In this document: piece by piece, positions 1 through 64,000 of the stretch
Position numbering within the stretch: the stretch's first letter is position 1
How the letters are laid out: each line of letters begins with the position of its first letter
Source: a virus
Direction: 5' to 3' (one strand)
Virus record (IMG/VR): IMGVR_UViG_3300044698_000419
Location: 38,153-102,152 of that record
DNA: 64,000 nucleotides
The notes under the pieces: generated by a model
The model's input: the letters and a program-made list of their open reading frames with translations, nothing else
The model's database searches: none
What the model was told of the DNA's origin: nothing
Made by a program: the position numbers and the translations under genes

Positions 1-45
1 GAGGAAAAGCGAGATGTTCCTGTGACGCAGATCGCCAAGGGCGGC

Positions 46-75
46 TTGCGCCAAACATGTTGATCTGGATAGACT
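46..75 (+). promoter_or_regulatory. Housekeeping-sigma-type promoter for terD-like gene (-35 TTGCGC, 18 bp, -10 TAGACT)
   Basis: Hexamers at 46-51 and 70-75; followed directly by the palindrome TGGCCTAGGCAG; a degenerate Crp-like site TGTGA-N6-TCGCC lies at 21-36. Confidence 0.55.
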
Positions 76-285
76 GGCCTAGGCAGCAACGGAAAAAGCC
101 GTAAATGAAGCCGAGGAAAGGCAGAAGAGCGTGACGCTCGAATTCCGAGACGGAAGCGGAAGTGGTGGCAGCTCCGGCGGGGACGGGGACACCACGGGGA
201 TCCCGGCTGGTAACCGGGGCCAGGGCAGTGACAACAGCGGCAAGTCCATCAAGGACTGGCGCGCGGGACGAGGAGCGGTCTGACG

Positions 286-975
286 ATGGCGAACATGAAC
301 AAGGACCAGGCGCCGCCCACCCTTTCGGACGCGCAGATCGCACCGGCCGGACTCCCCATGCTGGACGAGGGCGACGTCGCCACCGTCTCCGGCACCATCA
401 GCGTCGGCGTCGCGTGGGACGCCTCCACCCGGGGCAAGAGCGGCTTCGTCGGCAAGCTGTTCCGCAAGGTCGGCGCCGACCTCGACGCCTCCGTGGTTCT
501 CTTCCAGGACCAGGAGCCGGTGACCCTCTGTATCGGCTTCACGCCCGAGCTGATGAACCCGCTGCACGGCCAGCCCGGCGACGGTTCGGTTCTGCACTCC
601 GGCGACAACGAGACCGGCGACGGCGAGGGCGACGACGAGACGGTCACCCTGCACCTCGACAAGATCCCGGCCGAGTTCCACCGGATCGTCGTCCAGGTCT
701 CCGCCTTCAAGGAGAAGAACAAGAAGCTCGGCGACAAGGGCTTCCAGGGCGCGAACAACGTGCTGTTCACCGTCTACGACGGCGCGGGCGCGGGCGCGGA
801 CAAGCAGTTCTGCATCCGGCCATCGCTGGTCGGCACCGAGAACTGCGTCATCGTCGCGGTCCTCGACCGCGTCGGCAACACCGTCAACTGGAACCTGAGC
901 AAGCGCAAGGTCCGGGTCAACGTCAAGCACGGCGACCTCACCGACCTGATCCGCAAGGCCGCCGCCGCCAACTGA
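286..975 (+). CDS. TerD/TerZ-family stress-response protein
   Basis: Motifs VGVAWD, DLDASVVLF, LHSGDNETGDGEGDDETVTLHLDKIP typical of TerD domains; RBS GAGGAG upstream. Confidence 0.9.
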   Translation: MANMNKDQAPPTLSDAQIAPAGLPMLDEGDVATVSGTISVGVAWDASTRGKSGFVGKLFRKVGADLDASVVLFQDQEPVTLCIGFTPELMNPLHGQPGDGSVLHSGDNETGDGEGDDETVTLHLDKIPAEFHRIVVQVSAFKEKNKKLGDKGFQGANNVLFTVYDGAGAGADKQFCIRPSLVGTENCVIVAVLDRVGNTVNWNLSKRKVRVNVKHGDLTDLIRKAAAAN

Positions 976-997
976 CGACACGGCCGCACCAAGTGCT

Positions 998-1040
998 GAA
1001 GAGCCTGCCTCCACACCCCCGGGAGGCGGGCTCTTCTTCG
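998..1040 (+). terminator. Intrinsic terminator-like hairpin
   Basis: gaagagcctgcctcc...ggaggcgggctcttc followed by ttcgttg, just after the terD stop. Confidence 0.7.
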
Positions 1041-1094
1041 TTGTCACGGATACGCTTTCGTCCTGACGACGAACCCAGGAATGGGGTGGACCGG

Positions 1095-1889
1095 ATGGCC
1101 AACGGATACGACGGCATCAGCCTCAAGGCGACCAGGCTCAACGAGGCGAGCAGTTCATCGCTGCCGATGTCTGTCGCAGTGCGGGACAAGCGCTTCACGA
1201 AGAAGGGGATCGGCTTCCGCACGCAGAAGGAGGCCGCCGCGAGCAAGGACTACCCCGGAGGCGAAGCGAAGAGGAAGCGCGGGGACGACGACCGCAAGCT
1301 GCCCTGGGAGACCGCGCAGGAGGCGACCAGCCCCCAGATCAAGCCGCGCGACACCCTGGAGAGGTCGGGACTCCTGGAGGCCCTTCCTCCGTGGCTGAAG
1401 AAGAAGGGCGAGGGTGACGAGGAAGAGCAGAAGGAGGCGGTCGCCCAGTTCGTACAGGAGAACATGTACGGCTTCCCCTACGAGGACGACGCCCGGATGG
1501 CGCTCGCCATTCTCAGTCAGTTCGTGGACGGCGACATTCTCGACGACCTCCAGCAGGCCATCGAGGACCAGTTCGGCGACCCCTCCGAGGTGCCCGAGGA
1601 TATGCACGTCATGCCGGACGGAACGATCATGCCGGATGCGATGCACGAGAGCGCGCTCCAGGAGGCCCCTCTCACCGCCGACCAGCGCAACAAGCTGCCG
1701 AACTCCGCCTTCGCACTTCCCGGCGAACGGGCGTATCCCATCGACACCCCCGAGAGGGCCAGGGCCGCGCTTTCCCGGGTCGAGCAGTTCGGCTCGGACG
1801 AGGAGAAGCGCAAGGTGCGCGCCGCCGTGAAGAAGAAGTACCCGAACATGGATGTGGAGCCGAAGCGCGGAGAGCGCGGAAGCGACTGA
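1095..1889 (+). CDS. Phage protein with C-terminal DUF6582-like domain and an H-x-MPDG-x-x-M motif
   Basis: Start re-called to ATG 1095; C-terminus LTADQRNKLPNSAFALPGERAYPIDTPERARAALSRV resembles DUF6582-type domains; MHVMPDGTIMPDAMH is His/Met-rich. Confidence 0.65.
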   Translation: MANGYDGISLKATRLNEASSSSLPMSVAVRDKRFTKKGIGFRTQKEAAASKDYPGGEAKRKRGDDDRKLPWETAQEATSPQIKPRDTLERSGLLEALPPWLKKKGEGDEEEQKEAVAQFVQENMYGFPYEDDARMALAILSQFVDGDILDDLQQAIEDQFGDPSEVPEDMHVMPDGTIMPDAMHESALQEAPLTADQRNKLPNSAFALPGERAYPIDTPERARAALSRVEQFGSDEEKRKVRAAVKKKYPNMDVEPKRGERGSD

Positions 1890-2037
1890 GCGCGGACATG
1901 GGCGGACCCCGCTGCGGTAGGAATGGCCGGGCAACGGCCACGCAACGGGGTCCTGAAGGAGCCGTCCGGGTCAGTAGGGCGCCTCGTGAAGCACGACCAT
2001 CATCCCGTCCGAGGATGGCCGGAGGCAAGCGTTTCGG

Positions 2038-2565
2038 TCAGTCCTGCTGATCTTCCGTGTGGTACAGCAGGCCGGTCGGCAGAGCCATCACCGAACAGTT
2101 CACCCAACGGCAGACATCCTGGGCGGCCGGGCCGTACTGCACGTACATCGCCGTGGTGGTCGCCCGGTCGGCCAGGGTGTATTCACTGCCTTCGCGTCGA
2201 GCCTGTTCGACCTCGGCTCCCCACGTCTCATGGGAGCAAGTCCACTCCTCGCGTTCGCCCAGGAAAATGCCGAACCCCTCGACCATCGCGTTCTTCTCGG
2301 CCTGGGTCTCGAACCTGGGGCGCCTGGCGGTGCCCAGCTCGGCAACGAGATCTCCCGTGCGGGGGGTGTCCATGCGTTCGTACGCGGCACGTCCCTGCTC
2401 GGTATGGGCGCCCCGCAGGGTGGCCTGCCAGAGCTGGTAGGCGATGGTGAGAATGACCGCACGACGTCTGACCGCCGGACCTTCCAGGCTCAGCAGGTCG
2501 TCCCTCGTGCGGTCGATTCCACGAACGTTCTCATGCGGTTGCGGCCAACTTGATTCCGTCAGCAT
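2038..2565 (-). CDS. Hypothetical protein
   Basis: Coding-like ORF; ATG at 2565 preceded by GAGAGGAAGG. Confidence 0.6.
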   Translation of the reverse strand: MLTESSWPQPHENVRGIDRTRDDLLSLEGPAVRRRAVILTIAYQLWQATLRGAHTEQGRAAYERMDTPRTGDLVAELGTARRPRFETQAEKNAMVEGFGIFLGEREEWTCSHETWGAEVEQARREGSEYTLADRATTTAMYVQYGPAAQDVCRWVNCSVMALPTGLLYHTEDQQD

Positions 2566-3163
2566 TCCCGGCACCCTTCCTCTCGCTTTCCGGGTAGGAA
2601 TTGTACCGGGAAATGAGTTCAGAGTCGCCACATGGTGGCGGTCCGATTTCGCTCATTGATGAAGTTCGACTTGGGGGTCTGGTCGTGGTCGGGCCAGTAG
2701 TTGCGGGTCGGGACCCGGGTCGTACGGCCCGTCATGCTGCCGTGGATGCCCGACGTCGTGGTGGAGCATCCGGAAGAGCTAGCTGTCGCCACCGTCGGCC
2801 TCCTTGTACGGACCCAGCCTGTTCTGCCGCATCCATTCTCCCAGGGGAAGGCCGCTGGCGAGCCATTCGTCCCTGGAGTGGAAGGACATGACGAGTTCGC
2901 CGGGTTCCAGCCTGATCTTGACCGGCTCGACGGGCAGCACCAGGCCGCCCGGACTGAAGGGGGTGTCGGTGGTCATGCGGACAGCTCTCCCAGCCATTGA
3001 AGGATCTGGTACCAGTCGTAGATCAGGATCGCCATCTGTATGTCGACGTACAGGGCGGTGGCGACGAGGGCGTAGAAGAGACACTGAAGGGCGCCGCGCA
3101 GCGGCGAGGGAATGGGCACGGTGAGTTCCTGCGGTGAAGCACCTGTGAGGGGGACAGGAAATA

Positions 3164-3823
3164 TCATCGCAGGCCGAACGCCTTGCCGAAGTGCTCCATC
3201 AGGTCATTCCGGCCGACAATCGGCCAACCTGACGCAATGGCGTGGGTGCGCAGCTTCTCCGACGGCTCGAACGCCACCGGGTGGCCGACCCGCTGGAGCA
3301 TCCCGATGTCGTTGTAGCCGTTGCCGACGGCCCCCACTCGCCCATCCCGCTCATTGCGGTCAGCCATCGCCTGCCAGGTGAGAACCGACTTCACCGTGGA
3401 CGAGTCGACGATCCGGCGGAAGTCTTCCCCCGGCGTGATGGTGCAGGCGTACACGGCCTCGGCGTCGAACAGTTCGCCGACCTTCTCCGCGAGCACCTGC
3501 GGGGCGCCGGAGATCAGGACCACGCCGACCCGCTGGCGCCGGAGCAGCCCCGCCAGCTCCTCCGTGAAGGGCATCAGCTCTACCCGCCCCCATGCCCGGT
3601 CGGCCACGTCCCGGTAGCACCCCGGAGGGATCCCCTTCAGGGCCGTGGGGATGTCGCGGCGGATGGCCTGCATCCCGCTGCGGTCCGGGTCCTCCAGGGC
3701 CTCCACGACGCCTTGCAGCAGGACGGCGTCACCGAACCCTTCCTCCATGAGCTGTTCGATCAAGCAGCACCACAGGCCCTCTTCGACCAGCGTCCCGTCG
3801 ATGTCCAGATAGATCGATCGCAC
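3164..3823 (-). CDS. HAD-superfamily hydrolase (SerB/IB-like phosphatase)
   Basis: Motif I LDIDGTL, motif II LISGA, K, motif IV GNGYND. Confidence 0.85.
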   Translation of the reverse strand: MRSIYLDIDGTLVEEGLWCCLIEQLMEEGFGDAVLLQGVVEALEDPDRSGMQAIRRDIPTALKGIPPGCYRDVADRAWGRVELMPFTEELAGLLRRQRVGVVLISGAPQVLAEKVGELFDAEAVYACTITPGEDFRRIVDSSTVKSVLTWQAMADRNERDGRVGAVGNGYNDIGMLQRVGHPVAFEPSEKLRTHAIASGWPIVGRNDLMEHFGKAFGLR

Positions 3824-3900
3824 GTCTCTTTCCTCTCCTCACGCGTTCCGAATAGGACTAGAATAGCGGTAGGAAAAGAGATGGAACGACTGGGGGAAAC

Positions 3901-4194
3901 ATGACAACGAAGCTGGAGACCGGGAGCGTCGAGCCGGACGCCATCGAGCGGTCACTGGAGTTCGCCGGGCTTCCGTGGGAGTCGCTACGGCGCGGCTCAC
4001 ACCCGGACAGCGGCGATGACTGCCTCTTCCTGGAGGGAACGATCCAGCAGTACAGCGCCTTCCTGGTGGCGCTCGCCGTGCAGCACAGGGGGGCGGGGCG
4101 CATGTCCTTCCTGGTGGACCAGGTGCAGCTCCAGACGGACAACGAGGGCGACACCAGGTTCTGGATGCCGGGGCTGACGGTCCGGGGTATCTGA
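3901..4194 (+). CDS. Hypothetical protein (lone rightward gene in the array)
   Basis: RBS GGGGA, good codon usage, followed by a hairpin. Confidence 0.7.
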   Translation: MTTKLETGSVEPDAIERSLEFAGLPWESLRRGSHPDSGDDCLFLEGTIQQYSAFLVALAVQHRGAGRMSFLVDQVQLQTDNEGDTRFWMPGLTVRGI

Positions 4195-4202
4195 GAAACG
4201 AC

Positions 4203-4238
4203 GAAGGGGCCGCTTCCCGGGTGGGAGGCGGCCCCTTC
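4203..4238. terminator. Bidirectional terminator hairpin between convergent genes
   Basis: gaaggggccgcttccc-gggt-gggaggcggccccttc. Confidence 0.75.
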
Positions 4239-4245
4239 TGTGTGC

Positions 4246-4776
4246 TCAGCGTTCGACGCAGGTCTTCGTCACCCGGCCGCCCAGCAGCGGGCCGGGCCAG
4301 TTCGTCTCGGGGTCCACGTAGCGCATGATCCAGCCGTAGTCGTCGGCGAACCAGTCCCAGCGGGGCTCGGACCCCACCTCGCCCTTCAGGTGCTCGACGC
4401 AGGCTCCCTGTGCCGCCTCCAGGCTCGTGTGCACGCGCGAGGGCTGCCCGTCGTACTCGGAGACGTAGACGTTCTCACTGACGCCCTGGGTAGATCCCCG
4501 GGGGTGCTGGAGCAGGCGCTGGAGCAGCCCGGCGGCCCGGCCCTTGTGTTTCTGCGGGATGAGCCCCAGCAGGGCCCTGCGGATGCCGTCCTCGCTCATC
4601 TCTTCTTCATCCTCTCCGGTGATCTTCCGTGCCAGCCAGCGGGCCAGGTCCACAGCCGTGATGACGACCTTGCTCACGATCATGAAGACCATGAAGCTGG
4701 AGAGCAGGAGGAACGTGATCACGATGATCCTCAGCCAGAACTCGTTCCACCCAAGCTCTCCGGGATCGAGGTTCAC
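4246..4776 (-). CDS. Hypothetical membrane protein
   Basis: N-terminal hydrophobic stretch IIVITFLLLSSFMVFMIV. Confidence 0.65.
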   Translation of the reverse strand: MNLDPGELGWNEFWLRIIVITFLLLSSFMVFMIVSKVVITAVDLARWLARKITGEDEEEMSEDGIRRALLGLIPQKHKGRAAGLLQRLLQHPRGSTQGVSENVYVSEYDGQPSRVHTSLEAAQGACVEHLKGEVGSEPRWDWFADDYGWIMRYVDPETNWPGPLLGGRVTKTCVER

Positions 4777-4990
4777 TCCTTCTCCTCGACCGCCACCACC
4801 GCTACCTCCCAGTCGGTCCCCTGGGCGATGCGTTCCCCCAGGATGTTCAGGAAATCAAGATCCCCTGGGGTCAGTTCCCCGGTCAGCGCGACTGACCTGT
4901 CTGAGGTGTTGTCCCTGATCACGACGCGTACCTTCACCCTCGCTCTCCTTTCCTGCGAAAGCGGGGCCGCACCTGGCGGCCCCGCTCCGT

Positions 4991-5461
4991 TCAGTTCTTG
5001 CGGCGCTTCCGGCTGCCCGGAGCGCTCACGGTCTCTTCCCAGCCTTCGGGCACGTGAGGATGGACGCCGACCAGCAGCACCCATCCGCCGACCTCGACCC
5101 CCTCCTCCTTCAGGACGGACTCGACCGAGCCGACGGACTCTTCGTTCTGGCCGATGACCTCGCCGTCCTTGACGAAGCCGATCACCTCGACGGCGCCCTC
5201 GGCCCCCTCCTTGTGGCGGATCCGCAGCACGACGTCCTGGGCGTACTCCCAGACGGCGAAGAACTCGCCGTTGGACCAGTCGCCACGGCCGCCCGAGTTC
5301 ACACGGAAGGCGGCGTTCTTGACCGACTCCATCTTGTTCTTCGGGAAGGCCGCGTCGGCAACGAGCAGCGTGGGCGACGCGGCCAGGGCCGCTTCCTTGG
5401 ATGTGTAGGCGGAAGGCCCCTTCGGTGGTTTCCTCAGATACACACCGTGAACGCGTGCCAT
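4991..5461 (-). CDS. Hypothetical protein
   Basis: RBS GAGGGAG, coding-like composition. Confidence 0.6.
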   Translation of the reverse strand: MARVHGVYLRKPPKGPSAYTSKEAALAASPTLLVADAAFPKNKMESVKNAAFRVNSGGRGDWSNGEFFAVWEYAQDVVLRIRHKEGAEGAVEVIGFVKDGEVIGQNEESVGSVESVLKEEGVEVGGWVLLVGVHPHVPEGWEETVSAPGSRKRRKN

Positions 5462-6185
5462 TTGCTCAACTCCCTCACAAGCGGAAACAGGGCAGGATGT
5501 TACCCGCGCAAGACGGTTCCTGCGTCCAGCCTATGCGGCAATGAGTTCCCCGGAAAACTCCGGCACGAAAAGCTGCTGGCGAAGGAAGAAGACTTCCTTG
5601 AACTCACCTTCGGGGTTGGCCGGAATCTTCGTGTCCCCCGCCGGGTACATGAACCCCTCGGCTCCGTCCCACGCGTCCTCCAGCGAGCCGAAGAGGACGC
5701 CGCCGTGGTTCCGGATGGCTCTGGCCGTCAGCGGGCCCACGGCCAGGGGCTCCAGTCCACGGTGGAACTGGGGAAACAGGTTGATGGTCCACAGATTGTG
5801 CCTGACGAGGGTGTACACGGCAGTCTCCTTCAGACGTTGATCGTCTTGATACTGCGGACGGGCCCCTCCTCGGGCGGAACGAAGTCGTACTCGATGTGGC
5901 TCCACAGCTTTCGCCGGAGATCGTCCATCGCCTGTTCCTCGGTGTCACCCTCACCGGAGAGCCCCGTCCGGGGCTCCTTCACTACGCATCCATACCGGCC
6001 GTAGTCCAAGATTTCGACCCTGAACTCCACGGTATTGCCCTTTCCTTGACGAATAAGGTACCACGAAAAGAGGGCGGCGAAGAGGTCATCCCACAACCCC
6101 TTCGCCGCCCTCTTTCGTTACTTCACGGCCCTCAGAAAGACGGCCAGAAGAACCATTGCCGCGAGTAGCGGCAGCAGCACAGGCA

Positions 6186-6602
6186 CTACTCGGCCTGCTC
6201 CAGGAAGGCCAGCTCCTCCGCCGTGCTCCTGCGCTGGCGACGGAACTTCGTCAGGTCGTACCTGGCCTTCTCCAGGTCGCGCTCACGGTCCGAGACGCGC
6301 TCCTCGGCCTCCTCGATCGAGTTGTCCAGGCGGGCCAGCTCGGCGCGGCGGACGTCGGCCTCGGTCCTCTTGCCCGAGTTCTCCGAGATCCACTCCACGA
6401 AGCCGTCCAGTTCGGAGGCGACGAAGTACTTCGTCTTGCCCCACTTCTTGACGACTCCCGGGATGCGGTCGGCATAGCGGGTGAACATCGAGGAGAGGGA
6501 CTGGGTGGTGATCCCCGTCCTCTTCTCGAAGTCGGTACGGGTCTCCAGCTCGTTCTCGCGGCCCTTGTACTGGGGACGCAGCCACTTGTCAGCCGTGGAC
6601 AT
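6186..6602 (-). CDS. Putative DNA-binding (excisionase/HTH-like N-terminus) coiled-coil protein
   Basis: N-terminus TRTDFEKRTGITTQSLSS...KTKYFVASELDGF resembles a winged HTH; C-terminal heptad coiled coil. Confidence 0.5.
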   Translation of the reverse strand: MSTADKWLRPQYKGRENELETRTDFEKRTGITTQSLSSMFTRYADRIPGVVKKWGKTKYFVASELDGFVEWISENSGKRTEADVRRAELARLDNSIEEAEERVSDRERDLEKARYDLTKFRRQRRSTAEELAFLEQAE

Positions 6603-7687
6603 CAGGAAACCCTCTCTTCGTGGAACTTGCGGACGTCGTCGGCGTGCCAGACCACGGGCAGGCTGGCGTTCTCGGCGGCGGCCTGGAGCTTTTCGAGCTG
6701 GATCAGCTCCGAACCGGAGCGGTACTCCAGCCAGACTTCCATGGCCCGGCGCACGTGACTGACCTGGTCACGCCGGTCCTTGTTGGTGGCCTTCTTGTTG
6801 CTGGCCTTGTTCATGTACTGCTTGCGCAGCAGGTAACGCGGGTCGTCGCCCTTCTCCCCGAGCTTCGGAAAGCCCTCGCGGTAGCCGGGCTTCAGCGCGT
6901 TCAGGAACTCCTGGACGTGCGAGGCGTTCGCCCCGGCGGCCAGCGCCATCATGACGGAAGCAGCCAGCGGGCTCGGCGGGATCCGGCTGGAGGCCGCCTG
7001 GAGGACGTGCTTCATCCAGGAGCCGTTGTCCCACGTCTCGTGGAAGAACGGCCAGCCGTTGACCAGGTCGTAGATGTCCTGGTTGGTGGCGTCATCGACG
7101 ATCCACTGGTCACGCTCGACACCGTAGAGCACCGGCAGGATGAGCTTGGCGGCAGCCGCCGACTGGTCCGGGTAGGGCACCTCGCCCAGGAGCTGACCGG
7201 CGTTGCGGACGCGGCCGGTGTCGAGCACCGAGAAGGTCCCCCACTGGCCGTTCGTGGTGATCGGGACCTCGATAGTCCGGCCCGCCAGGAGGCACGCGGC
7301 GAACCGGTGCTGGCCGTCGAGCAGGAAGCCGTCGGGGGTGAAGACCACGGGGGTCGAGATGCGGGGGTCCCAGTCGCCGTCCTTGACGGTGGAGACCAGG
7401 CCCTTCTTCTTCGCGGTTCCCCGCAGGGTGGTGATGAGGAACTTCCGGTTGCCCGTCATCTCGCCGTGCTTGATGGACCGGGGCATCCGCTCCATCCGGA
7501 TGACCCGGTACGTCAGGACGTCCCTGGCCATCTCCGGGGTGATCTTCATGGACGGGTGGGGGAACGGCCGGTCGGACGGGTGTCCCTCCGGGGTTGCGGG
7601 AATCGGGAAGCGGGCTCCGCGCGGGTCGGAAACGAACGTCAGACCCAGCAGCTTCTCGATGGCGCTCGCGTACTCTTCCTGCGCCAT
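6602..7687 (-). CDS. ParB/Srx-like N-terminal domain protein
   Basis: KITPEMARDVL...W...PVVFTPDGFLLDGQHRFAA...LDTGRVR pattern of phage ParB-like proteins. Confidence 0.7.
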   Translation of the reverse strand: MAQEEYASAIEKLLGLTFVSDPRGARFPIPATPEGHPSDRPFPHPSMKITPEMARDVLTYRVIRMERMPRSIKHGEMTGNRKFLITTLRGTAKKKGLVSTVKDGDWDPRISTPVVFTPDGFLLDGQHRFAACLLAGRTIEVPITTNGQWGTFSVLDTGRVRNAGQLLGEVPYPDQSAAAAKLILPVLYGVERDQWIVDDATNQDIYDLVNGWPFFHETWDNGSWMKHVLQAASSRIPPSPLAASVMMALAAGANASHVQEFLNALKPGYREGFPKLGEKGDDPRYLLRKQYMNKASNKKATNKDRRDQVSHVRRAMEVWLEYRSGSELIQLEKLQAAAENASLPVVWHADDVRKFHEERVS

Positions 7688-7781
7688 GCGTCTCTCCTTT
7701 CCGAGAGGTTCTTGGTACATAAAACACGATGGACGTGGAGGGCGTCAACACGCCTGGTGAAACGCCCTCCACGAAGGGCAT

Positions 7782-8186
7782 TCAGTCGCCCAGGATCTTG
7801 CCCAGCGCACCGCCGACGGCGTCTCCGATCGCCTCGCCGATGTCCTCGACCACGTCGAGCACGCGACCGGCGCCCGACCTGCGGTTGCCCGAGCCGCCGC
7901 CCCTGGCCGTAACAGGGGCGGAAGAACCGGGAACCGAGCCGTGCTTCGACCGGCAGTGCGAGATGACCTTCTGGTGGGCGGTGTACTCCCCGGGGTGCAG
8001 CGGGTCGCCGCAGAGCTTGCAGACCCACATCAGGGACTCATCGTCGTACCTGACCAGGTTCGCCGGGTTGTTCCTGCTGGGTTCGTGCTCCTTGGTGTGG
8101 GCCGAAAGGGCGAAGTCGAAAAGCCGGTCCTCCGTGTCGAACGGCTTGTCGCAGACCGGACAGAGGTAGATCCCCTCGCCGCTCAC
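7782..8186 (-). CDS. C2H2 zinc-finger protein
   Basis: CPVC...HTKEH and CKLC...HCRSKH. Confidence 0.6.
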   Translation of the reverse strand: MSGEGIYLCPVCDKPFDTEDRLFDFALSAHTKEHEPSRNNPANLVRYDDESLMWVCKLCGDPLHPGEYTAHQKVISHCRSKHGSVPGSSAPVTARGGGSGNRRSGAGRVLDVVEDIGEAIGDAVGGALGKILGD

Positions 8187-8680
8187 GACTCCCCCTCCGC
8201 CCGGTCCTCCACGGTGCTCTGGAGGTAGCCGACCCCCGCACAGAGACCGGCGCAGGCGGTGAAGCTCAGGGCGTCCTCCTCGCCGAGGTCCGTGAGGATG
8301 GCGATCGGAACCGTCCAGGCCCCACTGTCCCTGGCGCCCTGCTCGACCGCGATCGGAAGCATCCTCAGCAGCCCCAGGGTTTCCGGGGTGACGGAGGACA
8401 GTTCGGGAATCGTCGCCTGGGTGTACCGGTGGGCGAAGCACATGGACAGGACCGTCGTCGTGGCGAACCAGCCGTGCTCGGAGGTCAGCTCCCGAAGTCC
8501 CTCCAGGAGCGTGTCGACGGGGTCCCCATCCTGCTCCATCTTCTCGAACATGCTGTTGAGCAGGTTCGGTTCGGCCTCCTGAAGCGCCTCGATCGTGGCG
8601 TCGGACGGCGCCGGGTACTTCTCCTGGGGGAGCTTCTGGCCGTTGGCCATCAGCTTCAGGACATCCATCAGGTCGAGCAT
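8183..8680 (-). CDS. Hypothetical protein
   Basis: Coupled start/stop with neighbours, coding-like. Confidence 0.6.
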   Translation of the reverse strand: MLDLMDVLKLMANGQKLPQEKYPAPSDATIEALQEAEPNLLNSMFEKMEQDGDPVDTLLEGLRELTSEHGWFATTTVLSMCFAHRYTQATIPELSSVTPETLGLLRMLPIAVEQGARDSGAWTVPIAILTDLGEEDALSFTACAGLCAGVGYLQSTVEDRAEGES

Positions 8681-9180
8681 CACAACCCCTTCCGGGTGGT
8701 GGAAACGTGGGGCAGGGAGGGGTCGGTGAACTGCTCGTCCCAGCCGGGGACGATTTCCGTCTCGATGCCCTCGTCCTCCCACAACTTGATCACTGCCGGG
8801 TTGTCGTCGTGCGCCTTGATCACCCGGTACTGGAGCCGGATGCGGTCCAGGATCTCCTTCTTCACGACGTAGTCCTTGCGGAGGTCGTCGTTGGCCCGGG
8901 TCCAGATGCCGTCGAAGGGGATCTGGCAGCTCTCCAGCCACTTCCTGGTGAGCGTGCGGTACCTGGCCATGCGGGCGGTCACGATGAGCGCCGCGCGGCC
9001 CTTCCCTCTGGCCTCGTGAAGTCGTTCCACGACTTCCAGGTTGGGCGGGCAGAACGCGGAAGCCATGTGGAAGGAATGGAAGTCCCGGTTCGGCGGCGTT
9101 ACGTAGTGGCGAATGCTCCGCACGTCGCACAGGGTGCCGTCGACATCAAAAAGCTCCGCTTCGGGCAACTTCTCAGTCAT
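8680..9180 (-). CDS. Stand-alone HAD 3'-phosphatase (T4 PNK/PseT C-terminal-like)
   Basis: FDVDGTL, IVTAR, TRANDDLRKDYVVKKEI, HDD match the PNKP phosphatase domain; no kinase P-loop. Confidence 0.8.
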   Translation of the reverse strand: MTEKLPEAELFDVDGTLCDVRSIRHYVTPPNRDFHSFHMASAFCPPNLEVVERLHEARGKGRAALIVTARMARYRTLTRKWLESCQIPFDGIWTRANDDLRKDYVVKKEILDRIRLQYRVIKAHDDNPAVIKLWEDEGIETEIVPGWDEQFTDPSLPHVSTTRKGL

Positions 9181-9691
9181 TCTGAAATCTCCTCCTGCTC
9201 CGAATTCTGCTGATAGTGGTTGTCGAGACGCCGAACTCCTTGGCGATGGATTCGTTCGTCCTGCCGTTCGCGATGCGAGTTCTGATCTCTTCCAGGGAAT
9301 CGGAATCGACGCAGGCTCGCGTGTTCTTCAAGCCCTCGTCATCGGTTCCGTGGAGCTTCCTCTTCGCCCTGTTCTCGATCTTGGTTTCCCACGCCAGGTT
9401 CGAGGGGCGGTTGTCCAGGCAGTTGCCGTTCTGATGGGACGCCTCTGTCCCTTCGGGTCGGGCCCCATGAAAGGCTTCGGCCACCAGAACGTGTACCAGC
9501 CGCAACCGATACAACCCGTTCCCCAGGGGGAGGTTCACGTGTTGGTAGCCAGTACTGCCGATGCCGGGCTTGAGCGGCCTATACTCCCGCCCCCTGCTTA
9601 TCCGCGTCGAGTAGATCTTGCCATCGGCGCCAGCCCAGTAGCCGTCGAACCCCAGCAGGGGCCTCAGCTCAGCTTCGGGAAGTTCGTTCAC
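9173..9691 (-). CDS. NUMOD4-HNH homing endonuclease
   Basis: VHVLVAEAFHG...ASHQNGNCLDNRPSNLAW..KIEN plus C-terminal HTH (IAKEFGVSTTTISRI); RBS AAAGGAG before GTG 9691. Confidence 0.85.
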   Translation of the reverse strand: MNELPEAELRPLLGFDGYWAGADGKIYSTRISRGREYRPLKPGIGSTGYQHVNLPLGNGLYRLRLVHVLVAEAFHGARPEGTEASHQNGNCLDNRPSNLAWETKIENRAKRKLHGTDDEGLKNTRACVDSDSLEEIRTRIANGRTNESIAKEFGVSTTTISRIRSRRRFQND

Positions 9692-9731
9692 GTTCGCTCC
9701 TTTCATGGTGATTCGCGAGTATTGGAAGCGC

Positions 9732-10208
9732 TCAGAACCCCATCGACTCCCAGCGCACGCCGTACAGGCCGAGCCGGGGGCTCCCCGTGAACACGAGCAT
9801 GACCTTGTAGTGCGCCTTGCAGGAGCTGCACTGCTCGGACCAGCCGCCGCTCCGGGCCGCCAGGTCGGACGTGAGGTCACCGAAGTCCAGACGCCGCATG
9901 TAGAGCTGGCAGCACGGCGAGGTGGTGACCACCTTGTCCTTGCCGCTGACGCCACCCGAGAAGACGGCGGGCCGGATCACGGCGACACCCTTGCGCAGGC
10001 TGCTGGCCTTGTAGTGCTCGCCGATCTCGTAGGTGAGGGGCGCCGACTTCCTCTGCCACACCCCGTCCTGGTTCTTCTCGAAGTCGGAGATGCACACCCA
10101 CTGCCCGTTGCGCAGGAAGGTCCCGTCGTCCTCGCTAAAGCTGTCGATCGTCGTGATCGTGTCTCGGTGGACGATGCGGTCTCCAGCCTTGGGCTCCACG
10201 TATTCCAT
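9732..10208 (-). CDS. Hypothetical protein with Cys pairs
   Basis: ATG 10208; PCC and CSSC. Confidence 0.55.
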   Translation of the reverse strand: MEYVEPKAGDRIVHRDTITTIDSFSEDDGTFLRNGQWVCISDFEKNQDGVWQRKSAPLTYEIGEHYKASSLRKGVAVIRPAVFSGGVSGKDKVVTTSPCCQLYMRRLDFGDLTSDLAARSGGWSEQCSSCKAHYKVMLVFTGSPRLGLYGVRWESMGF

Positions 10209-10209
10209 G

Positions 10210-10272
10210 CCTCTTCCTCTCCTCTTCCTCTCCTCTTCCTCTCCTCTTCCGAATGTCTTCCGAATGTCTTCC
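10210..10272. repeat. Tandem 11-mers: CCTCTTCCTCT x3.7 then GAATGTCTTCC x2
   Basis: Read directly; on the minus strand it reiterates the SD-like AGAGGAAGAGG. Confidence 0.85.
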
Positions 10273-10296
10273 AGGTGCTTCCAGACGGCTTCCAGG

Positions 10297-10665
10297 TCAG
10301 GAAGCGGTGGGCGCCGTACGGGACTTGATCTCATATTCGAGCTGGCCGTTCTCGACGAACTCCAGCGAGTCCTTCAGGTGCTTGACCGACTCTTCGCTCA
10401 CGGAGGACGCCACCGGGTGCGGCAGGCCCTCCCGGAACAGGAAGTAGATCTCGAAGGCGCGGTTGTAGCCAGGGGTCTCCCAGACTTCGAGCTGCCGACG
10501 GTGGTTCCCCACGTGACGGAAGCCGGTCGCCTCCAGGACGTCCTTGCAGTACCGGACCAGTTCGTCGTTGCCTCCGAGGACGTTCAGGACCAGCTCTTCG
10601 CTGGCCTCGTCCTCGTTGTAGTTGACCTGATCGAGCGTGAAGCTGATCGTTGTCCCTCGGTCCAT
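10297..10665 (-). CDS. Hypothetical protein
   Basis: RBS GAGGAG, ATG 10665. Confidence 0.65.
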   Translation of the reverse strand: MDRGTTISFTLDQVNYNEDEASEELVLNVLGGNDELVRYCKDVLEATGFRHVGNHRRQLEVWETPGYNRAFEIYFLFREGLPHPVASSVSEESVKHLKDSLEFVENGQLEYEIKSRTAPTAS

Positions 10666-10675
10666 CGTCTTCTCC

Positions 10676-10876
10676 TCAGTCGTCGATCGCGGGAAAGCCG
10701 GTCTTCCTGGCGGCAACCCTGCGCCGCCAGACCCTCGCCGCCAGCCTCAGCCTCAGCTCCTTGCGTGCAAGGCCCAAGAACTGGACGGCGAAGGCGTCGG
10801 GAGCCGGAACTTCGTTCGCAACGGCCCAGTCGTAAACCTCGTCCACGGTGGGCTGATCCTTCTCAGCCACATCCAT
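10676..10876 (-). CDS. Hypothetical protein immediately downstream of hammerhead 1
   Basis: GAAGGAG upstream; start may be ATG 10876 or the next GTG. Confidence 0.6.
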   Translation of the reverse strand: MDVAEKDQPTVDEVYDWAVANEVPAPDAFAVQFLGLARKELRLRLAARVWRRRVAARKTGFPAIDD

Positions 10877-10890
10877 CTCCTTCCGAATCA

Positions 10891-10960
10891 CTGACGGCCA
10901 TCGTCAGGCAGCACCTCATGCTGCGACCCCACTGGCTGTGGGGTTTCGGCCTCGGGTCAG
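10891..10960 (-). ncRNA. Type II hammerhead ribozyme 1
   Basis: Minus strand CUGAC-CCGA-GGCC-GAAA-CCCCA/cagccag/UGGGG-UC^GCAGCA/ugagg/UGCUGC-CUGACGA-U-GGCC-GUCAG; full catalytic core; cut predicted between 10925 and 10924. Confidence 0.93.
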
Positions 10961-10961
10961 G

Positions 10962-11177
10962 TCAGCCGCCGAGCTTCTTCAGGCCCTCCGCGATGGCGGC
11001 CAGGTAGTTCACCTGGGCGATCTGCGCCAGGGTGCCGAGGTCCAGTTCGGAGACCTCGTAGCCCTCCTCCTGGGCAGCCTTGAACTGCTCCCCGATGACC
11101 CCGTTCAGGGCGTCGGCGGTCTGCCGGGCGATCTCCAGGTAGTTCGTCGGGTCCGTGATGACGGGAATACCGGCCAT
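10962..11177 (-). CDS. 71-aa hypothetical protein flanked by hammerheads 2 and 1
   Basis: RBS AGAGGA, ATG 11177, coding-like; only ORF between the two ribozymes. Confidence 0.8.
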   Translation of the reverse strand: MAGIPVITDPTNYLEIARQTADALNGVIGEQFKAAQEEGYEVSELDLGTLAQIAQVNYLAAIAEGLKKLGG

Positions 11178-11204
11178 GGCTTTTCCTCTTTCCGATTCTT
11201 CTCA

Positions 11205-11274
11205 CTGACGGCCATCGTCAGGTGCGGCACCACCGCACGACGTCGCTGGCTGCGACGTTTCGGCCTCGGGTCAG
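11205..11274 (-). ncRNA. Type II hammerhead ribozyme 2
   Basis: CUGAC-CCGA-GGCC-GAAA-CGUCGC/agcca/GCGACG-UC^GUGCGG/uggug/CCGCAC-CUGACGA-U-GGCC-GUCAG; stems I and III covary with copy 1; cut between 11239 and 11238. Confidence 0.93.
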
Positions 11275-11561
11275 TTCTTCTCGTCGGCGGGCCCGTCCTC
11301 GGCGTAGTCCGGGTCCATCCAGTTCGCCGCCTGGATGGCGCCACAGGCACCGCACTCACCGCCGTCGGCGGAGTGCTCGTGGTACTTCCCGAACTCGCGC
11401 CGGATGCGCTCCGCCCACAGGCGACGCACGGCCAGCTCGTCCTCGTGGTGGCGCAGGAGCTTGTCCAGGATCGGACCACCACCCTCGGCCTCGGTGAGAC
11501 CTTGCACCACCAGCTCGGCGAGTCGCGCCGTCTCCCCCTTCTTCGGCTTCTCTCTGATCAC
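11271..11561 (-). CDS. Hypothetical protein (H...CxxC); its stop codon lies in hammerhead 2 stem II
   Basis: GTG 11561 overlaps the upstream TGA. Confidence 0.6.
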   Translation of the reverse strand: MIREKPKKGETARLAELVVQGLTEAEGGGPILDKLLRHHEDELAVRRLWAERIRREFGKYHEHSADGGECGACGAIQAANWMDPDYAEDGPADEKN

Positions 11562-11845
11562 GATCCCTCTCCTTCCTCCGGCGGCAGGCTCGGGAGCCTC
11601 GGGGACAGGCGCGTGCCCAGTCCCCATCCCTGAATCCTGCGGTTCTGCTGCATGTCCTCGGCGATCATGCTGACAAGCTCACTCCGGAAGTACTCGCTCC
11701 AGAAGCGGGTGAAGTCCTCCGGGTCCTGATCGAAGTTCTCGATCATCTTCTCGGTGCTGGCGTACGCCAGCGGGATACCGAACAGCTCCAGGATGATGAC
11801 CTCGTGTCCGTTCTCCTGCACCTTGCCGATGCGGATCACGTCCAT
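11558..11845 (-). CDS. Hypothetical protein, paralog of 11845..12147
   Basis: GHEVIILELFGIPLAYA vs GNEVYVLEILGIPVLYA. Confidence 0.7.
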   Translation of the reverse strand: MDVIRIGKVQENGHEVIILELFGIPLAYASTEKMIENFDQDPEDFTRFWSEYFRSELVSMIAEDMQQNRRIQGWGLGTRLSPRLPSLPPEEGEGS

Positions 11846-12147
11846 CACTCGCTCCCGAAGGGACCGAGGCGGTACACCTCGCGGCCGGTCGGAGACTCGG
11901 TACGCCACTTCACGTAGTCGTGGTCGTAGCCCTCGGTCAGCGACTTGGCCAGCAGACTCCCGAGCCGGGCCGAGAAGGTCTCCTCCCAGTCCTCGGTGTC
12001 CTGGTGGCCGGACTCGAACTCGTGGGCGTCGGCGTACAGGACCGGGATGCCCAGGATCTCCAGGACGTAGACCTCGTTGCCCTTCTGGTCCGTAGCCAGG
12101 CCGACCCGGAAGAGTCCGCGCACTTCGTTCACGTCGATCTGTGCCAT
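11845..12147 (-). CDS. Hypothetical protein, paralog of 11558..11845
   Basis: Shared motif with the adjacent gene. Confidence 0.7.
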   Translation of the reverse strand: MAQIDVNEVRGLFRVGLATDQKGNEVYVLEILGIPVLYADAHEFESGHQDTEDWEETFSARLGSLLAKSLTEGYDHDYVKWRTESPTGREVYRLGPFGSE

Positions 12148-12718
12148 GTCATCGCCATCCCGTGGGGTAGTGGGACCCGGCCGTCAGGCTCTCGTCCAGC
12201 TTCTCGAAGTCATCGAGCAGGGCCTGCGTCTCCTGCTCGATGTTCGTTCCGTACTGCGGGTTCTCCCAGCCGTCCCGGATTTTCTTCGCCCGGTCCCTGA
12301 TGTCCACCAGCAGGTCGTTCAGCGCCACCTCGTCGAGGATCGCCGGTTCCTTCGCCATGCCCTCCCCCTTCAGGAGTTGTATCGGGGCGCCGTGCGCTCC
12401 AGGTAGACGCGCCAGGAACCGGGGCTCTCGCCTTCACCCTCGTTCAGGTAGGTCTGCCGACGGGCGAAGAACGCAGCCCGGATCTCGTGCGTTTCACCCA
12501 GGTACGGCTTCACGTCCGAAGGGGCGCCCCACGTGGTCACCCCGCCCAGGCAGTCGCAGATCAGGCCGCTGCCCTGGCGGGAAAGGCAATTCGAGCCGTG
12601 TTCGTCCGGGGAGATTTCCCGGAAGCCCATCTCCTTGAGGATCTGGAGCTTGGTCTCGGGGCTCAGCCCTGCGTAGTCGATGTTCACTCCGTGCTGCATG
12701 TCCTTCTCCGTTTCCGAT

Positions 12719-13195
12719 TCAGTTCACATCGAGCAGGCCCTGACCGGCCGCGTCTCCCAGGGTCATCACCTGGCCGCCGTAGTCGACGGTGACGGGACCG
12801 TGGTCCTTCATGTCCAGGTAGCTCCCGGCCGGAACCGTGAGGCGCACACCGGGCTCCCGGTCGACGCCCATCGACGTGGTCCCGGCGCACTGGATGGTCG
12901 TTCCCGTGCTGGCCGAGGAAACCTGGGAGAACGAGGCTCCCGGCATGATCATCGACATGGTGCGCCGGACCGTGGACGGGTCCTCGTTGACGGCGCGGAC
13001 CTTCACGCCGGTCCCGTGCCTGCCGCCGGGGCCGAGCTGGACCGTGTTGGCGCCGAGGGGCACCATCTCGGCACTCACCCGGGCGCCATGGTGGTCGACG
13101 ACCTGGATGTACACCGGAAGACCGGTCACCTCGACCTCGACTGACGTGGTGCCGGTGAGCGGGTGGACGTAGGTGAGCAGGGTCTTCTTCTTCAT
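12719..13195 (-). CDS. Hypothetical beta-rich protein, paralog of 13192..13710
   Basis: LPVYI and PGVRLTVP...DMKD shared with neighbour. Confidence 0.65.
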   Translation of the reverse strand: MKKKTLLTYVHPLTGTTSVEVEVTGLPVYIQVVDHHGARVSAEMVPLGANTVQLGPGGRHGTGVKVRAVNEDPSTVRRTMSMIMPGASFSQVSSASTGTTIQCAGTTSMGVDREPGVRLTVPAGSYLDMKDHGPVTVDYGGQVMTLGDAAGQGLLDVN

Positions 13196-13710
13196 CGCGC
13201 GATCCCCAGGATTCCCTCGGCGGCGGCGGCTTCGATGGTCATGTCCCGCCCCTCATGGAGAACGGAAACCGCTCCGACGTCCTTCAGCTCGAAGGTGCAG
13301 TACAACGGAACCGTGAGGTGCACGCCGGGACCTGACGGCAGATCCGCCTTGCCGTCCACGAAGACCCTCGCGCCGTCCCCGGTGGCGCAGTGGGTGATGC
13401 TCCCGCCCGAGACGACAGAGCCCCTTCCGGTGGACCTGATGGAGCTGCCGCCGCCGGAGATCGAAGACCCCTGCCGCAGGCCGAGGGTGTCCTTCAGGCT
13501 GTCGAGGAAGGAGGGCCTTCCGACCTTGACCTCCATGGCGACACCACGGATCCCCGTGGGTCCTACGTGGGCGGCGAGGCCACGGTCGGCCAGAATGTCG
13601 GCCTCCCGGTATTCGGCTTCGGGGGTGGCGGTGATGTAGACCGGAAGATCCGGCGAGGTGATGACCACCCGGCCAGCCCCGGCCAGGTGGTGCCTGTGCA
13701 TCAGACGCAT
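13192..13710 (-). CDS. Hypothetical beta-rich protein, paralog of 12719..13195
   Basis: LPVYI and PGVHLTVP...ELKD. Confidence 0.65.
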   Translation of the reverse strand: MRLMHRHHLAGAGRVVITSPDLPVYITATPEAEYREADILADRGLAAHVGPTGIRGVAMEVKVGRPSFLDSLKDTLGLRQGSSISGGGSSIRSTGRGSVVSGGSITHCATGDGARVFVDGKADLPSGPGVHLTVPLYCTFELKDVGAVSVLHEGRDMTIEAAAAEGILGIAR

Positions 13711-14095
13711 CGTGCTCTTCTCCGTTTCCGAGTTCAGTCGTTGGTTCCCAGTGCCTGTCGGCACCCGTCCGTGAAGTGCTTCTGCGCGGCGCGGGTCTTC
13801 TCGCGTGAGCCACCCATGGACTCTTCGATCGCGGCGTTGCGCAGTGCGCGCATCCTGTCGAGGAGTTCGCCGTTGCAGAAGAGCGTCGCCACGTCCATCG
13901 CCCGGTCCAGCTCGACCGCCGAGTCCACCAGTCCCTCCCCCTTGGAGGGAGGGCGACAAGCCTCGGAGACCTTCATGAGGACGTCGAGGAAGGCTTCCTT
14001 CGCCGTGTGGCTGTAGTGCGGTTCGTCCCACCCGGCCAAGCGGGGAACCTGCGGAACGGGCTCCAGCTCCTCTTCCTTCCTCCGGCCGAACAGTC

Positions 14096-14599
14096 TCATT
14101 TGCCGGAGTCCTTGTCGCCGAGGAACGTGAGAATCAGGGGGGAGCGGATGAAGCAGGTGTGAAGCTGGTGCAGCAGCAGAACCCCGGACGGGGAAAGATC
14201 CTCCCACCGGGCCTGCCAGTACTCACCGGTCTCCCTGGACTTCAGAGTGCGGTCGGTGGAGCCGAGGTGCACAGCGGCCACCATCTCCTGCGAGAGCGCG
14301 GCGAGGGGCAACTGAGCCCTCACGAGAGCGGCCTTACCGTGCTCACCCTTCTCGTCGAAGAGTTCACCGGCCTGTTCGAACAGCTTTTCGTCGCCCTCCA
14401 GGCTCTCCTTGGTGGACCAGAACTGCGAACCCGGCATGATCGGGCCGTCGCCGGGCCGGAGCACGGTGATCGCGGCGCCGACGGCACACTCGTCCGTCTC
14501 GTCCTGGCGGGGGAGCATGGTCAGGACGTACATGCCCGGCCCGTCCACCTCTTCCCAGGATTCCCCAGCCTTGGGGAATTTCACCAACTGGTTTGCCAT
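14096..14599 (-). CDS. Hypothetical protein
   Basis: RBS AAGGAGAGG; operator palindrome and hairpin upstream. Confidence 0.7.
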   Translation of the reverse strand: MANQLVKFPKAGESWEEVDGPGMYVLTMLPRQDETDECAVGAAITVLRPGDGPIMPGSQFWSTKESLEGDEKLFEQAGELFDEKGEHGKAALVRAQLPLAALSQEMVAAVHLGSTDRTLKSRETGEYWQARWEDLSPSGVLLLHQLHTCFIRSPLILTFLGDKDSGK

Positions 14600-14635
14600 T
14601 ACCTCTCCTTCCGTCGCGGGAATCGTATCACTGAT

Positions 14636-14647
14636 CGGCCTAGGTCA
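14636..14647. promoter_or_regulatory. Operator palindrome YGRCCTAGGYCR
   Basis: CGGCCTAGGTCA, intergenic, upstream of a minus-strand TACGAT. Confidence 0.7.
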
Positions 14648-14659
14648 CGCGGAAACGCA

Positions 14660-14694
14660 ACGAGGGGCGGCCCCGGAATGGGACCGCCCCTCGT
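14660..14694 (-). terminator. Terminator-like hairpin
   Basis: acgaggggcgg...ccgcccctcgt. Confidence 0.65.
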
Positions 14695-15603
14695 GATGAC
14701 GTCAGACCCGGAGCATCCCGCCGACGACCTCGTACTCGTGCCACAAGTACGGCTCGCCGCTGTCGTCGTCGTCCTCGTGCAGCAGCGCGGTCAGCACCGT
14801 CCAGAGAGTTCCCTGACCGTCGTCCAGCCAATCCCCACGGTGCAGGAACGGGCGGTGCGGCGAGTGGTGGTCCTCCTTCGGGATGACGTCGATCGAAGCG
14901 AAGGTGTCCTTCTCGATGACGTCAGTCCGCAGGATCGAGGACTTCACCACGTCCTGAGCGGCGTCCCCGAGGTCCGCGTACTTGCGGGGAACGACGGTGA
15001 CCTTGTCCAGCATGTTCAGGCCCCCTTCATCCACAGGTAGTCCTTGCGGAACAGCCAGATGCCGTTCGCGTTGTTGACCACGATGTGTTCGGTCTTCTGC
15101 TTCTCCAGGAAGTTGCGGACCAGGGCCTTCTTGATCTCCTCCATCAGGCCGGAGGAGAAACCCTGCTCGTCGGTGGCGTCCCAGTACTCCTCGAACTCGA
15201 CCGAGACCAGCTCGCCTTCGTCGTCCCAGCGCTGGACCTTCGCGAGCATGGCGGTGATCACCATTCGTTCGTTCAGCTCGGTGACGTCGAGGTTGTTCCG
15301 GAGGGCGAGGGCCCACAGCGCCTCGGCCGCCGCGCGGATGTCGTACTGGCTGGCGCTTCGCAGAAGCGGGTAGCGGGAGTAGTCGGAGTCGGCCGCCTTG
15401 GCGGCGAAGTCGTCGGCGAACTGGCTGCGTCCATATGCCTGCATGTCTTCTCCTGATCCGTGGTTCAAGACGAAGGGGCGCCCGGCGTGGGCGCCCCTCG
15501 ATGGGACTCAGCGTCCCTGCTCCTCGGCCTTGCGCGCGTCTTCCAGCGCCTTGCCGGGCTCCCGCTTGGGCAGCTTGTCAGCCATGCCGCTTCCTCCTCT
15601 CCG

Positions 15604-15620
15604 TGACCTAGGCCAGTCTA
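15604..15620 (-). promoter_or_regulatory. -10 TAGACT abutting the operator palindrome
   Basis: Minus strand TAGACTGGCCTAGGTCA, same arrangement as at 70-86. Confidence 0.7.
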
Positions 15621-15637
15621 GCGTGCTCCGGACGTGA

Positions 15638-16006
15638 TCAGAAGTGCGGGTCGAAGTACTTGTCCCGGCTGCCCAGGATCAGACCCGACCCCTTCCCGCC
15701 CTGGCCCTTCGGGACCCACCTGCCCTTCAGGTTCACGGTGTACGTGGCGATGGCGCCCTCGGTGTCCCTCCCGTACTCGTACTTCGCCGAGCCGTCCCCC
15801 GCGCTCCCCGACACCACCTTCCAGGTGTCGTGCTGGACGTCGATCTCCCGGGGCTGACCCTTGCGGGCGCCGGACTTGAACTCCCGCACGGCCACGACGG
15901 TGACCGGGTCCCGGTCGGACCAGTGGGTAACCGTCGCCCCCATCCCGACCTCCGGGACCTTCTTCGTGGGGCCTTCGCTCAGACGGTTGACCAGCGATCC
16001 CTGCAT
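15638..16006 (-). CDS. Conserved phage hypothetical protein
   Basis: PEVGMGAT...WSDR...G.RDKYFDPHF pattern recalled from other phages. Confidence 0.7.
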   Translation of the reverse strand: MQGSLVNRLSEGPTKKVPEVGMGATVTHWSDRDPVTVVAVREFKSGARKGQPREIDVQHDTWKVVSGSAGDGSAKYEYGRDTEGAIATYTVNLKGRWVPKGQGGKGSGLILGSRDKYFDPHF

Positions 16007-16800
16007 CAGATCTCCCTTTCCGGAGGAAGCTGGTTCCCGAGGTTCGGGTCACAGCGGTAGAACAGAACCGAAAACTTGGCCAGGTTGGGCTCAAGGCTCG
16101 GCTTCAGCGGGGCGTCCAGGCGGAGTTCCGCCGAAGCGGCCAGCAGGGTCTTCGCGAACCTGCCCTTCTCGTTCAGATCGTCCGAGTCGTAGAAGATCCC
16201 GCTGGCCGACGACACCCGCTCGTGACCGCCCGTCGGGTTCACCAACTGGATGGTCAGCAGGTAGAAGTACGAGATCGCGCGGCCGTTCACAGCGTCTCTT
16301 CGATCATCCGCAGCGCTTCGGCCTTGCCGATCTGGCCCGCCAGAACGAGCAGTGCCTGCGCCCCCTGTTCGCTCGTCAGGGCGACGATCGTGGACTCCGG
16401 GTTCCGGCTGTCGACGGGGACCAGGATGTCGCACCCGTCCACCGCGCCCAGGCCCTCCAGGAGGATCGGCCGGTCGCCGTAGATGCTGTCCTCCAGGTCG
16501 GCGTCGGCGTTCCCGATCCTCGCCTCGTGGTCGATCTCGCTGTAGTGCATTTCTTCTCCCTCTCCGTGAGATTCCACGGCGAAGGCGCGGCCCGCAGGCC
16601 ACGCCCCACCGAAGCGCCTCAGTCCTGTCGTTCTTCCGGCTTCCGGATCTCGACCTCGGCCGGTCCCCGCCACTGCGGAGGGTTCTCCGTCAGGAAGTCC
16701 GCGACCCGGCGCTGGACGATCTCCGCCAGGTGCCGGTCGCTCCGACTGTGGAAGCCGTCCGACTTCGGGAGCCGGATCACGATCTCGAACTCGTTGCCGC

Positions 16801-17403
16801 TCATCGCTCACCCTTCCCGTTGTCCAGGATCATGGCGTTCGGGTCCCAGCCGCCGTCGCCCCGCTCGATGTAGCAGGAGACCGACGTGGCCGACTGGCCC
16901 CGGGTGGCGACCCATGCCGGAGCGAGAACGGCCCCGAAGTAGAAGCCCTTCTTCGCGTTGTTGCGGTCCCGGACCTTCTCGCTCTGTGCCTGCGACTCGT
17001 TGAAAGTGGCTCCGGTGCGGTTCCCTTCGTCGTCCAGGAGGGACCAGAAGGCCCCGTACTGGCCGTACACCTCCTTCGCCGGAACTAGGTTGCCCTCCAG
17101 GTCGAAGAGGGCGGAGAAGGACCACATGCCGCCGTTCTCGGCGACGTCGGCGCGCAGCCGGTACTTCTCGGCGGTGATCCCGCTCGCCCACTGGGAGAGG
17201 AACCCGTCGGTGTCGCACCGGTCGAAGGAGTCGGCCGCGTCCCGGTCCTTGCCTTTCGCCATCTCCCGGAGTTCAGCCGCCTTCTTGCGTGCGGCCTCCA
17301 CGTCGTACTCGAAGCCGACCTGGGCGGCGAACGGAAGGTTCAGGCCCGTCTCCTCGGCCATCTCCTTCGCCAACACCGTCTCCTCCTCGCGCGTCATTGC
17401 CAT
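16801..17403 (-). CDS. Conserved phage hypothetical protein
   Basis: SFDRCDTDGFLSQWASG motif; strong RBS. Confidence 0.7.
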   Translation of the reverse strand: MAMTREEETVLAKEMAEETGLNLPFAAQVGFEYDVEAARKKAAELREMAKGKDRDAADSFDRCDTDGFLSQWASGITAEKYRLRADVAENGGMWSFSALFDLEGNLVPAKEVYGQYGAFWSLLDDEGNRTGATFNESQAQSEKVRDRNNAKKGFYFGAVLAPAWVATRGQSATSVSCYIERGDGGWDPNAMILDNGKGER

Positions 17404-17617
17404 GCCGTGTCCCCTTTCCGTTACGAGATGGTGAAAGACCCAAGCCGGACGGACTTCGCTCCCTTGTCGGCGAGCGTGTCCACCAGGAGTTTCGGGTCTT
17501 CGGTGAAGTTCTTCCGGTCGATCTCGACACGTTCTCCCGGGCTGCTGGCGCCCGGGTACAGCTCGGGATCGACCTCGTACTCGAAGACGACCGTGACCCG
17601 GATGAACTCTCCGGCCA

Positions 17618-18073
17618 TCAGCCCTCCCTGACGTTCAGCCCGTACACGTGGACATCCGCAGCACTGTCGCCCAGCCAGTGCTGCACCAGGTGAGCGACCT
17701 CCCGCTTCGGAAGGCCGCCGAGCCCGCAGCCGAGCGGGGGGAGGGCGACCGAGGCGAGGCCCGTCTCGTCCAGGTACCGGCGCAGCCCGGCCAGCCCGGC
17801 GGACACGTCGTAGATGTGGGACGAATCCTTCCAGTGCCGCTTGGTGGCCACGTTCAGGATCCTCTTCCCGCCCGGCAGGAGGATGTCGTGAACCACGCCG
17901 GGCCGCATCTTCCCCGCCTCACAGAAGGCCGTGTACTCCCGCATCTGCACGGGCCAGCGGTTGCGGAACTGAAGCGCCAGCCCGGCCCCGGCCACGCCGA
18001 CGCAGTTCACGGCGTTGACCAGACCCAGGGCTGGGGACTCGAAGAGATCCCCCTCCGCCTTAATCAGGGTCAC
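17618..18073 (-). CDS. Macrodomain protein, DarG/TARG1-like ADP-ribosylglycohydrolase
   Basis: GDLF, VNAVNCVGVAGAGLALQF, NVATKRHWK, SVALPPLGCGLGGL. Confidence 0.88.
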   Translation of the reverse strand: MTLIKAEGDLFESPALGLVNAVNCVGVAGAGLALQFRNRWPVQMREYTAFCEAGKMRPGVVHDILLPGGKRILNVATKRHWKDSSHIYDVSAGLAGLRRYLDETGLASVALPPLGCGLGGLPKREVAHLVQHWLGDSAADVHVYGLNVREG

Positions 18074-18406
18074 GACGCGTCCGCCTTCCAGATGTCGATG
18101 CTCTCCTCGGTCATCATGTCGATCCAGTCGGAGAGGTGGATCAGCCAGTGGCCGCCGATCGTGAGACCGGGGATCTGGTCGTGCAGCGTCAACCCCTTCT
18201 CCCGGGGTGCGTGGATGACCGAACCGGCACGGTAGGAGACCAGCGGGCGCAGCCCGTGCGGGGTGTGCTCCTGGACTTCGAGCAGGCTGTCGTAGCCGAA
18301 CCGTCCGGACTTCTCCTCCAGGTGCATGGTCAGCCGCAGCAGCGTACCGTCCTGGGCGGGGAGGTCCATGGCGACGGACTCGGGGCTCTTCTTCATGTCC
18401 CGCACC

Positions 18407-18703
18407 TCAGTTGTAGGGAACGATCAGGATGTAGAGCGCGCCCGGCAGGCGGCCTGTGACGACCAGATTGTTCAGCATGACCATCACGCCGGGCTGGTTC
18501 TCTCCACTGTCCCGCCAGAGCTGGATGGCCATGATCTCGGGGACTGACGGATAGCAGTACCGCAGGTCGAAGACGTGTCGGGATCCGTCCTCCGGGTTTC
18601 CCAGCGCCGCCATCACGTCGTACTCGCGGCCGAACTGGTCCGAGATTTCCCGCTGCGCCTCGCGGAGCAGCACGGTCTCAGCCTCGATCTTCTCGGTTTC
18701 CAT
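18407..18703 (-). CDS. Hypothetical protein
   Basis: RBS GAGGAG, downstream of promoter/operator. Confidence 0.65.
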   Translation of the reverse strand: METEKIEAETVLLREAQREISDQFGREYDVMAALGNPEDGSRHVFDLRYCYPSVPEIMAIQLWRDSGENQPGVMVMLNNLVVTGRLPGALYILIVPYN

Positions 18704-18720
18704 CTTCTCCTCATTCCGAA

Positions 18721-18762
18721 TGGCCTAGGTCACAAGATACGCAGAAGGGGCCCCGGTCGCAA
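18721..18762 (-). promoter_or_regulatory. Promoter (-35 TTGCGA, 17 bp, -10 TATCTT) with operator over the predicted start site
   Basis: Operator TGGCCTAGGTCA 18721-18732; -35 sits in the loop of hairpin 18743-18776. Confidence 0.7.
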
Positions 18763-18789
18763 CCAGAGCCCCTTCCCGTGCCGTTGGCG

Positions 18790-19017
18790 TCAGACGGCGA
18801 CCATACGCACGCAGGCGAGCGCCAGGAGGATCGCGTTCTCCTCACCGGCACGCAGGGCGCGCTCGACCTCGACGTAGAACTCCCGGTCGGCAGTGTCGGC
18901 GTCGGCCTCGATCTTGTCGGAGAGCATCCCCGACACCCACTCCAGGGTGTCGGTCGGCAGGCCGGGGAAACCCCGGGCGATCTGCGAACGGATCTCTTCG
19001 CGGCTGGGCAGCTTCAC
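18790..19017 (-). CDS. Hypothetical protein downstream of hammerhead 3
   Basis: AAGGAGAAGAAC-GTG. Confidence 0.65.
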   Translation of the reverse strand: MKLPSREEIRSQIARGFPGLPTDTLEWVSGMLSDKIEADADTADREFYVEVERALRAGEENAILLALACVRMVAV

Positions 19018-19040
19018 GTTCTTCTCCTTCTCGTTCTTCA

Positions 19041-19113
19041 CTGACGGCCATCGTCAGGCGGGGCTTCCGTTCGCCCCGCGACCCCCTCTCAGGGGTTTCG
19101 GCCTCGGAGTCAG
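19041..19113 (-). ncRNA. Type II hammerhead ribozyme 3
   Basis: CUGAC-UCCGA-GGCC-GAAA-CCCCU/gaga/GGGGG-UC^GCGGGGC/gaacggaa/GCCCCGC-CUGACGA-U-GGCC-GUCAG; cut between 19080 and 19079. Confidence 0.93.
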
Positions 19114-19574
19114 CGCCAGTTCTTGCGGGCCTCGTTGACGACCTCCTCGGCGTCGGCCAGCGCGGCGGCCAGCCGGTACACCGAGCCCATCCCGGGGGTG
19201 CTGAGCGAGCTGATCCCCAGCAGGCCGCGCACCCGGGAGTAGGCGGCCGTCACCGAGAAGCATCCCGGACTCCGGGTGCACGGCCGGTGCGTGCCCCGGT
19301 CGAGCTGGCCCAGCTCCCGGCGCAGCTCCTCCCCGTACTTCAGCTTCCGGCGGGCCTTGCCCTCCGGCGTGGCGTACGCCTGAAGCACTTCGACGTGCGG
19401 GTGACCGGGGTCGACGACCCACCCCTCCCGCTCGACGTAGTCACGCATGGAGTCGACGTAGGAGGTGGCGATCTTCCGCATCACCGGATATGCGTCGTTC
19501 CACAGTCCGGCGATCTCGGCGGCGGCCTCCCCGGAGAGGGGGCTGTGATCCTGGACGACGGGCGCGGTGACCAC
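19110..19574 (-). CDS. Hypothetical protein; its stop codon lies in hammerhead 3 stem II
   Basis: Coding-like ORF. Confidence 0.65.
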   Translation of the reverse strand: MVTAPVVQDHSPLSGEAAAEIAGLWNDAYPVMRKIATSYVDSMRDYVEREGWVVDPGHPHVEVLQAYATPEGKARRKLKYGEELRRELGQLDRGTHRPCTRSPGCFSVTAAYSRVRGLLGISSLSTPGMGSVYRLAAALADAEEVVNEARKNWR

Positions 19575-21591
19575 GTCAGACCTCGCCGTGGTATTCGTAC
19601 GCCTTCGCGTTCTCCAGGGCGTCGTAGGCGTTCATCCCCGAGAGGATGCTCTCGTAGAAGCCGTCCTTGTTCTCGGTTCCGAGGAGCTTGAGGGTGGCGA
19701 CCAGCGCCTCGTTGAGGTGGTGGTAGGGGGTGCCGCCGTTGCGGCCGTCCTGTACCACCATGGGCAGTTCGTCGATCACGTTCCACTTGTAGAGCAGGTC
19801 GGCCAGCTCCTTGGCCGCTGCCAGCATGTGGATCTCCCGCATCGTGAGGTCTTCAGCCGTCTTCGCCATCGTCTCTTTCTCCTCTTCCGGTTTGTTCGGG
19901 GTTGTTCAGCGGTTGTCGCGTCGGATGATGAACATCGCGAACAGCGTGGTGATTGCGCGCAGGGCGTGCTCCATCAGGTCTTGCTCCTTCTTTTCCCGAG
20001 TTCGATGATCTCTTCGACCAGGTTCAGGCCGGTTCGCTCTCCTGCCGTTCCGGGCTTCATCGCCCGGCCCCACCGCGCCGCCTCGTAGAAGGCTTCCAGC
20101 GCCCTCCACTCGACCGTCACGGTGACCAGGCAGGTCCCCGTGCAGTCGGGCCGCGTGCAGTGCTTCCCGTGCTGCCCCGTGCGATCCGGGTACAACTCGT
20201 CCCGCTCGGGCGGCGGCGGGCAGGTGCAGGGCTCGCTCCCGATCCCCGTGCAGCACGTCCCGTCGCAGCCCCGGCATCCGTAGCTCACGACCCCGCCCTC
20301 TCCACGTCCCGCTCGCAGCGGGCGATGAGCGACGATCCGTTGCGGACCACGTCCATCAGGGCCGTGTCGTCGTGGGCGACCGGCTTCAGGTGGGCCGGGT
20401 CCCGGTCGGTGTAGCGGCCCAGCGTCTCCAGCAGGAAGATGAACCGCCACTGCGTCATGTCGGCGCCGACGCCGGTCTGTCTGCTCTCGCCGTTCTCGAT
20501 CATCTGGACCATGCGGGCGAACACGGCGGTCTCCTCGACCAGCCACCGCTCGAAGTCCTTCTGATCGTGGACGATGGGCGGCCTCATCGCCGGGTCTCCC
20601 GGATCTCCATCCCCGCCCTGCACTGGGGGTATCCGGGGCACGGCTCCATGACCGGCTTCATCGCCCGGTGCGGCGGCTTCCTGCCGGTGTCGTGGTGCGG
20701 GCAGACCAGGCGCGAGGGGTAGTACCCGTCGAAGTCCTTGTGGTCGGGGTCCAGCATGTTCAGCACGGTCTCGCTCAGCAGGATGACGTCCTGCGGTACG
20801 TCGCCGCGCTGCTTGACGGCGTGACGGAACGCGTCCCGCAGCCCCCGTACCGCCTCCCGCATTCCGGCCTCGGCGACCCGCTGCTGGTATGGCAGGATCA
20901 CGTCCTCCGGGAACACCGCGCGCAGGAAGTCGGCCACCTGGTCCGGCTTCGCCTTCCATCCCGGCGTGCGGATGGTGATCTCGTCCCACTCGTTGACGTC
21001 CTTCATGCCTTCTTCTCCTTCACGAAGATGTTGACCACGGCGCCGCTGTCGTGGACTCCGTCCCGGACGGGGGCGTACCGATTCGGCAGCGCGAAGTCGC
21101 CCTCGAAGTCGAAACGCTCCCGCAGGAGCAGAATCAGGTCCAGCTTCAGGAGGGAGACGTTGATCCGGTTGTCGCTCCGGATCGTCTCGCAGGCGTTGCA
21201 CCGGCCCATCAGGCGAGTCCCGAGACTGGGCCCCTTGTTCGTGCACCGCTCGCACTTGGACTCGGTGGGGGCCAGCTTGATGCGGCAGCTCCCGCCGGTA
21301 TGCGCCGTGACGGAGATCTTCACCCCGTCCGGGTCCCCGTAGCCGTTGTCGTCGATCCAGTCCCGCACCGTGGCGAGAAATGCGTTCACGTCCTCTTCTC
21401 CTTCCGCTCCCATCGCCCGTGCGACCAGCACCAGGCGGTTCCCTTGATCACCGGGCTGCCGGGCAGCCAGGTCTGGACGGTGTCCCGGTTTTCGATCCGG
21501 GGCCGTTCCGTGTAGTCCATCTCCTCGTGGATGCAGTCCTCGCCGGGCTCGGGGACCTCCCGGTTCAGGCGTTCCGTCGTGGTCTCTGCGG

Positions 21592-21927
21592 TCACAGCGC
21601 CGCCTTGGCAACCCGGATCATCCGGTCGAACGCCTCGGGGGTGATGAGTCCGGCGTTCGTCCACAACGCCGTGTTCCTGTCCATCGCCTCCGTCAGGATC
21701 TTGCGGGTCATGGCGATCTCGTCGCCGCTCTCGATGTCCCGCAGCGTCGTGCCGCCGATGTAGGTGTCGTACAGGTCGGCCCGGCGAACGAACTCGTCGA
21801 TCGTCTCGTCGTCGATCCGCCGGATCCCGGTGGCCCCGGTCAGGTACACGATCACGCTCAGCTCGGGGCTCATCGGATCCGGGACCGGAACCGTCTCGCC
21901 GTTGCTCTTCTCGAAGTACGCCCTCAC
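21592..21927 (-). CDS. Hypothetical protein, paralog of 29371..29724
   Basis: TIDEFVRRADLYDTYIG...WTN...AFDRM. Confidence 0.7.
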   Translation of the reverse strand: MRAYFEKSNGETVPVPDPMSPELSVIVYLTGATGIRRIDDETIDEFVRRADLYDTYIGGTTLRDIESGDEIAMTRKILTEAMDRNTALWTNAGLITPEAFDRMIRVAKAAL

Positions 21928-22397
21928 CCTTGCTCCCCTTTCCGTTCTCCTGCCACGGCGGCAGTACGGCAGACGCACGGACCTGAGCCCGTGCGCCGCC
22001 GAGCCGAAGCCGTCAGCCCTTCGCCTCACGTTCGGTGCGGGCACTCACCTTGAGAAGGCCCGCGAAGTGCCCTTTCAGTGCCTCTCCCATCGCGGTGTTG
22101 CACTCCAGGACCCTGCTGACCTTCTCGGAGAAGGCCCGGCGCTCCTCGACGGTCCGCATGGCGTACGCCGCTGCCGTCAGGCCGTCCGTGAGGTGTTCCT
22201 GGTAGCGCCTGATCACCATGTAGACGGCCCAGTCCCGGCTCCCGCCGTTGCAGATCAGTTCATCCGTGGTGGAGCCGGACCACTCGATCCAGCCGTCCCA
22301 GACCCCCGTCTGCGGGTCCCATTCCTGGACGTAGCCGATGCGGCCGGAGACCGGGAGCTGGATCTCGTTCGGGTCGGTGGACATCACCATCGCGGGG

Positions 22398-22940
22398 TCA
22401 CAGCTCCTGGGTTTCGTACGCGGCGTTCTCGGCGGCGTGGATCTGGTCCCCGAACGCCTTGCCGACCAGCCACGCGTCGTCGTACCGGTCGTTGAAGTAG
22501 TGGTCGGCCACCTGCGAGGCGAGGTGCACCGTGGCCGCCGTGAGCGAGCACCAGTTGAAGCCCCAGAAGGTACCGCCCTGGTGCGGCAGCAGCTTCTCGT
22601 TCGTGGTGTAGCCGAGCGAGCAGAAGGTGGTGGCGAACCGCTCGCACTGGTCCTTGGTGTCCACCTGATAGAAGGGCTTGGTGGTGATCTTCTTGCCGTT
22701 CCACGAACCGTTGTCGATGTGCAGGATCTGGCGCTTGCTGGTGTGGTCCTCCTGCGGGACCGGGAAGTCGGTCCCCGCCGGGTAGTACGTGAAGAGGCCG
22801 TTCAGCTCGGGCTCGATCGAGATCGCCAGGATCCAGCCGGTCTTACGGGTGCGGGACTTCTTGCTCTCCGGCATCTCCGCGTACGGCCACGCCGAGGTCT
22901 TCCGGATGCCCTTGGGGAGGGACTGAATGCGTGCGCCCAT
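22398..22940 (-). CDS. Hypothetical protein
   Basis: AAGGAG RBS, ATG 22940. Confidence 0.65.
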   Translation of the reverse strand: MGARIQSLPKGIRKTSAWPYAEMPESKKSRTRKTGWILAISIEPELNGLFTYYPAGTDFPVPQEDHTSKRQILHIDNGSWNGKKITTKPFYQVDTKDQCERFATTFCSLGYTTNEKLLPHQGGTFWGFNWCSLTAATVHLASQVADHYFNDRYDDAWLVGKAFGDQIHAAENAAYETQEL

Positions 22941-24916
22941 CGTGATCTTCTCCTTGTTCCAGGTCTCGTGCGGTACGTTCCATGTCGCCCCACCGGGAGA
23001 CGGCACGGGTCAGGGGTCCCGGACTGAAAGCGGTCCGAGGTGTGGACCAGGCCCGCTTCCAGCTCTGCTCGAACTCTTCGGCGAGCCGAGCAGCACGCTC
23101 TTCTCCGGCGTGCTGCTGTGCGCCATCCTCTTCAGGAGGGAGGAGAACTCCGCCTTCTCCTTCAGTGTCATCCGGTCCCAGGCGAGCATGTCTTCCGCGC
23201 GGCGGACCGATGCGCCCCACCGTTCGTCGAACTCCTCGCCCGGATCCGTCACGACCGCTGGGGGTGCTGCTTGGCACCGTCCCTCCGCTGCTCCAGACCC
23301 TTCTCGTGCTCGGGGTCGTCGCTCGTCTTCACTGCGTTCTCCTCGGCGGCTTGCTCCGGTCGGTGATGTCCCGCTCGGGCATCCTCCCCTCATCCTTCAC
23401 GGCCTGTCCTCCACCCGGACCGAGACGAACGTATCGAACGTCACCTCGGGGACCAGCTCGCCGTCGTCGGCCAGAACCTCCCAGTTGGCACGGTCCGTCA
23501 GCCTGGTGATGCGCCCCTGGTAGAAGGTGCCGTGATCCTCCCGGACGGCGACGCGCAGGATCTCGTTGCCCTTCAGACCGTCCCACAGGATCACCAGGGC
23601 CCGGCGGTTCACCGGACTGCGGAAGTCCTCGAACGCCTTGAGCTGCTGCGCGGCCCTTTCCAGCTCGTCCCGGAGCCGACCGATGTGCGTGCGTGCCATG
23701 TTCCGTTCCCCTTTCCGCTCCCGGTCTGAGAGCACTCCGCGAACGGCCGGTCTCCCGGCCGCCACGGGGCACCATCAGTTCTTGGTGTCTATCAGCAGTT
23801 CGATCGCGGTCATCATGACCCGCAGGGTGATGTCCTTCTGCTGCTCGGGCGTCCCGTACTCCTTCAGTACGCCCTGCTGCCGGGGCTTCAGCCCCTCCAT
23901 CGCGAACGCCCCGTCCAGGGCTTCCGCGTACGCGATGTGCTCGGGTTCGCCGTTCCGTGCGATGTCGTCTCCCTGTGCCCGGCGCACCCGGCACAGTTCG
24001 ATCCACTTCTCGGCGGCATCCACGATCCACATGTCCTCGGGGATCTTCACTTCGCGTACTCCTTCATCTCCGGGAAAGCGTCGGTGACCAAGTCCCGCAG
24101 CCATCCCCAGGCGTACTCGGTGCGCATCTCGCCGATGTCGTCGGCCCAGGTCGACAGGTTCGTCCCCCAGTAGGAGAACTGCTCCCGGTAGATCTTCAGG
24201 ATCTCCGCCTGCGTGAGACTGGCCGGAAGGTTCTCGGGGCGGTCGCTGTCCCGTTGGTCGTCCTCCGTCACCTCGTTGCGGAAGTACTCGCTCCCCAGCC
24301 CCCGCACCAGGTCGAAAACCTCCAGCTCCAGCCGGATCGACGTCACCACCCATGCGGCGGGGCGCTCGAATCCCGCACCGTCGGTCGACGTTCCTTTGTG
24401 AACCGTGATCTCTCGTGCCACGTTCTTCTCCTTCTTCGTCAGACCGAGTCCCGCATCCGGTACTTGTTGTCCTTGTCGGGCGTCTCGCCAGGCTCCAGGA
24501 TCCACAGGGCCTGGATGAACACCCGGCCCCCGCTGTAGAGGTCCAGAGCCAGGCCGTACCGCAGGCCCGTCTCCTTGGTCTCGCTGTACCGCCTCATCGT
24601 TCTCACGTGAGGACCGGCGGCCGACTGCCCGATCCAGGCCGCGATGGACGCCTCGACGTCCGCGCACACCAGTAGATCCGGCTCGGCCGGGACCGCTTCG
24701 GGATATGCCGCCGGAGGTCCGTCTCCGGCGAGCTGGCCGTCCTTCTGTATGGCCACCTGCCAGGCGATGCGGGCACCATGCCGTCCCGTCACGATGAACC
24801 CGTGCTCCACGCCTGATCCCGACTTACCCTCGGCAGGCTTGACCGATGCTCCCGGAATCTCCAATTCCCGGAACAGGGCCGGGAATTCACTGGCCTCCAC
24901 GCTTCTTTCCTCTCCT

Positions 24917-24955
24917 TGACCTAGGCCATCGTACAACGAAGGGGCCCGCCGTCAA
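24917..24955 (-). promoter_or_regulatory. Promoter (-35 TTGACG, 16 bp, -10 TACGAT) with abutting operator
   Basis: Operator TGACCTAGGCCA 24917-24928; -35 in the loop of a GC hairpin. Confidence 0.7.
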
Positions 24956-27900
24956 GCGGGCCCCGTGAGTCCGTTCCGTTCAGCAGGAACCCCGGTGGTT
25001 CCGACTCCGGCCACACCGGTTCCCGCCGCCGTCGAGCCCGTCGCACTGCTTCGACGGATCCTCCGGCAGGTCGGTCGACTTCAGCAGGACGTACCGCTCG
25101 TCGTCGACCGGCTGCCGGAACTCCAGCGGCTGCGTGAAGCAGTCCATCACGCGCGCCCGCCGGTACTTCCGGGCCTGCTCGACGGCCAGCCTCCCGAAGG
25201 ACTCGGCCGCCTTCGGGTCCATCCCGGTCCCGATCAGGATCCCGGCGTAGCCCGCCAGGATGCCCTCGTTGTCGTAGACCGTGAGTCCCGGCCCCTCTCC
25301 CAGTGAAACCGTCCAGCTCACTTCTCGTCCTCCCACCAGACGCGCAGGTCGCTGCCGTCCTTCAGTTCCGTGAGGATCCGTTCGGGGTAGTTGCCGCCCT
25401 CCGACAGGCAGTGCGCCACGCCTTCGGCCATCGCCGCCGCCCGCTCCAGCCCGATGCCCTCGCTGGCCATCAGGACCCCCATCAGGTGAGCCACCAGCGG
25501 CGCTTCGGCGTCGGTCCGGAAGGCGGGTCCCAGGTCCCTGGCCTTCACGTAGTAGAACCGGCCCGGGACGTCCCGGGCGCGCTCCCGCCAGACCAGCAGC
25601 TCTCCGATGCTGGCCAGCCTCATCCCCTGCGTCTGGTCGGACGGCAGTCCGTCGGCGAGGCGGAGCAGCGCGTCGGCCTTCTCCTGCACCGACACCGGCT
25701 CGTTGAATCCGGCGGCCAGCATGACGCCGACGACGACCGACTTGATCTCTTCGCGGCTCCCGGTCAGCACCCTGCCGTCGTTCACCGTGATCCCGTACCT
25801 CATGCCTGAACCTTTCCGTCGATCTTCTCGGCCAGCAGCCAGCGGCCCGGGGTGGGCAGTGCCGTGCGGTAGGAACCCCGCCCGGATAGGGCCTCCGCGA
25901 CCTTCCCGCGAATCACGGTGATCTCGACTTCGTCTTCCACCCCGTGCTCCCGGAAGACCGTCACGATCTGATCGGTCACCGGGATGACACCCTCGACCTC
26001 CCGGCCCGGGTGAAGCAGGTCGTCGGGAACTTCCTCGGTGGACTTCGGGGCCCTCGGGTTGCCCGCCAGGGCGTACGGCGGAGCCGGGTCCTGGAAGACC
26101 CAGAATCGGTACTTCATCTCTTCTTCGTCCCTTCCGGTTGACCACCAGGGCGCACGGACCAGAGTCCGTGCGCCCCAGAAGCGAACCGGCTCAGTCGACG
26201 TCGCGGCCGACCTTGCCCCAGTTCTCCCGGAGCCAGGTCAGCTCGGCGATCATCTGGTCCAGCTCGGCCCTGTCGAAGTCCAGGTTCAGCGTCCCGTCCT
26301 TGGCCTCCCAGGTCAGCGGCTCGCCGACCTTGAGAAAGTACAGGCTGTCCGAACTGTCCGACGCGTACAGGTCGGCGGAGTACCGGTCACCCGAGCCGTA
26401 CGGCCGCAGGTAGGTCCACCGGATCTTGGCCGGGCCGACGGGCCCCGTCGGCTTCACATTGCCCACAGCGTCGTGAATCGGCATGTGTTTTCTCCCTTCC
26501 CTCCGGTTACGAGAACCGGTGAACGATGCGGTTGGCGACCAGGATCTCGGCCGCGCCCTCACTTCCGGCGATCATGCGCACCCGGCACTTCTGCGGGTAC
26601 GGCAGCTTCTCCGTCTTGACCAGGAGTTCGTCCCAGGCGTCCGCCAGGCCGAGGTCTCCCAGGGACACGTCGTACAGGACCCCGGCGATGTAGTCGGGGT
26701 GGGCCAGTCCCGTCGAACCGTCCTTCACGACAACGAAGATGACCGGGTTGACGTCCGACCCCGACCAGATGACCGGGTAATGGATGCTCTGTTCGTCCCG
26801 CCCGTATACCTGGATTCCGCCCATGTTCAGCTCCGTCCCGGCCGGATGGCCAGCTTGTCGTGCTCGGCGAACGCGGCCTCGGCCTCGCTCCAGAACAGGT
26901 TGCGCTTGCTCTCGATGCGCAGCCACCGGCCGTCGAGCGAGGTGGCCCGCAGCAGGTGGACGGCGTAGGCGTCCGGGTCACCGTTGCGCTCGGGAGTCGT
27001 GTCGTACGTGATGACGTAGGCGAAGTAGCCCGGCGTCTGCGCCAGGACCAGGTTCGGCTGCCACCCCAGGAAGCTGCTCTTGATCACGGGCAGCTTCTCC
27101 ACGCGAGTCGGCGCTTCCTTGACCCTCAGTCCGTTCTCGCCCATCAGCTCATCCTCCCGGTGATCTGTTCCTTGCATTCGCGGATCAGCTTGCGTTCTGA
27201 GTCGCCGCTGTCCCGGCTCGGTCCCACGGTCAGCAGCCGCTGACCCCACCTGCCGTTCCCGTCGTGGACGATCCAGGCCATGCCCCAGTCCGCCTTGCCG
27301 GTCGGGTACTCCTGGTGCAGCAGCATCAGCACGTGCTCCGGGAACTTCCCGATCGTCTCGTTCTCGTGGTTCTCCTTGGGGGCCACGGTGACCAGCTCCA
27401 CCACGTTGCAGTCCCCGTACTGCGGGCGCTCCCACTCGATCAGAGGCATGTCACTCCCCGTCCCACGTGAAGGTGATCGCGGACCAGTCGGGCCCGGCGA
27501 AGTGGAAGCTGCCGGTCTTGAGTTCGTCGTTCTCCCAGGCCGCCTGGATCCACTCCCTGACGGCCTCCTTCAGGTGCTTGTGACAGGTGCCGGGGTCCTC
27601 GTCGCAGTCGTGGTTCTCGGCGTTGACGCAGCCGCCCTCGTTCCACCCCTCCATGCCGCTCGGGGTCCGGCCGGTGCGGTCCATCTCGCCCTCGACCGCC
27701 TCCCAGATCCCGTTCCAGTCGGGGGTGGAGAACTCCCGCGAGTCCTCCAGGTTGTTGCCCTGCCCGTACTGCTCGACCTTGATCTGGTGTCCCATCAGTC
27801 GTCCACCTCCTTCAGGTACACGAAGAGCGTGTTGCTCAGCTTCTCGCCGTCGGTGTCCTGACCGATGTGGTCGATCGCCCAGGTTCCGACCCTGGGACCC

Positions 27901-28872
27901 GGGGTGTTGAGCGTCGTGCCGACCTGCGGGACATAGTCGGCGCTGATCGACAGCTTCGAACTCGGCATCCTTCCCTGTCGGGGGAAGCACAGCACCAGCG
28001 TGAACATCGTTTCCTTCTCCTTCCCTCCGGTCCTTGCTGACCGGACTCCACGGGGCCCCTTCCGGGGCCCCGCAGGGCTCGTTCAGAACGGCGCCGTCGT
28101 CCGCCCGATGGCGAACTCGCAGTCCCTCTCCGTGTCGACATGCATACCGACCTCACGCAGGGAGCGGACCGCCTCCAGGGCGAGGTCCCGGACCTGCGCG
28201 CTGGTGAGGTCGTCCCGGTCGATCCGGCCGCTGGCCAGCTCGCCCCAGTCCACGCCCCGCATGAACTTCTCGGCACCGACCAGGTCGGTCAGGTCCCGGT
28301 CGACGGGGACCACCCGGACCGTGACGAAGTGCCAGTCTCCACCGTCGAAGGCGTTCAGGTCGGCCTCGGAGTAGCCCTCCAACTGCTGCGGAGTGACCGA
28401 GCCTTCCTCCTTCAGCTCGACCTTGAAGTCCAGGCTCCGGACTCCCCAGCGCTCACCCCGGACCGTCCACCAGTCCAGCATCACGCCTCGCTCCCCTCCG
28501 TCTTCGCCTCGTGCCGACGCCACCCGTTCTGGCACGCCTTCACGACCATCAGCCACGCCTTGCGCTCGATGTCCGGGTCATCCGGCGCGACCCACTCCTG
28601 CTCCGGGTCGACCGAGACCATCCCGTACTTGTCCAGGTCGGGAAGGAAGTAGAAGCCGCCCTTCAGCTTCTCCGCCACTTCCTTCTGGAACCACGGGTCC
28701 TCGACGTTCTCCCGCATGATCTTGTACATCTCGCCGATCCGCTGCGCGTATGCGGAGCGGTCCACCAATTCCCTGCTCAGCCTGATCACCGTCGTTCTCC
28801 CTTCCATCCTGCCGGTTCTGACACCGACTCCCCGGCGGCCGGACCGTGTGGCCCGGCCGCCGGAGGGCTGGA

Positions 28873-29346
28873 TCAGCGGTTGCTCGTGAACAGGAAGACC
28901 GAGTCCTCCCCGGTCGGAGCCGGTACCTGAATGAACTGCATCCCGATCGTCGGGGTCATGCCGTCGTCGGCGTAGCTGCCCCAGTCGAAGCGGTCGACGC
29001 CGCCCGCCGTGTCCAGCGCCCGGTACAGGGCACCGATCTCCCCGACCTCGTCACTGGCCGCGTAGTTCTCCAGGGTGTCGGCGACGGTCGACCCGGCCAG
29101 CAGGAAGTTCTCGTCCAGGTAGTCCTCGATCTCGTCGACCCTCACGTGATCCGACATCTGCCGGATGTGGGTCTCGGCGGCCAGCAGGTGCCACTTGCCG
29201 TACTGCTTGCCTCCCAGGAGTCCGGCGATCACGTCCACGGCCTCCTGGAAGTCCTCGTCCCCCTTGGCGGGTTCGTCGGCGTTCTCCTCGAAGGCCCCGT
29301 TCTCCAGACCCGTGATGATCTTGGCGATGACGTCCTTGAATTCCAT
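28873..29346 (-). CDS. Acidic ArdA-like antirestriction (DNA mimic) candidate
   Basis: Very D/E-rich; RFDWGSYADD and terminal VFLF resemble the ArdA C-terminus. Confidence 0.5.
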   Translation of the reverse strand: MEFKDVIAKIITGLENGAFEENADEPAKGDEDFQEAVDVIAGLLGGKQYGKWHLLAAETHIRQMSDHVRVDEIEDYLDENFLLAGSTVADTLENYAASDEVGEIGALYRALDTAGGVDRFDWGSYADDGMTPTIGMQFIQVPAPTGEDSVFLFTSNR

Positions 29347-29370
29347 GTTCTTCCCTCTCCTCGTTCCGTG

Positions 29371-29724
29371 CTACTTCTTGCTGTCGACGTGCTTCCAGTA
29401 CGCCTCGATCTCAGCCTTCATGAGCCGGTCGAACGCCGTCTTCGTGACCTTGCCCCAGTTCGTCCAGGCCCCCGGCAATAGCGTCTCGAAGTCCGCCCGG
29501 TGCAGAGTGACCGGCCCTTCCGGTCCCGTGAGGGCGGGTCCGATGTACCGCTGAAGCAGGTCCGCCCGACGTACGAACTCGTCCAGGGTCGACCGGTCCA
29601 GCTTCGGGATCCCGATCCCCATCTCGCCCAGCCGCACAAAGGCGTACTGTGCGTCACTCATGTCGGCCCCGTTCGGTTGAAGGGCCGTTCCGTCTTCCAG
29701 TGTGAAGCCATAGCGAACCGGCAT
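29371..29724 (-). CDS. Hypothetical protein downstream of hammerhead 4, paralog of 21592..21927
   Basis: TLDEFVRRADLLQRYIG...WTN...AFDRL. Confidence 0.7.
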   Translation of the reverse strand: MPVRYGFTLEDGTALQPNGADMSDAQYAFVRLGEMGIGIPKLDRSTLDEFVRRADLLQRYIGPALTGPEGPVTLHRADFETLLPGAWTNWGKVTKTAFDRLMKAEIEAYWKHVDSKK

Positions 29725-29743
29725 GTTCTTCTCCCTTTCCGTA

Positions 29744-29820
29744 CCGACTGGAATCGTCAGGGCGGTACCGTCCCGCCTACCGGGAGCCCTTCCCAGGGGC
29801 CCGGTTTCATCCGCTGTCAG
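29744..29820 (-). ncRNA. Type II hammerhead ribozyme 4 (variant, GUA cleavage triplet)
   Basis: CUGAC-agc-GGA-U-GAAA-CCGGG...CCCGG-UA^GGCGG/gacggua/CCGCC-CUGACGA-U-UCC-a-GUCGG; core intact but U.U at the base of stem II. Confidence 0.75.
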
Positions 29821-30155
29821 AACTCGTGCGGGTAGTCCGTGGGCATCGGGTCGTCGTCGCCGACGACCGCCACCCCGGACCGGGTGGCGACCAGAGCCGA
29901 GTGGTCCCGGTACTGCTCGGCGAGCAGCGCCCGCTCGTACTCCCCGGGGCGGAGCCCGAAGTCCGGCGTGGCCAGCTTCAGCTCGTCCTCGGTGAGGCCC
30001 ATCGCCTTGCGCAGCGACTCGTTGTAGGCCGCCGCATACTCCTTCGCCCGCTCCCCTCCCCGTTCGGTTCCGACGAACCGGTAGACCGTGTGCATCTCGC
30101 CGTACGATCCGGCGCGCACCACGAAGAATGTGGAGCCGTCCTGCCGTTCCTGCAT
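29817..30155 (-). CDS. Hypothetical protein; its stop codon lies in hammerhead 4 stem II
   Basis: GGAGGAG RBS; operator at 30202-30213 upstream. Confidence 0.7.
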   Translation of the reverse strand: MQERQDGSTFFVVRAGSYGEMHTVYRFVGTERGGERAKEYAAAYNESLRKAMGLTEDELKLATPDFGLRPGEYERALLAEQYRDHSALVATRSGVAVVGDDDPMPTDYPHEF

Positions 30156-30201
30156 GTCTCTCCTCCCGGGCCCCGGGTTCTCCGGGGCCCTCGTATCCTA
30201 C

Positions 30202-30213
30202 TGACCTAGGCCA
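30202..30213. promoter_or_regulatory. Operator palindrome
   Basis: TGACCTAGGCCA, intergenic. Confidence 0.7.
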
Positions 30214-30220
30214 TGCTCGT

Positions 30221-30664
30221 CTACCAGACGATGCCGCCGTAGACGATCACCTGAAGCAGCTCGTCGGAGATCCAGGCGTCCCACGAGAGGTAGCCGTGTT
30301 CCGGTTCGTCGATGAGCTTGTTGCAGTGGTCGACGGTCGTCCCGCTGACCGGCTTCACGCCCTCCGGCATCTTGTCCGGGTCGGTGAATCTGCCCTTCAG
30401 GATCCCGCTCACCGCCTCGACCACCTTCGCGTGGTCGATCTCGGTCACGAAGGGCGGGAACTTCCCGCTCTCGTCCACGTCATCCGGGTCTCCCGGGTTC
30501 AGCGACGTGATCCGCATCCGCCAGTCCTTCGGGACCGTCCCGTCGCCGGAGTCCGCGTGCTCGTTCGTCACGTCCTTCCACCAGAAGTACTGCGGCTCAC
30601 CCAGCGCACCCATCCCGTCGACCAGAGCGTTCGTGACCTCGTGGTCGTCCGCGTAGTGACCCAT
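30221..30664 (-). CDS. Conserved phage hypothetical protein
   Basis: C-terminal DA...DELLQVIVYGGIVW pattern. Confidence 0.7.
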   Translation of the reverse strand: MGHYADDHEVTNALVDGMGALGEPQYFWWKDVTNEHADSGDGTVPKDWRMRITSLNPGDPDDVDESGKFPPFVTEIDHAKVVEAVSGILKGRFTDPDKMPEGVKPVSGTTVDHCNKLIDEPEHGYLSWDAWISDELLQVIVYGGIVW

Positions 30665-31976
30665 GTTCTTCTCCCTCTCCGTGTTCCTACTTGTCCCGCT
30701 GGAATCTCGGGTTCGTCCCGAGTGGCGGAAGGCCGCCCCAGGGGCCGTGCTTTTCGTGCTCTTCCCTCTCCACCTCGCCCGAAGTGAACTCCCAGGCGTC
30801 CATGAAGTTCTTGATCCAGCCCTCCGTGCGGCCGGAAGCGGCGGCCATCATCCGGTTCGTCTCCCCGAAGTCCGGGTCCCGCTTGTCCTCCGGGATGGCC
30901 AGGACGGCGTCCAGCGTCCGGTCCAGCAGATCCAGCAGCGCGTGGACTTCGGGAACCGTGAGGCAGAAGAGCGGGGCCAGGCGCTGCTCGATGATCTCCT
31001 GCCGAGTGCCCGCCGCACCCTCACCCGGGCGGCAGGTGCACTCCAGCTCAGCGCTCACGCTGCACCACCGTGCAGCCACAGCGGGGCTCGGTCGGCTTCA
31101 GGCAGACCTGACGGTCGCTCTCGGCCAGACCCCACGACCCCGAAGCCGACGTCCAGCCCCGCTCGTAGACCGTCCCGGAATCGTGCACCCGGTAGGTGTT
31201 GTTCGGGTGGAACCCCTTGACCGTGGCGTGCACGTAGACGGGGGAGCTTCCCTCGTGTCCCAGCAGCGCGTCGCGGACCAGGCTCCAGTCCACCTCGCTC
31301 AGCCACTCGAACCGGCCGAAGGGGGTATTGCGGCCCTTGGTCAGCTCCTCGTACAGCGCGGTCACCCGGGCCTCGCTGTCAGGCCCAGACGCCCTGTTCC
31401 ACGGGGCCTCTCCGGTGCGGCGCGTGATCCGCTCCCACGCCAGGATCCCCCGGCTGCGGTCCTCGGGGAACACGAAGTCGCTGACCCAGGCGGTGAGCTG
31501 TTCGTCCCCGTACTCGAAGATCTCGTCATGCGGCGGGATCTTCTCCCCGGCGGCGATCTCCCGCATGAAGTCGGCCAGCTTGGTCTCGCCCCAGATCCAG
31601 TGGATCATCTTGGCCGTGGTCTCGTTCATCCCGTGATTCCCTTCCGTGTGTACTGCCCGTCCCGCTTGATCCAGTCGGACCGCTCGGGGTGATGCTCGAA
31701 GTGGTCGCCACCCTGCGAGAGGCGGCACCCCAGGCAGATCGTCCCGACCTTGACGCACTCGGCGACGCAGATGTGATCGGCCTTCTTCAGGCCGTTGAAG
31801 CAGACCGTCTGGTCCTTGGGCTTCGCTTCGTCCGGCGTCCGGTGCTCGAAGCGCTTCAGCTCCCCTCCGCAGCCGGAACAGCGGGGGCTCTCGTCGCTCA
31901 CGTCTCGTTCTCCTCCCGATCCGATGTGCACTGAACGCCGGGAGCCCGAAGGCTCCCGGCGTCCCGAACGCACCGT

Positions 31977-32420
31977 TCAGAAGCGCTTGCCGTCCCAGTG
32001 GATGTCGCGCTCCGGGTTGTAGGCCCGGACCCACGCGTGGGCCGCCGCCTCGGCCACGGCCACCCGCTTCTCGTCGGGACCGGGCGCGATGAAGGCGTCC
32101 AGGTCTTCGTACTGGATCTCCGACCAGTCCGGCTCCCACTCGTCGGCGTCGTGCGAGGTGGCGTCGTCCTCGATCTCGAACCACACCGACGACTGGATTC
32201 CGAGGTTGTCCAGGTTGGGCTCGTAGCCCATGAACACCTCGATCGAACCGACCTTCGCCTCGACCGCCCGCTCCGGAGCCGTGGCGTAGGCGTGGACCGT
32301 GACCCGGGCACCGGGGAAGTCCGGGTTCACGAACCGAACACTCGACGCCTTCCCGATCTGGTCGTCCCCGCCGGGGTTGCCGTCGTCGTCCCACACCTTG
32401 CCGTGCTGCACCCAGGCCAT
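31977..32420 (-). CDS. Acidic hypothetical protein
   Basis: AGAGGAG RBS; D/E-rich. Confidence 0.65.
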   Translation of the reverse strand: MAWVQHGKVWDDDGNPGGDDQIGKASSVRFVNPDFPGARVTVHAYATAPERAVEAKVGSIEVFMGYEPNLDNLGIQSSVWFEIEDDATSHDADEWEPDWSEIQYEDLDAFIAPGPDEKRVAVAEAAAHAWVRAYNPERDIHWDGKRF

Positions 32421-34289
32421 GATCTTCTCCTCTTCCGTCAGCCCTGCGACTGAACGATCTCCCGGCCACCGACCTCCGGTGCCGTCAGTCGGCTCGATGC
32501 GGGGCACGGGCTGGGGTACTGCGACGTGCACGAGTGGTTCCACTCGGCACGCGGCTCCCACGTGGTCCCGATATCCAGCACCGCTCCCGCCGGGATCCCC
32601 CGGCTGTTCGGCTTCTCCAGCGTGATCACTCGCCGTTCCCCTTCCTCTGCTGCGGAAGCGGCGCGTCCTTCACGCGCTTCCTGGTCTTGGACATAGCCGG
32701 GTGACGGCAGATGCCGCACGCCCGGTCCTTGTGCTTGTCACACAGCCCCTTGTCGGCCATGCCTCGCTCCCTTGCGTCAGTTCTTGCGTACCTCGGTCCA
32801 GCCCTCACGGGTCTCCAGTGCGGAGCCCTGCGGCTTCTGCTCGTGAGGGATCGGCGTCCCGTCGGGGAAGGCGTAGAACCCGCCCTCATCCCGCCGCCGG
32901 GTGACCGTCATCGACGCCACCTCGACGGGCTTCCCGCAGTCCATCGTGAAGACGATGACCTCCGAGATCAGGGGGTAGTTCTCCATCCCCCACGGGATCA
33001 TGAACCCGTTGGCCATCCACACGGCGGCCTCCCGGGCGGCAGACCGCGCATCTGTCTCGAACGGTGCCGCCCACAGGCCCTCGTGCTGGTATCCCCAGTC
33101 GTAAGAGCCCTCCTTGCGACGCCACTTGATCCGCCACGTGTCCCGGAGCCGGTTCACAGTCCGTGCCTCTTCCGGATCTCCTCCGCCTTGCGGGCGATGT
33201 CGTCCCAGTCGTCAGCCATAACGTTCCTCCTTCCGTCTCAGCGTCCGAGGGAGCTGATGAAGTCGACCAGCTCTGCCGAATCCGTCGGCAGCTCACCGCC
33301 GTTCAGCTTCTTCAGCAGCTCGATGGCCAGGTGCTCGGCCTGGTCCCGGCGCAGCGCGACGACCGGGGCCGTCGTTCCGTACCGGCCCGGGTAGGGGAAC
33401 GCGTACTTCCCGTTTGCACACAGGCCGCCCAGTACGATCTCGGTGTTCTCCATCTGGTCGGCCGTGCGGGAATCCTGCTTCGCGCGGAACCCTTCGGCGC
33501 ACTCGGCACCCGTCCGCACCCACATCTGACCGTCCCGCATACCTTCGCTGGTCAGCATCTTCTCCCTCTCCGTGTGCTCTGGATGAGCAGCACTCCCGGG
33601 TGCCCGGCCGGAGCCGGGCACCCTAGGGTGCCTCCCGATCAGAGGTTCGCGCCGCACAGGTGACAGCTCTCGCCGTTCGTGTGTGCGCCCTTCCCGTGGC
33701 TGATCCCGAACTGCCCCGGAGTGAGGACCAGGAACTCCTCCTTCACCCAGCACAGCGGGTTGTGGCCCACCTTGAACAGCTCGTACGCCGCACTCCCAAC
33801 GCCCTCGATCATCGACAGGTCGTAGCCGCGCACGTAGCCGGACAGGAAGGGCAGGGACGCCGCCGATTCCGGGTGCTTCGACGTGTCGATCCGGACGTAG
33901 TCCCCGTCGGCGAACTTCAGCGGGGATCCGTCGAAGTCCTCCCACGGTCCCGGGTTCTTGTTCAGGTTCTGTCCGTGCCTGCATTCCCGATCACTCACCG
34001 GGTCCCCTTTCCAGCATCAGGCCCGTCCCGAAGTAGGCCGCGTACGAGAACATCCCCTGTTCGGTCCAGCCGTCGTCGACCTTCTCGAACTGGAAAACCA
34101 GCTCGGGTGCCCGCATCTCGGCGCACCACACCTCGGCGTCCGCATGGGCCAGCCTCCGGGCCCGTCCCGTCTGGTTGCTGCCGGGCTCCCGGTCGATCGG
34201 GCCTGCCACCGTGATCGTGAAGCTGAACCGGACCGGTCCCTCATGCCCGACGGGCCGCTTGCTCTGCTCCCGCTCGACCGTCAGCGCGC

Positions 34290-34847
34290 TCACGCCTTCG
34301 CCTCCTCGGCGTACGGGGCGAACACCTCGCGGGCCGCGTCCTCCACGTTCTCTCGGCCGATGTAGCCCCAGCACGAGTCCTCGTGCTCCCACGTGTCCAT
34401 CTCGGCACCCCCGTGGTCCTCGCTCACCCAGTGGGTCGACTTCTCGATGATGAAGCCGTAGACCTCACCCTCGGCCCACATCCGGTACTCCCGGATCTCC
34501 GCCTCGATCGCCTTCTCAGCGGGCCACGTGGTCTCGGCCAGCTTTTCGGGGGTGATGTACCAGAACGACCATGCTCCGTCGTGCGGCCGGTCCTCGACGA
34601 CCGTGATGCCGTGGACCATGCGGGCCCACCGGATGAACAGCTTCTCCGAGTCGGCCCGGGTGCTGAAGTAGTCCCACCCGTACTGAAGCGGGCCGCCGTC
34701 CTTGTCGACGTCGATGTACCGCTGCTGCGTCGGCGTGATCACGTTCGTCAGGTTGTCCTGCTCGGTGCGGGGATTGCTGGACTCGCTGTCCTGCTGAACC
34801 TCCACGCGCACCCGGTACTTGCCCGCCGTCTCAAGAACGTCCGTCAT
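34290..34847 (-). CDS. Conserved phage early protein
   Basis: EIREYRMWAEGEVYG...DSCWGYIG pattern recalled from other phages. Confidence 0.7.
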   Translation of the reverse strand: MTDVLETAGKYRVRVEVQQDSESSNPRTEQDNLTNVITPTQQRYIDVDKDGGPLQYGWDYFSTRADSEKLFIRWARMVHGITVVEDRPHDGAWSFWYITPEKLAETTWPAEKAIEAEIREYRMWAEGEVYGFIIEKSTHWVSEDHGGAEMDTWEHEDSCWGYIGRENVEDAAREVFAPYAEEAKA

Positions 34848-35679
34848 GTTCGTCTCCATCTCCGTTTCCGTACTGCCTGATCCCGTACCGCCGGGCCTTG
34901 TCAGGCCCAGCCCCAGTACTCCCTGACCGAAGCCGCGCCCTTGAGGTCCGGGTGCGGCCGTTCCAGATTCGGCGGGTCGTCCCCGTCCGCGTCGTGCTTG
35001 CAGCCGACGTCGTCGCCCGGATAAACGATTCCGTGCCGAATGAACGTCCCGCAGCACGCGCAGTATTCGCACGAGTCGGACTCTCCCAGGATCCCGACCG
35101 TCACCGATGTGTCGTCCCCGAGTTCGATGTCTCCCGGGTCGTTGGCGTCGAGACCGGCCAGGGTCCCCGACGACACGCCGATGGCCTCCAGGACCACCCC
35201 GGCGCACTGCGAGTCACCACACAGGGCGTACGCCGTGTCGGTGTACCCGGAATGCGTGATCAGTACCTCGTACGTCATGTGCTCCCTCTCCTCCCGATCC
35301 GTGTTACCAGCAGACGCTGATCAGGTACTCGCCCGACGGGGCGTCCCCGCTCCGCACCATGGCGGCCAGTACGACGCTCGGGTTCGGACTGTCCCCCTCC
35401 CTGCCGGAGTCCTGCCACTTCTTCAGCTTCCCGGCGTCCCAGTCGTCCAGTTTCCCGGCCGATCCGGTGACCGCGTGAACCGTGTCGTTGCTGGCTTCCA
35501 GCGCGAGAGCTGCCGAGTAGGGAAGGCCGTCGTAGAACTCCGACACCGCCCGGCTGAACTCGCCCTCGTCCACCTCGTGAACGACCTTCGTGGTCATGTC
35601 CATTCGCGTCTTCTCTCTTCCCGATCCGGTGTGGCACGTCAGCGCCCGATCCCGGAGGACCGGGCGCTCCCGAACCCAT

Positions 35680-35691
35680 CGGCCTAGGCCA
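35680..35691. promoter_or_regulatory. Operator palindrome
   Basis: CGGCCTAGGCCA, 2 bp from a minus-strand TACCCT. Confidence 0.65.
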
Positions 35692-37730
35692 GAGGGTATC
35701 TCATCGAGATGTCTCGTACCAGCCCAGAACGGTCCTCGAACCGTCGTCGTATTCGTTCGATCCCCAGACGATCGAGATCACCGAACCGTCCTCCCCGCCC
35801 TCCGTGCCGTCGGGGAGCTGCTTGCGTAGCGGGCCGCCCCGCAGGGGGATCCCGTGTGACAGGCTGTGAGCCAGTTCCTTGGCCACCTCGATCTGCGAGA
35901 GGTCCCGGTCCGTCACCTCCCAGTCGTTCAGGTCCCGGTCGTACGCCGTCGCCGGGTACCTCGTACCGTCCGCCATGCCTTTCCCTTTCCGTCGGTCGTG
36001 CCGAATCAGGAACTCTGCGAAGCCGGGGCGTCCTTGCGGAGTTCTCCGGGGACCTTGCCGTCCGCCGTGACCGTCTCCCACTCGTCGGTGCCCAGCGGGC
36101 ACCGGGAGAGCGAGTACAGCCAGCACTGCCAGATCGGGGAGTGCACGTCGTAGTCCGGGTTCCGGGAGCTGCGAGCGATCTTCCAGAGGTACCCGGAGCC
36201 CTTCGCGGTCCAGTTGCCGTCGCCGTGGTGCACCCAGATCATCTCGGGGGCGTACCCGTCCAGCAGATCGCGGGCGCGGAGCATCCCCACGCCCTGAGCG
36301 AGGGGCGTCCCGTCGGTCCGGAAGACGTCCCACACCTTCCAGTTCCCGCCCGGAACCGCGTCCAGGTATCCGCCCGGCAGGATGGTCCGCGAACCGCTCC
36401 CGTCCACCGCCAGGGCGATCATCTCGTCCGGCGGGTAGAGCGCGGTCCTGCGAACGGGGTTCCGCTTGCCTTCCTCGTACCGCATGTACGTGACGGTGAG
36501 CCATCCGTCCTTGTCGAACGAGACGCCCTCGGCGCGCTGGAAGTCGGTGGCGTGGTGCGGGGTCCCGTGGTCCGGCCAGTACCGGCGGACCAGAACGGAG
36601 CCCTTGACGATGCGGTCCCGCAGCCGGGCGACGGTGTCCTCGATCATGTGCGTCATGGAGTTCAGCCCTTCAGCTTGTCGCGGTCCGCCACGTGGCCGAA
36701 CGTGAGGGCCGGGGGCGAGGCGTTGAAGTGGGAGTACAGGTGCTCGACCGTGCGCGTGGCGAACGCGTTCAGTGCCCGCTGCGAGTCCGTGGTGTAGGTG
36801 CCGTAGTGGACGTCCCCATACGGGTCGGCCGTGAGAACGGCGTACTCCCGCTTGTGGTCGTCCCACGCCAGGACCGTCCCCTTGCGCCGCTCCCCGCCCC
36901 CGGCGGCGTTCACGTACTGCACGGCCAGGACGATCAGCCCCAGGCCGACGATGTCCCCGCACTTGATCGTCTGGTAGCCCTGCTGAGAGATGAGGGCGTC
37001 GATCAGTTCGCCCCTCTCCTCCGGGACCATGACCACGTGCTCGGTCTGCGCCCACGACGGGTGATCGCTGTCCGTCACGGTCGCCTTGCCGATGCGCAGC
37101 ACGGTGTTCCCGCTCGGCGACTGCTCCACCGCTCCGATGACGCTCGGGTTCGGCGCGTACTCCGAGGGGCCGACGTCCAGTCCCAGGATCCTCTTCAGCT
37201 TCTTGATCACGTCGTTCTCCTTCTCCGTCTTGCGTTTCGTCCCACCGTGGAACACGTCAGCGCCCGGCCCCCTCCGGGCGCTCCCGAATCACGCGGTAGT
37301 GATCAGCCCTTGTCCTGCTCGAACTCGAACATCTCGATCTTGTCCCGGTCGACCGAGATCTCGGTGATCATCACCTTCAGGTCGGGACCGAGGTAGGTGT
37401 CGATGGAGTAGCAGTCGATCTCCTGCACTCGCTCCCGCGCCGCCGACCGCGTCATGCCCTTGACCCGGATCACTCCGGTGATCTCGACGTCGAAAGCGGA
37501 TTCACCCACCGTCCCGTCGTCGGCGACGTCCGGGGAGTGCGCCTCCCGCTCTTCTGCCGTGCCTTCGATGTCGTCCCACCCGAACAGGCCCGCGATGAAC
37601 TCCGCCATGTCGGTCCCGGTGTCATGTTCGGCATCGTTACTGCCGTCCTCCCCGGCCGCAGCGTTCCACCGTTGCAGGAGTTCCCGTGCCTCATTGATCC
37701 GCTCGGTGCTCATGTTCCCGTTTCTCCCCT

Positions 37731-38213
37731 TCACCAGTTGTTCTTGTTGAACCAGACCAGCGTGCCGCCGGGCTCCGTCTCTCCGCAGACCTCACCGTCC
37801 GGGATCCCGTTCTCCGCGTACCAGATGTGGTACTCGTCGTCGGTTTTGAGACCGACCAGCTTGTACCCGTGGTCGTCGGCGTACTCCTCGGCCAGGGTGC
37901 GGAAGTCCGACACCGTCTCGCCCCGGTATGTCGCCAGTACCCGCAGGAACTCCGCCGGGGTGAACGCGTCCCGGTCCTCGGCTTCCAGGGCGCTGATAGC
38001 CCCGTAGATCACATCGGCCGTCGGTTCCTGCGCTCCGTCACCCTCACCCACGACCAGGACCCCGTACACCTCGTTGCACAGCCATGCCCCGAGCTGTCCC
38101 GCCGTGCCGGGCGTGTTCTCCTCCGTGTCGATGGGGCATTCGGCCCACTCCTCGGCCGCTCCCGCAGCCTCACGCCACATGTCGACCGTGTTCGGTGCGT
38201 CCGTCGTGATCAT
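37731..38213 (-). CDS. Acidic ArdA-like antirestriction candidate
   Basis: D/E-rich; YRGETVSDFRTLAEEYADD and terminal GGTLVWF recall ArdA. Confidence 0.45.
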   Translation of the reverse strand: MITTDAPNTVDMWREAAGAAEEWAECPIDTEENTPGTAGQLGAWLCNEVYGVLVVGEGDGAQEPTADVIYGAISALEAEDRDAFTPAEFLRVLATYRGETVSDFRTLAEEYADDHGYKLVGLKTDDEYHIWYAENGIPDGEVCGETEPGGTLVWFNKNNW

Positions 38214-38605
38214 GTCTCGTTCTCCTCTTCCTCGATGATCCGGAAAACCCGGTTCCCGATCCTCACCATCAGGCCCGTGTGCTCTCGCGTGGAGCCCGAC
38301 GCCTTGAACATGTCGGCCGCCCCGTGCAGCAATCCGTACTCGCCCCTCTCCCGGGCCGCCGGGCGGCCGGAAAGGGCGATCAGGTAATGGCCCATCGCCT
38401 TGCCCGCAGACACCCGGCTCCGATGCCGGATGACCGTGTGCGGCACCCTCCCGCCGCCCGGGGGCGGCTCTTCGTCCTTGAACACCCAGTGCACGGGCAC
38501 GTCCTCCGCCACCCACATGCGCCCCTGTCTCCCTTCCGTCCGTATTCCACGGCCGCACATCCCGGGTCCCCCATCCCGTGATGTACGACCGAAGCACGCG
38601 GCCGG

Positions 38606-39307
38606 TCAGCCCTGGCACGACCCGTCACAGAACGTGGACTCCCCGATGCCCACGCCCGACGTCAGCGTGCGGTCGTCGTCGTAGTGACCCTCGCACCGGG
38701 TACGCCGGATCAGTTTCTCGGCGATCTCCCGCACCCGCTTGTCCCGAAGCGTCTCCGGGAACCAGTACTCCCCGGTGTCCACGACTCCGTACTTCGGTCG
38801 CGGGGAGACCTTGATCTCCTCGGATCCCGACAGAACCTCCCCGTCCTCGTCCCAGAGCATCACGGTGTACGTGGTGAAGTCATCCGTCATCGTCGTCGCG
38901 ACGATCCGGATCTTGCGCTCCGGCTTGTGGTCGGGGCACGGCTCGACGAACGTCTCGCCCGTCTCGAAGTTCTCCGAGACGTCACAGCCGTTGCCGTCGG
39001 CCGCGCAGTCCATCCATGCGGGCATCAGGGACAGCTCCCCGGCGTCCCAGCGGAACACCCATCCCTCCGGGGCCTGCTCTTGCAGGTACTCCGTCGCCGC
39101 GTCCACGAACCCACCGTCGTCCCCGTTCGCGTCCTCCCACGTGTCCGAGTCGCCGTGGTTCGCCTCGAACGCCGCCCACCCCTCGGCGTACTCTTCCGGC
39201 ACCGTCCATCCGAACGAGATCGCCCGCTCGACGCAGCGGTACCCGTTCGTCCAGCCGTGCGCCCCGTCCAGCCACGTCCCGTGGTCCGCCGTGCTGATCT
39301 TCGCCAT
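38606..39307 (-). CDS. Acidic hypothetical protein with Cys/His clusters
   Basis: Coding-like; C-terminal CEGH...FCDGSC. Confidence 0.65.
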   Translation of the reverse strand: MAKISTADHGTWLDGAHGWTNGYRCVERAISFGWTVPEEYAEGWAAFEANHGDSDTWEDANGDDGGFVDAATEYLQEQAPEGWVFRWDAGELSLMPAWMDCAADGNGCDVSENFETGETFVEPCPDHKPERKIRIVATTMTDDFTTYTVMLWDEDGEVLSGSEEIKVSPRPKYGVVDTGEYWFPETLRDKRVREIAEKLIRRTRCEGHYDDDRTLTSGVGIGESTFCDGSCQG

Positions 39308-40665
39308 GTCCCTACTCCCGTCCGTCAATGCTGAACACGAACCCCGTCGGCCCGTGTTTCATCTCCCACTTGCGCGGTGACCGCGCCAACTTCTCGGCGA
39401 ATTCCCGTGCGTCCAGATAGGGCACCGGGTTATCGATCCAGAACGCCGGATCGGCGTTCATCAGAACCACCATCGCGCCGTACGCCGACACCTCAAGCAT
39501 GATCGTCGGATCCCGCACGACCGGTTCACCGTCCGGCGGCGTGACCGTCAGACGCCACGTCACCCAGATTCCAGAAGCCCCCGGGCCCGCTTCGCGCCGC
39601 GCGTCTCCCAGTCGTCGAAGGTCTTACGGTCCGCCTTGGTGGCACCCGGGCCGCGCGTGTACGCCACCTGTACGGCGAGGAGGAATTCCCCGTCGTCCCC
39701 GTCCGGCGTGATCCCGTTCTCGCGCATCCACGCCATGGCGGCGGCGGAGTAGTAGGCGCACGCCTGCCGGGCTCCCGTCGGCCCGTACCAGACCTGCATC
39801 AGGTGCGCGTCGAAGTACCGCGTCCCGTTGCCCTGGTCACTCCCCGTGGTCTCCAGGGCGAACTTCCCGTCCGTGATCCGCTTGACCCGCTCCCCGACCT
39901 CTCGCACCAGCGCGGGGGTGAACTTGATTCGTGCCGCTTCCATCTGTTTCGTCCCTTCCGTCTTGTTCATGACCATTCGTCTGATCAGGAACACACTGGA
40001 AGGTTCGGAGCCCGGCCGGAACCCGGCCCCGAACCCTCCCGAATGCCTCAGATCAGGCGCTCTGCCTCTGCCCCACCCTGCGGGCCGCCGCCCGACGGTC
40101 CTCCATCGGGATCATGACGCTCCCGGCGTCCGCCGCGTCCTTCTCGGCCAGCCTCTCGCCCCCGTCCACCCGGAACCGCTCACCCCGGGCCGTCTCGTCC
40201 AGCCACACGGGCTCCCCGAACTCCGGACCGGGGAACAACCGACGGACCGCCCACGCGTGCGCGTCCCGGCCGTCCAGCCCGTGACGGTAGGGGTAGGGGA
40301 ACGTCCCCGTCGCCCCGTCCTGCGCCGTGACCTTGATCCGGTCGTCCATCGTGTCCGTCGCGTCCAGCTTCCGCGTCTCGACGATCATGTTCCGTCCCTC
40401 TCCTCGTACTGATCCGGGAATGCCCAGAAGTTGTAACCCGATCCCGTCGGCCGCGCCCCGGCAAGCACGACCGGGCACCCGGCCACCTCCCGGGCCATGC
40501 TGACGTGAGCGGGGAAGTGATCGTTCAGGAACGTCCCGCCCGGAAGTTCGTCCAGGGGGCGGATCCCGCTACCCTCCCCGCCCTCCGTGACGATCGCCTC
40601 CACCCGTTCCGGCGCGGACTCCCCGGCCGCCCGGCGGTACGTCCAGATGGTCAGGCGTCGCTCGC

Positions 40666-41154
40666 TCACGCGTCCGGGGCCCGGTGAATCAGCGCCCATC
40701 CGGCCGCCTTGGACTCCGCCGGGTAGTCGGCGTGGTCGCAACGCTCCGATGCCGTCCACTCGTCGCACGGCATCCCGTCCGTCCCGTCCTCGCAGACGGG
40801 CGGCTGCATCTCGACAGAGACGACCGCCCACAGGCCCGGCGTCTCCCGAATGTGCTCTTCCAGGTCGGTCCCGAAGTGCGCGCGTCCCTCGTCGAAGATG
40901 AAGAGCGTCCCGGGTCCCGCCCATCCGGTGAGTGCGCGCCACCCGTTCTCGATCCCGTCCAGCGCCGCGCGCTCGTGCTCTTCCAGCACATCCGGCATGT
41001 CCCACTCGCCCGACCAGTCCAGGTCGATCGACTCCGGCGCGTACTCGGCCAGGGTGGGCGGCGGGTACGCGGCCGTCTCGTACGTCCCGTCAGCCTTGAC
41101 CAGCACGGGCAGAGCCGACGGGCCGTGCAGCAGTTCATCCAGGGTCTTGACCAT
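40666..41154 (-). CDS. Acidic hypothetical protein
   Basis: Very D/E-rich, strong RBS. Confidence 0.65.
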   Translation of the reverse strand: MVKTLDELLHGPSALPVLVKADGTYETAAYPPPTLAEYAPESIDLDWSGEWDMPDVLEEHERAALDGIENGWRALTGWAGPGTLFIFDEGRAHFGTDLEEHIRETPGLWAVVSVEMQPPVCEDGTDGMPCDEWTASERCDHADYPAESKAAGWALIHRAPDA

Positions 41155-43703
41155 GATCAGTTTCTCCCTCTTTCCGAATTCGTCCGGACCGCCCGGCACC
41201 ACGGACCCGCACGGAATCGCCCCCGTGCAGGCCCGAAGCGCGCCGCTCCGTCACATCCACACCGGCACGAGCCGGTACGGCTCCGCCGGGACCATCCCGT
41301 ACGTCCGCAGGAACGCGGCGATGTCTCCCCACCCGTCCCGGCCGCCGCGTCCCGCCGAACGGCGCAGTTCCGTGAGAGTGAAGGTGTACAGGTCACCCCG
41401 GAACAGGGGCGCATCCCACAGGCGTTCGGTGATCCCGCGCACCACGCCGTCAGCACTTCGCGCCCGGTCCTGCGCCCCCTCGCAGAGCGACCCCGGGATG
41501 ACGTAGTGCCTGCCGATGCAGATACGGTCCCGGGATTCCAGCCGACGATGCAACTCTTCCCGTGCTTGGTCGATCACGTCGGAGATCCGGGATTCCATGA
41601 CCCACAACGGCTGGATCTCTTCCGTGTCGGGCAGTCCGAACAGATCCCCGGCGTCCATGCGCGCCGCCCGCCACAGCCACCGCTCACCGGCCGCCAGGGG
41701 GTACAGGTACGTGTGTTTCATGCCGTCACCCCTCGTGTCCCGGTCTCCCGTACCGCCATGTCTGCACGTGCCATGAACGCGCCGGTCACCGCCGGGAAGT
41801 CGTCCGTCGTCATGGTGGCCTTGACGTCACCCTCCGCCGTGACGATCCACAGCACGTACCGCATTCCCGTACCGCTCCCCGTCGGTCGCTGCGTCAGCAA
41901 CACTCCCGCGAACCCGTAACCGGAGTGCAGCACCTTGAACACGTCGTGCACCTCCGCCCGGCTGTTCACGATCTCGTCCCCCGGCTGGATGAACGCCGCC
42001 ACCCGGTCCGTCGTCGTCGCTTGCATCTCTCTCCCTCTCCGTCGAACCGTCACCACACGGACGGACGCGGGATGAATCCCGCTCCCGCCCGAACAGCGGC
42101 GCTCCGTGTCAGACCGTCGGCCGACCGGCCGTGATCAGCTCGAACACCGGGTGTGCCGGGTACTCCCGGCCGCCCCCGTGATAGGTCGGCGGATCGACTT
42201 CCGCGCCCTCGGCTTCCGCCATGGCCCGGCGGACGTCCCCGACGTCCAGACCCGTGTACGCGGCGGCCAGGCGCACGGTCACGGCGTGGTCAAGAGTGAT
42301 CCGGGCGATCGTCTCGGGGTTCCCGGTCTTCCGCGCTTCCGGGATCAGGTGATCCGTCCACATGACCGCACGGGCGAGACTCCATTCCCAGTACGTCACG
42401 GAGTCGTCGTACGTGGCGGCCTCCCCGTCCGCGTCACAGCGCTTGAAACGGGTCCGGGTGTCCAGCAGGCGCACGTATCCGCGCCGGTCGATCCCGTCCC
42501 GCCAGAACGCCTCCCAGGTGGGACGGATCCCGCGCTTCGCCTCCCCGTTCGCGTAGCCACTGGCCAGATGCGCGATGCGCCGGAAGATCGTCACCGCGTC
42601 CTGCGAAGCCTGGTTCAGGTACCCCGGCTCACCCGGCTTGGGCCGCGCGTCGTGCACGGTCTTCGCCTTGATCAGCATGTCCGCGAGTGCCCCGTGAAAG
42701 CCCTTGACCGTCTGTCCCATGATCCCGTTTCTTCCTTCCGTCCGGCCCCGTGTAGGGCCGGTTCCCGCCGATCACGTGAGGTGAACCGGCTCCGTCACTT
42801 CCGGACCGTGCACACGAGCGACGCCATGCGGCGGCACACCGTGCAGTCAACGGCCGTGAGCGCGGTCCCCGACGACCAGACCGACATGCGGTTACCGAGG
42901 TTCCGCGACGCCGGGCAGTACCCCTGCGGCACCCCTCCCGGCACGTGATTGAGCAGGATGTGACCGCGCATGTCCATCCCGGGCACCTTGCCGTAGTCCC
43001 GGGTACGGAATCCGGGCACGCCCACCGTGATCGTCAGGTCCGACGACGGAAAGTGCCTACCGCCGTCCGTGTCGTACCAGAACGGCGCGGGCTTGACCCG
43101 TCCGTCATGGCTCCCGGGCGTCGCGCTCAGCGTGTCCGCGACCACGAAACCGCCTGCCGTCTGAATCAGGGCACCGCGATTGACCAGGTTGTAATGCGTG
43201 CGCGTCGTGTCCATGTCTCTTCTCTCCCTCTCCCGTCCGGTGATGCACTGGAATGCCGGGCCCCCTCCCGGCACTCCCGAACGCCACGGGTCAGGCGTCA
43301 GCCCTTGACGGTCGTCCGGTACTTCCCGGCACCGATGTGCTTCCGGATCCGGTTCTGTACGCCCGACGTCTGCGGCGAGTAGTCCACATCAGGCACGACC
43401 CATCCACCGTCGCGCCCGTCGATCCACGCTACGGCGGTCCCGTAGTGGTAGATCACGTGCGACGCGTGCGCCGTGTCCGCGTCCCACTCGGCCGGAAGCT
43501 GCGTCAGCGGCTCCAGGGGGAACGGGCTCACCTGCGCACCGCCCCGGGGGAGACGTCCGTACTCCACTCCCCGTGCCGACTCGATCACCAGCATGAACGA
43601 ACGCCACTGGTCATTGCCCGCCGCCGCGTTCCGCTTTTCCTTGGCCATGTCCCGTACTCCCTTTCCGAATTCCTGCCGTACCGGTCTGCCGTGCGTGGTC
43701 GGG

Positions 43704-43946
43704 TTACTTCTCCCGCGTGTACGAGTCGAACCACGGGCCGGACCGGCGCGTACGCCGCTTCCCGTTCTCCGTGGTGCAAGTGCTCGACGACGTCTCGGGG
43801 TCGTTGCAGTGCGCCTGAGCGAGCGCGAGGGTAAGGCCCGTCTTGATCTCGAACTTCCGTCCCGAATCCCGGAAGTGCCGGACGATCTTGTACGTCTGCC
43901 CGTCGTCCTCGGTGCCCGTCTCGACGTCCGCCGCGTTGTCCGCCAT
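43704..43946 (-). CDS. Conserved small phage protein
   Basis: YKIVR...GLTL..AQAHCNDPETSS...WFDSY. Confidence 0.7.
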   Translation of the reverse strand: MADNAADVETGTEDDGQTYKIVRHFRDSGRKFEIKTGLTLALAQAHCNDPETSSSTCTTENGKRRTRRSGPWFDSYTREK

Positions 43947-43972
43947 GTCCCGTCCCTCTCCTCGTTTCCGTT

Positions 43973-43984
43973 CGGCCTAGGCCG
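43973..43984. promoter_or_regulatory. Operator palindrome
   Basis: CGGCCTAGGCCG, just downstream of a minus-strand TATGAT. Confidence 0.7.
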
Positions 43985-45367
43985 TTGCCCGATCATAGAC
44001 CGACTGGAACGCCCGGGGATCCCGGGCGCTCCCGTCCGCCTACATCGTGACCCGTTCGTTACCGCCGGGGGAGCTTGGCCAGACCCTCGATGATCTCGCC
44101 GACATCCCCGTCGTACTCCTCCGCGACCATGACACGGCTCTCGTACTCCAGGACGCCCGAGGGGAATTCGCACTCCCAGCCGTCCCCGTCGACCGGGAAA
44201 CCGGTCACCATCGACGTGTCGACGCTGAACGTGTCGGACATCTTCGACGAGAGGGACACGCCCCACCCGTTCGACAGAACCAGGCGCATGATCGAACGCG
44301 GTTCGTCCCCCTTGTACGCAGGCTCCCGCTCCCACGGGCCGATGACGTCCACGCCGTACCGCAGGGACAGACGCGCGCCCGCGTTGGTCAGCTCCCGCGT
44401 CATGCGCTCCCGGTAGGTCATCCCGTCCGTCTCGACGTCGAACCGTGCCGACTCGACGCCGTACCCCTGGACGATGCACCAGCCGCGCGCGTACGTCGTG
44501 GCCTCCGCCGCACTCCCGGCCGGAATCTCCCGCCGCTTGACGACCGTCCCGTATTCCGGGTGGTTCGCCGTGATCCTGATTCCGTACGTCTTGATCATTT
44601 CCGCATCCCCTCTCCGTTGCTTTCTGAACGTCAGCCGTTGAGCTGACGACGTGCGACGTCGGCGATTTCCTCGGCCAGCTTCAGGGCCTCTTCCGCCGTG
44701 TACTGGACGCTTTCGCCCGACTTCCCGCCGCCCGTGGTCAGCACCGAAATGCCGCCCCCGTACGTGCAGACCATCGTGTTCCGACCGTCCCAGGTTTCCG
44801 CCATGGCTGGTCAGCCCTCCCTCTCCTCGTGTCCCCTGCCGTGACAGGTTGGCGTCAACGCCCGGGGCCCCCGGGCGCTCCCGTCAGCCGGTCACTCCCC
44901 GATCATGAACAGCGGCTGATTCCGCCGCTCGTACTGCCACGACGTGCAGTGCCGACGGATCCGGCCGTGATCGTCCGCCGATTCCTCGGCAACCTCCCAC
45001 GACACGGCGCGACGGGGGAGGAACCGGCCGGTCACCCGGTCCCGCGCTCCCGACTCGACGCAGACGAACACCCCGTGAACCGTGTTCACGCCGTTGCAGT
45101 ACCCACCCCGGTAGACCATCCCGCGCACCCGGGGCCCGATCCCGTCCGCCACGTAATCCAGCGGGATCCCGCGCTTCCGCGCGTCCTCCAAGGTGATCCA
45201 CTCCCGCCGGGGCCCGTTCCAGTACGACGGACCGCCCGCCTTGACCTCTCGCAGGTTCACCGCGTCGTGACGCATTCCCGTTTCCCCTCTCCGTTGTCCG
45301 TCCGCGATAAGCAGGCTGGACCGCGCGGGAGGGCACCCCCCGCGCGGTCCCGTCCGCCGGTCCCGGG

Positions 45368-45772
45368 TTACTTGACCTTGACTCCGAGTGCCTTGCAGTC
45401 CCACACACCGACCGTCCCGGCAACCGAAAGCATCAGCTTGTGGTTCCGGTAGTTGTCGTACGCGACGTCAAACAGCCCGTCGATGATCCCGGCGCGCGTG
45501 CGTCCGGTGCTGGTCGCGTCCTTGCAGAACGCGCGCCGGTCCGCCTTGCTCACCGCGCCCCCGTCGATGTAGCGGAACCACAGGTTCACGCCGTCCATGA
45601 TCGTCCCGGTCTTCAGGCACTTCGCGTCGTACGCCTTCTGACCACGGGAGCCGGTGTCACACACCGACTTGACCGCCTTACGCACGGGCGACGCTTCCGC
45701 GCTCCCGGTGATCCCGAACAGCAGAACCATCCCGGCGAGCACACCAGCGAACGCACCACGGATCTTGATCAT
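45368..45772 (-). CDS. Putative secreted protein
   Basis: Signal peptide KIR + hydrophobic + AEA cleavage motif; four Cys. Confidence 0.65.
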   Translation of the reverse strand: MIKIRGAFAGVLAGMVLLFGITGSAEASPVRKAVKSVCDTGSRGQKAYDAKCLKTGTIMDGVNLWFRYIDGGAVSKADRRAFCKDATSTGRTRAGIIDGLFDVAYDNYRNHKLMLSVAGTVGVWDCKALGVKVK

Positions 45773-46249
45773 GTTCGTCTCTTCTCTTCCCGTACTGCCA
45801 AGTAGTGCCGGGCGACACTCCCGGGCGAACGGACCGTTTCCGGCCCGCTCACCCTAGGGCGACTCCCCGACGTCAGAGCGCGGCGACTTGCGCGCGGTAC
45901 CCGTCGATCAGTTCCGGGTCGATCCGGTCCGTCTCGCATTCCAGCATCCCGCGCGCCACGTCCGCGAACGACAGACGCGAGAGGGAGGCGAGACGACGCG
46001 GGACCCCGGGCCGGTGCTCCCGACCCTCCGCGAGAACGGTCCACGTGTACACGCGCCCGTCGTCCATGAGCATCGCGCCCCGCGCGATGCACTGGTCACC
46101 CGGGCGCATCTTGAACTGAATGGACGTGCTCACGCTCCCGTCCACCCATTCGCCGCGCCCGTAGCTGTACTGATTCGCGCCGTACGGCGCTCCCTGGTCC
46201 CAGAACCGTTCTGTCACGTTCCCGTTCCTCTCTTCCCGAACTTCCCGAC

Positions 46250-46266
46250 TGACCTAGGCCACGTTA
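46250..46266 (-). promoter_or_regulatory. -10 TAACGT abutting the operator palindrome
   Basis: Minus strand TAACGTGGCCTAGGTCA. Confidence 0.65.
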
Positions 46267-46712
46267 CCGCAGACGAACGATGCCCGCGTAAATCCCGGTG
46301 TCCAGCAGGAAGCGCAGCCACTCGCCCACGTCCCGCGCGCTCCCGGTCGGAATCTGCGAACCGTCGCCCATGATCCACGCGTCGCCGTTGTCCCCGCCGA
46401 TCAGCAGGAAGTGAACCGGCCGCGCGTCGATGCGCGCGCCACCCACACGGATCACCGCGCCCGTGATCCGGTCCGGCGACACCTTGCGCGTGATCTTCGC
46501 CGTGGGCAGACCGCCGATGAACAGAACCGGGCCACTCCCGGAATTCATGCCCACGCCCTGATTGATCTTGACCGTTCCGTCAGTCGCCTTTTCCATGCAC
46601 ACGCTCATGATCGGTTCCTCTCGCTTTCCGTTTCTCGTCCTGCACTCCCGGACGATTCGGCCCGGACCCCGTAGCGATGCCACGGAGCCGGACCGGACCG
46701 CACGGCCGTGCG

Positions 46713-47333
46713 TCAGTTGTCCAGCGGGGAAACCGAACCGTCCTCCCACACGTGCAGCCCGTACGCGCGTGCCTCCCGGTTGACCTCAGCCAGCACCGCG
46801 TCACACGATGCCGGGCCGTTCCCGCACTCCGTGTACGCCGACCACGACCAGGAAGCGCCACGCGTCAACATGTCCGCGTCCCGCTTGTCCGCCACGGTGG
46901 CCGTAGGGATGTTCAGGGCCGGTGCGTCGGGGGACGTCCCGAGCACTCCCGCCATGAGGAACCCGAGCCAGACCAGCACGACGACCGACACGGCACCCGT
47001 GACCGCGTACACCACGCGCTCCGCCACGTTCAGGCGTGCGCTCCCGTCCGTCGGCCACACCGCCCACCGTGAGCGCTTCCCGGACGTCTCAGCCGTCCCC
47101 CACAGCTTGGCCGTGCCCGCGTCGCGGTCCTGCTGAGCAGCGGTACCGGCCGCGTCCCGGATGAGTTCGCCCGTGATGCCCCGGAACTCCCGCGCTTCGA
47201 TCCTGCCGAGCATGTACCGACCGGCCGCACGCTCGAACGCGTCCCGGAACGACTCCCGCATCTCTCCGCCGTTGACTCGCTCCACGAACGGTGCCAGGCG
47301 TGCGCGCTCCACCGAAACGATCTTGTTCTCCAT
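46713..47333 (-). CDS. Hypothetical single-pass membrane protein
   Basis: AVSVVVLVWLGFLMAGVL. Confidence 0.65.
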   Translation of the reverse strand: MENKIVSVERARLAPFVERVNGGEMRESFRDAFERAAGRYMLGRIEAREFRGITGELIRDAAGTAAQQDRDAGTAKLWGTAETSGKRSRWAVWPTDGSARLNVAERVVYAVTGAVSVVVLVWLGFLMAGVLGTSPDAPALNIPTATVADKRDADMLTRGASWSWSAYTECGNGPASCDAVLAEVNREARAYGLHVWEDGSVSPLDN

Positions 47334-47396
47334 GAGCTTTCTCCCTTTGCCTTTCCGAGAGGGGCCCGGACGTCCCGGGCCCCCTGCCGTACGTGG

Positions 47397-48974
47397 TTAC
47401 TTGTTGGTCTTGCGCTTCCCGGACGTCTCACCCTTGGCCGGTCGCGCGGCGTGCGTCACGTGGCCCGTGTGCGCGTTGACACCCTCCGCGAACGAACCGA
47501 CCGAAGCGGCCTTACGCCGCGCCCGACGCTCCGCAACCGGAATCGCCTTACCCTCCGCGATCTCGGCAGCGCGGGCAGTCTCCCGACGCTCCGCACGCTC
47601 CCGCAGCACCGCCCCCACCTTTGCCGAGTGGCGACGCCGCGCCGAACGCGTCATGCCCTTGTGCGCAATGTCGACCGTCTGACCCTTGCACTCGGGAAGC
47701 GGGCAGATCTTGCCCACGACTTCCGGGTCAATTCCGGGGCGGACCATGGCGGGAAGCGCGGTTGTTCCCGCCTTTCCGAGCCACCCCCCGGGCTGAACGG
47801 GAGCCATGTTCTGACTTCCCGTGTTCGCCGCGCCGTCAATGCTCCCGTGACCCCGGGACAGTGCCAGTCGCGCACCCTTGGCAACGGTCGCGCCGACGTC
47901 CGCACCACCCTTGAACTTCGCTTCCCCCGCCCGGTTGTCCGCACCCTTGCCGATTTCAGCCGCACGCCGCTTGTCAGCCGACGCAGGGTCACCCGGGACG
48001 CTCCCGTGTTCCACGGTCTCGACACTCTTGGAGGTGAGCCCCTTACTCGCGGGAGTCGCCACCCCTCCCACGTTGTGCGTCCCGATACGGTCCGCCGATT
48101 CCTCCCGCGCTTCCGGGACAGTGACGCCGTTGTGCCGACGCATCCCACCCTCACGAGAAACCGCGATCATCCGGGCGCACCCCGGGCAGGGTGCCGACGT
48201 CTTGCCGTTGTAGTCGTCTGCCACGCTCACCGTGTGATCGTCCCGCAGTACCTGAGTACCGGGGGCAGGGGCAGAGCCGACCGACGCGCAAGCGATCTTG
48301 GAAACCTTCGGCCCGGATTCCTCCCGCTCACCCTTGCCAGGCAGAAGGGGAATGTACGCGCTGCACCCCGGGCACTTCCCGTGCGTCTTTTCCGGATTGA
48401 TCACCGGGACGTCACCCTTGAACTCACACACCATGACCCGTGCATCCGTACCGGATTCCGTGGCCATGCCGAGAGAGACCGTACCGGGGGCAGGGAGCGC
48501 CGCAATTTCGGGGGAAGGCTTACCACCGTTCGCGTAGAACTCTGCCGTTTCAGCGTTCATCTGTGCGAGCGTCTTACCGGTCGACGCGATCACGTCCAAA
48601 CCGGGCAGGGTGTCAGGGGCAGAGTCCTCCCGCACTTCCGGGGCTGCAATGTCGCTACCCGGGTAGTCCGCACGTCCGCCCAAAACGGAGTCCTGCCCGC
48701 CCGTCGTGGCAAGCCACTTGACGCAACGCGTGCACAGCTTGTCACCCTGCGAGCGCTCCGAGAGACGCGCGCTTTCCAGTCCCTTGCCCCCGCACCCCTT
48801 TTCGTTCGTCTCGATTGCGAGCGGGTCACCCTGGAATCCCGCCGGAATGATCAGCACGTGACCGACTCCCGCGCTCCCGAGACCGAAAAACCGCGCTTCC
48901 CCATCGATGGAAACCGCTACGTACTGCGCTGCCTTAATCGCCATGATCTTCCCGCTTTCCGTTGTCCGTGGCAC
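47397..48974 (-). CDS. Large early protein with several Zn-binding motifs
   Basis: CTRC, CPGC (x2) with following H, CPLPEC; basic C-terminus. Confidence 0.7.
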   Translation of the reverse strand: MPRTTESGKIMAIKAAQYVAVSIDGEARFFGLGSAGVGHVLIIPAGFQGDPLAIETNEKGCGGKGLESARLSERSQGDKLCTRCVKWLATTGGQDSVLGGRADYPGSDIAAPEVREDSAPDTLPGLDVIASTGKTLAQMNAETAEFYANGGKPSPEIAALPAPGTVSLGMATESGTDARVMVCEFKGDVPVINPEKTHGKCPGCSAYIPLLPGKGEREESGPKVSKIACASVGSAPAPGTQVLRDDHTVSVADDYNGKTSAPCPGCARMIAVSREGGMRRHNGVTVPEAREESADRIGTHNVGGVATPASKGLTSKSVETVEHGSVPGDPASADKRRAAEIGKGADNRAGEAKFKGGADVGATVAKGARLALSRGHGSIDGAANTGSQNMAPVQPGGWLGKAGTTALPAMVRPGIDPEVVGKICPLPECKGQTVDIAHKGMTRSARRRHSAKVGAVLRERAERRETARAAEIAEGKAIPVAERRARRKAASVGSFAEGVNAHTGHVTHAARPAKGETSGKRKTNK

Positions 48975-49003
48975 ATCTCACCCGTGTGCCATCTGCCGAC
49001 AGT

Positions 49004-49186
49004 TCACGCCTTACGCGACGTGAACAGTACTCCCGCACTCCCGCCCGTTACGCTTTCCAGCCATTCGGCCGTTTCCGCGTACGAACCACGCCCCGGAATC
49101 CAGTTCCGTTCGCGTCCACGGCGGTATTCCACGCTCCCGTTTTCCAGGACCGTAACCGTTCCGCCATTGTCCAACTTGACTACCAT
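49004..49186 (-). CDS. First gene of the leftward array, hypothetical
   Basis: ATG 49186 after GGAAAGG. Confidence 0.55.
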   Translation of the reverse strand: MVVKLDNGGTVTVLENGSVEYRRGRERNWIPGRGSYAETAEWLESVTGGSAGVLFTSRKA

Positions 49187-49199
49187 TTTCCGGATTGCC

Positions 49200-50015
49200 T
49201 TTCCGTTCGTCCGTCCGTATGTGTTCGGGAATCGTGAACGATCCGTGTTCCGTCCCGTGCGTCGCATCCCGTAAAGGTGCGTCGACACGTGCGGAGCAAC
49301 CGCAACCGTTCAACCATCCCCACCACACAAGGTGGACACGAGAGCGCTACGCGCTCCCGTGTGATACCGGGGGGAAGTTCCGACACTTCCCGTATCCGGC
49401 CGAACCGTGCGACCACCGCCCCTAGGTACTCCCACCTAAGAAGGGTCGCGATAATCGAATGCCGTTCCCGCATTCGTGCGTTTGGTTCTCAGCAAGGGGC
49501 AATCTGATTTCGTCGCGCCCATACCACGGGCCACGGATTCATATTCACAGGAATTCGTCCCACACGTCAGTTACGTTCATCCGGATGTGCAATGCGTCTT
49601 AATCCGCATTTCACGTTCTCGTAACGAGAGGCAGGTACCGAACTCCCGGGCATCCGGGCGGTATGGGGGTGTCCGCTCATCTAGACGCAACTCCCCTGCC
49701 GAGTCACCTACGTTTTCCGGCCGTAGGTTGTGGACCATGGGTCCTGTAGGGGCGTGAGCCCCGCCGTTTGCTTGCGCTTTCCACGTACAGGGGTGCGCCC
49801 CTGGTTCATACGTGTCGCATTCAGTTTTCAAGGATCCGAAGTTGCGAGAATCGCTCGTTACGGCTGAGCGCTCCCGTTCCTCCCCACCACATCCCGTGTG
49901 TCCGGGACGCTTCCCCCCGCTAGCGTTGTCCGGTTGCCCGGTACGTCGGCGGATCGTGTGGCGCTTGTTGCGTTGCCCGCTGCGCTGCGTCCGTTAGGCG
50001 CTGCGTCGTGCTGAC
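49200..50015 (-). ncRNA. Putative long structured leader RNA
   Basis: No credible ORF; many consecutive hairpins; contains a boxA-like element. Confidence 0.45.
49818..49834 (-). promoter_or_regulatory. boxA-like antitermination element
   Basis: Minus strand TCCTTGAAAACTGAATG resembles the actinobacterial rrn leader boxA (TCCTTGAGAACTCAA). Confidence 0.55.
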
Positions 50016-50129
50016 AGCCAGAACATTGCCAGAGATGGCTGCCATTGCAAAAGCGGATGCGCAACGTCCCGAAGATCAGGAACACAAACATGCAGGTCAG
50101 AGCGTTTCGCTCCCGAGCATCAAAGCGGG

Positions 50130-50145
50130 TGTGACGCAGGTCACA
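50130..50145. promoter_or_regulatory. Crp/Fnr-family consensus site
   Basis: TGTGA-CGCAGG-TCACA, identical to 50376-50391. Confidence 0.6.
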
Positions 50146-50375
50146 ATGGGCTCTGACCTGCAAGAACAGTGGGTTTCAAGATTCTTTGGAAGTTTCTCAG
50201 CTCACCTGGTCTGACCTGCGGAAACGTGATGGACGAATCTAAAGATGCAGGTCAGAGCGCTACCGCACTACATGATCCAACACGGTGATACGGACATTCG
50301 GGTACATATCTACGAAAGGTTTGCTTGTGCGGGGGGTGCTGCAAACGCGGTATGTGTAGGCAACATGTACTCAGA

Positions 50376-50391
50376 TGTGACGCAGGTCACA
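50376..50391. promoter_or_regulatory. Crp/Fnr-family consensus site
   Basis: TGTGA-CGCAGG-TCACA. Confidence 0.6.
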
Positions 50392-50809
50392 CACCAAACT
50401 AGGACATTGGCTCCCATATTGCAGGGGCAGGGGGAGCGTTCCGCGAGAGAGAAAGGGGGCAGGGACGTGTCTTGTGTGTACCGATATGGGGCACTCGTCC
50501 TCTCGCGTGATCATGCTCTGACCTGTATGTATATACAGAGAGTTAGAAGATAGTGAGGGGCAACTACTCTTAGTTACTTATGAGATCTTGAGCGACTGGC
50601 TTTCTCTCGCCGGAAACCCTCCCCAGTGAGTAGAGAAACCGCAGGTCAGAGGCTTGTCCCATATGTCGGAATCACTGGATGATCAGTGCTCTGACCTGCG
50701 ATGTTTGCTCGATTCGGTACAGGGTGCGCGCGTCTCCCGTATCTCCGGATACTGGGGGAGTGTGAGTAGGTATGTCTGAATTGATAGGCAATGAGTAGGA
50801 AGGTAGGAA

Positions 50810-51130
50810 AGGTGAGGATTGGGTGGGGTGGGGATGCTGGCAGGGGAGGGCAGGGGCAGGGAGTGAGCGAACGGGGAGCGCGGGCAGGGGGCAGGGACAC
50901 CCATAGGCGTACGTGAGAGGGCAGGGGAGCGCGACGCGCGCACGTCGTGACGCACGGGGGCAGGCAGGCGCGTACGCGCGCGTACGTGGGAGCGCTCTTG
51001 ATCATGCGCATGTGATCTTGAGTGCTGACATGACAGGGACACGACATATCGAGAGGGCAGGGGAGCGCGCACACATGATCACTCGGGACACACGGGAGCA
51101 CGTGAGAGGGCAGGGGCAGGGGGCAGGGTG
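50810..51130 (+). repeat. G-tract repeats (GGGGCAGGGG) with alternating purine-pyrimidine runs
   Basis: Read directly; strong G/purine skew. Confidence 0.8.
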
Positions 51131-52043
51131 CGAGGAATTCCGGAGAGTGCACAACGGGTGATATCTCGGATATCCAGAATTGCTATATCCCGCATTCGCA
51201 TAATGCCTGGTCACCTATCCAATACACATGCATAAGAACACAGGGAATGGAAGCAAGCGGGAAGGCAAGCAAGCGAGGAAAAGGAAAGGTGCAGAACGGG
51301 AATGCGCATTGCCTATATGCCTATGCACGTACACACCATGCACACAATGCAAGCAAGGGAATGCAGAGAATGAGGGCAGGGTGAATGCAGAGAAAGGAAA
51401 GGCTAGGCAATGGCAGGCAATCACTCTGCACTAAGTCAAGGGTTATCCACTGTATGTACTAGCTCTATACATCACGTCAATGCACAGCTATGCACACGAT
51501 GAATGTGAATGGATATGAAAAGAAATGCGACGCAGTGCGAGGCAGCGAGCAAGCCAGAGAAAACCCGCGAGAAATTCGGCGGCGAATTCGAAAGGAAAGA
51601 TGTACTATGCAGAAAACCAATTCCCGAATTGAATTCTGAATTGGGTCCCAGGTTACGGTCATCCATCCATGAACGTCTTCTCCGCGTGGGCCGTCACGCC
51701 CGGATAAAAATTCTCGCCGGTTCTCTACGCGTGGGCTCACTCGTTCAGCTCGTACGTCCCCAGGAATTCGTCGAGGTCCATGTCTTCCACATCCGCCTTT
51801 TCAGCGGGCTGGAATCTGACAATGAGTCCATCCTCTTTCCACGGGGAGGGAATCACCTCGACGATCCAGAGCGTGTTTCCCAGTTTCCGGTGTTTCCAGT
51901 TCTCGCCCTCCTGCGGCATCACCAGTTGTACTCTCCGCAGAAACCGAGCATCAGAAGGAGCCGGTGCCAGGGTCCACGGATCCTCAGACACCTCGGGCAG
52001 ATGAGCATGTCGCCCACTGGGATCTTCCACTCGCGTGAGAGTT

Positions 52044-52361
52044 TCACCGGCACTCGTTCAGGGCGTAGGGGAGCATCGCGGCTCCTTCTTCCTGGTCGTA
52101 CCCGGCGGCTTCGAGGGCCTTCAGCATTTCCCGGTAGTCGACCTCGGAATCGGTCCCTCCGACCTCTCCTTCGCCCGGAAGGGGGCCCGAAGAGGCGTCG
52201 CAGACGGCCTTGCGCTCCTGATCGGTCATCCCCTTCCACCGTTCGGCCACCGAGGGGAGGTCCGCCTGCGAGGCGGAGACTGAAACCGAGGGCGCGGGCT
52301 TGTCCTCGCAGCCCGCCAGGGCCAGGAGTACTGCGGGCACCACGAGCAGGGTCTTCTTCAC
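52044..52361 (-). CDS. Lipoprotein
   Basis: KKTLLVVPAVLLALAGC lipobox; AAAGGAG RBS. Confidence 0.8.
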   Translation of the reverse strand: MKKTLLVVPAVLLALAGCEDKPAPSVSVSASQADLPSVAERWKGMTDQERKAVCDASSGPLPGEGEVGGTDSEVDYREMLKALEAAGYDQEEGAAMLPYALNECR

Positions 52362-52449
52362 GGCCGCTCCTTTGCCGAAAACCATCCGGGATACCAAGGA
52401 TCGTAAGTCCTGAACACGGAAAAATCTCGCCCCCGTTCCCCATGTGGGC

Positions 52450-52470
52450 CGAACGTGTGTTCGATGTCAA
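52450..52470 (-). promoter_or_regulatory. LexA (SOS) box directly after a TTGACA -35
   Basis: Minus strand TTGACA-TCGAACACACGTTCGG matches CGAAC-N4-GTTCG. Confidence 0.65.
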
Positions 52471-52602
52471 GTCCCCTTGAGATCGGGGGTGCCAAATTCA
52501 AGGTTCACGAAAGCGCCCGGATCCTCCGATGTGTGACGCGCGTAGAGAGGTGGTGATGCAGGGTTTGTTACACCCAGGAGGTAACAAAGTCTGCGTCCAC
52601 TG

Positions 52603-52896
52603 TCACTGGTGGTCCGAGGTTTCCAGGGGTGAGGGCCCGGCGCCCATGAAACCGAGGCCGCGCTCGTTCGTGTACATCACGTCGATGGGGCAGCCTTCGC
52701 GGCCCGGCAGGGCGAGGTGCGGGTCGTCCGCTTCGACGGCTCTCAGGCGCAGCTCTTCGTCACGCGTTTCCAGGAAGCCGCACCAGGTGTACAGCCCCGC
52801 GTCCTTCGCGGAGTCGAGGAAGACCGTCACACCGACGGTTTCCCCGTCCAGCGTCAGCACGGCAGGGCCCACGTAGAGGTCCACAATGCCGATCAT
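52603..52896 (-). CDS. DUF4873-like hypothetical protein
   Basis: YVGPAVL...W.GFLE; similar to neighbour. Confidence 0.5.
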   Translation of the reverse strand: MIGIVDLYVGPAVLTLDGETVGVTVFLDSAKDAGLYTWCGFLETRDEELRLRAVEADDPHLALPGREGCPIDVMYTNERGLGFMGAGPSPLETSDHQ

Positions 52897-52914
52897 GCAA
52901 CACCCGACAAGTTC

Positions 52915-53208
52915 CTACGAGGAGGTTGCCTTCTTCTTCATGTTGCCCTCGAAGGGGACGCGGCCCTTGCCGGTGACGCGCAGGACCGGAGATTCGGGGT
53001 GAACTCTGCGGGTGATGATCTCTCCTGGCGTCTCGCCGTCGGTCGTCACGTACCGGATGGTGGCTTCCTGGACGATTTCGGCCCCCGCCACGGACCGCAT
53101 TTCCAGGAAACCGCCCCAGTGGCCCCGGCATTCGACCAGGTATGCGTCCGCATTGAGCAGCGCGTCGCCTGCGACGACCATCGCGGGCCCCGTGTAGGCC
53201 GGGCTCAT
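52915..53208 (-). CDS. DUF4873-like hypothetical protein
   Basis: YTGPAMV...WGGFLE. Confidence 0.5.
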   Translation of the reverse strand: MSPAYTGPAMVVAGDALLNADAYLVECRGHWGGFLEMRSVAGAEIVQEATIRYVTTDGETPGEIITRRVHPESPVLRVTGKGRVPFEGNMKKKATSS

Positions 53209-53350
53209 TCGTTCCTCTTCACGTCGGCCAGGGTCTCCCGGATGAATTTCTGGCGCTCCGCCTTCCTGATGGCCTCCGCGCTCAACAGCGACGAGACGAC
53301 GCCCGAAGCGCTTCCCACCAGGAAGGCCAGGAACAGAAGGGCCAGGAGGC

Positions 53351-54136
53351 TCACACCTTCCTCCAGCCCGGGATCCAGGCGCCCGCCTCGTTGACCTCGT
53401 AGTCGCCGAAGAGCAGGGGCGCCTCCTCGCGCATGAGGTGTCCGATCCGGTCGAAGACGAGACGGATCTCCTCCTCGGCGCCTTCGGCGGTGCGGGTCTC
53501 GATGGTGTGCCGCAGAGTCCGGATGTTCGCGGACCACACCATTCCCGTCGCGACACCTTCCGGGGCGAAGCGCCGCATGAAACTCGTCTTGTGTTTCTTC
53601 TCGGCGAACGGCACCGAGTTGTCATCCAGGCCGAAGTGCCCGGCCATCCACATCTGGAAGTCCTCCATCTGTCCGATCAGGCGCAGGGCCTTCTCGTACA
53701 GCTCTTCGTCGCGGGTGGCCCACTCGGGGAACCAGACGGGGAGGTCGTCCAGCCTGACGAAGCGGAGGCTTTCCTGGGAGATGGCCGTGCCGACCCGGTG
53801 ACGGACGGCTTCGTGCGTGAAGACACGGCTCACGTTGTGCAGGGCGAAGGTGAACTGGGCGTGCTCCAGGACGCTGCCGTGCTGGGAGGCCAGGATGTTC
53901 GTCAGGTACCTCTCCTGATCGGTGCGGATCCTGGTGACGTTCGGGTTGAGACCCGGTTCCCAGCTTCGGTAGCAGAGCCTTCCCGCGAACTCGGCGAGGT
54001 TCTGGGAGTCGTCACCCTCGCGGTAGATCCTCTCCAGCCAGCTCTCGCCGCCGACTTCCTTCAGGTAGTCCTCGATCGCCTCGTAGTCGAGCTTCGGCGA
54101 GGCGATCAGGTGGACCTGGGGCTGAACGTTGCGCAC
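53351..54136 (-). CDS. thyX: FAD-dependent thymidylate synthase
   Basis: HGSVLEH, SRVFTHEAVRHR...SQESLRF, NIRTLRH, AEEEIR. Confidence 0.95.
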   Translation of the reverse strand: MRNVQPQVHLIASPKLDYEAIEDYLKEVGGESWLERIYREGDDSQNLAEFAGRLCYRSWEPGLNPNVTRIRTDQERYLTNILASQHGSVLEHAQFTFALHNVSRVFTHEAVRHRVGTAISQESLRFVRLDDLPVWFPEWATRDEELYEKALRLIGQMEDFQMWMAGHFGLDDNSVPFAEKKHKTSFMRRFAPEGVATGMVWSANIRTLRHTIETRTAEGAEEEIRLVFDRIGHLMREEAPLLFGDYEVNEAGAWIPGWRKV

Positions 54137-54233
54137 GCTCTTCTCCTCTTCGACCGGGCCACACTGCCCGGTTCTGTCCGATGACGGGAAACGAGTTCCA
54201 TCCTGCGATTCCCCGGGGTGTTTTACCAGATTA

Positions 54234-54902
54234 CTACCCGGTTTTCACCCCCCAGGAAAGCACATTCGTCAGGGCGGGCGTCTGCGCCACGGGATCGTGC
54301 GGCCAGTCTTTGAGGTCGGCGTCCTCCAGCTCCGTCCAGGGATGGCCGTGTTCGATGATGTTCTGGAGCATCACGTGGAAGGCCGAGGGAACGGGAAGCT
54401 CGTGCTTGCATCCCACGTGCGTGAGTCCGCAACGCATCAGCAGGGCGGGTATCGCCAGGCTGGAGGGCAGGCCCATGCGGTCGGTGACGGCCTGGGCGGT
54501 CTTCTGATACGGGCCGCGCGGGAGGTTCTGGGAGGGGTAGGCGTCGGGGGTTTCCACCAGGAGCACGCCCCCGGGCCTGAGCCACCTGACGGCGTTGGGC
54601 ACCGTGTTCCCCGCCATGGGGGTCCACCGCAGGTGCACCAGGCCGAACCTACGGGGCGGGAAGACCATTGGATCCTCCACACCGGCCACACGTACTTCCA
54701 CGCCTTCTTCACGTATGCCGTGGAAGGGATCGCGGTCGGCGAGGACGGTCTTGCCGTAGAGCGCGAGGGCTCTGGCCGCTCCGGAGCCGCCAAAAGTGAG
54801 GTACGGGGGCTCGGGGGCGAAGTAGTTCATCAGGTCGTCGAGTACGGGGAACGCCGCGTCGTCCAGGGCGGCGGAGAGCATCCGGGAGTCGAAGAGCTTC
54901 AT
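54234..54902 (-). CDS. Degenerate class I methyltransferase-like protein
   Basis: LTFGGSG, FGLVHLR, WLRPGGVLLVE; SAM motif I poorly conserved. Confidence 0.5.
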   Translation of the reverse strand: MKLFDSRMLSAALDDAAFPVLDDLMNYFAPEPPYLTFGGSGAARALALYGKTVLADRDPFHGIREEGVEVRVAGVEDPMVFPPRRFGLVHLRWTPMAGNTVPNAVRWLRPGGVLLVETPDAYPSQNLPRGPYQKTAQAVTDRMGLPSSLAIPALLMRCGLTHVGCKHELPVPSAFHVMLQNIIEHGHPWTELEDADLKDWPHDPVAQTPALTNVLSWGVKTG

Positions 54903-55350
54903 GCCGCTTCGCCGGATTCCCGGTGAATGAACCCGGCGCAGTCCTGCCCGGTGAACTTCTGCGTCCTGCGGCACCTTTCCCACAGGGTGGCGGCGGCCCG
55001 GCTGAGTTCTTCGACGAGATCCGGATGGTTCTCGATCGCGGCAATGCAGGCGTCGGCGGTGAGGCAGGCCGTCGACAGATACGGGGGAGGGTCGATCACC
55101 GACAGCAGCGCGGCGGGAAGTTCCTCGGAGCGGTCGCCCGGGACGCAGCCCGAGTTTTCCAGCTTCTTCTGGGCGGCCAGCGGCTCGGGGCAGTCCTGCC
55201 CCCAGCAGACGATTCTGTTGACCGCCCGGGTCTCTTCGGCGCGAAGTGTCTGGCCGCAGCCCCTGGGGCAGTAGCCGTCAAGGTTGATCATGAACAGCTC
55301 CTTTCCGTAGCCGGATTCTATCGGGGAAGGCTGATGCGTAGACTGCCAGT

Positions 55351-56247
55351 ATGATCTGCTCTTTCATTCCGCCGCACATGTCCAAGAAAGTCGCGCAGAC
55401 TGACAAGTCTTTCGCGACCGCCATCAAGGTGGACGCCTCGTTGCGCGCGGCACGCGAGAAAGCCGTCGGGGTGACCGGTCCGATCCGGGTCTACTCCGCA
55501 TCCAACCGCACCGCGATTCCCGGTGTCCTCGTCCAGGGCGAGGACGAAGTCGCCGACCGGGTGCGCGGGTACTCCCTTCTCATCCATCAGCTTCTGGGGG
55601 TCACCGAGTTCCCCGACGGGGTGATCCGGTACGGAAGGGGGTACGCCAACGCCTTCTTCAACGGGAACTACCTGGTCTTCGGCGAAGGGGACGGGGAGAT
55701 CTTCGGGGACTTCACCTCGGCCCTGGACATCATGAGCCACGAGTTCGGCCACGCCCTGGTGGCGATGGGACCGCGCCTGGTCTACTCGGGCGAGTCGGGC
55801 GCCCTGAACGAGCATCTGGCCGACGTCTTCGGGGCGACCGTCCAGCAGTGGGTCAGCGGAGACCAGCACGACTGGCGGATCGGCGAGGAGATCCTGCTCG
55901 ACCAGGCTTCGGCGGTGCGCGACATGCTGAACCCGGGCTCCGCCTACGACAACGACGTGCTGGGCAAGGATCCGCAGCCCGGCCACATGAACAACTTCCG
56001 GAAGATCCGCGCCGACAACGGCGGCGTCCACATCAACTCGGGCATTCCCAACCGGGCGTTCGCGCTGCTCTGCGAGAAGACCGGGGAGCCGTCCTGGGGC
56101 CGTCCCCTCGCGACGTGGCGCCGGGCCATGCAGGATCTGAACCCGCGCTCGACGTTCAAGGAGTTCGCCCTGGCCACCTGGCGGCACTCGGGCGGCATGA
56201 ACCCGGCGGTCCGCGAAGCCTGGGCGGGAGTGGGGATCACCCTGTGA
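55351..56247 (+). CDS. Protealysin-like M4 (thermolysin family) metalloprotease
   Basis: CSFIPPH propeptide, NAFF, HEFGH, GALNE, DNGGVHINSGIPN. Confidence 0.92.
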   Translation: MICSFIPPHMSKKVAQTDKSFATAIKVDASLRAAREKAVGVTGPIRVYSASNRTAIPGVLVQGEDEVADRVRGYSLLIHQLLGVTEFPDGVIRYGRGYANAFFNGNYLVFGEGDGEIFGDFTSALDIMSHEFGHALVAMGPRLVYSGESGALNEHLADVFGATVQQWVSGDQHDWRIGEEILLDQASAVRDMLNPGSAYDNDVLGKDPQPGHMNNFRKIRADNGGVHINSGIPNRAFALLCEKTGEPSWGRPLATWRRAMQDLNPRSTFKEFALATWRHSGGMNPAVREAWAGVGITL

Positions 56248-56534
56248 ACGAGGTCTGGTACGTCGAGATCATTCTTTCCGGCGCTTCCGGCTGGCAAGCC
56301 CACGTGGAACCTCTGCTCTACGCCCTCCAGGACTATTCGGGAACGCTGGGCGAAGGCGCGGGAGGGGACCTGTCGGTGCGCGTGACGGTCGAGGCCACCG
56401 ACGCCTTCAAGGCCGTGCAGACGGCCTGCCTGCCCGTCATGGATGCCCTGCTGTCGCAGGGGCTGCACTCGGCAGTCATCCGCTCCACGGAAGTCCTCAC
56501 CGAGGCCGAGATGGACGCCCTGCTCTCCTCGTGA
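56244..56534 (+). CDS. Small protein translationally coupled to the M4 protease
   Basis: GTGA overlap; acidic. Confidence 0.6.
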   Translation: MNEVWYVEIILSGASGWQAHVEPLLYALQDYSGTLGEGAGGDLSVRVTVEATDAFKAVQTACLPVMDALLSQGLHSAVIRSTEVLTEAEMDALLSS

Positions 56535-56601
56535 AGCCGCAGGAGACTGGTGTTGTCCGTCCGACTGAACCGGGACGGCTGGAAAGCGAAGGGAGAAGGC
56601 C

Positions 56602-57180
56602 GTGAGTCAGCACGATTCACTCGCGCAGGTGATGGTCGACTACGCGGCGCAGGGCATGACCCTGGCGCAGATCGCGGCGCGGGTCGGCATGGACATCGAG
56701 GCCGTGCACGAGCGCATGACGACGTACCTGGAGAACCAGGCCACGTCGATGTCGGTGACGCAGATGCGGATGCTTCAGCTCAGCCGACTGGAAAGGATCA
56801 TCGGAGCCCTGTGGGAACAGGTGATGGCGGGTGACCTCCTCACCCAGGGCCGCAACGTCAAGAACATGATCGAGACGATCCGCGAGATCACCGAGCTGAT
56901 GGACCTGAAGAAGGACCGGCTGCGCGACGAGCAGGTGAGGCTCACTCAGGCGCAGACGCAGCTCGTCACCGCCTCGATCGAAGCCATTCAGGTGGGGATG
57001 CTGGAGAGGATCGTCGACATCCTGCCCGAGGAGTCGCGTGAGGCTGTGGAGCACATGTGGAACACCTCGTTCCCCGCGATGGCCGCCGACGCCATCGCCC
57101 GCAACACGGCCGCCACGGTGAAGATGGGCGCGGGTGCGGGCCCCATCGAGCTGGAACCCGTCATGGAGGAGATGGACTGA
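56602..57180 (+). CDS. Putative terminase small subunit
   Basis: N-terminal HTH (GMTLAQIAARVG), QLSRLERII...W..VMAGD helical region, upstream of terL. Confidence 0.6.
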   Translation: MSQHDSLAQVMVDYAAQGMTLAQIAARVGMDIEAVHERMTTYLENQATSMSVTQMRMLQLSRLERIIGALWEQVMAGDLLTQGRNVKNMIETIREITELMDLKKDRLRDEQVRLTQAQTQLVTASIEAIQVGMLERIVDILPEESREAVEHMWNTSFPAMAADAIARNTAATVKMGAGAGPIELEPVMEEMD

Positions 57181-57506
57181 TGCTTGAAACCTATCTGGAG
57201 ACCTGGACGAAGAACCCTGACGGCGGCGGGATGTTCACCGGCCAGCGGGACCTGATCCTCGCGCACGACCAGGATTGCCCGTCGCTGAGGTACGCATGGC
57301 TGCCCCGGCGCGGAGGCGTCACCTGCCTGAGCGACTTCATGGGCTGCGAGAGCTGCGACATCTCGTTCTGCTGGGAGGGAATCACCGGCCTGTTCGACGA
57401 CTGCCCGGACTCTTTCTGGTACTTCTGCCACTGCTGCGCCGCCAAGGTCACTCAGTGCCCCTGCGGGGGAACCTGCGTGAAGGACCCGAACGCGGAAACG
57501 GGTTGA
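57180..57506 (+). CDS. Cys-rich hypothetical protein
   Basis: Multiple CxxC/CxC motifs. Confidence 0.6.
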   Translation: MLETYLETWTKNPDGGGMFTGQRDLILAHDQDCPSLRYAWLPRRGGVTCLSDFMGCESCDISFCWEGITGLFDDCPDSFWYFCHCCAAKVTQCPCGGTCVKDPNAETG

Positions 57507-57540
57507 CCGCTCTTTCGCCCACCTCGGGTACCCTCTTCTC

Positions 57541-58101
57541 GTGACGACCATCGGCGACATCATCGTTGAAGAACTGTGCGCTTTCATGAAGCGTTCAGGC
57601 AAGGAAACCCTCCGGGTTCTGGAAGTCGGTGTTCTACGGAACCTCGACCAGGACCACTTGGAGGGGGACGGTCACTCGACTCTGGCCTTCGTCCGGCTGC
57701 TGAGGAACCACCCGGGCAGCGAGTACACCGGGATCGACCTGGATCCGCGAGAGGCCCGCAAGGCGGTGGACTCCGAGGGGCTGGGTGGGTTCTGCCGGTT
57801 CTACGCCGGGGACTCGCTGCTCACGATGAAGGAACTCCTCAGCGACGGGGAGGAATTCGACGTCGTCTACCTGGACTGCGACAACTCCGGTTCGGCGACG
57901 ATGCGTGAATACCTGCTGGCCGAGGATCTTCTCGCCCGGCCGGGGCTCATCATGGGTGACGACATGAACACCAATCACCGCGAGGTCCGCAAGGGCCGTG
58001 TGCTGATTCCCTACCTGCGCGAGGAGGGGGCGGAGTTCGCGATCCGTCACCGCGACACTCCGTGGGACCGGCGCGACATTCTCGTCCAGGAGATCTCATG
58101 A
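57541..58101 (+). CDS. Class I SAM-dependent methyltransferase (Methyltransf_24-like)
   Basis: VLEVG, GIDLD, GDSL, FDVVYLD, GLIMGDD. Confidence 0.8.
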   Translation: MTTIGDIIVEELCAFMKRSGKETLRVLEVGVLRNLDQDHLEGDGHSTLAFVRLLRNHPGSEYTGIDLDPREARKAVDSEGLGGFCRFYAGDSLLTMKELLSDGEEFDVVYLDCDNSGSATMREYLLAEDLLARPGLIMGDDMNTNHREVRKGRVLIPYLREEGAEFAIRHRDTPWDRRDILVQEIS

Positions 58102-58406
58102 GCAAGCAGATCGTTTCCGTCGGCCGGATCGTGCACTACACCTCCTTCGGCTCCGCTCCGCAGGACGGTGTGCAGTTGTACCCGTCGACATGCCGGGCGG
58201 CGATCGTCACCGAGGTCGTGGACCTGAACGGCGGAATCATCCATCTCACGGTCTTCAACCCGGAGGGGATGCAGCTCGTCAAGGACTGCCCCTTCGACTA
58301 CGGGATGCTGGAGCTGAACGGGCCGCGCACGGTGGGTCGCTGGCACTGGCCGGAAAAGACGGTGGCCCCGCTCGCAGAGAGCGGGGCCGAACCGAAGGAG
58401 CTGTGA
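58098..58406 (+). CDS. Conserved phage hypothetical protein
   Basis: SVGRIVHY...RAAIVTEV...WHWPE. Confidence 0.7.
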   Translation: MSKQIVSVGRIVHYTSFGSAPQDGVQLYPSTCRAAIVTEVVDLNGGIIHLTVFNPEGMQLVKDCPFDYGMLELNGPRTVGRWHWPEKTVAPLAESGAEPKEL

Positions 58407-58746
58407 TGTCGCGGTGGACGATGACCCGCTGGCGGTGCGTCTGCGGCCGACGTCATGCGTCGTGGTGGAGAACCGTTCAGGCGCCGTCGTGCACGGCCGT
58501 CAGGCCAACAAGCTCCTCAGTGAGCCGCATCCAGAGGATTCTCACCCCGTCACCGATCCGTTCGAACTCGGTCTCCACGCCGCAGGGAAGCTCCACGATC
58601 AGCCGATCGTAGGGGAGCTGGGCGGCGTTCGCAGGAATCGAGTCGGTGAACATCGTCTCCGTCTCGGACTTCACCTGTTCGGTCCAGGTGGCCGGGAGGG
58701 AGTCGAGCTGGATGTTGGCCAGCATTCCCCAGGTGACCCTCATGGG

Positions 58747-59199
58747 TCAGTAGGCAGAGGGGACGCCGATGTACTGCTGGCGGACCCAGCCCTTGTAGAG
58801 GTTGCCCCAGCCGCCGTTGCCCTTGGTGATCTGCTCGACATAGATGAGCTTGGTGCCGTCGGCGGTGGTGGTCTTCTGGTTCAGGTACTGGAAGGTGTCG
58901 CCCTCGCCCATGCCGGAGCCGAGGTCGTTGCCGTTCTTGTCGCGGAAGATCAGGCCGCCCGTGCCCGGGGCCGGGGCGTTGGCGTAGCGCTCGGCCTCGC
59001 CGGTCACCTTCGTGTCGGGGCACTCGGTGATCTTGGCACGCTCCTTCTTGCCCGTTGCCGGGTTCACCACGTCCTCATAGTGGACCGTCGCCGTGGCGCC
59101 GGGGCCGCAGGTCGAGTCGGCGGAGGCGGTACCGGCGAAAACGAGGCTTCCCGCGAGAGCGGTGGCTGCGGCTCCGGCGGCGATCGTCTTCTTGTTCAT
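58747..59199 (-). CDS. Secreted protein, possibly SH3-like C-terminus
   Basis: Signal peptide MNKK...TASA; GWVRQQYI. Confidence 0.7.
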   Translation of the reverse strand: MNKKTIAAGAAATALAGSLVFAGTASADSTCGPGATATVHYEDVVNPATGKKERAKITECPDTKVTGEAERYANAPAPGTGGLIFRDKNGNDLGSGMGEGDTFQYLNQKTTTADGTKLIYVEQITKGNGGWGNLYKGWVRQQYIGVPSAY

Positions 59200-59247
59200 G
59201 TTCGGGTTTCCCTTCCGAGGTGGTTGTTCTTTCTCCATCAGACCACA

Positions 59248-59259
59248 CGACCTAGGCCA
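59248..59259. promoter_or_regulatory. Operator palindrome between divergent genes
   Basis: CGACCTAGGCCA. Confidence 0.65.
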
Positions 59260-59475
59260 TTCGCAACATCCGGAAGGAAAGCTCATGGACATCTCACCGG
59301 TCGGCACCCTCACTATCCCCCGTATCTGCGACGCAGTGCCGTGCGGGCAGTGTGAGTCGTGCCACCGCAGGGCGATGCTGAACACGGCGTCCTACGCACT
59401 GCGGCTGGAAACGGAAGAGGAGGGCGACCGCAGGGGTGCCCTCCTCGACCTGCTCGACAAGCTCGGTCTGCCCGG

Positions 59476-59847
59476 TTAGCAGCGAGTCCCTTCCTGGGTC
59501 AGGTAGCTGCTCAGGATCTCTTCGACTTCGAGCCGGTCGAGATCACTGAAAGCCGGTGCCTTCAGGATGGTCTTCTCGCAGTTCTCGCGGCTGGTCCATC
59601 CGGTGCGCATGAGTGCGGCGAGGCCGGTCAGTGCCTCGTTGACGTCGTCGGCGGTGGATGACTTGCGGCGCAGCACAGTGGTGACCCTGCGCGCGAACGC
59701 CTGAGCGTGGCCATGGCGAACCGACCCTCGCGGGCACGCGTCATGCGTGACGGTCCAGCCGGATGTGTGAGACCCCTGGACGTTGCCCTCTCCGGCTGGC
59801 ACCCGTCCCTGGCAGACGCCACATGGTTTCGGGTACCTATTCCTCAT
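59476..59847 (-). CDS. Zn-ribbon hypothetical protein
   Basis: NRYPKPCGVC...VPAGEG...HDAC. Confidence 0.6.
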   Translation of the reverse strand: MRNRYPKPCGVCQGRVPAGEGNVQGSHTSGWTVTHDACPRGSVRHGHAQAFARRVTTVLRRKSSTADDVNEALTGLAALMRTGWTSRENCEKTILKAPAFSDLDRLEVEEILSSYLTQEGTRC

Positions 59848-60258
59848 GTTTTTGAGGATGACACAGAGTGCCGCAAAATGAAAGCCGGATTGGGGACACG
59901 TAGTTCAGAGAATCGTCACTCTTCGCGTACGTTTCGCGCCACTGCTTCGGCCGCCGCGTTCCATGCCAGCTTCAGCCGGTCGTTCTGTTCCTGCCACGAG
60001 GGCATCTTCTGCCCGGAGAAGGTGGTCCATCCCACCGATTCCCCGTACGCCTCGTAGGCAACTTTGCCCAGCTCACCCATGCGGTAGTCCTCTCACGAAG
60101 AAGGGGGACCAGGCCGCGTGTGCCTGGTCCCCGGGAGTCTTCAAGCCCCTGGAAGTGGAGTCCGCGCTGCCCAGTGCTGCGCGGGTGGGGCATTGCAAGG
60201 TTACCGAAAATGTTCCCTCGTGAGGAATGCTGTACGCGTCGCAGCAGAAAGGAACGGC

Positions 60259-62625
60259 ATGTCCTCACAGGAAGAGCGGATCGCCTCGGAGGCTGAGGCG
60301 TACTTCCGCAATCAGGCGCGACAGGCGGGATGGGTCAACGATCCCGCCGGATGGGCGAAGGATGTTCTCGGGGTTCACCTGTGGAGCAAGCAGCAGGAAA
60401 TCTGTGACTCGCTCATCGAGAACAAGAGGACCGTGGTTGCTTCCTGCCACGGCACGGGAAAGGCGCTTGGCCTGGAGGAACTGATCCACACCCCTTCGGG
60501 GCATGTGCGGATGGGCGACGTCTCAGCCGGGATGAAGGTACTGGGATCGGCCGGTCAGCCGGTCGAAGTGGTGGCCGTCACGGGCGAGCACAAGGCCGAC
60601 AGCTACGCGGTACGCCTGGAAAGAGGCGGCGCCTCCGAGGAGATCATCGCTTCAGGGGATCACCTGTGGCCCGTGTTGAATCTCCAGACCCTGGCCGACA
60701 TCCAGCTCCGCTCGGACCGCGAGGGCGTACCCGTGGAAACGGGTTTGTGGATGCACCGGACCCGCAATGTCACCACCCGGGACCTGATGAAGGTGAAAGG
60801 GGTGGCTGTTGTTCCGGGGAAAACCCCGCAGATCCTTCAGCGCGGCGTGGAGTGGACCCCCGACGAGGACATGGTGGAACTGCTGCGGGAGCGAGGCGGC
60901 CTGGATCCTTCCGGCAGGACGGCCCTGCTGTGGAAGACCAGGAAGGATGAGCCCCCGGAGATCGCGGAGGTCCGCAGCCGGTTGCAGAAGCTGGGCGTGC
61001 AGACCGTCCTGCGCAAGGACCGCTCCTACGGGACGACCTTGCTGCGTCTGGTCCTGATGGGATCCCACGCACCCACTCTGCTGCCCGACGGGAATCAGCG
61101 GGCCCTGGCGCTGGCTCACGCGCTTTCCGAGCAGGGTTCATGGGGTGACGACGGCTGGCGGGTCGTCTCGGTGAGGCCGGTCGGCGAACGCGATGTGCAG
61201 TGCATCCAGGTCGACGCGCCCGACAGTCTCTACCTCTGCGGCGAGCGGGGGATTCCCACACACAACTCGATGATCGCCTCGGTGCTCGCGTGCTGGTGGG
61301 TTTCCACGAAGCCGCCCGGCCAGGCGATCGTCGTTTCGACCGCGCCCACATATGCCCAGGTCAACAAGATCCTCTGGGAGGAGATCCGCAAGCATCACTC
61401 GAAGGCCGCGATCGGCGAGCACCCGATGCCGGGCCGTGTGACGCAGGCGGATGAGTGGAAGCTGGGGGACGGCCAGATCGTGGGGTTCGGCCGTAAGCCC
61501 GCCAAGGGTGACCGGCACTCATTCCACGGTATTCACCGCCGGTACGTGCTCGCCCTGCTCGACGAAGCGTGCGGCGTGCCCGAGGAGATCTGGACGGGCG
61601 TCGAGGCCATTACCACCAACATCGGCTGCCGGATCCTGGCCATCGGAAACCCGGATGACCGCAACACGGACTTCGGGAAGAACTTCCTGGAGCCGAAGAC
61701 GGCGCACCTGTGGCACCGGATCTCGATTCCCGCGTCCACCACTCCGAACTTCACGGGCGAGCCCGTGCCGCGCCTGCTGAACGAAGTCCTCGTCTCGAAG
61801 AACTGGGTCGCCGAGCGCAAGGACGACTGGGGAGAGAAGGACCCGAGGTACATCGCGAAGGTCGAGGCCCGCTTCCCCGAGCAGAGCATGTCATCGCTGT
61901 TCTCCCCGTCGGTCATCGCCGACGCGATCGACGAGCCGCCGAATCCATCGCTGTACTCGGTGCTGCGCCTGGGTGTGGACGTCGCCCGGTTCGGATCCGA
62001 CAAGACGGTGGTCGCCTCGTACTCGGGGATCACGGCGCAGATCGAGGAGAGCTGGTCGGGGACCGACACGGTGTCCTCCGCCCACAAGGTGCTGGCGCTG
62101 GCTGAGCGGCTGAAGGATGAGCGCAAGGCTCCGTGGGTGGAGATCCGGGTCGACGCCGTGGGTCTGGGTGCCGGTGTCGTCGACACCCTGAACGCCCGTG
62201 CGGTGCTTCTTCCGGAGCCGTGGTACAGCGTCTACGAGATGCACGGTTCCGCCTCGCCCCCGGCGGATGTCGGCGGCTCGGTCTACGGCTTCTACAACGC
62301 GAGGGCGTACTGGTTCGAGCAGCTTCGGCAGAAGATGCGCAACGGCTCGGTCAAGCTCATCGACCCGGAAGAGCTGGTCGCCGACGACCTGAAGATGGTC
62401 TTCTACTCGATCAAGAACGGCCGCCTGCTCATCGCCTCGAAGGAGGAGATGAAGAAGGAGTACGGGCGGTCCCCCGACTTCGCCGACGCCGTGGCGTATG
62501 CGGTGGCGCCGGTCGCCGACGGCCTCAAGCAGGGTGACGTCCTGACGGAAACGGCCGAGACGATGGCGAACGCGTTCGCCGAGGAAGCAGACTTCGAGGT
62601 GGAGGAGTCGATCTCCCCGTACTGA
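60259..62625 (+). CDS. terL: Terminase large subunit (intein-containing)
   Basis: Walker A CHGTGK|S split by an intein, Walker B LLDEA, IGNP, nuclease LGVDVARFGSD and SPDFADA. Confidence 0.93.
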   Translation: MSSQEERIASEAEAYFRNQARQAGWVNDPAGWAKDVLGVHLWSKQQEICDSLIENKRTVVASCHGTGKALGLEELIHTPSGHVRMGDVSAGMKVLGSAGQPVEVVAVTGEHKADSYAVRLERGGASEEIIASGDHLWPVLNLQTLADIQLRSDREGVPVETGLWMHRTRNVTTRDLMKVKGVAVVPGKTPQILQRGVEWTPDEDMVELLRERGGLDPSGRTALLWKTRKDEPPEIAEVRSRLQKLGVQTVLRKDRSYGTTLLRLVLMGSHAPTLLPDGNQRALALAHALSEQGSWGDDGWRVVSVRPVGERDVQCIQVDAPDSLYLCGERGIPTHNSMIASVLACWWVSTKPPGQAIVVSTAPTYAQVNKILWEEIRKHHSKAAIGEHPMPGRVTQADEWKLGDGQIVGFGRKPAKGDRHSFHGIHRRYVLALLDEACGVPEEIWTGVEAITTNIGCRILAIGNPDDRNTDFGKNFLEPKTAHLWHRISIPASTTPNFTGEPVPRLLNEVLVSKNWVAERKDDWGEKDPRYIAKVEARFPEQSMSSLFSPSVIADAIDEPPNPSLYSVLRLGVDVARFGSDKTVVASYSGITAQIEESWSGTDTVSSAHKVLALAERLKDERKAPWVEIRVDAVGLGAGVVDTLNARAVLLPEPWYSVYEMHGSASPPADVGGSVYGFYNARAYWFEQLRQKMRNGSVKLIDPEELVADDLKMVFYSIKNGRLLIASKEEMKKEYGRSPDFADAVAYAVAPVADGLKQGDVLTETAETMANAFAEEADFEVEESISPY
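60463..61266 (+). mobile_element. Class 3 intein (268 aa) in the terminase P-loop
   Basis: Starts Ala-Leu, ends THN|S; WCT triad (DHLW, VQCIQV, PTHN); degenerate LAGLIDADG-like middle. Confidence 0.88.
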
Positions 62626-62668
62626 CGAAATCCTCAAAGTCACCTGTAGTTTCCTGCACGGATCGTGC

Positions 62669-63076
62669 ATGGAACTGAAGGAGGAGCCGATGGACATCCA
62701 GACCTGCCCCCGCAGGATGCGGGAGCTGGGGCCATGGGAACAGGAGGAGGGCCAGGACTCCTGGGTGGAAAAGCCGCGCCACGAGAACGACGTCGTGCCC
62801 GTCTGCTCCTTCTGTGGATCCCTGCATCCCGGGACCTTCCTGGAGTTGGTCGCCAAGGACTGGTGGGTAGGGCCGACGACGAAGAACTACAAGGCGTATC
62901 TGGACGAGCCGTCACCCGGGAGGGGACGGGCGAAGTTCTATTTCCAGCACCTGTCCCCGTCCCAGCAGATGCAGTTCGTCTCGCTCTACAACCGGGGCAC
63001 GATGAAGATCGGGTGGCCCGGTCACTTCAGCGTCGTTCCGTTCTTCATGGGTCTCGAACCGCGCCCGGAGGGGTGA
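62669..63076 (+). CDS. Hypothetical protein
   Basis: CSFCGSLHP; RBS AAGGAGG before internal ATG. Confidence 0.65.
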   Translation: MELKEEPMDIQTCPRRMRELGPWEQEEGQDSWVEKPRHENDVVPVCSFCGSLHPGTFLELVAKDWWVGPTTKNYKAYLDEPSPGRGRAKFYFQHLSPSQQMQFVSLYNRGTMKIGWPGHFSVVPFFMGLEPRPEG

Positions 63077-63333
63077 TGTACGACCACACCGAAGCCGCCC
63101 GGCGCCGGATCCTGATGGCAGCCCATGGCGACGGCCAGGTGGGCAGAAGGTACCTGGAACTCGCCAACCTTTTGATGACGGCGCCGGATTCACCGCAGAA
63201 ACTCACCGCTCTGAGGCGTCTGGCGGACTCCTGCGAGAGCGCAATGGCCTTGGTGGAAAAGGGCCGACAATCCAGGGGAAACTCCTCGGGTAACCGGCGA
63301 ACGCCTGGAGAAACAAGCCGTTAAGGTGATCCC

Positions 63334-64000
63334 ATGCAGATGTCCAAGTCTCTCGAAGAGATGTCACTCACGGAAATCCACACCTTCGTGAGCAACCTCG
63401 AAGCCCGCAACGAGGAGCTGACGGGGTACGTCACCGACGAGATGCGAGAGGCCGGAGAATTCGGCCGGGCCCAGCTCGCCCTGGAGGACATCGGCTGGCG
63501 TCCCCTCATGGGCCTTTCGGAGGGGGCGAACTCCTTCACCCTCGACGCCCTGCACCATGCGAGCGAGCTGTGCCGGGCCGTGGCCACGGTGAATCCCCTC
63601 GTCGGCCGTGGCCTGCGGGTGCGCACCGGCTACGTCTGGGGATCGGGCGTCAGCGTCGTTCCCAAGGAGTTCATCCAGGGACCCGGGCGCCCCCGCACCG
63701 TGAACGTCGAACCCGAGCTTCCCGAGGGGATCGAGGAAGTCCTGACGGGAACGCTCGCGCAGCTCGAACTGGAACGCAGCTCGGGCACCGACGGCAACCT
63801 CTTCTTCCTGGTGGACCGCAGGACCAAGGAAGTGCTGCGCGTCCCCTTCGAGGAGATCACGGAGGGCGTGTCACAGAAAGGCAACCGGGAGCGCCTGCTG
63901 TACATCCGCCGGACCTGGAACGACTGGGATCTGGAACTCGACTTCGATGCCGGTATCGAGCTGAATCCCATCACCGCCCCGAAGGCCGCCGCCCGGGGCC
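63334..64000 (+). CDS. Portal protein, N-terminal part (runs off the window)
   Basis: Open frame to window end; LEDIGW...NPLVGRG..VR..YVWG.G and DGNLFF resemble actinophage portals; follows terL. Confidence 0.75.
   Translation, partial: MQMSKSLEEMSLTEIHTFVSNLEARNEELTGYVTDEMREAGEFGRAQLALEDIGWRPLMGLSEGANSFTLDALHHASELCRAVATVNPLVGRGLRVRTGYVWGSGVSVVPKEFIQGPGRPRTVNVEPELPEGIEEVLTGTLAQLELERSSGTDGNLFFLVDRRTKEVLRVPFEEITEGVSQKGNRERLLYIRRTWNDWDLELDFDAGIELNPITAPKAAARG

Follow-up and report, generated by a model that had tools for sequence, protein, structure and literature searches.

A gene of 71 codons (g71) stands between two hammerhead ribozymes of its own orientation in phage DNA, and the question that this locus raises is what the two ribozymes make of its messenger RNA. 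The window, as we call the whole 64,000-nt stretch analysed here, belongs to a 102-kb IMG/VR virus record (IMGVR_UViG_3300044698_000419). Its nearest named relatives by nucleotide homology are Streptomyces phages of 185–200 kb, and its phage setting rests on homology to the Streptomyces phages Satis, Kela and Frankenweenie. The initial annotation had proposed that the ribozymes excise g71 as an RNA whose ends, aligned through identical stem II arms, could be sealed into a stable circular protein-coding RNA. We consider it about 70% probable instead that the hammerheads act between cistrons to process a long leftward phage transcript, from which the gene is released as a linear mRNA. What hammerheads do in phage genomes, where hundreds are found, has been a question since 2011.

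Anatomy and identity of the ribozymes

The features are as follows, all on the minus strand and in coordinates of the window.

11271..11627: upstream gene U, 118 codons as listed; homologs Satis gp249, Kela gp250 and Frankenweenie gp270
11205..11274: hammerhead A, type II, upstream copy (sequence reading and our own covariance model R1)
11205..11221: core-tail hairpin of copy A (folding and N7 covariation)
10925..11238: predicted excised RNA of 314 nt, running 11238 to 10925 (coordinates from the predicted cuts)
11188-11184: Shine-Dalgarno sequence of g71, GAGGA, six bases before the ATG
10962..11177: g71, 71 codons plus stop (open reading frame, filling 216 of the 314 nt)
10891..10960: hammerhead B, type II, downstream copy (sequence reading and R1)
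10891..10907: core-tail hairpin of copy B (folding and N7 covariation)
10676..10870: downstream gene D, 64 codons; homologs Kela gp249 and Frankenweenie gp269
19041..19113: hammerhead C, third type II copy, its core and stem II arms matching those of A and B (motif scan, Rfam and R1)
29744..29820: candidate fourth hammerhead, weaker (sequence reading and folding)

Reading of the minus strand confirms that hammerheads A and B enclose only g71 and its ribosome-binding site, as had been annotated. From 5′ to 3′, both copies consist of a CUGAC arm, a 4-nt bulge, GGCC, GAAA, a stem III hairpin of 6–7 bp and GUC, followed by a stem I hairpin of 6–7 bp, CUGACGA, one extra U, GGCC and GUCAG. The predicted cuts lie at 11239/11238 (copy A) and 10925/10924 (copy B); the coordinates (11238..10925) agree with the earlier proposal that they would release a monocistronic RNA of 314 nt, with the stem I hairpin of A at its 5′ end and the stem III hairpin of B plus GUC at its 3′ end. 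The UGA stop codon of gene U (11273-11271) sits inside the 5′ arm of hammerhead A. Gene D, which has a GTG start 6 nt after GGAAGGAG, begins 21 nt 3′ of hammerhead B. All three copies have a stop codon before them and a Shine-Dalgarno sequence and start codon after them, hammerhead C also lying between a stop codon (19110-19112) and a ribosome-binding site. The candidate fourth hammerhead has a GUA triplet, a GGA/UCC stem II and a U-U mismatch beside the core; it was missed by the Rfam model and by R1 at E ≤ 0.01, and may be a decayed or variant copy.

The catalytic core (CUGACGA, GAAA and GUC) is intact in A, B and C, and an A-U pair closes stem III; each copy carries one extra U after A9. 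The type II permutation, with stems I and III closed by loops and stem II open, is found both in the order of the elements and in the minimum free energy (MFE) structures of the isolated elements, A and B folded alone giving the active three-way junction at −32.2 kcal/mol. The 17-nt word formed by the core plus stem II arm occurs exactly three times in the window, where 0.53 occurrences are expected even with three mismatches allowed. Against the Rfam model Hammerhead_II (RF02276), none of the copies reached the gathering score of 37: copy A, aligned over all 66 model positions, scored 32.9 bits and copy C 24.1 bits, and copy B was unreported even at E ≤ 10. The window copies share with RF02276 the core, the permutation (stem II open) and the order of elements, but have the extra U after A9, a different tail and a stem II of four base pairs (GGCC) where the model has two paired positions.

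Relatives were gathered by scanning IMG/VR for the 17-nt word, which yielded 64 stretches, about 50 of them with a complete hammerhead. Adding the copies of the window and of the three named phages brought the set to 55 distinct hammerhead sequences, of which 39 were used for the alignment. The covariance model R1, built from these 39 related phage copies with the window's own three included, gave 85.8 bits for A, 85.5 for B and 72.6 for C, scores that apply to members of its training set. Helix cells were paired at 99.7% across the 39-sequence alignment, compared with 33–54% in controls with slid partners, and the observed covariation score was reached by none of 500 shuffles. Both sides had changed in 9 of the 11 pairs of stems I and III (9 of 15 when all pairs are counted). 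Stem II is invariant in the 39-sequence set by construction and covaries in one further locus (L069, GCCC/GGGC). We accept A, B and C as hammerheads, cleavage itself being predicted from sequence.

A contact between the loop of stem I and either stem II or the tail is needed for hammerhead speed at low Mg2+. Loop I, examined by eye, could pair with the 5′-arm bulge in C (4 bp) and in A (3 bp including a wobble), and with the tail in other copies; inspection of the family copies by eye yielded no consistent rule for a loop I-tail pseudoknot like that of the published type II consensus. A scan of bacterial genomes for the 17-mer returned at least 120 stretches. We draw no conclusion on host range from it because only 3 of the matches listed stood in a hammerhead context.

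Pairing between the catalytic core and the tail

The initial annotation had taken the fixed sequence of stem II as a consequence of circularisation. The 17-mer has, however, a pairing of its own: CUGACG of the core pairs with CGUCAG of the tail, and of the four bases in the stem II 3′ strand, three lie in the loop of the resulting hairpin. This core-tail hairpin and the active hammerhead fold are mutually exclusive. Position N7 of the core was compared with the tail in loci whose retrieval placed no condition on the tail. Here hammerheads with C at N7 had the tail CGUCAG 20 times and CUUCAG once, and those with U at N7 had CAUCAG 11 times and CGUCAG never. In the pooled loci N7 and its tail partner were C-G in 68 cases and U-A in 10, with zero swapped combinations. 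Since N7 is the only free position of the core strand, this signal is the maximum covariation that the pairing can show. In 48 of the 78 pooled hammerheads with a tail the 5′ CUGA arm is missing, and the core is consequently the sole partner for the tail in these members. The pairing was not found described in the literature that we searched. By its sequence it resembles an inactive or post-cleavage hairpin built into the ribozyme, and the N7-tail covariation supplies a concrete structural prediction, that of a built-in off-state or product trap.

The CUGANG/CN′UCAG pairing, with the tail just past stem II, was seen in the window at 11205-11221, 10891-10907 and 19041-19057, and likewise in the related loci L055:593-666, L100, L108, L111, L135, L138, L144 and L169.

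Over 50 different phage hammerheads contain this 17-mer, the majority standing singly within the stretch fetched. Because the tail of this family-wide word pairs with the catalytic core, the argument from the fixed arm to circularisation fails, and it is the core-tail pairing that may explain the strong conservation of the stem II arm. In L069, moreover, a pair of hammerheads has GGCC/GGCC as stem II in the first copy and GCCC/GGGC in the second, changes that keep each copy's own pairing and break the pairing between copies on which a chimeric ribozyme would depend.

Folding of longer RNAs was predicted with a nearest-neighbour model without tertiary contacts, and since the energy model ignores such contacts the results carry moderate weight. 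In the ensemble of a 441-nt precursor the core-tail hairpin was occupied at 92% in copy A and 98–100% in copy B, and native stem II at 4% and 0%, respectively. As the precursor equilibrium favours the inactive hairpin, the active fold must be reached co-transcriptionally (kinetically) or with tertiary aid. The MFE structure of the 3′ cleavage product has the stem I hairpin and the core-tail hairpin (−7.0 kcal/mol) adjacent at the 5′ end, with the Shine-Dalgarno region unpaired.

Hammerhead arrays and the fate of the transcript

A pattern scan for the 5′ strand of stem II plus GAAAC, GUC and CUGANGA, with nothing demanded after the core, was combined with a model search and found approximately 108 hammerhead-positive phage loci. 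Within the stretch fetched, about 28 of the 108 have at least two hammerheads on the same strand. The 41 inter-hammerhead intervals from 27 of these loci measure 156–1014 nt (median 473), and the longest ORF occupies a median of 92% of the interval. Most of these ORFs begin within about 40 nt past one ribozyme, and some 29 of the 41 end within the first bases of the next. To judge from these sequences, a single ORF between two hammerheads is the common layout of phage hammerhead arrays. The bracketing of g71 therefore needs no special explanation.

An extreme ribozyme-punctuated operon was observed in a 67.6-kb IMG/VR contig (L083, 165-5166, minus strand), with 11 same-strand hammerheads in 5 kb, most of them spaced by one ORF of 53–239 codons.

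Perreault et al. 2011 (PLoS Comput Biol, PMC3088659) described clusters of hammerheads on either side of single genes in phages and prophages. They reported cleavage of phage hammerheads both in vitro and in E. coli, and suggested gene-length mRNAs. Three type II hammerheads of Desulfovibrio vulgaris, near hypothetical or phage-like genes, also self-cleave in vivo (PMC8782182). The window has the characters of the Perreault arrays: several hammerheads of type II (other types occur in those arrays as well), on the same strand, in gene orientation and in intergenic gaps, bracket one or a few variable genes in a phage context. It differs from them in a new host group, that of large Streptomyces phages related to Satis, Kela and Frankenweenie, in the extension of stem II by a 5′ CUGAC arm that bears the upstream stop codon, and in the pairing of the tail with the catalytic core. 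The g71 cassette belongs with the known phage hammerhead arrays; its layout is usual, not special, and the cassette adds little in kind to the phage hammerheads already known.

The position of the upstream stop codon was scored in 195 related hammerheads (loci L008-L183) where the upstream sequence sufficed. The stop of the upstream ORF lay −1 to +6 nt from the stem II 5′ strand in most of those scored, and the UGA of the CUGAC arm was a true stop in 35 of 41 cases. Because the stop abuts or lies in the stem II arm, a terminating ribosome would cover part of the ribozyme. This suggests a translation-coupled or condition-dependent switch, in which ribosome traffic on the upstream gene would set the partner of the tail and hence whether and when the transcript is cut. 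A tail on the 5′ arm would give an active, extended stem II and a tail on the core an inactive ribozyme, tuning the expression or decay of neighbouring genes. The two mutually exclusive partners of the tail, the inactive hairpin favoured in the precursor ensemble and the stops abutting stem II throughout the family are all consistent with such a switch, and Perreault et al. have suggested regulated cleavage for phage hammerheads (PMC3088659). However, the close spacing of stop and ribozyme may reflect genome compaction alone, and a three-way competition is not general, given the 48 tail-bearing members that do without the 5′ arm. We regard a switch of this kind as an unlikely but live variant of transcript processing.

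We favour the processing of a long transcript, for which the window sequence between 9500 and 13500 offers one weak promoter-like site and no terminator-like site. In this scheme each ribozyme, which fits precisely into the gap from a stop codon to the ribosome-binding site of the following gene, would fold during transcription and cleave after GUC, so that g71 would be freed as a discrete linear mRNA. The upstream RNA would end in the stem III hairpin with a 2′,3′-cyclic phosphate, and the downstream RNA would start with a 5′-OH on the stem I hairpin; both products would keep a terminal hairpin because the ribozymes are of type II. After cleavage, the core and the stem II 3′ arm would refold into a second hairpin (CUGACG/CGUCAG), leaving the Shine-Dalgarno sequence single-stranded. 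Such refolding would favour product release over religation, since it takes the core and the stem II strand out of play. Terminal hairpins, 5′-OH ends and cyclic-phosphate ends slow the RNases of bacterial mRNA decay, and we infer that the hairpins could protect the cleaved RNAs in the infected cell. The downstream mRNA would thus carry a doubly structured 5′-OH end just before a free ribosome-binding site.

The expected outcome is a gene-by-gene insulation of mRNA stability and translation, like that of the engineered insulator RiboJ, which is reported to raise the expression of insulated genes (PMC6206723). RiboJ has a hammerhead just before the ribosome-binding site, a hairpin at the 5′ end of the cleaved mRNA and a site freed from its upstream context, as expected for the window. 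It was engineered from a type III satellite-RNA ribozyme with an added hairpin, whereas in the window the second hairpin is formed by the core of the ribozyme itself and its stem II strand.

The circular alternative holds that the stem II arms shared by A and B align the ends of the excised RNA, that the reverse reaction or host RtcB seals them, and that g71 is translated from the internal ribosome-binding site. The arms of A and B are identical, as had been noted, and for this reason a chimeric nicked hammerhead can be drawn from the two ends; with stems I and III self-contained it could assemble completely. The chemistry invoked (5′-OH and 2′,3′-cyclic phosphate) and the chimeric geometry are correct in principle. 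The chimeric fold lies just 2.5 kcal/mol above the MFE structure of the excised 314-nt RNA, yet chimeric stem II makes up 2% of its ensemble, and 0.1% in the equivalent RNA of Satis. In the MFE structure of the excised RNA the ends are apart, and the 5′ arm pairs with a stretch inside the ORF.

That stretch (window 10988-11003, minus strand, about 236–251 nt into the excised RNA) encodes ...LAAI... and is complementary to the core-plus-arm word at 12 of 13 positions, capturing it in the MFE structure; 11 of 13 are kept in Satis. The complementarity may be due to chance in a GC-rich gene.

Sealing activity would be at hand in the likely host genus, where RtcB was present in 40 of 41 Streptomyces genomes searched, although it was not found in the window's record or in Satis, Kela and Frankenweenie. 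Engineered hammerhead-flanked RNAs of 83–103 nt circularise at 6.7–9.5% in E. coli (PMC11592204), and the two-hammerhead cassette is retained in phages of the Satis group. On the other hand, Perreault et al., who raised circular and spliced products for similar arrays, detected neither in an unpublished test (PMC3088659). The layout of the cassette is the family norm, found in arrays of up to 11 copies; the fixed arm is accounted for by the core-tail hairpin and is also present where the fetched stretch contains a single hammerhead; and the stem II changes of L069 disrupt the cross-pairing. The insert, furthermore, is a protein-coding ORF and not a rod-like structured RNA.

This last point also separates the cassette from retrozymes and viroid-like RNAs, in which two hammerheads of the same polarity likewise release a unit RNA whose 5′-OH and cyclic-phosphate ends can rebuild a ribozyme. 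Those systems rely on ribozymes of type I or III, present as near-identical repeats on either side of a non-coding, highly paired RNA, and they replicate or retrotranspose. In contrast, the window copies differ in stems I and III and are accompanied by no replicase or reverse transcriptase, and the unit is an ORF with a Shine-Dalgarno sequence (216 of 314 nt) whose ends are apart in the MFE structure.

The core-sequestering hairpin alone is no bar to circles made by RtcB, because a ligated circle would also be protected from re-cleavage. A search of metagenome_contigs for the predicted circle junction gave no exact match, and little was expected from assemblies that are mostly of DNA. With nothing in the cassette to mark it as a circle-maker, the stable circular mRNA first envisaged seems to us a distinctly improbable product. 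If real, it would probably extend to many phage hammerhead arrays. Some formation of circles is conceivable given host RtcB and the report from E. coli, but nothing indicates that the circle is the selected product, and circular or spliced RNAs, if formed, are most likely minor by-products of linear processing.

Related phages and the enclosed gene

The arrangement of the window recurs in Satis and in three phages nearly identical to it, with two hammerheads flanking a 72-codon homolog of g71 (gp248 in Satis, 61% identical). Kela and Frankenweenie have at the same site a single hammerhead without g71, directly followed by the homolog of gene D. Satis and its near-identical kin grow on Streptomyces lividans, and as these cultured relatives carry the cassette, both the choice between linear and circular RNA and the core-sequestering hairpin are directly testable.

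The arrangement without g71 recalls the spliced products named as a possibility by Perreault et al. and undetected by them (PMC3088659). In such ribozyme-mediated exon skipping a hammerhead would be rebuilt in trans from the 3′ terminus of the upstream RNA and the 5′ terminus of the downstream one, and their ligation would give a transcript without g71. The arm identity that permits the circle permits this as well, and the g71-less order exists as DNA in Kela and Frankenweenie. The reaction would nevertheless be bimolecular after release and so less likely than the intramolecular case. The single hammerhead of Kela has both stems of B type, as expected of DNA recombination and not of an RNA joint of stem III (A) with stem I (B). 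We consider exon skipping barely credible for this locus. The related idea that the Kela hammerhead is an RNA splice product fixed in DNA was rejected, as both its stems are of B type.

A near-copy of hammerhead B is present in Satis and Kela. Nucleotide homology to Satis stops at window position 10888 (L001:1999 in Satis), three bases past the last base of hammerhead B (10891), and 3′ of this point the genes diverge, with gene D following in the window and gp247 directly in Satis. By this comparison of sequences, hammerhead B marks a mosaic junction between the window phage and Satis. Nine Satis genes around the site were compared, and none is a homolog of gene D; in the gene comparison among relatives, gene D was confined to the window, Kela and Frankenweenie, and g71 to the window and the Satis group.

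It could be asked, then, whether the hammerheads serve mainly as short conserved boundary repeats for recombinational swapping of cassettes, with cleavage incidental. The end of Satis homology at hammerhead B and the differing gene content of the relatives on both hammerhead flanks are in keeping with this. The strong compensatory covariation and the fully conserved core, however, argue for selection on an RNA fold and not merely on a DNA repeat, and neighbouring genes without hammerheads vary in presence among the relatives too. A primary role as repeats is accordingly very improbable, and the gene turnover around the hammerheads looks, from the gene orders compared, like ordinary phage mosaicism at gene boundaries. 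Intercistronic processing remains our preferred reading of the ribozymes themselves.

Neither g71 nor its neighbours matched a family in Pfam, PHROGs or the protein atlas, and the Atlas model of g71 has a pLDDT of 0.59. A word-indexed protein search with g71 returned the protein itself and one further protein, 72% identical, and there were no protein relatives in viral_contigs or metagenome_contigs. The alignment with Satis gp248 has one in-frame indel and a dN/dS of 0.69 over 71 codons, from which g71 is probably coding but fast-evolving.

A look-up over window positions 10600-11700 listed no RNA run. DNA contigs from four metagenome runs were compared with the window over 10500-11800. No contig joining across the cassette was found in these four runs, and one contig of 47.8 kb covers the full 10500-11800 with the cassette intact. 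Two metagenome variants of hammerhead A were observed, given here for the RNA strand: C to U at 11211 in stem II and A to G at 11243 in stem III. Pairing is retained in both as G-U wobbles.
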